Counted from the first letter of the stretch, positions 1 through 37,214 are shown. The stretch is 37,214 nucleotides of DNA from Clostridia bacterium (GCA_030637025.1 DAOVVV010000026.1:1-37214); one strand, 5' to 3'. A program made the numbers and translations. Notes: a model not told the origin generated them from the sequence alone.

Positions 1-855
1 AGTATTGATTTAGCATAAGGAGTAACGAAAGATGTAAATAATAATGTTATTGTTACCGGCGGTAGTAGTAATGGAGCAAATGATGATTATTATACCATAA
101 AATATGATAGTAATTTAGCGGTCATTACTTCGGCGGTCTATGAGGGGGGTGGTATGGATAGGGCATATGGAGTAACGACAGATGGAAATAATAATATTAT
201 TGTTACCGGCGGTAGTAGTAATGGAGCAAATGATGATTATTATACCATAAAATATGATAGTAATTTATTAGTTATTTCTTCTGCGGTTTATGATGGGGGT
301 GATACGGATAAAGCGATAGCAGTGACGGTAGATGGAAATAATAATATTATTGTTACCGGGTATAGTCGCAACGGAGTAAATTATGATTATTATACCATAA
401 AATATGATAGTAATTTAATGGTTATTTCTTCTGCAGTCTATGATGGGGGTATTTCGAATTGGGCATGTGGAGTAACGACAGATGGAAATAATAATATTAT
501 TGTTACCGGATATAATTCTAACGGAGCAAATTATGATTATTATACCATAAAATATGATAGTAATTTGGTTGTTATTTCTTCTGCAGTCTATGATGAGGGT
601 AGTTGGGATTATGCATATGGAATAACGACAGATGGAAATAATAATATTATTGTTACCGGGTATACTTATAATGGAGCAAATTATGATTATTATACCATAA
701 AATATGATAGTAATTTAATGGTTATTTCTTCTGCAGTTTATGATGGGGGTAATAGGGATGATGCATATGGAGTAACGACAGATGGAAATAATAATATTAT
801 TATTTCCGGGTATAGTAATAATGGAGCAAGTCATGATTATTATACCATAAAATAT
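1..855 (+). repeat. Intragenic 150-bp tandem repeat, about 5.7 units
   Basis: The 23-mer ATGATTATTATACCATAAAATAT occurs at 83, 233, 383, 533, 683 and 833 (exact 150-nt period). Confidence 0.97.
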
Positions 856-1443
856 CTTGGTTTCCCTCAAATATTTTCTCTTTCTCCTTTTTTTGCTTCT
901 CCCGGAGAAACATTGGGTATTGTTGTTAACGGGTTAAATTTTTATAATGGAGCTAATATTGTATTTAGTGGAACAGGAATAACCATAAATTCGGTTGATT
1001 TTATTAGTGCTACTCAATTGCGAGTAAATATAACCATTGATGCTCATGTTTTTTCCGGTAGCAGGGATGTCACCGTGACTAATATTGATGAAGCATATGG
1101 AATGTTAGCCGGAGGATTTGAAATCAGGGAAAACATAGGTTATCAGGAGGAAGAAGATTCTCGTTTTGTTAAACTAAGTCCTAAGATAATTACTCCTAAT
1201 GGGGATAGAATAAATGATGCAGCAAATTTTATTTTTACCAATCCTAATAATGAAACAGCTGAGGGAATGATATTTGATTTATCGGGCAGTGTGGTGAGGG
1301 ATAACTTATCAGCAAGTAGTACGACATCTTTAACCTGGGATGGACGGGATAATAGTGGGTGTGTTGTAAGCGGCAAGGTATATATATATCAAATTAAATT
1401 GGGGCATAAAATATTTAATGGGACGGTGGTAGTGGCAAAATAA
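1..1443 (+). CDS. Surface/secreted protein, 5'-truncated by the window: SBBP-like 50-aa beta-propeller repeats + IPT/TIG-like Ig domain + FlgD-Ig/gliding-motility-type C-terminal domain. In-frame TAA at 16-18, so the open part is 19/154..1443.
   Basis: Frame 1 reads SIDLA*GVTKDVNNNVIVTGGSSNGANDDYYTIKYDSN and continues into ORF 154..1443. Repeat consensus DxAYGVTTDGNNNIIVTGYxxNGANYDYYTIKYDSN. Ig-like PQIFSLSP...GLNF...DVTVTN. C-terminus ITPNGDRIND...WDGRDNSG...VYIYQIK...GTVVVAK. Confidence 0.8.
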
Positions 1444-1604
1444 AGCCAAAATATGTTTTTCACTAAACGCGTAATTTTGCCCTACGGGCACGCAAAAACA
1501 AGCTAAAAATGAGCAACTCGCTTTGCTCAGACAAGCTCATTTTTTTAACGCATATTTTTATTAAAATTCGCTAAGTTGTTCAAAACATATTGTGCCTTTA
1601 TTTT
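1437..1604. repeat. 160-bp hairpin/MITE-like dispersed element, copy 1
   Basis: 1441-1600 aligns without gaps to 8056-8215 (143/160 identical by hand count). Ends are inverted: AAAATAAAGCCAAAATATGTTTT / AAAACATATTGTGCCTTTATTTT. Confidence 0.9.
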
Positions 1605-1643
1605 TTTTGTTTTGCTGGAACAAAGCGACAGTCCGTCCGCTTC

Positions 1644-1663
1644 ATCCTCCGTTTCAGGAGGAT
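1644..1663. repeat. Short GC-rich hairpin upstream of the AKR gene
   Basis: ATCCTCC-gtttca-GGAGGAT, a perfect 7-bp stem. Confidence 0.5.
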
Positions 1664-1697
1664 AGGGTGGGAAATTTTAATTGGGAGGAAATGAATT

Positions 1698-2663
1698 ATG
1701 CAGAAAAAAAAATTAGGAAATACGGAACTTTATTTGTCTAATATTGGCTTGGGAACCTGGGCTTTAGGAGGAGGAGGGTATGCTTATGGCTGGGGGCCGC
1801 AGGATGACAAAGAGTCAATTGCTACTATTTGGCGTGCTTTGGATTTAGGAATAAACTGGATAGATACGGCTCCTGTATATGGCTTGGGGCATGCAGAAAA
1901 GGTTGTCGGTAAAGCACTGAAAGGGAAAAAAGAAGTAATAATTGCCAGTAAATGTGGTTTGGTCTGGAATGAAAAAAGAAAACTTTCCGGATGTTTAAAA
2001 CGGGCAAGTATCAGACAGGAAATAGAAGCAAGCTTAAAGCGGCTTAAAAGAGAAGTAATCGATCTTTATCAAATTCACTGGCCTGATCCGGATGAAGATA
2101 TAGAAGAAGCGTGGAGTTTTATGATGGATTTGATAAAAGAAGGAAAAATACGTTATGCCGGTGTATCTAATTTTAATTTGAAACAGTTAAAGAGAGCACA
2201 AAGTATCCAGAGTATAAGTTCGTTACAACCTCTTTATAATATGTTGATGCGTGATATTGAAGAGGGAATCCTGGAGTATTGTGCGGATAATAATGTTGGG
2301 GTGATTGTATACAGTCCTTTACAGTCGGGTTTGTTTACCGGAAAGTTTACCGGGGATAAAATAATGAATTTGCCCAAAGATGATTGGCGAAGGAAAAAGA
2401 ATTCTGAATTTCAGGAACCCCGATTAACCCCAAATCTGAAATTATTGGAGAATCTAAAGCCTTTAATTGAAAAAAGCGGTAGAACTATGGCTCAAACAGC
2501 TATTGCCTGGACCCTGCGGCGTCCGGAGGTAACGGCGGCTATTGTCGGGGCGCGGCATCCTGCTCAAATCAAAGAAACTGTTGTTGCCGGGGAAAAAATG
2601 CTTTCTCAAGAAGAAATAGATTATATAGAAATATTGCTTAAGGAAAGAAACAAGCAAAATTGA
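1698..2663 (+). CDS. Aldo/keto reductase
   Basis: IGLGTWALGG, GINWIDTAPVYGLG, IASKCG, IDLYQIHWPD, GKIRYAGVSNF, YSPLQSG; GGGAGG RBS. Confidence 0.95.
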   Translation: MQKKKLGNTELYLSNIGLGTWALGGGGYAYGWGPQDDKESIATIWRALDLGINWIDTAPVYGLGHAEKVVGKALKGKKEVIIASKCGLVWNEKRKLSGCLKRASIRQEIEASLKRLKREVIDLYQIHWPDPDEDIEEAWSFMMDLIKEGKIRYAGVSNFNLKQLKRAQSIQSISSLQPLYNMLMRDIEEGILEYCADNNVGVIVYSPLQSGLFTGKFTGDKIMNLPKDDWRRKKNSEFQEPRLTPNLKLLENLKPLIEKSGRTMAQTAIAWTLRRPEVTAAIVGARHPAQIKETVVAGEKMLSQEEIDYIEILLKERNKQN

Positions 2664-2688
2664 AAACATGATAAAATTTAACAGGCAA

Positions 2689-4821
2689 TCAACGAATTAT
2701 TGCCAGTTTACCCTGAATTTTTTTGCCTTTATCATTGGTAATTGTATATATGTATATACCTGTACTTACTTGATGGCCATTATGATTAGTTAGATACCAC
2801 TGAACCATATTATTTTCGGATTTTAAAACATTTACCAGATTTCCGGAAACGGTAAATATTTTTATAGTACAACCTGGTGTTAGTTGATCAAAGGTGATTG
2901 GTAAATTAAAATAATTATCCGGTTTCCATGGTTGGGGATAGACCCGGACTTTATCAAGATTGAAAGGTATGGATATTGAATCATCCGGTGTGGGTGTAGG
3001 GTTTAATGGGGATAGGGTTTGATTGGAACAGATAGTACTATATTCCGATAAATTTATCATTTCATCATAAGCCCGGAGGCGGGCATAATATTTCGTACCG
3101 GAGGAAAGTCCACTGATTAAGATATTAGTTACATTACCAATATCTTTATTTTGATAGCCGATGACCGGGTTGGAAAATGATATATCTATAGATATATCCA
3201 ATAAATATCCTATTACTTCGATATTGTCAGTAGCAGCATTCCAGGAAAGAGATAAAGATGATTCCGTGGGATTGCTGAAAATAATTTGGGTGGGAGCGGA
3301 AGGTAATTCATTATCACATTCAAAAACGTCCCCAATGGCTGACCAGATAATTCTGTCCGGTGTGCTGGTATAATCGCGTGAATATTGAACTTCCTGTGCC
3401 TGGGTTACTTGTCCCTCTCCATTCCTGGCTATTACCAGATATCCCTGTGGGGTAAACTCTGAGAAAGATGTACCATTATATCTTGTCCATCCTTTCAAAA
3501 GACCTCCGACATTATAGTTAAAGACATCCTGCGTCCAGTACTTATTGCAGATAATGTCTTCCATAATATTTTCGTCATGATAGTTTATGGTTAAAAGTTG
3601 GTGTGGGGGATTTGTATTATAGGTACGTTCTTCATTAGGGAGGGTATAAGAGGTAATGAAACCCGGAGCAGAATAATATATTCCATTATGTACAAAAGCC
3701 CCGATGACTACCAGATTAGTATTACGTGTACTGTTGGGAATCATAGTTTTGTGATGATAATCTATTTCTATTAATACTTCGGTGCTTTTGTCATCCAGGG
3801 GCGTTATGCGTATGTGTTCCGGGTTACCGCGTAAGATTACCCAGTGATAGGTTAATAGTCTTTCATTGGTATCATAACTATTCTTAGCACTGATTCTCAT
3901 TTTCTGGGTATAGTTAAAATTCTTCCAGAGTCGCGAAATTGATACCGGTGTTTCATAGAGTTGTTGATTATTAATATAATCAAAATAGTTTTTCCCTTTT
4001 ATGCCGGTATAAGTATCCTCTGTTATTTGGAGTTGAACCATAGGCGGGATTTCCGTAGGTAATATTTCATTTGCCATTTGGACCATAGCCATAGCATTGT
4101 CATAATTATCAAAGGCATTTGGGTGGGCTTGACCGGACAAATATTCGGTATTACTGTTTACACGGGTTCGCCTCATAATCATCTGGATTGTGGGCATCAA
4201 TAAACCTTTCTCAATTAGCTTGGATTTGGTTTCCGGTTGAAAGGCTGCCAGTGTCCAGAAAAATTTCTTAACTTCATCAATTTCACTACCGGAAGATCCC
4301 TGTGAATTGCTGACTGAGGGTAGCATGGCATGGTAGTCATCGGTCTCGTCATGATCACGATGTTCGGGATACCAGAAAGCATTATTATTTATGTATTGTT
4401 GATATAAAATATTAGCGCCATTGGAACTCCTAATCCAATATCGTGGGAGACTAATTGTTCCGGGTAAAGAGGTATAGGCCAGGGAGGCGTTTCCGACAAT
4501 AACTTTATTTTGGTCCACTGTAGAAACGAATCCATAGGTGGGGGTCATAATCGTTACCTGGGGATGGTCGGTGGCTGCGCCGCTAAGCGAGCTATGTTGT
4601 CCATCGGCATTATGGTAATAATCTCCGGTATTTCCTGAGGCCAGACCTTGCGAGTATTTTTCTGTAAGAAAAATACAGATTGCCGAACCGGAATTACAAA
4701 TTGGAGTAGCCTGGGCAGGAGTAGCTTTACTTATTATAAAAAAAACTAAGATTAATAGACATAGAACATAATTTCCGGTGTTTATTTGTCGCCTATTTGG
4801 ATAATAATTCTTATTTGACAT
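2689..4821 (-). CDS. Secreted protein: uncharacterised N-terminal domain + fibronectin type III + T9SS type-A-like C-terminal domain
   Basis: AAGGAG precedes the ATG at 4821 (the ORF track starts at GTG 4854). Signal-like YVLCLLILVFFIISKATPAQA. FN3: PSAPT...LSWNAATDNIEVIGY...GLSSGTKYYARLRAYD. CTD: VRVYPQPW...IKIFTVSGNLV...GIYIYTI...GKLAIIR. Confidence 0.8.
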   Translation of the reverse strand: MSNKNYYPNRRQINTGNYVLCLLILVFFIISKATPAQATPICNSGSAICIFLTEKYSQGLASGNTGDYYHNADGQHSSLSGAATDHPQVTIMTPTYGFVSTVDQNKVIVGNASLAYTSLPGTISLPRYWIRSSNGANILYQQYINNNAFWYPEHRDHDETDDYHAMLPSVSNSQGSSGSEIDEVKKFFWTLAAFQPETKSKLIEKGLLMPTIQMIMRRTRVNSNTEYLSGQAHPNAFDNYDNAMAMVQMANEILPTEIPPMVQLQITEDTYTGIKGKNYFDYINNQQLYETPVSISRLWKNFNYTQKMRISAKNSYDTNERLLTYHWVILRGNPEHIRITPLDDKSTEVLIEIDYHHKTMIPNSTRNTNLVVIGAFVHNGIYYSAPGFITSYTLPNEERTYNTNPPHQLLTINYHDENIMEDIICNKYWTQDVFNYNVGGLLKGWTRYNGTSFSEFTPQGYLVIARNGEGQVTQAQEVQYSRDYTSTPDRIIWSAIGDVFECDNELPSAPTQIIFSNPTESSLSLSWNAATDNIEVIGYLLDISIDISFSNPVIGYQNKDIGNVTNILISGLSSGTKYYARLRAYDEMINLSEYSTICSNQTLSPLNPTPTPDDSISIPFNLDKVRVYPQPWKPDNYFNLPITFDQLTPGCTIKIFTVSGNLVNVLKSENNMVQWYLTNHNGHQVSTGIYIYTITNDKGKKIQGKLAIIR

Positions 4822-4917
4822 AATGTGCTCCTTAATATTATTATAGCACGGCACCTATTATTGTGCAATCTATGGTAGATATCGGTATACCCTTTTCAAT
4901 GTCTAAACATTAAAATC

Positions 4918-4946
4918 TTGATTTTTATCAATCAGTTAGATATAAT
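4918..4946 (+). promoter_or_regulatory. Sigma70-type promoter for udg-priA
   Basis: TTGATT-17 nt-TATAAT, about 50 nt upstream of ATG 4996. Confidence 0.6.
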
Positions 4947-4995
4947 AAATTCAACGGGTAAAAATTGAGTAAAATTAAAAAAGGATGGATTAATA

Positions 4996-5733
4996 ATGAA
5001 ACAGGCTAAAAATAAGGCGAAAAAGGAGTACAAAGAAATTCTTAATCTGACCGGTAAATATTTGAAACAAAGAAAAGAAACAGGGGAAAAACAGGTTTGT
5101 TTGAATAAGGATATTAAGTTCTCTCAAAGGACAAAAGTTTCGCCTCTGCCGGAAAATATTTTAAAAAAATTAGAAAATAAATTAAAAAATTGCCAAAGAT
5201 GTAATTTGGGTAAAAGCAGAACCAAATTGGTTTTTGGAGAGGGAAATGCCGGTGCCTGGCTGATGTTTGTCGGTGAAGGCCCCGGATATGATGAAGATAT
5301 GCAGGGACGCCCTTTTATTGGCCGGGCAGGAAAACTCTTGAGTAAGATTATCGAAGCGATGGAAATGAAAAGGGAAGAGGTATATATTGGCAATATTGTC
5401 AAATGTCATCCGATGATTAACCCTGAGCAGCCTCAAAAGAGGGGTAATGACCGACCGCCCCGACCGGAAGAAGTTGCTCAATGTAAACCATTTTTATTGA
5501 AACAGATAGAAATTATAAAACCAAAGATCATTTGTACCTTAGGTACTCATGCTACCCAGGCTCTTTTAGAAACAAAAGTACCTATTGGGTCTTTAAGGGG
5601 TAAGTTTCATTATTTTGGAAATTGTAAATTGATGCCCACCTATCATCCCGCAGCATTATTGCGTAACCCTGCCTGGAAAAAATTCGTTTGGGAAGATATG
5701 AAAAAAATAATGCAGGAACATAGTAAAAACTAA
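4996..5733 (+). CDS. udg: Uracil-DNA glycosylase family 4 (Fe-S)
   Basis: CQRCNL, VFGEGN, FVGEGPG, GRPFIGRAGKLL, NIVKCHP, PTYHPAALLRNP. Confidence 0.93.
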   Translation: MKQAKNKAKKEYKEILNLTGKYLKQRKETGEKQVCLNKDIKFSQRTKVSPLPENILKKLENKLKNCQRCNLGKSRTKLVFGEGNAGAWLMFVGEGPGYDEDMQGRPFIGRAGKLLSKIIEAMEMKREEVYIGNIVKCHPMINPEQPQKRGNDRPPRPEEVAQCKPFLLKQIEIIKPKIICTLGTHATQALLETKVPIGSLRGKFHYFGNCKLMPTYHPAALLRNPAWKKFVWEDMKKIMQEHSKN

Positions 5734-5834
5734 AAAATATTAAGTACTAATTTCTTTCAGAGGCGATAAGCAATTCAGAGAGGAACTTAGAATTTTAAAA
5801 GTATTCTATAAAAACATGTTAAAGAAAGCGTTTA

Positions 5835-7859
5835 ATGAATATGGAAGAAAAAAAAATAATTAACATTATTTTATCTGCTCCTCTGGAAAAAACCTTTTAT
5901 TATGCTGTGCCACAGGATATATCAGAAAGGGTAGAAGTGGGAATGAGAGTGGTAGTTCCTTTTGGTAAACGCGAAGTGGAAGGTTATGTGTTAAATTTTG
6001 TTGAGCAGTCGGAAGTTAAGGGGTTTGATTTTAAGAAGGATAGATTAAAAAACATTTTAAGGATAGTAGATAAACAAGCAGTGCTATCGGACGAATTTTT
6101 TGCTTTAGGGCGGTGGATTGCTGATTATTATGCCTGTTCATGGGGAGAGGCATTAAGTGCAATTGTTCCTCCCCGATGTAGCGAAAAAAAGAGAAGAGTG
6201 CATAGAAAAGAAGAAAAAAATGTAGTTTCCAGGAAGTCTTTTTTTATACCTATGCCCCAGCAGGAAAACATTCTTAAACCGATTAGAAAATGCATTGATA
6301 AAGGTCATTATAAAACTTTTTTATTGCACGGAATAAGTGATAGCGGAAAAACGGAGGTTTATCTTCAGGCAATTGCACAAGTTTTGCAAAGGGGAAAACA
6401 GGCTTTATTTCTTGTGCCGGAAATAGCCCTTACCCCGCAGGTAATTCAACAGTTTTGTGAACGATTCGGAGAAGAAGTAGGAATTTGGCACAGTCATCTT
6501 TCCTTGAGGGAAAGATATGATACCTGGAAAGCAGTTTGTCGGGGAGATATTAAAGTGTTGATTGGGACCCGTTCGGCTGTGTTTGCCCCTTTTCCTGATT
6601 TAGGAATAATAATCATTGATGAAGAACACGAAACTTCTTTTAAACAAGAACAAAAACCGATGTATCATACCCGGGAGGTGGCTATTTTTCGTGCCCGACG
6701 GAATAATGCAGTATTGATTTTAGGTTCTGCTACACCGTCTTTAGAATCTTATTACCGGGCCAAACAAGGGGAATTTCATCTAATTTATTTAGAACACCGT
6801 ATAGAAGAAAGAAAAAAGCCCTTAGTGAGAATAGTGGATATGGCTAAGGAATTGAGAAGAAATAACCGTAAAATTCTTTCAGGAGAATTACAGGCGGATA
6901 TTTCTGAGCAAATAAAAGAATCCAGGCAAGTTATTTTATTTATGAACCGGCGTGGTTATTTTACCACTAATTTTTGTCGTAGTTGTGGTTATGTTTTGCG
7001 TTGTCCGCGGTGCAGTGTTGCTATGGTGTACCATTTAAAACAGGATGGGATGATTTGTCATTATTGCAATCATAAGGAAAAGGAACCGTCTTTATGTCCC
7101 GAATGCGAAAGTAAATATATGCGTAAATTCGGATATGGAACGGAAAAAATAGAAGAAGTGGTAAAAAAAATGTTTCCTTCTAAAAAAATCCTTCGACTGG
7201 ATTTAGATACCGCTTATAAAAAGAATACTTATCAAAAGATGTTTTCTTTATTTAAAAAAGGCAAAATAGATATTTTAATCGGCACACAAATGATTGTTAA
7301 AGGTTTTGATTTTCCGCAGGTTACTCTGGTAGGGGTCGTACTTGCTGATACAACCCTTTATCTTCCCAGTTTTCGTTCGGCAGAAACAACTTTTTCTTTG
7401 CTTACCCAGGTGGCCGGACGGGCAGGCAGAGGAAATGTTCCGGGTAAAGTAATTATTCAAACCTATAATCCCCAGCATTATAGTATTAAGGCAGCAGGGA
7501 AACTGGATTATGTCTCTTTTTATGAACAGGAAGTTAAATTTAGAGAGGATCTTGATTATCCACCTTTTAAACACTTGATAAATTTGGTAGTAAGGGGAAA
7601 GAATGTTGATAGGGTGGAGAAAGAAATAGAAAATCTTAAATCTTCCTTGAAAATGTGGATCAAAAGAGCGGGGTTAAATTTTACTATGTTGGGTCCAACG
7701 CCTGCACCCCGGGCTAAATTGTCGGGAAAATTTCGTTGGCAGATTTTAATAAAAATCGATAAAGAAGAAATGGCAAAACTTGTTTCTTTGTTACGTCTTT
7801 ACAAATGTGGAGGAGGATTATATTTAAGTATTGATGTTGACCCGATGAATGTGTTATAA
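5835..7859 (+). CDS. priA: Primosomal protein N' (replication restart helicase)
   Basis: Walker A variant GISDSGKTEVY, LVPEIALTPQ, IIIDEEHETSFKQ, GSATPSLES, CxxC zinc knuckles, ILIGTQMIVKGFDFP, QVAGRAGR, terminal IDVDP. Confidence 0.97.
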   Translation: MNMEEKKIINIILSAPLEKTFYYAVPQDISERVEVGMRVVVPFGKREVEGYVLNFVEQSEVKGFDFKKDRLKNILRIVDKQAVLSDEFFALGRWIADYYACSWGEALSAIVPPRCSEKKRRVHRKEEKNVVSRKSFFIPMPQQENILKPIRKCIDKGHYKTFLLHGISDSGKTEVYLQAIAQVLQRGKQALFLVPEIALTPQVIQQFCERFGEEVGIWHSHLSLRERYDTWKAVCRGDIKVLIGTRSAVFAPFPDLGIIIIDEEHETSFKQEQKPMYHTREVAIFRARRNNAVLILGSATPSLESYYRAKQGEFHLIYLEHRIEERKKPLVRIVDMAKELRRNNRKILSGELQADISEQIKESRQVILFMNRRGYFTTNFCRSCGYVLRCPRCSVAMVYHLKQDGMICHYCNHKEKEPSLCPECESKYMRKFGYGTEKIEEVVKKMFPSKKILRLDLDTAYKKNTYQKMFSLFKKGKIDILIGTQMIVKGFDFPQVTLVGVVLADTTLYLPSFRSAETTFSLLTQVAGRAGRGNVPGKVIIQTYNPQHYSIKAAGKLDYVSFYEQEVKFREDLDYPPFKHLINLVVRGKNVDRVEKEIENLKSSLKMWIKRAGLNFTMLGPTPAPRAKLSGKFRWQILIKIDKEEMAKLVSLLRLYKCGGGLYLSIDVDPMNVL

Positions 7860-7861
7860 AG

Positions 7862-8052
7862 AAAAAGACAGTTAAAAGACAAACAAAAGTCCATAGTCCA
7901 CAGTCCATAGTCCACAGTCGATAGTCCATAGATAACAGATAAAAGATAAAGGCAGTTAAAAGACGGTTGAATTGGTTTTATTAGTTAAATTGGTTAAAGA
8001 CAAAAGAAAAGGACAGGCACAAAGGCATCAAGGCACAGAGGCACAAAGTAAA
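7862..8052 (+). repeat. Composite short-repeat array A (priA-fmt intergenic)
   Basis: AGTC(C/G)A(T/C) x6 (7888-7929); AGATAA(C/A) x3 (7930-7950); 9-mer GGTTnnATT-like x3.5 (7965-7998); 8-mer GGCA(CA/TC)(A/G)A x4 (8016-8047). Linkers CAGTTAAAAGAC x2 and TTAAAGACAAAA. Confidence 0.9.
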
Positions 8053-8221
8053 GAATAAAGGCAAAATATGTTTTTCTCTAAACACATAATTTTACCCTGT
8101 GGGCACGCAAAAACAAGCTAAAAATAAGCAACTCGCTTTGCTCAGACAAGCTTATTTTTTTAACGCTAATTTTTGCTAAAATTTGCTAAGTCGTTCAAAA
8201 CATATTTTACCTTTATTCTTT
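8050..8221. repeat. 160-bp hairpin/MITE-like dispersed element, copy 2
   Basis: Inverted ends AAAGAATAAAGGCAAAATATGTTTT / AAAACATATTTTACCTTTATTCTTT. Inner stem AAAAATAAGC..GCTTATTTTT around AACTCGCTTTGCTCAGACA. Confidence 0.9.
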
Positions 8222-8323
8222 TTGTCTTGAATTTTGGATTTGGATATTAAAATTTAGTGTTTGAAATATTGTAGGAATTATAATGCCTGAAATTTTACTA
8301 ATGGTTTTAGGGAGGATTAGTTA

Positions 8324-9277
8324 ATGCGTATTCTTTATATGGGAACACCGCAAGACGCAGTTCCCTTTTTAGAATTTTTATTACAAAAAGAAGAGGTTGT
8401 CGGGGTTGTTACCCGTCAGGACAAGCCTTGCGGCCGGGGATATGTAAAAAAAAATCCTCCGGTGAAAGAATGTGCGATTAAGCATGATTTATCGGTTTTT
8501 CAACCGGGAAAAATTAAAACAGATGAGTTTTTAGGGGAAATGCAAAAACTGCAGCCGGATTTAATTATAGTTGTTGCTTATGGAAAAATTTTACCCAAAA
8601 GAATTTTGAATTTACCTCCGCAGGGCTGTATTAATATCCATTTTTCTCTTTTACCGCAATATCGCGGTGCTTCTCCGGTCCAGTGGGCGATTATAAAAGG
8701 CGAAAAGATAACGGGTGTAACGGTAATGTTTATGGATGAGGGAATGGATACAGGTGAAGTTATTTTACAAAAAGAAGTAGTTATTGAGCAGAAGGACGAT
8801 GTTGTATCTTTAAAAGAAAAACTTATTAAAGCGGGGTGTATGCTTTTAGAGGAAACAATTAATCTGATAAAACAGGAAAAAATTAAAAGGCTTCCTCAAT
8901 CGGGACAGCCCTCATATGCTTCTCTTTTAAAAAAAGAAGACGGTAAAATTTGCTGGAAAAAAAATGCTGTTGATATTAATAATTTAGTACGGGGTTTAAC
9001 CCCGTGGCCGGGCTCATATATAATTACCCGGGAAAAAGAAGGAAATCAAAAAATTTTAAAAATAATGGAAACAGAGCTTTGTAAAGTAGAAACTAAAGAT
9101 GTTTCTTCTTTTATGCCGGGGCAGATTGTAGAGATTAGAAAACATAAAGGGGCTGTAATTAAATGCGGGAAAGATGTTTTGTTGGTGGGAAAAGTGCATC
9201 CGGAAAATAGAAAAGTAATGAATTGCTATCAGTATCTTCAGGGTAAGCATTTGAAAGAAGGGGATTATTTAAAATGA
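8324..9277 (+). CDS. fmt: Methionyl-tRNA formyltransferase
   Basis: MRILYMGTP, VVTRQDKPCGRG, VVAYGKILP, INIHFSLLPQYRGASPVQWAI, MDEGMDTG, RGLTPWPG. Confidence 0.97.
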   Translation: MRILYMGTPQDAVPFLEFLLQKEEVVGVVTRQDKPCGRGYVKKNPPVKECAIKHDLSVFQPGKIKTDEFLGEMQKLQPDLIIVVAYGKILPKRILNLPPQGCINIHFSLLPQYRGASPVQWAIIKGEKITGVTVMFMDEGMDTGEVILQKEVVIEQKDDVVSLKEKLIKAGCMLLEETINLIKQEKIKRLPQSGQPSYASLLKKEDGKICWKKNAVDINNLVRGLTPWPGSYIITREKEGNQKILKIMETELCKVETKDVSSFMPGQIVEIRKHKGAVIKCGKDVLLVGKVHPENRKVMNCYQYLQGKHLKEGDYLK

Positions 9278-10830
9278 AGGATAATATCGAACTAAACGAA
9301 GAATTCATAAAAGCGCTTCATTTACTGGAAAAAACAAGCAGGAATGTGTTTATTACCGGGAAAGCAGGAACAGGAAAATCCACCTTGCTTGATTATTTTC
9401 GGAATACTACCAAGAGAAAAGTAGTGGTTCTTGCTCCTACCGGTGTTGCGGCGGTAAATGTTAGAGGAGAAACAATTCATTCTTTTTTTAGGTTTAGGTC
9501 CAATGTTAATTTAGAAAGAATTAAAAAGATTAAATCTAAAAAAGCCCGTTCTATTTATTGCGAAATAGATATAATTATTATTGATGAAATTTCTATGGTA
9601 AGAGCGGACCTCCTGGATTGTGTGGATAAGTTCTTGAAGTTAAACGGAAAAAATTCCCATTTGCCATTTGGCGGGACGCAAATGGTTTTTATCGGTGATT
9701 TATATCAACTTCCTCCGGTGGTATTAAGCAAAGAAAAAAATGTTTTTAAATCTTATTATAAAAGTTCTTATTTTTTTTCTGCTAAGGTTATTGATAATTT
9801 TAAAATGGAATTTATGGAATTACAAAAAATATATCGTCAGCAGGATAAAACCTTTATCGATATATTAAACAGTATTCGGAACAATACTATTACTCCCCAA
9901 CATTTAAAAATGCTTAACAGCCGGGTCGAACCTGATTTTAAAATGGAAGAAGGTAATAGTTCTGTTTACCTTACTTCTACCAATAGGTTAGCTACAAAGA
10001 TAAATCATAACCGGTTAAATGGGCTAAAATCGGAATTATATGTTTATGAAGGAGACATTGAAGGTGAATTTGATAAGAAATACCTGCCTACCGATTATGA
10101 ATTACAGATTAAAGAAGGAGCACAGGTTATACTACTTAATAATGATGCTTTTGGTCGTTGGGTAAATGGAACAATAGCTAAAATTGTGGCAATAAAAAAA
10201 GAAGTTGGGGGAGTAGCAGATACTATTCTGGTGAAACTTCCCGGAGGGAACATAGAAAAAATTAATCCTTATAAATGGGAATTATTTCATTTTGAATTTA
10301 GTTCCAAAACTCAGATACTGGAAAACAAGGTTATTGGGAAATTTATTCAGTATCCTTTGAAATTGGCCTGGGCAATAACCATTCATAAAAGTCAGGGAAA
10401 AACTTTTGATAAAGTGATAATAGATGTTAGCGGTGGAATTTTTGCTTATGGACAAACTTATGTTGCTTTAAGCAGGTGTACAAGTTTAGAAGGGATAACC
10501 CTTACCAATCCGATAAAAGAGAAACACATATTTACGGATTATCGAATTGTAAATTTTATGACTAATTATCAGTATGAAATTTCCGAGAATATTTTGCCTT
10601 TGAAGGAAAAAATTAAAATTATAAACCAGGCTATCAAAGAAGATAATCATCTTAAAATAACTTATCTTAAACGAAATGATGAGAAATCCCAAAGAACAGT
10701 AAAACCAATCGTAGTGGATGAAATGACTTATTTAAAAAGGCCCTTTTTAGGAATGGAAGCATATTGTTTTGAAAGAAAAGATAAACGGGTCTTCAGAATA
10801 GACAGGATATTGGAGATTAGTGAGGGATAG
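9274..10830 (+). CDS. Pif1-family SF1B DNA helicase with C-terminal WYL domain
   Basis: FITGKAGTGKST, LAPTGVAA, TIHSFF, IIIDEISMVRADL, GDLYQLPPV, QYPLKLAWAITIHKSQGKT, YVALSR. WYL-like tail AIKEDNHLKITY...RTVKP...EAYCFERKDKRVFRIDRI. Confidence 0.92.
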   Translation: MKDNIELNEEFIKALHLLEKTSRNVFITGKAGTGKSTLLDYFRNTTKRKVVVLAPTGVAAVNVRGETIHSFFRFRSNVNLERIKKIKSKKARSIYCEIDIIIIDEISMVRADLLDCVDKFLKLNGKNSHLPFGGTQMVFIGDLYQLPPVVLSKEKNVFKSYYKSSYFFSAKVIDNFKMEFMELQKIYRQQDKTFIDILNSIRNNTITPQHLKMLNSRVEPDFKMEEGNSSVYLTSTNRLATKINHNRLNGLKSELYVYEGDIEGEFDKKYLPTDYELQIKEGAQVILLNNDAFGRWVNGTIAKIVAIKKEVGGVADTILVKLPGGNIEKINPYKWELFHFEFSSKTQILENKVIGKFIQYPLKLAWAITIHKSQGKTFDKVIIDVSGGIFAYGQTYVALSRCTSLEGITLTNPIKEKHIFTDYRIVNFMTNYQYEISENILPLKEKIKIINQAIKEDNHLKITYLKRNDEKSQRTVKPIVVDEMTYLKRPFLGMEAYCFERKDKRVFRIDRILEISEG

Positions 10831-11023
10831 GTGTTTTATTCCGGATAAAGACGGAAGATGTATTTTACGATAAAAACTTTAAAAAATATCTGCTAATTTT
10901 TTATTTGTATTTACATTAATAAATTATTAAGATGAATTCAAATATTATCATAATTATTTTAATAAAATTAAACAAAATAAATAGATTAGCGATATAGTCC
11001 GTAATAAACAATCTTATTCTGTA

Positions 11024-11063
11024 TTTTTTGCATTTATTTCAGGGTAGAAATAAATGCAAAAAA
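11024..11063. terminator. Perfect 17-bp inverted repeat (terminator or operator) upstream of marC
   Basis: TTTTTTGCATTTATTTC-agggta-GAAATAAATGCAAAAAA. The palindrome is certain; the function is not. Confidence 0.45.
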
Positions 11064-11105
11064 GAATTTTGTTTTTTCATTTAAATTCGGTAAAGGATTA
11101 TTTTT

Positions 11106-11687
11106 ATGTTTAGAAATATTTTGTTAGCCTTTATTCCTGTATTTGTCGCCGTTGATGCCATTGGACTCTTACCTCTTTTTACTTCATTCACTCAGGGTCT
11201 TGAAAAAAAAGAAAAAATTAGTCTCATTATTCAATCTATTATTACTGCTATGTGTTTGGCTATAGGATTTCTCTTTTTGGGTAAAGGGATATTTAAATTC
11301 TTAGGTGTTACTTCCGGGGATTTTATGATAGCAGGGGGGACATTACTTTTTTGTCTTGCTATCATAGATATTGTAAATTCAGAAGGAAAACGCAGTATAA
11401 CAAATAAAGATATGGGAATTGTTCCTTTAGGTACTCCGCTAATAGCCGGTCCGGCACTTTTAACCACTTCAATAATTATTGTAGAAGAATACGGATTGTA
11501 TCCTACTTTGATATCTGTTATAGCTAATATTTTATTAGCCGGATTGATTTTTTTATTATCCACTTTTTTACTTAAGGTTTTTGGTAAATCAGGGTCTAAA
11601 GCACTTTCAAAAATAACCAGTCTCCTGCTGGCAGCAATTGCCGTAATGATGATACGCAAAGGTATAACGCAGGTTTTGAGTAATTAG
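11106..11687 (+). CDS. marC: MarC family membrane protein
   Basis: FVAVDAIGLLPLF, FMIAGGTLLF, IVPLGTPLIAGPA, LLLAAIAVMMI; about six hydrophobic segments. Confidence 0.9.
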   Translation: MFRNILLAFIPVFVAVDAIGLLPLFTSFTQGLEKKEKISLIIQSIITAMCLAIGFLFLGKGIFKFLGVTSGDFMIAGGTLLFCLAIIDIVNSEGKRSITNKDMGIVPLGTPLIAGPALLTTSIIIVEEYGLYPTLISVIANILLAGLIFLLSTFLLKVFGKSGSKALSKITSLLLAAIAVMMIRKGITQVLSN

Positions 11688-11914
11688 CAAATTATAGTAG
11701 GATAGGATATTCTAATAGCAGATTTATATCAATGAGTTTGGGATGAGAGGTTTTTTTAGAGAAAGAATGTTTAGTAATGATATTATAAGATAAAAAATGA
11801 GAAAAATTTTTGTGATTTTTAATTTAAAAGAAGAACTAATAAAAATAATTATTTAAGGTTGCTATATAATGGAAATTGCCTATTTTGGTAAATCTTTGTG
11901 GAGAAAAAACAGTT

Positions 11915-12568
11915 ATGAATAACGACAGGGTAAAAAATAAAAATCGCAGAAAAATTCAATTGATAGTATGGTGGCTACTCCCCATTATTATCTTTGGCGG
12001 TATTATTTTGCCGTACACAGGATATCTTGTATTAGGTATGATGTTAAGCTTTTTAGTTTTATCCGTTTTTAAAGGTCGCTATTGGTGTGGTTGGTTGTGT
12101 CCAAGAGGTTCATTTTTAGAAACAATTCTTGTCCATATCAGTAGAAAAGGAAAAATACCTTCTTTTTTTAAAAATATAAGATTTAGATGGATAGTTTTTT
12201 TTGTTATGATGAGTTTTATGGTCTTAAGACTAATTCAAACAGGTGGAGCACCGGAAAAAATAGGTTTTGTATTTGTAACAATGTGTATTATAACAACGGT
12301 TATTGCTATTCCCCTGGGAATTATCTTTAAGCCAAGAATCTGGTGTGTATTCTGCCCAATGGGTACATTGCAAGGACTACTTGGAAAGGATAAAAATTTA
12401 TTACATATATCAAAAGATTGTACCCAATGTGGAATATGTAATAAGGTTTGTCCAATCGAAACATCACCGTCATTATTTAAAAATGTTGGAAAAGTAAAAA
12501 GCATAGATTGTTTAAAATGCCGGGATTGCAAAACCAATTGTTTAAAGGAAGCTTTAACTTTTAAATAA
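11915..12568 (+). CDS. Membrane 4Fe-4S binding protein (NapH/YccM-like polyferredoxin)
   Basis: GRYWCGWLCPRG, RIWCVFCPMGTLQ, CTQCGICNKVCP, CLKCRDCKTNC; ATG 11915 after GGAGA (ORF track starts at TTG 11876). Confidence 0.88.
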   Translation: MNNDRVKNKNRRKIQLIVWWLLPIIIFGGIILPYTGYLVLGMMLSFLVLSVFKGRYWCGWLCPRGSFLETILVHISRKGKIPSFFKNIRFRWIVFFVMMSFMVLRLIQTGGAPEKIGFVFVTMCIITTVIAIPLGIIFKPRIWCVFCPMGTLQGLLGKDKNLLHISKDCTQCGICNKVCPIETSPSLFKNVGKVKSIDCLKCRDCKTNCLKEALTFK

Positions 12569-12888
12569 GAGGGATAATATTTTAATCATTCTTCCTCCTT
12601 AGCCATATTCACAGATTTTAAAACCTGAGCAAAAAGATGTAAAAACAACCCTTTTTTCAATATCGGATGTAAGGACTAAATAGAAGTGGCAGGATTTATT
12701 TTGCCTTTGGAAAAATACTGTGCTTGAAAATGAGGATCTCAAAGGTGTGTCCTTTTAAAATTAAAATTTTAATAAAAACTATGTACTTTTAATTCTTAAA
12801 TGACAATGGGGGGGGGCTTGAGAGTGCAAAATTATAAACTAAAGGTTAAACATTTTGGACATAACTGGAAGAGATAAAGGATGAATAA

Positions 12889-13404
12889 ATGAACAAAAGA
12901 TGTTGGTCATCAAAGTCAAGTTTCATCTCTGTTTTTGGGTTAGTTTTTGTGATTTTGTATTTAGTTGGAGGGTGTAACAATGCAACTAAAGAACAGAAAT
13001 TTATACGAGAGGATGAAGAGATTATATTGAATCGAGGTGACAAAGAAATTGTTTTTAGTATCAGAAAACATGTTTTAGAAACCTATCGTGTTTTGGAGAT
13101 GAAGATAGAGAAGGACAAAAGGCTTAAAGATGACGGGGTTGTTATTAGTTTGTGGGGAATCCCTTTGCATAAGATGTCGGACAACAGAGCATTTAGCCGC
13201 AGTGATGTAAATAAAGGCGAGTTATTTTTTCTTATTCCATCCAATGAATACACAAAAAACAAAGCAATTCGCATTGCTAAAGATAAAAAGTGTTGGCAAA
13301 AGGTTAAAATAACAGGTGAGCTGGTGATCAAGATCAGGGAAAATGGAGAGTCATTTCAGTCTAATTTATCTTATTTATACTTAAACGAGATTGATTCTAT
13401 GTAA
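12889..13404 (+). CDS. Hypothetical protein, probable lipoprotein
   Basis: 171-aa ORF with AAGGA RBS; hydrophobic stretch ending in a lipobox-like LVGG-C. Confidence 0.6.
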   Translation: MNKRCWSSKSSFISVFGLVFVILYLVGGCNNATKEQKFIREDEEIILNRGDKEIVFSIRKHVLETYRVLEMKIEKDKRLKDDGVVISLWGIPLHKMSDNRAFSRSDVNKGELFFLIPSNEYTKNKAIRIAKDKKCWQKVKITGELVIKIRENGESFQSNLSYLYLNEIDSM

Positions 13405-13562
13405 TATTGTTCTCATTATTATGTTTAATTTAAAAAATTAGTGATATGTGTGTGAACGAAGGGAAATATCTTGATTCTAATAAGACTGGAAAGTTTACTA
13501 ATCCGGCAACGAAGTGTTAATCTTAATCAGGAAGTAAATGATAAAGAAAAGGTAAAAGGTGG

Positions 13563-13581
13563 ATACCCTATGGGGGGGTAT
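13563..13581. promoter_or_regulatory. CsoR/RcnR-type operator-like pseudo-palindrome
   Basis: ATACCCTATGGGGGGGTAT: ATACCC...GGGTAT with C/G tracts, resembling CsoR operators. Confidence 0.4.
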
Positions 13582-13684
13582 AACTGTTTTTTATTGCTTT
13601 TTTAAAACATAAAAAGGTGAAATAAATGAAACATTTTTTATCTTTTTATGAGTCGCATAATTATTTTAAATATAGGGGGTAACA

Positions 13685-14998
13685 ATGCAAAATCAGCCAT
13701 CTACCAGTAATGGTAAAAGTTCTATCGGTATAAAGTTAATTATTGTATGTTCATTAATTGTTATTTTGTTAATTCCTGTTTCAATGATCATGGCTTTAGT
13801 TAAAGAACGGGAAGAAAGAAGGAATGAAACTATTAAAGAAGTCAGTTCTAAATGGGGAAACGAGCAAACTATTGCGGGTCCGATACTTACAATTCCTTAT
13901 AAAGTATATTTAAAAGATAAGAATGATAAAGTGATAGAATTAATTAAGTATGCTCATTTTTTACCTGAGGAATTAAATATTAAGGGAGATATTTTACCTG
14001 AAATACGTTATAGAGGCATATATGAAGTAGTTGTTTACCGGTCCGAATTAAAATTTAATGGAAATTTTTCCAGTCCTGATTTTAAAGATTTAGGTGTTTT
14101 GGGAAAAAATGTTGTATGGAAAGACGCTTTTGTTTCCGTGGGTATACCGGATATGAGAGGTATTGAAGAATATATTGAAATGAAATGGAACGAGAGTAAA
14201 TTTTTATTTAACCCCGGAATTAAAGTTACTGAAATTATTAATTCTGGGGTGAGCATTAAATTGCCTTTAGAGAAAAAAAGTGGTTACAATTTTTCTTTTA
14301 GCATTAGTTTAGATGGAAGTAAAAATCTGAATTTCGTTCCACTTGGCAAAGAAACTAATGTGTATTTAAAATCTAAATGGACTAATCCCAGTTTCGATGG
14401 TGCTTTTTTACCTGATGAAAGGAAAATAGATGATAAAGGTTTTGAGGCAAAATGGAAGGTATTAAATTTAAACAGAAATTATCCTCAACAATGGTTAGGT
14501 AAAGCGTATAATATATATAATTCAGTATTTGGGGTTAATTTGTTGCTTCCGGTTGATGAATATCAAAAAATAATGCGTTCGGTAAAATATGCTGCGATGA
14601 TTATATCTTTGACTTTTTTGATTTTCTTTTTTGTTGAGGTGTTAAATAAAAAACGCATACATCCGATTCAATATATATTGGTTGGTTTAGGCCTTTGTAT
14701 TTTCTACACCCTCTTGCTTTCAATATCCGAACAAACAAATTTTAATTTTGCTTATATAATTTCTAGTGTTGCTGTTATTGCTTTGATTGAAGCTTATTCT
14801 AAAACTGTTTTTAAAAATAATTTTTTAACTATAATTTTGGGATCATCATTACTGATTGTATATAGTTTTGTATATATAATTTTGCAACTTCAAGATTATG
14901 CCCTCTTAATGGGAAGTATAGGCCTTTTCGTTATTTTAGCGATAGCAATGTATTTGTCAAGAAAAGTTGATTGGTATTCTGTTGATTTAGATAAATAA
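13685..14998 (+). CDS. creD: Inner membrane protein CreD
   Basis: WGNEQTIAGPILTIPY, HFLPEEL, RYRGIYEVVVY, WTNPSFDGAFLP, RSVKYA, IHPIQYILVGLGLCIFYTLLLSISE, LQDYALLMGSIGLF, SRKVDWY. Confidence 0.93.
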   Translation: MQNQPSTSNGKSSIGIKLIIVCSLIVILLIPVSMIMALVKEREERRNETIKEVSSKWGNEQTIAGPILTIPYKVYLKDKNDKVIELIKYAHFLPEELNIKGDILPEIRYRGIYEVVVYRSELKFNGNFSSPDFKDLGVLGKNVVWKDAFVSVGIPDMRGIEEYIEMKWNESKFLFNPGIKVTEIINSGVSIKLPLEKKSGYNFSFSISLDGSKNLNFVPLGKETNVYLKSKWTNPSFDGAFLPDERKIDDKGFEAKWKVLNLNRNYPQQWLGKAYNIYNSVFGVNLLLPVDEYQKIMRSVKYAAMIISLTFLIFFFVEVLNKKRIHPIQYILVGLGLCIFYTLLLSISEQTNFNFAYIISSVAVIALIEAYSKTVFKNNFLTIILGSSLLIVYSFVYIILQLQDYALLMGSIGLFVILAIAMYLSRKVDWYSVDLDK

Positions 14999-15183
14999 TT
15001 ATGAGGATAGAAAAATTGTAATTACTCTTAAAAGTAAGATAGTAAATATGAGAATGTTTAGTTAAAGGGTTGAAACATTGGAAGGCAGCCAGATAAAAAA
15101 GCTAAACCGTAAAATATACGCAGAAAAGCAATATTCCCGGAATTTGGAAAAGGAAATGAATGAATAAAAAGGGAGACAAGAAA

Positions 15184-15447
15184 ATGAAAAAAAAGAATAA
15201 GAGAGTTGAGGAAATGAAAAAAGTACTTGAAGCTTGCGGCGAGGAAATGAGTATAGATGAGGAAATGAAAATGAAAGGGTATTTAAATAATATTGTTATG
15301 CTAATAAAGGATATTGTCAAAGGAATTAGAACGTATAAGTCATTAAAATATATTGAAAAAATGCAACTTATAACTATAATAATTTGTATTGGCGTGGTTG
15401 TTCTTGCGTGTGTAATAGGATTTCTTGATGGATTGGCACAACTCTAA
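15184..15447 (+). CDS. Small hypothetical protein with C-terminal TM helix
   Basis: GGAGA RBS before ATG 15184 (in frame with 15160); hydrophobic C-terminus LITIIICIGVVVLACVIGFL. Confidence 0.5.
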   Translation: MKKKNKRVEEMKKVLEACGEEMSIDEEMKMKGYLNNIVMLIKDIVKGIRTYKSLKYIEKMQLITIIICIGVVVLACVIGFLDGLAQL

Positions 15448-15484
15448 GCTTTCAAGGAATGAAGGATGATATCCTGAAAAACGA

Positions 15485-15629
15485 TTAGACTTCTATAACA
15501 CATTCTGTCTGCCTATCCGCTCCGCCTGAGGCGGATGATGCGGAATCTATAATGTTCTTAAATATTAATAGATTCCTGCTTTCGCAGGAATGACAATAAA
15601 GGTAAAAAAGCTATTTTGCAGAAGTCTAA
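15485..15629. mobile_element. MITE-like remnant with 10-bp terminal inverted repeats enclosing REP/RS3-like hairpins
   Basis: TTAGACTTCT ... AGAAGTCTAA; internal TCCGCCTGAGGCGGA and GATTCCTGCTTTCGCAGGAATGAC (15571-15594). Confidence 0.55.
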
Positions 15630-15820
15630 AAAACGATATAAAAGGAGGAAAAAATTTTACATTTGAAAAAAAGTTTGAGAAAATAATCCGTTAAAACAAG
15701 GATTCCCTCAAAGCTATAATAAATTCCACAGTAAAAGCCAGAGATTTTTTCAGGAAGGATAGAGTAAAAAGATGGAATGACCGGGTATTTAATAAAATAC
15801 ATTATAGCGATTATTTATAT

Positions 15821-16060
15821 CTATTCTATGTTTTCCCATTGATTTTCCTGTTCTTTAATTTTTTGGTTGATTTGGTTGACTTTATCTTTTGCTGTATTAA
15901 TCATTCCCGGAAGATCGGAGGTATTAATGCCTTCTTTCGCCAGTTCCTTACTAATTGACGAATTATTCATCGAAATATTCATCATTGTATAATACAAGAA
16001 ACCGATAATAACAACTACTATTAAAATTTCTATCAATCCGAATCCTTTTTTTCGTTTCAT
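15821..16060 (-). CDS. Small prepilin-type N-terminal methylation domain protein
   Basis: MKRKKG/FGLIEILIVVVIIG: basic leader, G/F cleavage site, Glu at +5, hydrophobic helix; only 79 aa. Confidence 0.8.
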   Translation of the reverse strand: MKRKKGFGLIEILIVVVIIGFLYYTMMNISMNNSSISKELAKEGINTSDLPGMINTAKDKVNQINQKIKEQENQWENIE

Positions 16061-16445
16061 ATCGTTTACCTTTTTTTCTTTAATATTTATTTAAAAGTTA
16101 CGGAAAAACTTTGTTATTTATTTTTTCCTTCTTCGGGAAATCATTGTGCTGATTGATAGTAAAATCATTATAATACCGAGAATTATTAATAGAGTGTGCA
16201 TGGTTTGTATCCCTATTTATTGTATATAAAAAAAAGCTAAAATGCAAGAAATTGCTCAAATAAGTAATGTCAAGATTTATTCTGAGTTGCATTTTAAAAT
16301 AAGCCCGATTGCTATTTCTTGTTAGTTTTTGCTTTTTTTAAAGGTTTATTCTGTCAGAAATTTTTTACTGTTGACTTTCTATTATTTTATTGTTAACTTA
16401 TCTATATAGAACACTTTAGTTTTTTTCAGAAGGAGGGAGAAATAA

Positions 16446-18278
16446 ATGAGTTTTTTGGAAAGAAAATACAAGAAACATATTTTTAAAACAATATTGATTT
16501 TTACTTCTATTATTTTTTTATGTAATTATTCGGAATCAAAAGAAGTGTTTGAATTAATAGAAGAACACAAAGAAATGATTAGACTTGATTCTGATAATGT
16601 GGAAGTACGTTTTAATCTTGGATTGCTTTATGCGGAAAAAGAATTATATAATGAGGCTATAGCAGAATTTAAAGAGGTGGTAAGGATTAATCCTGATTTT
16701 ACCATGGTGCATGGTAATCTTGCCTTGGCTTATGAAAAGAAAGGGCTGTATGAAAAAGCGATAGATGCATATAAAAATGCAATAAGGATAAATCATGATG
16801 ATGTGGCAGCGCGTTATAATTTAGGAATGCTTTATGGCGAAAAAGGTTTACATAATGAAGCCGTAGTGGAGTTTAAAGAGGTGCTAAGGATTAAACCTGA
16901 TTTTGCTCTGGCACATCGTAATCTTGGTTTGGCGTATGAAAAGCAGGGTTTGAAGGAGAAGGCGATAGAGGAGTATGAAGAGGCAATAAGGATAAATCAT
17001 GATGATGTGGCATCGCGTTATAATCTGGGAATGCTTTATGGTGGAAAAGGGTTACATAATGAGGCCATAGTAGAGTTTAAAGAGGTGCTAAGGATTAAAC
17101 CTGATTTTGCTCTGGCTTACGGTAATCTTGGGGTGGCTTATGGTAAAAAAGGATTATCTAATAAAGCGATAGTAAAATATAAAGAGGCGATAAGGCTTAA
17201 TCCTGATCTTGCAGATGTTCACTATAATCTTGGTTTGGCTTATGAGGAGAAAGGTTTAGATAATCAAGCGATAAAAGAGTATAAAGAAGTGCTCAGGATA
17301 GAGCCTAAACATGTGGAGGCACATTATAATCTTGGAGCGACTTATAGTGAGAAGGGTTTGTATGATTGGGCGATAAAAGAATATAAAGAAGCTCTCAGGA
17401 TAAATCCGAATTATGCAAAAGCTCATTATAATCTTGGAGTGGCTTATAGTGAGAAAGGTTTGTATGATTGGGCGATAAAAGAATATAAAGAATCGCTCAG
17501 GATAAATCCGGAGGATGCAAAAGCTCATTGTGGACTTGGGTTGCTTTATTGGAATAAAAAATTATCCGATAAAGCGATAAAAGAGTATAAAGAAGCTCTT
17601 AGAATAGAGCCTGACTATGCGGAGGCACATTGTAATTTGGGAGTAGTTTATAGAAATAAAGGTTTGCCTGATCAAGCAATAATCAAGTATAAAGAGGCTC
17701 TGAAAAAAGATTCCGGTTATGAGGAGGCCCACTATAATCTTGGGAATGTTTATTGCCAAAAGGGTTTATATGACCAGGCAATAAAAGAATATAAAAAGTC
17801 GCTTAAAATAGATCGTAATTATGCGGAAGTGTATTGTAATCTGGGAGTGGTTTATTACAAAAAAGGATTATATAATAAATCGATAGCAAAATATAAAAAG
17901 GCACTCAGGATAAATCCTAATGATGCCAGAGTTCGTTGTAATCTTGGAGTTGTTTATTGTGATAAAAAATTATACGAGGAGGCGATGAAAGAATATAAAG
18001 AAGCTCTCAGGATTCAACCTGATGACCCGGCTGTGCATAGTAATCTTGGGTTGCTTTATGGGATGAGAGGGCTATATGACCAATCAATAGAAGAATGTAA
18101 AGAAGCACTTAAGATAAATCCTCATTTTGCGGAAGTACATTATAATCTTGGGTTAGTTTATTCAGTTTTTGGGAAACAAAAAGAAGCAATGGATGAATAT
18201 CGTATCTTGAAGGAATTAGATGAGGATTTGGCTGTTAAACTTTTTGATTTATTTATAAGTAAACATTTTTTCCCATAG
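16446..18278 (+). CDS. Tetratricopeptide repeat protein (about 16 TPRs) with N-terminal signal/TM
   Basis: 34-aa repeats AHYNLGVAYxxKGLYDxAIKEYKEALRINP; AGGAGG RBS. Confidence 0.93.
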   Translation: MSFLERKYKKHIFKTILIFTSIIFLCNYSESKEVFELIEEHKEMIRLDSDNVEVRFNLGLLYAEKELYNEAIAEFKEVVRINPDFTMVHGNLALAYEKKGLYEKAIDAYKNAIRINHDDVAARYNLGMLYGEKGLHNEAVVEFKEVLRIKPDFALAHRNLGLAYEKQGLKEKAIEEYEEAIRINHDDVASRYNLGMLYGGKGLHNEAIVEFKEVLRIKPDFALAYGNLGVAYGKKGLSNKAIVKYKEAIRLNPDLADVHYNLGLAYEEKGLDNQAIKEYKEVLRIEPKHVEAHYNLGATYSEKGLYDWAIKEYKEALRINPNYAKAHYNLGVAYSEKGLYDWAIKEYKESLRINPEDAKAHCGLGLLYWNKKLSDKAIKEYKEALRIEPDYAEAHCNLGVVYRNKGLPDQAIIKYKEALKKDSGYEEAHYNLGNVYCQKGLYDQAIKEYKKSLKIDRNYAEVYCNLGVVYYKKGLYNKSIAKYKKALRINPNDARVRCNLGVVYCDKKLYEEAMKEYKEALRIQPDDPAVHSNLGLLYGMRGLYDQSIEECKEALKINPHFAEVHYNLGLVYSVFGKQKEAMDEYRILKELDEDLAVKLFDLFISKHFFP

Positions 18279-18364
18279 ATTTGCAACTATTCCAAAATAG
18301 CTGTTTAGTAAAAACCTGCCATCTAAAATTCAATAAATTTTAAAAAAAGGAATTTAAATAAATC

Positions 18365-18393
18365 TTGATTTTTAAAAGTTAATTAAATATAAT
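18365..18393 (+). promoter_or_regulatory. Sigma70-type promoter for htpX
   Basis: TTGATT-17 nt-TATAAT. Confidence 0.6.
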
Positions 18394-18442
18394 AAACAAT
18401 AATAGAAGTAATTGATTAAAAAAGATATTTAATAAGGGGGAG

Positions 18443-19297
18443 ATGAAAATGAATAGATTAAAGACTTTTTTATTAATGGTGGGATTGATGTTTTTGTTTA
18501 TTTTTGTGGGGGGAGCCATAGGTGGAAGTCAGGGGATGATAATTGCTTTTATTTTTGCTTGTTGCATGAATTTTTTTGCTTATTGGTTTTCCGATAAGAT
18601 TGTTTTGAGTATGTATAAGGCAAGGGAGGTAAATGAACAGGAATTTCCCCGGCTTTATGCTATAGTGAGGAATTTGGCTGGTAGGGCTAATTTGCCTATG
18701 CCGCGGGTTTATATTATTCCGACTCAGGTACCTAATGCTTTTGCTACCGGCAGAAATCCGGAAAATGCGGCAGTAGCCGTAACTCAATCTCTTTTAGAGG
18801 TATTGAACGAGCAGGAATTAAGCGGTGTTTTGGCCCATGAGTTAGCTCATGTTAAAAATAGAGATATTCTTATTTCTACTATTGCGGCTACTTTGGCCGG
18901 GGCAATTACTATGTTGGCTTATATAGCCCGGTTTTCTGCTCTTTTTGGTGGATATGGAGGACGGGGAAGGAATAGAGGCGGTGGAGGATTGATTGGTTTG
19001 TTAGCTATGGCTATTTTAGCACCTATTGCGGCAATGTTGATTCAGATGGCTATTTCCCGTTCCCGGGAATACTTAGCTGATAGAGGAGGAGGGGAGATTT
19101 CCGGAAATCCTCTTGCTTTGGCCGGTGCTTTAAAGAAATTAGAATATGCTGCGCAAAGAAATCCGGGAAGTTCTAATTCTACTACGGCGCATATGTTTAT
19201 CGTTAATCCATTCAGAAAAGGTTTTTTAACCGGCTTATTTAGTACTCATCCTTCAACCGAGGAGAGAGTAAAAAGATTAGAGGCAATGGCCGGATAA
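18443..19297 (+). CDS. htpX: Zinc metalloprotease HtpX (M48)
   Basis: [24 protein letters not shown] (HExxH), [20 protein letters not shown]. Confidence 0.97.
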
Positions 19298-19524
19298 AAA
19301 ATGTAATTAATGAAAAAAGTAAATTTCTTCCGGATTTTCCCGATAATAAAATTTATTATGGTTTATTCATTTTGATTATTTCATAAAATAAAAAAAGGAA
19401 AAATATTTTATAATTTTAGTTGTTTATAAGTTGTAAATAATCTTGTTTTTTAAGAGTCATATTAGCGAGGTTTCATGCAAATAAAATTAGCCTAAAATAA
19501 ATTTAAAGGTCAATAATTTTTTTC

Positions 19525-19553
19525 TTGACTTTAAAAAAAGAATATAGCATAAT
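19525..19553 (+). promoter_or_regulatory. Sigma70-type promoter for the gap operon
   Basis: TTGACT-17 nt-CATAAT. Confidence 0.55.
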
Positions 19554-19677
19554 TGGGTTTCTAATAAGTTAAGATGAGAAATCAATTCTAAGTTTACCTG
19601 TGTTGAATTATCGGATAAATTTCCCACTTAATTAATAAACAAATTTTATAGTTTTGGTTTGATTAACCATAATATAA

Positions 19678-20715
<1,038 letters not shown>

Positions 20716-20731
20716 GGGGGATATTTTTTAT

Positions 20732-21925
20732 ATGGCTAAAATGACAATAAAAGATATAACTTTAAGAAATAAGGTTTTAATGCGGGTAGACTTTAATGTT
20801 CCATTAAATGAAAAAAGAGAAATTACAGATACTACCCGCATAGAAAGAGTATTGCCTTCTATAAAATATCTTTTAGAGAAAAATTGCAGTTTAATTTTGA
20901 TGTCTCATTTGGGAAGACCCAAAGGGAAAGTAGTTTCTGCTTTGAGTTTAGCTCCGGTAGCTATAAAATTAGAAGAATTATTAGGGCAAAAGGTTCTGAT
21001 GGCTTCCGACTGTATAGGGGGTGAGGTAGAGAGTGTGGTAAATAATCTTAAACCGGGGGAAATTATACTTTTGGAAAATTTACGTTTTCATCCTGAAGAG
21101 GAAAAGAACGACGAAGTTTTTGCTTCCCAGCTTGCTGCCTTAGGAGATATTTTTATACAGGATGCTTTTGGTACTGTTCATCGCGCACATGCTTCTACAG
21201 CAGGTATTTGTAAATTTTTACCTTCAGCAGCAGGATTTTTACTGGAGAAAGAAATTAAATTTTTAGATAATGCTTTACAAAAGCCAGCGCGTCCGTTTTT
21301 AGCTATTTTAGGAGGAGCAAAAGTATCTGATAAAATAGCGGTTATTGATAGCTTACTTAATAAGGTGGATTCCTTGTTAATTGGTGGGGCAATGGCTTAT
21401 ACCTTTTTGGAAGCACAGGGAATAAAAACAGGTAAATCCCTGGTAGAAAAAGATAAAATTGATTTAGCCGGAAAATTATTAAAGAAAGCAGAGAGAGAAA
21501 ATGTAGTTTTTTTACTTCCGACGGATCATGTTATTGCAGAAGAAATTAGTGAAACTGCAGAGACTAAAGTATCACAGGAAATAGAAATTCCCGATCAATG
21601 GATGGGGGTGGATATCGGGCCGATTACCATTAGACGTTATAAAGCAATAATAAAAGAAGCTAAAACTATTATTTGGAATGGGCCTATGGGTATTTTTGAG
21701 AATGAAAAATTTGCAGCAGGGACGATGCAGATTGCTCAAGCTATTGGCGAGGTTACTCAGGAGGGAGTGATTAGTATCGTGGGAGGAGGCGATTCGGTTG
21801 CTGCTGTGGAAAAAGCAGGGGTAAGCGATAAACTTTCTCATATTTCTACCGGAGGAGGAGCTTCCCTGGAATTACTGGAAGGGAAAGAGCTTCCGGGGAT
21901 TGCTGCCTTACAGGAAAAAGAATAA
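20732..21925 (+). CDS. pgk: Phosphoglycerate kinase
   Basis: RVDFNVP, SHLGRPKG, LLENLRF, DAFGTVHRAHAS, GGAKVSDKI, WNGPMG, HISTGGGASLE. Confidence 0.99.
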   Translation: MAKMTIKDITLRNKVLMRVDFNVPLNEKREITDTTRIERVLPSIKYLLEKNCSLILMSHLGRPKGKVVSALSLAPVAIKLEELLGQKVLMASDCIGGEVESVVNNLKPGEIILLENLRFHPEEEKNDEVFASQLAALGDIFIQDAFGTVHRAHASTAGICKFLPSAAGFLLEKEIKFLDNALQKPARPFLAILGGAKVSDKIAVIDSLLNKVDSLLIGGAMAYTFLEAQGIKTGKSLVEKDKIDLAGKLLKKAERENVVFLLPTDHVIAEEISETAETKVSQEIEIPDQWMGVDIGPITIRRYKAIIKEAKTIIWNGPMGIFENEKFAAGTMQIAQAIGEVTQEGVISIVGGGDSVAAVEKAGVSDKLSHISTGGGASLELLEGKELPGIAALQEKE

Positions 21926-21926
21926 A

Positions 21927-22250
21927 TAGTCCGTAGATAGAAATAGACTTAGTCCATAGTCCACAGTCGATAGTCCATAGACAACAGATAACAAATAACA
22001 GAAAGTTATAAGTTATTAATTATGAGTTATAAATTAAAGACAAAAACAAATACTAAATTCGAAACAAAGATTAAAGGCAGGCACAAAGGCATCAAGGCAC
22101 AGAGGCACAAAGTAAAAAAAAGATAGTTTCCCCATTTGAAAAAGGGGGTAGGGGATTTAGAAAAAGACAGTTCGTAGATATGGTATTAAGAATAGTCAAA
22201 TATCGTTTTTGACTGTTTGGGACATAGTATTTATGAGTAATGAGTTATAG
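21927..22250 (+). repeat. Composite short-repeat array B (pgk-apgM intergenic)
   Basis: AGTC(C/G)A(T/C) x4 (21951-21978); ATAAC 7-mers; AGTTAT 7-mers (22003-22035); TTAAAGACAAAA linker; GGCAC 8-mer block (22078-22116); TCCCCATTTGAAAAAGGGGGTAGGGGATTT (22129-22158); AATAGTCAAA..TTTGACTGTT hairpin. Confidence 0.9.
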
Positions 22251-22281
22251 ATTTCTAATGATAAACGAAGAGGAAGAAAAA

Positions 22282-23490
22282 ATGGTAAGTCAGGAATTTT
22301 TAAGTAAATTAACCGTAAAAAATGATAAGAAAATTGTTTTATTGATTATGGATGGGTTAGGAGGGGTTCAGGATGAAGTTTCCGGTAAAACAGAATTGGA
22401 AACAGCCGATTGTCCTAATCTGGATGCTTTGGCTAAAGAAGGAATTTGTGGATTGAGCGATCCTATTTCTCCGGGAATAACCCCGGGTAGTGGGCCGGCT
22501 CATTTGTCCTTGTTTGGGTATGACCCGTTGCGTTATGAAATAGGGCGGGGTTTATTGGATAGTCTGGGTATTGATTTTGAATTTACACAACAGGATTTAG
22601 CTTCCAGAGGTAATTTTGCGACTTTAAATAAAGAGGGTATAATTACTGATCGCCGTGCGGGAAGGATAGCTACGGAAAAAAATTATCAGATTTGTGAAGA
22701 ACTTTTTTCTGATTTGAAAATTGATAATGTTAAAATTTTTGTAAAACCGGTAAAGGAGCATCGTCTTTCAGTTATTTTTAGAGGGGAAGGTCTTTCTGAT
22801 AAAATTAGCGATGTAGATCCGCAAAAAGAAGGATTAAAACCATTGTCGGCGAAAGCTTTGAATGATAGTGCGCAACGGGCAGCAGATATTGTGAATAAAT
22901 TCTTAAAGATGGCTAATGAAAAATTAACTAAATTTTTTCCGGCTAATACAATTTTATTAAGAGGCTTTTCCCGTATGGTGGACTTGCCTTCTTTTAAAGA
23001 AATATACAAATTGAATGCTGCAGCAATTGCCGGGTATCCTATGTATAGAGGGTTAGCCGGTTTACTGGGAATGGATGTTTTACCTGTTACTAAAACAATC
23101 GAAGAACAATTTAAGCTTTTAGAAAAAGAATTTGAAAATTATGATTTCTTTTTTATACATATAAAACAGACGGATAGTTCCGGTGAAGATGGAGATATGC
23201 CAAGAAAGGTGAAAATAATCGAGGAAGTGGACAGAAGTATTTCTTTGTTGAGGAAACTTTCTCCGGATGTAGTAGTGATTACCGGGGATCATTCTACTCC
23301 GGCCAGATTAAAAAGTCATAGTTGGCACCCTGTACCACTTTTGATTTATTCTCCTCATTGTCGTTTTGACACAGTAGAAAATTTTACTGAAACAGAATGT
23401 ATCAAAGGCGGGTTGGGCAGGATTTCTGCCGGAGAGATAATGGCTTTAGCTTTAGCTAATGCCGGAAAATTGATTAAGTATGGGGCATAA
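22282..23490 (+). CDS. apgM: 2,3-BPG-independent phosphoglycerate mutase, archaeal type (ApgM)
   Basis: IMDGLGG, KTELETA, PGSGPAHLSLFGYDP, DRRAGRI, AGYPMYRGLA, VITGDHSTP, HSWHPVP; likely start ATG 22282 after GAGG. Confidence 0.93.
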   Translation: MVSQEFLSKLTVKNDKKIVLLIMDGLGGVQDEVSGKTELETADCPNLDALAKEGICGLSDPISPGITPGSGPAHLSLFGYDPLRYEIGRGLLDSLGIDFEFTQQDLASRGNFATLNKEGIITDRRAGRIATEKNYQICEELFSDLKIDNVKIFVKPVKEHRLSVIFRGEGLSDKISDVDPQKEGLKPLSAKALNDSAQRAADIVNKFLKMANEKLTKFFPANTILLRGFSRMVDLPSFKEIYKLNAAAIAGYPMYRGLAGLLGMDVLPVTKTIEEQFKLLEKEFENYDFFFIHIKQTDSSGEDGDMPRKVKIIEEVDRSISLLRKLSPDVVVITGDHSTPARLKSHSWHPVPLLIYSPHCRFDTVENFTETECIKGGLGRISAGEIMALALANAGKLIKYGA

Positions 23491-23526
23491 TTAATTATAA
23501 TAATTATAGGAGGGAAAAAATAAAAA

Positions 23527-23892
23527 ATGGGAAAGATTTTATTAGGTATTCATATAATTGCTTGTGCAGGGTTAATAAGTTTTGTTCTTTTACAGGTAGG
23601 AAAAGGATCTGCTTTGACCGGTTTGTTCGGAGGAGGGGGAGGGAGTAGTGATTCTCTTTTTGGAGGAGTAGGAGGAAGTCCTTTTTTAAGAAAGATTACT
23701 ACAGGATTTGCTATTCTTTTTTTTACTACATCTTTAGTTTTAGCCGTAAGGGCTGCCAGATTTACACAAAGAAGTGTTGTGGAAAAAGCAGTACCGCAGG
23801 AATTGCCTGATGAAATAGAACCAACACCTGAAATGCAAGCAATACCTGATGCTTCTAAATTACCGGTTGATATAAAAGGAGAGAAAGATTAA
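23527..23892 (+). CDS. secG: Preprotein translocase subunit SecG
   Basis: VLLQVGKGS..LFGGGG..LFG..LRKITT two-TM pattern; followed by tRNA-Leu as is typical. Confidence 0.93.
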   Translation: MGKILLGIHIIACAGLISFVLLQVGKGSALTGLFGGGGGSSDSLFGGVGGSPFLRKITTGFAILFFTTSLVLAVRAARFTQRSVVEKAVPQELPDEIEPTPEMQAIPDASKLPVDIKGEKD

Positions 23893-23933
23893 AGTTTATT
23901 TCGAATTTAATGTGAAATAATGTGTTTAAAAGA

Positions 23934-23963
23934 TTAATAGATTCCTGTTTTCTCAGGAATGAC
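23934..23963. repeat. Second copy of the RS3/REP-like hairpin
   Basis: TTAATAGATTCCTGTTTTCTCAGGAATGAC versus TTAATAGATTCCTGCTTTCGCAGGAATGAC at 15565-15594. Confidence 0.8.
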
Positions 23964-24040
23964 CCGTTTTAAGGATTGGCAGGCAGGCAAAAAGGGTAAA
24001 AATTTTATATTGTATAAGGTTTGAAATTTTTAAAAAAGGA

Positions 24041-24122
24041 GGGCAGGTGGCGGAATTGGCATACGCGTGCGCTTGAGGGGCGTATAGGGAGACCTGTGCG
24101 GGTTCAAGTCCCGCTCTGCCCA
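24041..24122 (+). tRNA. tRNA-Leu(GAG)
   Basis: Acceptor GGGCAGG/TCTGCCC + A; D-arm TGGCGGAATTGGCATACGC; anticodon arm TGCGC-TTGAGGG-GCGTA; long variable arm; T-arm GCGGG-TTCAAGT-CCCGC; CCA not encoded. Confidence 0.97.
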
Positions 24123-24133
24123 TTATAAAAAAA

Positions 24134-24589
24134 ATGAAAAACAAAATAATAATTAAAATGATTTTATTTTTCAGTTTATTCCTTTTGGTTGGAAATGTTT
24201 TTTTATTAGGAGGAGAAAATAAAAAACAGAAAAGGGATACCTTTTTTAAAGAAGGTATAAAATATGCGAATAAAGGAATGAACACCCGTGCTATCGAGAA
24301 GTTTAAGCAATGTATTTTACTGGACGAACAATTTGTCGATGCTTATTGTAGTTTAGGGGTGGTCTATATTAATGAGAAAAGGTATAAAGAGGCTCTTTTA
24401 GTGTTGGAGAAGGCTGTGACTATAGATTCCCGGAAGGCTATTGCTTATTATCTTTTAGGAAAAGTTTATGAAAGGCAAAAAGAATATAGGCAGGCAATAA
24501 AAAACTGGGAAAACTTTCTTTTGTTAGAGCCGCATACTGCGCGTGCAACGGAAGTAAAAAAACGTTTGAAAATTTTGTCAGGAAAATAA
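24134..24589 (+). CDS. Exported TPR protein
   Basis: Signal-like N-terminus; about 3 TPRs (AYCSLGVVY, AYYLLGKVY, AIKNWENFL). Confidence 0.85.
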   Translation: MKNKIIIKMILFFSLFLLVGNVFLLGGENKKQKRDTFFKEGIKYANKGMNTRAIEKFKQCILLDEQFVDAYCSLGVVYINEKRYKEALLVLEKAVTIDSRKAIAYYLLGKVYERQKEYRQAIKNWENFLLLEPHTARATEVKKRLKILSGK

Positions 24590-24590
24590 A

Positions 24591-25193
24591 ATGAAATTAA
24601 CTAAAAATATAATTGTCTTAAGTTTTCTTTTTAGTGTTTTATATGTAGGATGTGTCCCTTTTGCAGTGGTCAAGGAGGATTATGATTTTAGTAAAATTAA
24701 TCGGGTTGGAGTATTAAATTTTTCTTCTTATGAAAAAGAGGGATATAATGTAGGAAGTGCAGTAGCTGATGAATTTGTTCGTCAGTTAATGACCAAAGGT
24801 ATGGATGTAGTAGAACGCCAGAGATTAAACGCTGTATTAAGAGAGCATAATTTGATGCAGCGGGGAATGGTGGATTTAAATGAAGAAACACGCAGGAAAA
24901 TAAAAAAGGTTTTAGGTATAGATGTACTGATTACCGGAACGGTAATAAAATGTTTGCCTGATCGTAAGGATGTTATTTATTTTAAAGATGAAGACGAAGA
25001 GATAAAAAGTAAGATATTTTTGATTGATGCTGAATTGGGAATTAGTGTGAGGATGATAGATGTAGATACAGGATTGATTGTCTGGAGCGGTTCTTATACC
25101 AGTAGTTCTTTCGATATAGAAGGAGCGATAAATTATACTGTTTCTGTGCTTTTGAATTCACTGAAGGGGAAAAATTTTTTTAAAAAAATATAA
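24591..25193 (+). CDS. CsgG/HfaB/DUF799-like lipoprotein
   Basis: Lipobox-like YVG-C; RVGVLNF, VVERQRLNAVLREH, LGIDVLITGTV, VRMIDVDTGLIVWS. Confidence 0.8.
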   Translation: MKLTKNIIVLSFLFSVLYVGCVPFAVVKEDYDFSKINRVGVLNFSSYEKEGYNVGSAVADEFVRQLMTKGMDVVERQRLNAVLREHNLMQRGMVDLNEETRRKIKKVLGIDVLITGTVIKCLPDRKDVIYFKDEDEEIKSKIFLIDAELGISVRMIDVDTGLIVWSGSYTSSSFDIEGAINYTVSVLLNSLKGKNFFKKI

Positions 25194-25221
25194 TTCTAAT
25201 TTAAAAAAGGAGAAGTTGAAA

Positions 25222-27978
25222 ATGGCAAGAAAAGAACCTAAATATGTTTATTTTTTTGGAAGTGAAAAAGCAGAAGGAAAAGGGAATATGAAGGATTTAT
25301 TAGGAGGGAAAGGGGCTGGATTGGCGGAAATGACCAGTTTAGGAGTTCCTGTTCCTGCCGGGTTTACTATTACTACCGAGGTTTGTAATTATTTCTATCA
25401 ACATAAACGGACACTGCCTTCTCAGTTGAACGGACAGATAAAAAAAGCTTTAGCTAAAATAGAGAAATCAATGGGTAAAAAATTCGGAGATAAAAATAAC
25501 CTTTTACTTGTTTCTGTGCGTAGCGGGGCTAAGTTTTCTATGCCGGGAATGATGGATACGGTTTTAAATTTAGGGTTAAACGATGAAAGCGTAGAGGGGT
25601 TGGCACAAAAGACGGGGAATAGAAGATTTGCCCTTGATTCTTATCGCCGGTTTATTCAAATGTTCGGTAATGTTGTTTTAGAAATGGATAAAGAAATATT
25701 TGAAGAGATTCTTTCTGCTAAAAAGCAGGAATGTGGAGTGAATTTAGATACCGAATTGACTGCTGAGGCATTGGATGATATTATTCTTAAGTTTAAAAAG
25801 GCAGTGAAACAAAAAGCAAGGATAAATTTTCCGCAGGATCCTTTTAAACAGTTAGAAATGTCCCGTGATGCGGTTTTTAGTTCCTGGAATAATCCCCGGG
25901 CCAAAACCTATCGCAAATTAAATAAAATTGCGGATAATCTGGGGACTGCGGTAAATATTCAAGCAATGGTATTCGGAAACATGGGAGAAACAAGTGCCAC
26001 GGGTGTAGGATTTACCCGGAACCCTTCAATAGGGGAAAAGGTTTTTTACGGGGAATATTTAATTAATGCCCAGGGAGAGGATGTTGTTGCCGGGGTTAGA
26101 ACTCCCCATCCGATTAATGATTTGTCCAAACAAATGCCAAAAATTTATAAACAGTTAAGGCAAATTACCGGCAAATTAGAAAAACATTATCGTGATGTTC
26201 AGGATTTTGAATTCACCGTAGAAGATAATAAGTTGTTTATGCTGCAGACACGAACAGGCAAAAGAACCGGATTTGCGGCAATAAGGATTGCAGTAGATAT
26301 GGTTAAAGAAGGTTTAATTAATAAGAAAGAAGCATTAATGCGGGTTGATCCGGAACAGATAAATCAACTCCTTCATCCTGTGTTTGATCCCAAGGAGCGT
26401 TTTACATATAAGGTTGTTGCCAAGGGGCTGGCTGCTTCACCCGGAGCGGCTAGCGGGAAAGTAGTTTTTACTGCCGATGAAGCAGTTGCTTATTCGGAAA
26501 AAGGGGAGAAAGTAATTTTAGTGCGTACGGAAACCTGTCCGGATGATATTCATGGTATGCATGCAGCGCAGGGAATTTTAACTGCTCGCGGAGGAATGAC
26601 CAGTCACGCTGCCGTAGTAGGTCGGGGAATGGGCAAAACCTGTGTGGTGGGATGCGGAGCTATAACCATTAATGAAAAACAGGAATATTTTAATGTTGGG
26701 GATATAAAGGTAAATAGAGACGATTATATTTCTATTGATGGGAATACAGGGGAAGTAATGCTGGGCAAAATTCCTACCCAACCCTCGGAGGTTCTTCAGG
26801 TATTTCAGGGAAAAATACAAGAGAAAAAATCAAAAGTTTTTCAATATTTTAAGAGTTTAATGAAATGGGCTAATGAAATTCGGGAAATCGGAATACGGGC
26901 TAATGCTGATATTCCTGTTGATGCTAAAGTAGCTTTCCAATTTGGAGCAGAAGGGATTGGCCTTTGTCGTACCGAACATATGTTTTTTGCCTCTGACAGA
27001 TTACCGGTAATGCAGGAGATGATTTTAGCTGAGACGGAAGAAGGAAGAAGAAAAGCTCTGGATAAATTATTAATTATGCAAAAAAGGGATTTCTACGGTC
27101 TTTTTAAAGAGATGAAAGGTCATCCGGTAATTATCAGGACACTTGATCCTCCTTTGCATGAATTTCTTCCTAAACGGGAAGAATTAATGGTGGAAGTTGC
27201 TTTGGCTAAAGGTAGAAAGCAGAAATTGAATGGAAAAGAAAAAATTCTTGCGCGGGTAGAGAAATTGCATGAACTTAATCCCATGTTGGGGCATAGGGGA
27301 TGTCGTTTGGGAATTACTTATCCGGAAATTACTGAAATGCAGGTAAGAGCTATTATAGAGGCGGCGTGTAAATTGGCTAAAGAAGGGAAAAAAGTGCTTC
27401 CGGAGATAATGATACCTTTAGTGGGGCATGTTAATGAATTAAAAAATCAAAAAGAAATAGCCGTTAAGATAGCAGAAGAAACAATAAAAAAGTATAAGGT
27501 TAAGATAAAATATATGATTGGAACAATGATTGAAATACCGCGTGCGGCATTGACTGCAGATGAAATTGCTCAGGAAGCGGAATTTTTCTCTTTTGGAACC
27601 AATGATATGACTCAAATGGGTTTTGGTTTTTCCCGGGATGATGCCGGTGCCTTTATTGCTCAATATTTAGATAAAAAGATTTTTACTGAAGATCCATTCC
27701 AGACATTGGATCAGGGAGGTATTGGAAAGTTAATGCAGATTGGAATAGATAATGGGCGTCGGGTAAAGAAGAATTTAGAAATAGGGATTTGCGGGGAACA
27801 TGGCGGTGATCCTGAATCGGTAAAGTTTTGTCATCGGGTAGGAATGAATTATGTTTCTTGTTCTCCTTATCGGGTTCCTGTTGCCTGTTTAGCTGCGGCG
27901 CAAGGGGCAATAGTGTCACCGAGAAAATCAGGCGTAAAAAACAAAAAATTAACAAAAAAAGCAAAGGGGAAAAAATAG
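25222..27978 (+). CDS. ppdK: Pyruvate, phosphate dikinase
   Basis: LLGGKGAGLAEM, LLVSVRSGA, NAQGEDVVAGVRTP, RGGMTSHAAVV (phospho-His), GIGLCRTEHMF, NPMLGHRGCR, GICGEHGGDP; ATG 25222 best spaced from AGGAG. Confidence 0.99.
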   Translation: MARKEPKYVYFFGSEKAEGKGNMKDLLGGKGAGLAEMTSLGVPVPAGFTITTEVCNYFYQHKRTLPSQLNGQIKKALAKIEKSMGKKFGDKNNLLLVSVRSGAKFSMPGMMDTVLNLGLNDESVEGLAQKTGNRRFALDSYRRFIQMFGNVVLEMDKEIFEEILSAKKQECGVNLDTELTAEALDDIILKFKKAVKQKARINFPQDPFKQLEMSRDAVFSSWNNPRAKTYRKLNKIADNLGTAVNIQAMVFGNMGETSATGVGFTRNPSIGEKVFYGEYLINAQGEDVVAGVRTPHPINDLSKQMPKIYKQLRQITGKLEKHYRDVQDFEFTVEDNKLFMLQTRTGKRTGFAAIRIAVDMVKEGLINKKEALMRVDPEQINQLLHPVFDPKERFTYKVVAKGLAASPGAASGKVVFTADEAVAYSEKGEKVILVRTETCPDDIHGMHAAQGILTARGGMTSHAAVVGRGMGKTCVVGCGAITINEKQEYFNVGDIKVNRDDYISIDGNTGEVMLGKIPTQPSEVLQVFQGKIQEKKSKVFQYFKSLMKWANEIREIGIRANADIPVDAKVAFQFGAEGIGLCRTEHMFFASDRLPVMQEMILAETEEGRRKALDKLLIMQKRDFYGLFKEMKGHPVIIRTLDPPLHEFLPKREELMVEVALAKGRKQKLNGKEKILARVEKLHELNPMLGHRGCRLGITYPEITEMQVRAIIEAACKLAKEGKKVLPEIMIPLVGHVNELKNQKEIAVKIAEETIKKYKVKIKYMIGTMIEIPRAALTADEIAQEAEFFSFGTNDMTQMGFGFSRDDAGAFIAQYLDKKIFTEDPFQTLDQGGIGKLMQIGIDNGRRVKKNLEIGICGEHGGDPESVKFCHRVGMNYVSCSPYRVPVACLAAAQGAIVSPRKSGVKNKKLTKKAKGKK

Positions 27979-28140
27979 ATTCTTGATTTATTAGCCGGAA
28001 AATTATAACTTTCGGTTTATAATGTTCAATAGATATTTACTGTCAAAAAAGGGGGGTGGTATTTAAAAATCAGGAAATTTCAGGACAAAGTCCAATTCGT
28101 AATAAAAAGGGTAAAAATAAAAAGGGAGGTAAAAGGCTTT

Positions 28141-28656
28141 ATGAAAAAAAGTACTATTTTGTTATTGTTAGTTATGTTTGTTTTCGTTATAGGGATGGGA
28201 GGGTGTGCAAAAAAACAAACAATTAAACCCGATGAAAAAATAGAAGAGGCGGAAGCAACTGATGAACAGGCGGAATTCATACCCGAAGAATCAGTGCGGG
28301 ATAAAAGCTTTAGTGATTCTTCTGACCTGGAAGATGTTTATTTTGGATTTGATAATTACAATGTTAGTTCCCGGTACAGAGCAATTTTAAATGAAAATGC
28401 TTCATGGCTTAATGATCAGGAAAATGCCTATATTCAGATAGAAGGACATTGTGATGAAAGAGGAACTATAGAGTATAATCTGGCTTTAGGACAGAGAAGA
28501 GCGACTAGTGTGCGGAATTATTTGATTAAACTGGGAATAGATCCCAAAAAGATATCTACTATAAGTTATGGAGAGGAAAAACCTTTTGATACCGGAAGTA
28601 ATGAAGATTCATGGGCAGCAAATAGAAGAGCTCACTTTTTAGTACGGTTTGAATAA
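28141..28656 (+). CDS. pal: Peptidoglycan-associated lipoprotein
   Basis: Lipobox MGG-C; VYFGFD, IEGHCDERGTIEYNLALGQRRA, ISYGEEKP, NRRA. Confidence 0.96.
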   Translation: MKKSTILLLLVMFVFVIGMGGCAKKQTIKPDEKIEEAEATDEQAEFIPEESVRDKSFSDSSDLEDVYFGFDNYNVSSRYRAILNENASWLNDQENAYIQIEGHCDERGTIEYNLALGQRRATSVRNYLIKLGIDPKKISTISYGEEKPFDTGSNEDSWAANRRAHFLVRFE

Positions 28657-28699
28657 GGCCCGTAAAAGGTTTTATCGGTTTTTTAAAGGGGAGTAAAAA

Positions 28700-29482
28700 A
28701 TGATAAAAAAGGTAATAATTGTTTTAGTAGGTGTTTTTTTTAGTGGTTGTGCTACTATGAATGAGTATAAAAGTATTCCTCCCAGGGTAAAAAAATTAGA
28801 AGATAAGTTAAATGATTTACAGAAGAATTATGCCGGCATGAATGCAAGAATTGACGAATTAAATATATCTGCACAAATTATAGATGGGAAGGTAGAAGAA
28901 AATCATTATAATATGAGTGATGTTTCGGGAAGGTTAGATGCAATTGAAAGTAATTTAGGCCAGCGTTTATTTTTACTGGAGGAGAAGGCAGGTTTTTCTG
29001 CAATACAAAGTTATCCTTCTTCTTCTAGTTCAACAAACCCGGCTCAAAAACAAAATATACCTAAAAGCAAAAATAAACAGTCCTTTAAAAGGTCAAAATC
29101 TTCTCCCCGTCAATTGTATCAGGCTGCTTATGATGACTATGTAAAGCGTAATTATGCTTTAGCCTTAACCGGGTTTCAGCAATATCTTAAACAATATCCT
29201 CAGGGAGAATTATCCAGTGGATCACAATATTGGGTTGGTGAATGTTATTATAGCCAGGGAGATTTTAAAAATGCTGCTTCTGAATTTGGTAAAGTAATTG
29301 CCCGTTATCCTAAGAGTAACAAGCTTCTTGCTGCAAAACTAAAAAAAGCATATTCTTTAGTTCAATTAGATAAACGAAAAGAAGCTATAGCTCTTTTTGG
29401 GGAAATTATTGATCAAAGTCCTCTCTCTACAGAAGCAAAGTTGTCTAAACGAAAAAAAGCGGAGCTGGAAAAAGAAGAATGA
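28700..29482 (+). CDS. cpoB: Tol-Pal system protein YbgF/CpoB
   Basis: Lipobox FSG-C, coiled coil, TPRs (LYQAAY, QYWVGECYY, YPKSNK); directly follows pal. Confidence 0.88.
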   Translation: MIKKVIIVLVGVFFSGCATMNEYKSIPPRVKKLEDKLNDLQKNYAGMNARIDELNISAQIIDGKVEENHYNMSDVSGRLDAIESNLGQRLFLLEEKAGFSAIQSYPSSSSSTNPAQKQNIPKSKNKQSFKRSKSSPRQLYQAAYDDYVKRNYALALTGFQQYLKQYPQGELSSGSQYWVGECYYSQGDFKNAASEFGKVIARYPKSNKLLAAKLKKAYSLVQLDKRKEAIALFGEIIDQSPLSTEAKLSKRKKAELEKEE

Positions 29483-30171
29483 GAGCGGTAAATATTAAGA
29501 AATATACTTTGCCACTATTGGATATAAGGAAAGCGATTGTTTTTTCTATTTGTTTACATATATTAATTTTGGGAATGAGTTCTTTTTTAAAGTCTTTTTA
29601 TTACAAAAAAACTTATTGGGTAATAGAACCTGTAGAATTAATACCTTTCGCTTCTTCTACGCCTGTAATAAAGAAAACCGCAAAAAAACAAGAAAAAAAG
29701 AAAAAAGAGAAAAAAAAGGTAATTATTCCATCTAAAGAAAAACCTATAGTTAAGAAAAAAATCCAAAAATCCAAAGAGAAAAAAGAGGATGAAAAAAATA
29801 CTATAACCCAGAAAGAAGAAACTATTCAGGAGGTACAGCCTACAGGTGGAATAGTTTCTATAGAAGGGAAAAAATTTCCTTTTGCTTATTATCTTGAACT
29901 TATTCAAAATAAGATTAATCACCAATGGCGTTCTCCTTGCAATGTTCTGGAAAATAAAAAAGTAGTGGTTTTTTTTAAAGTTCTTAAAGGGGGGCAGGTT
30001 AAAAATATTTCTTTAGAAGAGAGTTCGGGTGTTTTTCTTTTGGACCAATCAGCTTTACGGGCAATATGGCAGTCAGCCCCTTTTCCCCCTTTACCGCAGG
30101 GATATAAAAAAGATTTCTTAAATGTACATTTTAAGTTTGAGTTGAAGTTACAACAGGAAGGGTTAAAGTAA
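29479..30171 (+). CDS. tolA: TolA/TonB-family energy transducer
   Basis: TM with SxxxH (SICLH), Lys-rich linker, C-terminal SSG..LDQSALRAI..SAPFPPLP; translationally coupled to tolB. Confidence 0.8.
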   Translation: MRAVNIKKYTLPLLDIRKAIVFSICLHILILGMSSFLKSFYYKKTYWVIEPVELIPFASSTPVIKKTAKKQEKKKKEKKKVIIPSKEKPIVKKKIQKSKEKKEDEKNTITQKEETIQEVQPTGGIVSIEGKKFPFAYYLELIQNKINHQWRSPCNVLENKKVVVFFKVLKGGQVKNISLEESSGVFLLDQSALRAIWQSAPFPPLPQGYKKDFLNVHFKFELKLQQEGLK

Positions 30172-31436
30172 TGCGTTATTTATTCAGATTTATGATTATT
30201 TGTCTGATAGTGAATTTTTATTTATCGGTACCTATTCAGGCAACGGATGTTTATCTTAGAGGGTTAAAGCAGGCCGGTAGAAAAATAACTATTGCTATCC
30301 CTGATTTTGAAAATGAATCGTCTTTAAATGATAAGGAAAATTTTTCAAAAAAAATAGCGGTAATTTTAAAAAATGATTTAACTATGTCAGGATGGTTTGA
30401 AGTTATTGATAAAAAAGATAGTGATATTGATATAGGAACCTCATCAGATATAGAAGCTTTAATTAGAGGAAAGTATAAGATAAAGAAGGGAATGTTGGTG
30501 TTGGAATGTTCTCTTTTTTATGTTCCAACCCAAAAATGGATTATCGGTAGAAATTATGTAACCAGTAAAAAGAAATTACGTTCACAGATTCATAAGTTCA
30601 GTAATGAAGTTATTTTCAGGTTAATCGGGGAAAAAGGAATTGCCCATAGTAAGATTGCTTTTGTTTCTGATAGTTCCGGACATAAAGAAATTTATGTTAT
30701 TGATTGTGATAGTTATAATTTGCATAAATTAACCAGGGATAAATCTTTAAATGTTTTACCCCGTTGGTCTAATGATGGAAAACGCATTATGTATACCAGT
30801 TACAAACGTAAAAATCCGGATCTTTATTTAATAATGGCCAATGGACAATATAATGTTCCTATTTCTTCCTTTCAGGGGTTAAATTTAAGTGGTGATTGGT
30901 CACCTAAAGGGGATAAGCTTTTGATTACTTTAAGCAAAAGAGGGCCGCCTTCGGTTTATATTTTTGATTTAAAGAGAAAGAAAGTTCGCCGTTTAACTTA
31001 TTTCTGGGGAATTGATTGTTCCCCTTGTTGGTCACCTAGTATGAGGGAGATAGTTTTTAGTTCTACCCGTACAGGAAATCCTCAGATTTATGTGGTAGAT
31101 AATGAGGGCACTAATCTGCGTCGGTTAACTTACAAAGGATGGTATAATGTTACACCCAGCTGGTCACCAAAGGGAGATAAAATTGCTTATGTATCTTCTG
31201 ATAAAGAAGGATATAATATTTATACTATAGATGTTAATGGCTCTAATGTCCGGCAGTTGACTAAAGATGCCGGTGATAATGAAGATCCTTCTTGGTCCCC
31301 TGACGGTCAGTATATTATATTTAGTTCTACCCGTAGAGGAAAATCCGAACTTTATATGATGAGAGCGGATGGAACCGGTCAATTTAAATTTCTATCTTTG
31401 AAAGGAAATTGTTTTACTCCCTCCTGGTCGGATTGA
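30171..31436 (+). CDS. tolB: Tol-Pal beta-propeller protein TolB
   Basis: IAIPDF, DLTMSGWF, GEKGIAHSKIAFVS, PD40 repeats (PRWSNDG, WSPKGD, PSWSPDG), terminal PSWS. Confidence 0.94.
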   Translation: MRYLFRFMIICLIVNFYLSVPIQATDVYLRGLKQAGRKITIAIPDFENESSLNDKENFSKKIAVILKNDLTMSGWFEVIDKKDSDIDIGTSSDIEALIRGKYKIKKGMLVLECSLFYVPTQKWIIGRNYVTSKKKLRSQIHKFSNEVIFRLIGEKGIAHSKIAFVSDSSGHKEIYVIDCDSYNLHKLTRDKSLNVLPRWSNDGKRIMYTSYKRKNPDLYLIMANGQYNVPISSFQGLNLSGDWSPKGDKLLITLSKRGPPSVYIFDLKRKKVRRLTYFWGIDCSPCWSPSMREIVFSSTRTGNPQIYVVDNEGTNLRRLTYKGWYNVTPSWSPKGDKIAYVSSDKEGYNIYTIDVNGSNVRQLTKDAGDNEDPSWSPDGQYIIFSSTRRGKSELYMMRADGTGQFKFLSLKGNCFTPSWSD

Positions 31437-31716
31437 TCCTGAGCTACTGCAGGGAGTCGAAGGGGATTGAGTTTGATTTCCCACAGCTTGCTGCAAAAAA
31501 GTTATGTTGGATAAACTTTCGATACCCTGTAGCTTGCTGCGGGGTAGTTTTTTTTGGAGTCTGAAAGATATAGTCATAAGTAGTCAAACAATAGTCAAAA
31601 AATGGTCAAACATAGTTATTATATGACGCGAGCAAATTTTTTCCCTTTGAAAAAGGTGGTTAGGGGGATTTGTGACTAGTTGTGACACAGTGTTTATGAG
31701 TCAGAAATCAGAATTA
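31437..31716 (+). repeat. Composite array C / REP-like cluster downstream of tolB
   Basis: CCTGAGC..AGTCGAAGG; CCCACAGCTTGCTGC; ATACCCTGTAGCTTGCTGCGGGGTAGTT (31522-31549); T(A/G)GT(C/T)A x5 at 31571-31618; TTCCCTTTGAAAAAGGTGGTTAGGGGGATTT (31641-31671); 31673-31701 similar to 22210-22238. Confidence 0.8.
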
Positions 31717-31826
31717 AAAAGATAAAGAATAAATAAAGGTTTAAACAAGCAAAAAATTAATCTGAATTTGTTATCTTAAGGCTTCTATTTTGAATAGAGT
31801 ATTTAGGCGGGGATTGTAACATTATT

Positions 31827-32819
31827 ATGAACGAATTATATGAGCTACTATATGACCATGAAGTAAGCAAAAATAATTTGAAAGAATTATTAGGGTTATT
31901 TAACGAAGATAAATTTGTATCTTTTATAGGGGCAGGACTTTCCGCTCCTTTAGGAATAGGTCTTTGGAAAAAAATATTGCAGGAATTAATAAATATGGCA
32001 AAGAACAAATTTTCGGAAAGTGTAGAATTTAGAGAAGAGCCGAAAGAATGGCCGCAATTAGCAAGTGAGGTTTACAATATTTTTGAAAAAAATGATTGTG
32101 TTGTGTTGTTTTATGATAAATTAGTTGAGAGATTAAAACCGACGACTTGTTCATGGACTGCTATTCATTACAAACTTGTTAATACCTTCGGCATTTATTT
32201 AACAACTAATTTTGATGCAACAATAGAAAAGGCATTTATAGACATAAAAGAAAAGAAACCCAATATACAGTGCTTACCAGATTTTAGTTTATTAAATCTT
32301 AAAAATGAAAGTCTTGTTTATTTGCATGGTAATAAAACGAAACGAATATTTATTTTTAAAAAAGAAGAATATGACCTGTTTTATCCTTCGGTGAGTGAAA
32401 TACAAAATGGTTCACAAGTTCTGGAAAATTTCTTAAAAGAATTCTATAAAGAAAAATGTATAGTATTTTTTGGTTTCAGCTTTGAAGATTATTATTTAAA
32501 AGAGTATTTTAAAAGCTTACCTCGTATTATTGAAAAAGAAGAATTAAGTAAAGAACGATTATATAGAAGTAGTGATACTGAATACAAACGGAAGCAATTT
32601 AATCATTTTCTTATACTATCTGAAGATACATGTAAAAGGTATAGAGATAGAAAAATAGAAGGTTTTTGTGAAGAGTTTGAATCAATTAATATAAAACCAA
32701 TTGTTTATCGGAATGATCAGCATATTTTTATTGACAAGCTGTTAGACCAGCTCTCAATAAAAAAAGACAACAAAAAGCCAGTAAGTTTAGACCAAAAAGA
32801 GGTTAGTGGAGAGATATAA
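31827..32819 (+). CDS. Stand-alone SIR2-like (SIR2_2) NADase-type protein, putative defence effector
   Basis: FIGAGLSAPLG..W, YLTTNFD, VYLHG, VFFGFSFED; lacks the zinc-ribbon CxxC pairs of CobB deacylases. Confidence 0.88.
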   Translation: MNELYELLYDHEVSKNNLKELLGLFNEDKFVSFIGAGLSAPLGIGLWKKILQELINMAKNKFSESVEFREEPKEWPQLASEVYNIFEKNDCVVLFYDKLVERLKPTTCSWTAIHYKLVNTFGIYLTTNFDATIEKAFIDIKEKKPNIQCLPDFSLLNLKNESLVYLHGNKTKRIFIFKKEEYDLFYPSVSEIQNGSQVLENFLKEFYKEKCIVFFGFSFEDYYLKEYFKSLPRIIEKEELSKERLYRSSDTEYKRKQFNHFLILSEDTCKRYRDRKIEGFCEEFESINIKPIVYRNDQHIFIDKLLDQLSIKKDNKKPVSLDQKEVSGEI

Positions 32820-32824
32820 AAATT

Positions 32825-35677
32825 ATGAATATAACTAATGGATTTTATAACACGGCAGAAAAAATCGATAAAATTTTGGAGAAAGATTCTCCTAACTTTG
32901 ATTTTAATAATTTATTCTTTTTTATTTCTAACAAAGCATATGAAAATTACTTCTTTAAAAAAGTAGATTCTCTTAAGTGGTTTTGTCCTCTTAAGAAGAA
33001 AGGTTATTTTGATTCTAAAAATAATCCATCATCACAACCAGCAAAAGAGGAGGGTTATTTTACTATTCCTCATTGGAATGTGTTAGATTATTTAGAAAAA
33101 GTATCATTAAAAACATCGCAAGAAGAAAATAAAAAATATGCAGATGAATTAATGCAAATAATTAGAGATTTTACCAGCCCAAAAGATGGTGAAAAAGTAG
33201 ATAATTATCGAACATGGTGGGTATTTACTAAGATATTGGGTAATCTCCCAAATGACAAAATAAGATTAGAGGATATAGAACTTATTCAAGAATGGTATGA
33301 TAGTAAATTTGGTAATGAACTTATTGATGAGGAGATTGGTAGTAACTTATTGCCTAAATTTTTAAATAGTCAAAATCCCAATGATTGGGAAAAAGCAACA
33401 AAAATTATTGATATTATAACTACTTTAAAAGAAACAGAAACGCAATATGGTGAAAAAGAATTAAAGACAATGGTTAAGGATTACTGGCTTCTGGAATTAT
33501 TTAAGAAGAACAGTGATTTATTAGGTAAAAGGTGTGTACCTGAAGTTGTTGAAATTCTGAAAGAAAGAATCAAACAAGTTTTAAATACAGGAGAAAGTAA
33601 TGGAAAATATTCTTATATGTGGCTTCCTGTAGTTAGTGAATATCGCCAAAATGTTTCATTAGACGAACCTAAGAAATTTCTCGTAGTTGGTTTAGGAAAT
33701 ATTTTATTGTCTGCTGCTGAAGATGAGAAAAAAACAAAATTAATTTTGGAAGCGTTTTTAAAAGAAGAGAAGGAAGTTTTTAAACGAGTAGCTCTTTTTG
33801 TTATTAGTAAAAATTATATGCGATACAAAAAAGTTTTTTGGAATTTTATTAAGAGAGAACACTTTGATAGCCTTAATTTAAGACAGGAATTATCTGTTTT
33901 ATTAAAAGACAATTTTGAAAACTTTAGAGAAGAGGAGAAAAAAAAGATATTGAATTTTATCAAACAAGGTCCACAACAGTTGCAAAAAAAGGATGAAGGA
34001 ACATATAGAGCAAATTGGATGCAAGGATGGCTTAAAGCCATTATTAACAAGGGGTATTCAGACGCAGACTATTTATATAATAAATGTAAAGAAATAACAG
34101 GTAGAGAACTAGAGCATCCGGAATTTGGATTTTATATTAAACCTGTTACTTGGCCAGGAGAGGTTAGTCCTATTACTAGGGAGAAGTTGTTGCAAAAATC
34201 CAATGAGGAAATAGCAGATTATTTAAATAATTTCAAAGAAGATGGAAGAGGGTTTAAGCAGCCAACAATGTCTGGTTTAAGCGAAATATTGAGAGGTGCT
34301 GTTAAAGAAAAGCCTGATAAATTTACAGAAGATTTAAACCCATTTTTAAATACAAGACTTGTCTATCAATATAATATCATTCGTGGTTTTGAGGAGACAT
34401 GGAAAGAGAAGAAACAAATAAATTGGAATATGATTCTCCAGTATTGTTGGGATTTAATCAATAAAAATGGTTTCTGGCAGAACGAAGAAACATATAAGAA
34501 TACTTCTCTTAAATATAGAAATTGGACAATTTCTTTTATTGCTGACCTTATTGCCGTAGGTACAAAAAGTGATGATTGGGCATTTTCAAAGGACTATTTT
34601 CCTATAACTGGAAAAATACTTGTAAAAATACTTAAATACCAAGAATCAGAAATGAAAGATACAAAAGATGCCCTTACTAAGTCTATCAATACCGCGATAG
34701 GAAAAACTATAGAGGCATTAATTTTCTATTGTCTGAGATATGCAAGAGAATTCCATAACAAACCGGAAGATAAAGATAAACCAAAGTGGAGTAACGAGAA
34801 GGTTAAAGATGTTTTCAGGCGTGCTCTTGATAAGGAAGATGATAGTTTAGAGTTTTCAGTTTTAATGAGCAGATATTTGCCTAATCTATTATGGTTGGAT
34901 AGAGACTGGGTTACTCAGGATATAAACAAACTGTTTCCTAAAAGGGATACTAAACATTGGAATGTGGCAATGCAAGGTTATTTGTTTAACCAGAGGGTCT
35001 ATAATGATGTTTATAAGTTACTCAAAGAAAACAACCATTATTTAAAAGGCTTGGAAGAAGAATTTGAAGATGAAAGAGTCCGAGAATATTTAATTCAGCA
35101 TATTTGCGTAGGTTACTTAAGGGGTATTGAAAATTTATGTGGCAGTGATAGTTTGTTTTCGAGATTATTGACGGAGTGGGAAGAGAAAGATATTCGAGAA
35201 ATAATTTCTTTCTTTTGGGGACATCGTGATATGCAATTAGAAGATGAAATAAGAGAACGTATATTAAAATTTTGGCAATTCTGTTGTAATAAATTGAAAG
35301 AAAAGGAATTAACAGAAGAAGATAACAGTATTCTTTCAGATATAAATCTTTTAGCAGTTTTTTTAAAAAATTTAAAAAACGGTAAAAAAGACTGGTTATT
35401 ACAATCTATTCCTTATGTTAATAAAAATCACCATAGTGATTTTTTATTGGAATATTTAGACTTATTGACCGAGGAAAATTCTTATGAGGTGTGCGAGATC
35501 TATTTAAGGATGTTGGATTATACTGTTCCATCATATGATAAAGAGAATATTAAATCCATAATCATAAAACTTTATGCTCAAGGGCAAAAAGAATGTAGTA
35601 ATAAAATATGCAATATTTATGGAAGTCTAGGATATGAATTTTTAAGGCCAATATATGAAGAGCATAATAAAAAATAG
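32825..35677 (+). CDS. 950-aa hypothetical protein, probably alpha-helical solenoid; putative partner/sensor of SIR2
   Basis: Long ORF 5 nt after the SIR2 stop, in a different frame, with GGAG upstream. Amphipathic Trp/Leu-rich helices; no signal peptide, TM segment or Walker A seen. Confidence 0.8.
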   Translation: MNITNGFYNTAEKIDKILEKDSPNFDFNNLFFFISNKAYENYFFKKVDSLKWFCPLKKKGYFDSKNNPSSQPAKEEGYFTIPHWNVLDYLEKVSLKTSQEENKKYADELMQIIRDFTSPKDGEKVDNYRTWWVFTKILGNLPNDKIRLEDIELIQEWYDSKFGNELIDEEIGSNLLPKFLNSQNPNDWEKATKIIDIITTLKETETQYGEKELKTMVKDYWLLELFKKNSDLLGKRCVPEVVEILKERIKQVLNTGESNGKYSYMWLPVVSEYRQNVSLDEPKKFLVVGLGNILLSAAEDEKKTKLILEAFLKEEKEVFKRVALFVISKNYMRYKKVFWNFIKREHFDSLNLRQELSVLLKDNFENFREEEKKKILNFIKQGPQQLQKKDEGTYRANWMQGWLKAIINKGYSDADYLYNKCKEITGRELEHPEFGFYIKPVTWPGEVSPITREKLLQKSNEEIADYLNNFKEDGRGFKQPTMSGLSEILRGAVKEKPDKFTEDLNPFLNTRLVYQYNIIRGFEETWKEKKQINWNMILQYCWDLINKNGFWQNEETYKNTSLKYRNWTISFIADLIAVGTKSDDWAFSKDYFPITGKILVKILKYQESEMKDTKDALTKSINTAIGKTIEALIFYCLRYAREFHNKPEDKDKPKWSNEKVKDVFRRALDKEDDSLEFSVLMSRYLPNLLWLDRDWVTQDINKLFPKRDTKHWNVAMQGYLFNQRVYNDVYKLLKENNHYLKGLEEEFEDERVREYLIQHICVGYLRGIENLCGSDSLFSRLLTEWEEKDIREIISFFWGHRDMQLEDEIRERILKFWQFCCNKLKEKELTEEDNSILSDINLLAVFLKNLKNGKKDWLLQSIPYVNKNHHSDFLLEYLDLLTEENSYEVCEIYLRMLDYTVPSYDKENIKSIIIKLYAQGQKECSNKICNIYGSLGYEFLRPIYEEHNKK

Positions 35678-35717
35678 TTTGTTCAACGGGATAGAATCAA
35701 GGAGAAGAATTTACAAA

Positions 35718-35861
35718 GTGACCAAACGTGAATTATTTAAGCTTATAAAATATGGTGAAAATCAAACAGTTTCTTTCAAAGCGTTAAAAACCAAGCCTTC
35801 TATTTTAGCCAAGCCGATTTTTGCTTTTCCAATTGCAGACGGCGGGAATAGAATTTTTTAA
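35718..35861 (+). pseudogene. Truncated, degenerate AlbA_2/Schlafen-like domain fragment
   Basis: VTKRELFKLIKYGENQTVSFK..PSILAKPIFAFPIADGGNRIF* parallels the family pattern LIxxGExxxVEFK...LAKxIxAFANxxGGxI(x)IG, but has SFK and FPI and stops early; AAGGAG upstream. Confidence 0.65.
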
Positions 35862-35942
35862 CTTATCCTGTTTTGTAATTAGCACAGTTTTAACAAATAA
35901 ATCATATAATGATTACAGCACAGATAAGAAAAAAGGATTTTT

Positions 35943-35971
35943 TTGACATTTGTTAAATTTTTTGCTATATT
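35943..35971 (+). promoter_or_regulatory. Sigma70-type promoter for PASTA-rpe
   Basis: TTGACA-17 nt-TATATT with an extended -10 TG. Confidence 0.6.
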
Positions 35972-35977
35972 TAAGCC

Positions 35978-36005
35978 AAACCCCGCAGCAAGCTGCGGGG
36001 TAGTT
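35978..36005. repeat. GC-rich palindrome, second copy of 31522-31549
   Basis: AAACCCCGCAGCAAGCTGCGGGGTAGTT; 23/28 identical to the copy upstream of SIR2. Confidence 0.85.
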
Positions 36006-36029
36006 GATTAATAAACTATAGGGGTTAAA

Positions 36030-37046
36030 ATGAATATTATTGATAAGTTATTTGTAGGCGATAAAAAAATAAAAGCAAAAAAGATAATGAAAATTGTTGG
36101 AGAAATCGTTTTTCTTTTACTTCTTTTGTTTTTATTGGGTTTGTTTGGGCTTAACCAAATAATGACTGTACTTGTACATAGCAGAAAATCAGTTATGGTT
36201 CCGAATTTAACGGGAAAGACTATAGAAGAAGCGGTGGATATTTTAAGTGAGGAAAATTTGTATCTAAAAAAAGACGCAGAACAATATAATAGTTCTATTC
36301 CTCCCGGTTATATACTTTTCCAATCTCCTTCCGCCGGTGATGTAGTAAAAGAAAAAAGGGTCGTAAAGGTAATTATTAGTCAGGGGGGAGAAGTAATTTT
36401 TGTCCCGGATACAATAAATCAAGGTTTGCGTAGTGCAGAAATTATTTTAAGACAGGTGGGTTTATCACTGGGAGAACAAACAAGAGAGTATTCTGTTAAA
36501 GTTCCCAGGGATTTAGTTGTTTCGCAGGATCCTCTTCCCCATACTACCGTAGGAAAGGGAACGTTGGTTAATCTTGTGATTAGTGATGGGCCTCCCGGGG
36601 AAGGAACCTTGTTAATGCCGGATTTAATTGGTAAAAAAATTAAAAAGGCTATGGAAATAATCAAACAGTGGAATTTGATTATTGAAAGAATTGATAGGGA
36701 AGAAAATGATGAATACGATGCGGATACTGTAATTGCTCAAAATCCGCAGGCGGATACCCTGATAGAAGAAGGAGACAATCAAAAAGTATTTTTAATTATA
36801 AGCATTAAGAAGGGAACAGAAATTTCTTCTGTTAAGAAAGAAACAAAATTTATTTATTACGAAGTTTCTCAAGGGATGTTTGATAAAGATTTGCGAATGG
36901 TACTTATAGATGGTTCAGGAGAAAGAACAGTATATGATAAGGTTCATCCTCCCGGAACAAAAATAAATATTCCTGTTGAAGTAATAGGAAAAGCAAAAGT
37001 TAAAATATATGTTAATGATATTTTAATGGTAGAAAAGGACTTATAA
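36030..37046 (+). CDS. Membrane-anchored protein with three PASTA domains (no kinase domain)
   Basis: N-terminal TM; VPNLTGKTIEEA..QSPSAG, VPDTIN..SQDPLP, MPDLIGK..AQNPQA. Confidence 0.92.
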   Translation: MNIIDKLFVGDKKIKAKKIMKIVGEIVFLLLLLFLLGLFGLNQIMTVLVHSRKSVMVPNLTGKTIEEAVDILSEENLYLKKDAEQYNSSIPPGYILFQSPSAGDVVKEKRVVKVIISQGGEVIFVPDTINQGLRSAEIILRQVGLSLGEQTREYSVKVPRDLVVSQDPLPHTTVGKGTLVNLVISDGPPGEGTLLMPDLIGKKIKKAMEIIKQWNLIIERIDREENDEYDADTVIAQNPQADTLIEEGDNQKVFLIISIKKGTEISSVKKETKFIYYEVSQGMFDKDLRMVLIDGSGERTVYDKVHPPGTKINIPVEVIGKAKVKIYVNDILMVEKDL

Positions 37047-37050
37047 AGCT

Positions 37051-37214
37051 ATGGTGAAAATTGCTCCCTCCATTTTGACTTGTGATTTTAGTGATTTAAC
37101 CGGAGAAGTAAAAAAGATGGAAAAGGAAAAAGTGGATATGTTGCATTTGGATATTATGGACGGCCATTTTGTTCCCAATCTTTCTTTTGGCCCGATGGTG
37201 GTAAAATCTTTACG
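37051..37214 (+). CDS. rpe: Ribulose-phosphate 3-epimerase (3'-truncated by the window)
   Basis: Manual translation MVKIAPSILTCDFSDLTGEVKKMEKEKVDMLHLDIMDGHFVPNLSFGPMVVKSL; not in the ORF track. Confidence 0.96.
   Translation, partial: MVKIAPSILTCDFSDLTGEVKKMEKEKVDMLHLDIMDGHFVPNLSFGPMVVKSL

Follow-up and report, generated by a model that had tools for sequence, protein, structure and literature searches.

The DSR1 system is described as one protein with a SIR2 domain, by which NAD+ is depleted on infection (bioRxiv 10.1101/2021.12.14.472415); the phage component that the Dsr1/Avs7 sensor reportedly recognises is the major capsid protein (PMC12803255, PMC13581612). DSR2 is described as a SIR2 domain joined to MID and an alpha-solenoid CTD, with the tail tube protein as the component sensed (PMC10981675, PMC11087589, PMC11850899). 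Avs7 is presented as a STAND NTPase that carries a Dsr1-type sensor and exchangeable N-terminal effectors (PMC13581612).

Here we describe a locus within 37,214 nucleotides of DNA from a Clostridia bacterium (hereafter the window, meaning the whole stretch analysed). As in DSR1, a SIR2 protein that has both catalytic residues, Asn and His, precedes a helical sensor of about 940 aa; the pair differs from DSR1 in that it consists of two polypeptides, whereas DSR1 is one. We consider it probable (about 0.8) that the pair is a two-gene, effector-swapped DSR1-like anti-phage system, composed of a putative sensor and a predicted SIR2 NADase.

Results

A conserved split arrangement of SIR2 and sensor genes

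The locus contains the following features:

31827..32819, + strand: SIR2 effector gene (P0001, 330 aa), an ORF with an ATG start; stand-alone "type B" SIR2_2 NADase-like protein
32808..32824, + strand: junction, with GGAG at 32808-32811, TAA at 32817-32819, a 5-nt spacer and then the sensor ATG
32825..35677, + strand: sensor gene (P0002, 950 aa), an ORF with an ATG start; DSR1-like alpha-solenoid

The original prediction had proposed a 330-aa SIR2 protein followed, after 5 nt and in another frame, by a 950-aa partner with its own GGAG. The ORF list and the junction sequence agree with this: by coordinate arithmetic the frames of the P0001 and P0002 ORFs differ, and the GGAG is seen ahead of the partner gene, within the 3' end of the SIR2 gene. 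We found no terminator-like site between the two genes in a terminator scan. The promoter scan returned 18 sigma-70-like sites against a shuffle mean of 23.4, with none convincing 5' of the SIR2 gene, and the sole find of Rfam and tRNA searches across the window was a tRNA-Leu (24041-24122), the spacers being empty.

Two ORFs that lie 5 nt apart in different frames, and whose 330 and 950 aa sum to near the 1227-1260 aa of the fused relatives of the pair, might instead be one DSR1 gene split by a frameshift, the frameshift being an artefact of sequencing or assembly or the mark of a recent pseudogene. The chance of this is, in our judgement, negligible. Contigs of runs X1 and X3 span the junction without a gap, and the X3 contig, which comes from an independent metagenome sample, shows 0 differences across it. 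The contigs of all four runs list no indel at the junction, and so the frameshift error that the original prediction had considered as a source of the two ORFs was not found.

The operon survey likewise argues against a frameshift. Among 60 loci related to the sensor, 39 carried a stand-alone sensor; in 14 the sensor was extended at its N terminus by 133-176 aa, and in 7 by 279-314 aa. A SIR2_2 gene was directly upstream, on the same strand, in 36 of the 39 stand-alone loci, and a TIR_2 gene in 1 of 39; 2 of the 39 were not assessable for an upstream gene. In 12 of the 37 assessed pairs, the upstream gene and the sensor overlapped by 4 nt. The split form was thereby found at 36 other loci in many phyla, with varied junctions, and because this gene order repeats in dozens of unrelated genomes, the pairing is far above chance. 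A second split SIR2/sensor pair is present in the source genome itself (C59). Furthermore, in 163 of the 254 family proteins collected no N-terminal domain precedes the sensor, and the lineage of P0001 was never seen fused: its best fused match among the 254 proteins reached 58 bits and 27% identity. On these grounds (a split conserved elsewhere, a junction without an indel and a SIR2 lineage never fused) we rejected the single frameshifted gene. We conclude that the split SIR2/sensor arrangement is real and conserved.

It had also been proposed that homologs of the partner be examined for fusion or adjacency to SIR2 or other effectors, and both were observed: in addition to the adjacent SIR2_2 genes (36/39), the sensor occurs in fusions with SIR2_2 or TIR_2. 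All seven long extensions were SIR2_2, and the short extensions were TIR_2 in 9 of 14 cases and an unrecognised domain in the remaining 5. From the SIR2 side, a search with a profile built from 4 type-B SIR2 sequences placed a sensor directly downstream in 4 of 5 loci, two of them new and two re-finds. The family is large, as the sensor profile matches 6037 cluster representatives at E <= 0.001.

The 950-aa protein resembles the post-SIR2 region of DSR1

PADLOC models were run on both proteins, as the original prediction had suggested, and returned Dsr1 for P0002 and LmuA/ThsA for P0001. P0002 matched the PADLOC Dsr1 model PDLC04166 with an E value of 9.6e-203; residues 6-949 aligned to model positions 289-1226 of 1227, a span that comprises all of the model after its SIR2 part. 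Given this near full-length DSR1 match of the partner, which covers the whole post-SIR2 length, the pair is a DSR1 variant and not the unnamed system that the original prediction had left room for. Consistent with this, P0002 aligns at 41% identity with P0007, a fused SIR2 protein of 1251 aa, over residues 289-1246 of the latter, and PDLC04166 was matched by 25 of 25 stand-alone sensor relatives tested.

The link from P0002 to canonical Dsr1, as judged by the scores against profiles, is remote. Against NCBIfam Dsr1 (NF041818), P0002 scored 62.7 bits (E 1.5e-17; residues 598-736 on model positions 938-1070), which is far below the curated equivalog cut-off of 1400 bits and marks a further difference from DSR1. 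Just 3 of the 25 stand-alone sensors matched NF041818 at E <= 0.001. The canonical Dsr1 model of PADLOC, PDLC02183, was matched by P0002 with an E value of 6.1e-09, and this match, like that to NF041818, is co-linear.

The partner had been described as lacking any recognised catalytic motif and as free of HerA, pAgo, TIR, Macro and STAND features. Both descriptions were upheld: Pfam gave nothing over noise for P0002, and neither Pfam nor PADLOC found any of these five features in it. Across P0001, P0002 and the flanking genes, the same two resources found no STAND NTPase, HerA ATPase or pAgo/APAZ, which sets the pair apart from Avs, SIR2-HerA and SPARSA systems. The pair may resemble Avs7 in its Dsr1 sensor type, as that type is described in PMC13581612, and differs from it in that an NTPase domain was found in neither P0001 nor P0002 (Pfam, PADLOC).

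The AF2 model of P0002 (pLDDT 92.0, pTM 0.80) is nearly all helix. Foldseek with this model returned only generic HEAT/ARM solenoids (TMq 0.13-0.32), which bears out the helical nature that had been predicted; the top 50 fold matches listed from the PDB are eukaryotic solenoids, with no defence sensor among them. Neither phmmer nor a 118-sequence profile found a solved relative of P0002 in the PDB. Since P0002 has neither a solved relative nor a defence-sensor fold match in these searches, ligand binding by the sensor rests on analogy. The pair would share with DSR2 the logic of a SIR2 NADase coupled to an alpha-solenoid to which a phage structural protein binds, and the P0001 model superposes on DSR2 SIR2 domains (TMq ~0.6). 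It differs from DSR2, a single chain, in that P0002 has no sequence or profile match to the PDB, though DSR2 entries were included, and in that DSR2 is missing from the 50 top fold matches listed for P0002.

Within the sensor family, the N-terminal ~140 residues are the most conserved part. Conserved blocks lie around F43-F62, P82-S94 and D126-T130, and N127 is invariant. The ESM Atlas clusters nearest P0002 are annotated "hypothetical protein" and are 785-955 aa long; weak leads there were DUF4020, in 11% of members, and HEAT, in 10%.

In the sensor tree, split-SIR2, fused-SIR2 and fused-TIR forms are intermixed. For example, the split sensor L026 and the TIR-fused L010 are sisters, and the C59 sensor is 60% identical to the SIR2-fused L015. 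Relatives fused to TIR or another effector, an unnamed type represented by P0006, P0041, L010 and L016, have the sensor scaffold in common with the pair (34-41% identity) and carry their effector on the N-terminal side of the sensor, as the pair does. They differ in that the effector is TIR_2 or an unrecognised domain, and is fused rather than separate. With two SIR2 lineages and TIR interleaved on one sensor tree, the family clearly illustrates how prokaryotic immunity exchanges its modules, and these comparisons of family members show free exchange of effectors on a DSR1-like sensor scaffold.

The 330-aa protein belongs with ThsA/LmuA-like SIR2 proteins

The four motifs that had been described as intact, GAGxS, TTNFD, LHG and GxSxxD, can be read in the P0001 translation as FIGAGLS (33-39), LTTNFD (125-130), YLHGN (165-169) and GFSFED (216-221). 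Catalytic Asn128 and His167 are both present. All 37 operon SIR2 proteins compared retain N128, and conservation among them is at least 90% for H167, D130 and the G35-A-G motif.

P0001 matched Pfam SIR2_2 (PF13289) with an E value of 1.3e-12. Its best PADLOC matches were LmuA (1.7e-18), which spans only model positions 2-216 of 433, and ThsA (6.1e-11), where only positions 10-275 of 478 of model PDLC00407 were aligned. The AF2 model of P0001 (pLDDT 89.4) is one compact fold, with helices and strands through residue 314, and its best fold matches were the SIR2 domains of ThsA, KomBC and DSR2 (TMq ~0.6). Thoeris ThsA and the SIR2 type of Lamassu LmuA are thus the closest to P0001 among SIR2 sequence models and folds. 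The pair differs from Thoeris, as neither Pfam nor PADLOC found SLOG/STALD or another ligand-binding domain in P0001 and there is no ThsB/TIR gene nearby, the neighbours being TolB and PASTA genes. It differs from Lamassu in that no SMC-like LmuB/LmuC is nearby; the sole co-oriented partner is the Dsr1-like solenoid.

P0001 did not match the PADLOC Dsr1 model PDLC04166, and against NCBIfam NF041818 it scored 11.7 bits. In the SIR2 tree it falls in a 7-member clade (SH-aLRT 99) that excludes all 7 fused SIR2 domains; 1 of the 7 clade members matched PDLC04166, compared with 31 of the 37 operon SIR2 proteins overall. The pair therefore also differs from DSR1 in that its SIR2 protein comes from another lineage. 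Judged by profile and tree placement, P0001 belongs to a separate ThsA/LmuA-like SIR2 clade, known here solely as a stand-alone gene. The sensors with which members of this clade pair come from four separate regions of the sensor tree.

The original prediction had proposed a split DSR-like design. That proposal was supported by the two polypeptides, the alignment of the partner to PDLC04166 and the conserved gene order. One correction concerns the effector, as P0001 is not simply a cut-off DSR1 SIR2 domain.

The pair lies on a strain-variable insert

The surroundings of the pair add three features:

31519..35937, no strand assigned: 4419-bp insert carrying the pair, absent from the same-genus genome G003
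31524..31549, + strand: left copy of a 26-nt palindromic hairpin element (direct repeat D5, inverted repeat I1)
35980..36005, + strand: right hairpin copy (D5), 85% identical, 4456 nt from the left copy and just before the PASTA gene

Contig C368 of G003 aligns to window positions 28695-31518 and 35938-37214 with 20 bp between them. In a second genome, G001, ~700 bp separate tolB and the PASTA gene and the pair is not there, and contig data from run X5 contain the joint 31518>35938. The insert also stands out in composition. The original prediction had judged by eye that CCGG is rare at the pair, and counting agreed: the insert has 2 CCGG in 4419 bp (0.45 per kb, observed/expected 1.1) versus 157 in the 32.8 kb of window outside it (4.79 per kb, observed/expected 6.2). 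GC content is 29.5% in the insert versus 34.5% in the rest of the window. These data indicate that the insert is strain-variable and compositionally foreign.

Domain calls at both flanks agree with the placement of the pair between tolB and a PASTA gene. Upstream is TolB (30171-31436), with PD40 repeats and TolB_N, and the left hairpin copy doubles as a terminator-like site after tolB (hairpin 31523-31546, then a T run); downstream is a three-PASTA protein (36030-37046). The pair is thus surrounded by housekeeping genes (Tol-Pal, PASTA, PPDK) rather than by a defence island.

Such flanks, together with a generic solenoid fold, would also suit a non-defence pair, in which a SIR2-like deacylase or ADP-ribosyltransferase and a helical scaffold serve a cellular role. 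We regard this as quite improbable. Whether by sequence or by fold, the closest matches of P0001, a protein of SIR2_2 type, are without exception defence NADases (LmuA, ThsA, KomC, DSR2). The CxxC zinc module is a mark of deacetylase sirtuins, and no CxxC pair of this kind is visible in the P0001 translation. The sensor, moreover, is alternatively fused to TIR domains, and the locus varies in presence among congeners and is foreign in composition.

Discussion

We favor the reading of the pair as a two-gene anti-phage system of DSR1 type. In the mechanism we propose, the two genes would be co-transcribed across the 5-nt spacer. P0002 would be the sensor, an alpha-solenoid homologous to the post-SIR2 region of single-chain DSR1, and P0001 the effector, a predicted SIR2-family NAD+ glycohydrolase acting through Asn128 and His167. 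The sensor and the SIR2 protein may form a complex in which the sensor keeps the SIR2 inactive. The solenoid might bind a phage structural protein, as E. coli Dsr1 does the major capsid protein and DSR2 the tail tube protein; this binding would switch on the SIR2, and NAD+ would be depleted and phage replication halted. NAD+ depletion on phage sensing is the most likely activity of the pair. A complex prediction with sensor residues 1-660 of 950 and the SIR2 protein, each with an alignment, gave, in a run without controls, a score of 0.00 that counts neither for nor against a complex.

The pair might also defend by a logic other than that of DSR1 in cis, with the sensor acting catalytically on many free SIR2 proteins that polymerise like ThsA/KomC, or with the SIR2 modifying a target or making a signal. 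In line with this, the ThsA/LmuA-like SIR2 clade was seen only as a separate gene and draws its sensors from four parts of the tree, and ThsA and KomBC in their helical (filament) assemblies provide the top fold matches of P0001. We nevertheless think it unlikely, as the 330-aa protein has no SLOG/STALD or other ligand-binding domain, relatives show a tight coupling of translation that points to a stoichiometric complex, and close sensors operate with a covalently fused SIR2, as illustrated by C59 and L015.

Returning to the DSR1-type reading, the split pair is a common but little-studied variant and no new class of system. DSR1 has been catalogued and studied as one protein, while in this sensor clade the separate-gene form is the majority (163/254). 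Single-gene annotation tools may mislabel the system or miss half of it, and the NCBIfam Dsr1 cut-off is far from reached here. As the natural two-chain form separates sensor and effector, control of a SIR2 NADase by a solenoid becomes directly testable; this form also bears on the need for a covalent link and on effector interchangeability.

A broader idea, which we put forward tentatively and consider doubtful, is that of a plug-and-play platform in the DSR1-like sensor. The N-terminal ~140 residues of the sensor would serve as a universal adaptor for unrelated effectors in cis or in trans, and the type B SIR2 would act obligately in trans, as a NADase that hops from one sensor lineage to another and is free or filament-forming once released or activated. 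If so, the platform would accept as effectors two SIR2 lineages, TIR and one or more unrecognised domains, and a genome with two pairs, such as this one, could cross-wire both of its sensors to a single effector type.

A SIR2 gene and a separate sensor gene lie side by side

We confirmed that the window carries a SIR2 gene followed by a separate sensor gene. The two open reading frames lie at exactly the positions claimed in the original prediction, in agreement with the ORF listing:

30171-31436, upstream of the pair: TolB, last named member of a Tol-Pal-like block
31524-31549: 26-nt palindromic hairpin, left copy; also the terminator-like site that follows tolB
31827-32819, + strand: SIR2 gene (330 aa)
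32825-35677, + strand: sensor gene (950 aa)
35980-36005: 26-nt palindromic hairpin, right copy (85% identity); direct repeat flanking the insert
36030-37046, downstream of the pair: three-PASTA protein

The SIR2 stop codon (TAA, 32817-32819) is separated from the sensor ATG by the predicted 5 bases, and the GGAG reported near the sensor start is located at 32808-32811. The SIR2 motifs are likewise present in the 330-aa translation: FIGAGLS (33-39), LTTNFD (125-130), YLHGN (165-169) and GFSFED (216-221). The flanking annotation contains both expected neighbors, tolB and the PASTA protein gene; upstream of the pair lie pyruvate phosphate dikinase and the Tol-Pal-like block, which comprises an OmpA-family protein, a TPR/YfiO-like protein, a TonB_2 protein and TolB.

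Two adjacent frames could also arise from a single gene broken by a frameshift artefact. We found that contigs from public metagenome runs, aligned on 31400-36100, span the SIR2-sensor junction without gaps: a contig from X1, a possible source sample, covers 31520-36046, and one from X3 matches 31669-33373 with 0 differences. None of the four public runs lists an indel at 32812-32825. Because these contigs cross the junction gapless and indel-free, the artefact is excluded for practical purposes.

Contigs from run X5, which belongs to another study, cover window 32751-35925 at about 92% identity to the sensor gene, and hardly any X5 sequence covers the SIR2 gene with >= 90% likeness. One of these contigs starts at 32751, and its initial 60 letters do not match the window. 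The X5 strain may pair the same sensor with a different upstream gene.

The sensor matches Dsr1 models beyond their SIR2 part

The 950-aa protein (P0002) matched no Pfam family above noise. Against PADLOC-DB, it matched the Dsr1 model PDLC04166 (E 9.6e-203), with residues 6-949 aligned to model positions 289-1226 of 1227, that is, to the entire model minus its N-terminal SIR2 part. Similarly, residues 289-1246 of a fused SIR2-sensor relative (P0007, 1251 aa) align to the sensor at 41% identity. Matches to the canonical Dsr1 models were weaker and co-linear: PDLC02183 (E 6.1e-09; residues 609-742 on 959-1082 of 1275) and NCBIfam NF041818 (E 1.5e-17; residues 598-736 on 938-1070 of 1263). Because the NF041818 score (62.7 bits) falls far short of the 1400 bits set as its equivalog cut-off, and because just 3 of 25 stand-alone relatives match the model, the sensor family is a distant branch of Dsr1-type sensors, not canonical Dsr1.

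An AlphaFold2 model of the sensor, built from a 118-sequence alignment, is confident (mean pLDDT 92.0, pTM 0.80) and nearly all helical. Foldseek comparison of this model with the PDB returned generic HEAT/ARM solenoids only (such as CAND1, importins and MMS19; TMq 0.13-0.32), and no solved relative was found in the PDB by sequence or by profile.

The two-gene order is conserved and common

A word-indexed search gave 149 relatives. The best 120 of these include proteins of 916-966 aa without an annotated domain, PF13289 (SIR2_2) proteins of 1229-1260 aa, and proteins of approximately 1100-1224 aa with TIR families. We examined 60 related loci on named genome contigs, from many bacterial phyla and three archaea, and determined how far each sensor ORF extends N-terminally beyond the window's protein. 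This extension was absent in 39 loci, 133-176 aa long in 14, and 279-314 aa long in 7. All seven long extensions are SIR2_2 domains; the short ones are TIR_2 in 9 of 14, with no Pfam match in the other 5. An assessable same-strand ORF lies directly upstream of 37 of the 39 stand-alone sensors (gaps of -80 to +68 nt, including a 4-nt overlap in 12 of 37 pairs); L008 and L062 have no usable upstream DNA or ORF and are outside the 37. This upstream ORF encodes SIR2_2 in 36 of 37 cases and TIR_2 in one (L019), so that sensor homologs do co-occur with an effector. Together with the Dsr1 matches that begin after the SIR2 part, this conserved two-gene order supports the proposed split DSR-like design.

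The five N-termini that have no Pfam match at E <= 0.001 (L012, L017, L023, L051 and L059) are of TIR-like size, at 133-176 aa, and may be unrecognised effector domains.

A profile search with the 118-sequence alignment recovered, among 1.84 billion, 6037 cluster representatives at E <= 0.001, including 2721 at E <= 1e-30. We classed 254 family proteins from the word-indexed and profile searches by N-terminal extension: 163 have none and are stand-alone sensors, 55 have a TIR-sized and 25 a SIR2-sized extension, 6 have one of 201-270 aa, 1 has one of 41-110 aa, and 4 are fragments. Separate genes are the rule in the sensor clade of P0002.

The window's SIR2 belongs to a lineage found as separate genes

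The window's SIR2 protein (P0001) matches Pfam SIR2_2 (E 1.3e-12), and neither Pfam nor PADLOC revealed a SLOG/STALD or other additional domain in it. N128 does not vary among the 37 aligned operon SIR2s, and conservation is 90% or higher at H167, D130 and the G35-A-G motif. The folds closest to its AlphaFold2 model (pLDDT 89.4, pTM 0.88) are ThsA (8btp, 7uxt), KomBC (9v0g) and DSR2 SIR2 domains (TMq ~0.6, E down to 2.7e-13); among solved chains, its best sequence matches are SeThsA 7uxt (E 1.8e-08) and KomC 8zsf. In PADLOC, P0001 scores best against LmuA (E 1.7e-18), followed by ThsA (E 6.1e-11). P0001 is thus close to Thoeris ThsA in sequence and fold, but lacks SLOG/STALD.

We inferred a maximum-likelihood sensor tree (IQ-TREE quick, LG+G4) from 47 complete sensors, comprising 45 of the 60 loci and both pairs of the window's own genome (G000); the 15 loci left out are broken or cut by contig ends (L008, L009, L011, L014, L018, L020, L022, L033, L036, L040, L045, L054, L056, L062 and L063). 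Architectures interleave in this tree, which takes 16 label changes where shuffling gives 18.0 on average: the split L026 and the TIR-fused L010 are sisters, and the window's sensor falls within a starred 6-row clade that mixes split, SIR2-fused and unknown-fused members.

A SIR2 tree of 44 sequences (37 split and 7 fused N-termini, leaving out the truncated L056 and the TIR protein of L019) contains a 7-member clade with SH-aLRT 99, which we named type B: the window's SIR2, that of a second pair on contig C59, L027, L043, L044, L047 and L053. All seven type-B SIR2s are separate genes, and the other clade contains all seven fused SIR2 domains. P0001 shares 30-36% identity with the six other type-B SIR2s, and no more than 27% (<= 58 bits) with any fused SIR2 among the 254 family proteins. 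The SIR2 part of PDLC04166 is matched by 31 of 37 operon SIR2s but by only 1 of 7 type-B proteins. The sensors paired with type B come from four different parts of the sensor tree. A type-B profile search from the SIR2 side gave 5 loci, of which 4 (2 new, 2 re-finds) have the sensor directly downstream; the remaining locus has a distant SIR2 (24% identity) and no sensor. These sequence comparisons are evidence for type B as a distinct SIR2 lineage. Because type B is distinct and found only as separate genes, the window system is not simply a DSR1 divided into two genes: it combines a DSR1-like sensor with a different SIR2 lineage, so far seen in trans only. As to a match with an already named system, the partner does belong to the DSR1 family in the broad PADLOC sense, and the window system is a two-gene variant of that family with its effector swapped.

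The second pair in G000 (2.36 Mb, 77 contigs) lies on the minus strand of C59 (L064:4206-8469), and consists of a 360-aa SIR2_2 gene and a 1063-aa sensor gene with an 11-nt overlap. The C59 SIR2, also type B, is 35% identical to P0001, and the C59 sensor is sister to that of the SIR2-fused L015 (60% identity). Among the neighbors of this pair are a gene of the HD/HD_assoc (dGTPase-like) type and one for NAD synthase.

A possible mode of action

DSR1 is described as a single SIR2-domain protein that depletes NAD+ upon infection; with phi29, the depletion is transient and the culture does not collapse (bioRxiv 10.1101/2021.12.14.472415). PMC12803255 and PMC13581612 describe a sensor that Dsr1 and Avs7 have in common: it detects the major capsid protein of the phage, and defence depends on the N-terminal effector. 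DSR2 is described as sensing the tail tube protein. Unlike DSR1, the window system consists of two polypeptides. We hypothesize that its sensor would bind a phage structural protein, that binding would activate the separately made SIR2, presumably through contact between the two, and that the activated SIR2 would hydrolyse NAD+. Full-text searches turned up no paper with a two-gene DSR1 as its subject; split forms were seen by the authors of PMC13581612, as that text indicates, and the large supplementary tables of that paper may classify such forms.

The pair occupies an insert

In the congener G003, tolB and the PASTA gene are separated by 20 bp; the window differs by 31519-35937 (4419 bp). 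G001 lacks the pair at this place and has about 700 bp between the two genes. In G002, each gene stops at a contig break, which makes this genome uninformative on the insert. GC content is 29.5% in the insert versus 34.5% in the remaining window. The CCGG word, noted by eye as rare around the pair, is indeed so: the insert has 2 sites, its expected frequency (observed/expected 1.1), versus 157 sites where 25.5 are expected (6.2) in the 32.8 kb outside it. CCGG density also dips, to 1.8-2.9 per kb, between roughly 10 and 19 kb of the window, where GC falls to ~30% as well.

Joints that skip the insert coexist with the filled form in metagenome contigs: 31469>35980 in X1, X3 and X4 (side 29, below the caution mark of 30) and 31518>35938 in X5 (side 34). 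These joints fit a presence/absence polymorphism, and are supportive only because the contigs come from mixed communities.

Short stretches of the tolB-SIR2 spacer (31427-31555, 31570-31617 and 31622-31704) are found again, 75-96% identical, on numerous further contigs of G000 and its three congeners G001-G003; these look like genus-specific dispersed (REP/MITE-like) repeats. The hairpin flanking the insert is one of them. Directly 3' of the sensor gene, inside the insert, lies a 47-codon ORF with a GTG start (35718-35861, + strand) and no Pfam match; 35817-35910, which overlaps this ORF, is 81% conserved in G001, which lacks the pair.

Elsewhere in the window, approximately 1.4 kb (15000-16445) holds ORFs of 41-95 aa and none >= 100 aa, whichever strand is read, and has no Rfam or tRNA match. 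A 518-aa PIF1-like helicase with a C-terminal WYL domain is encoded at 9274-10830 (+ strand), adjoining a methionyl-tRNA formyltransferase-like gene.
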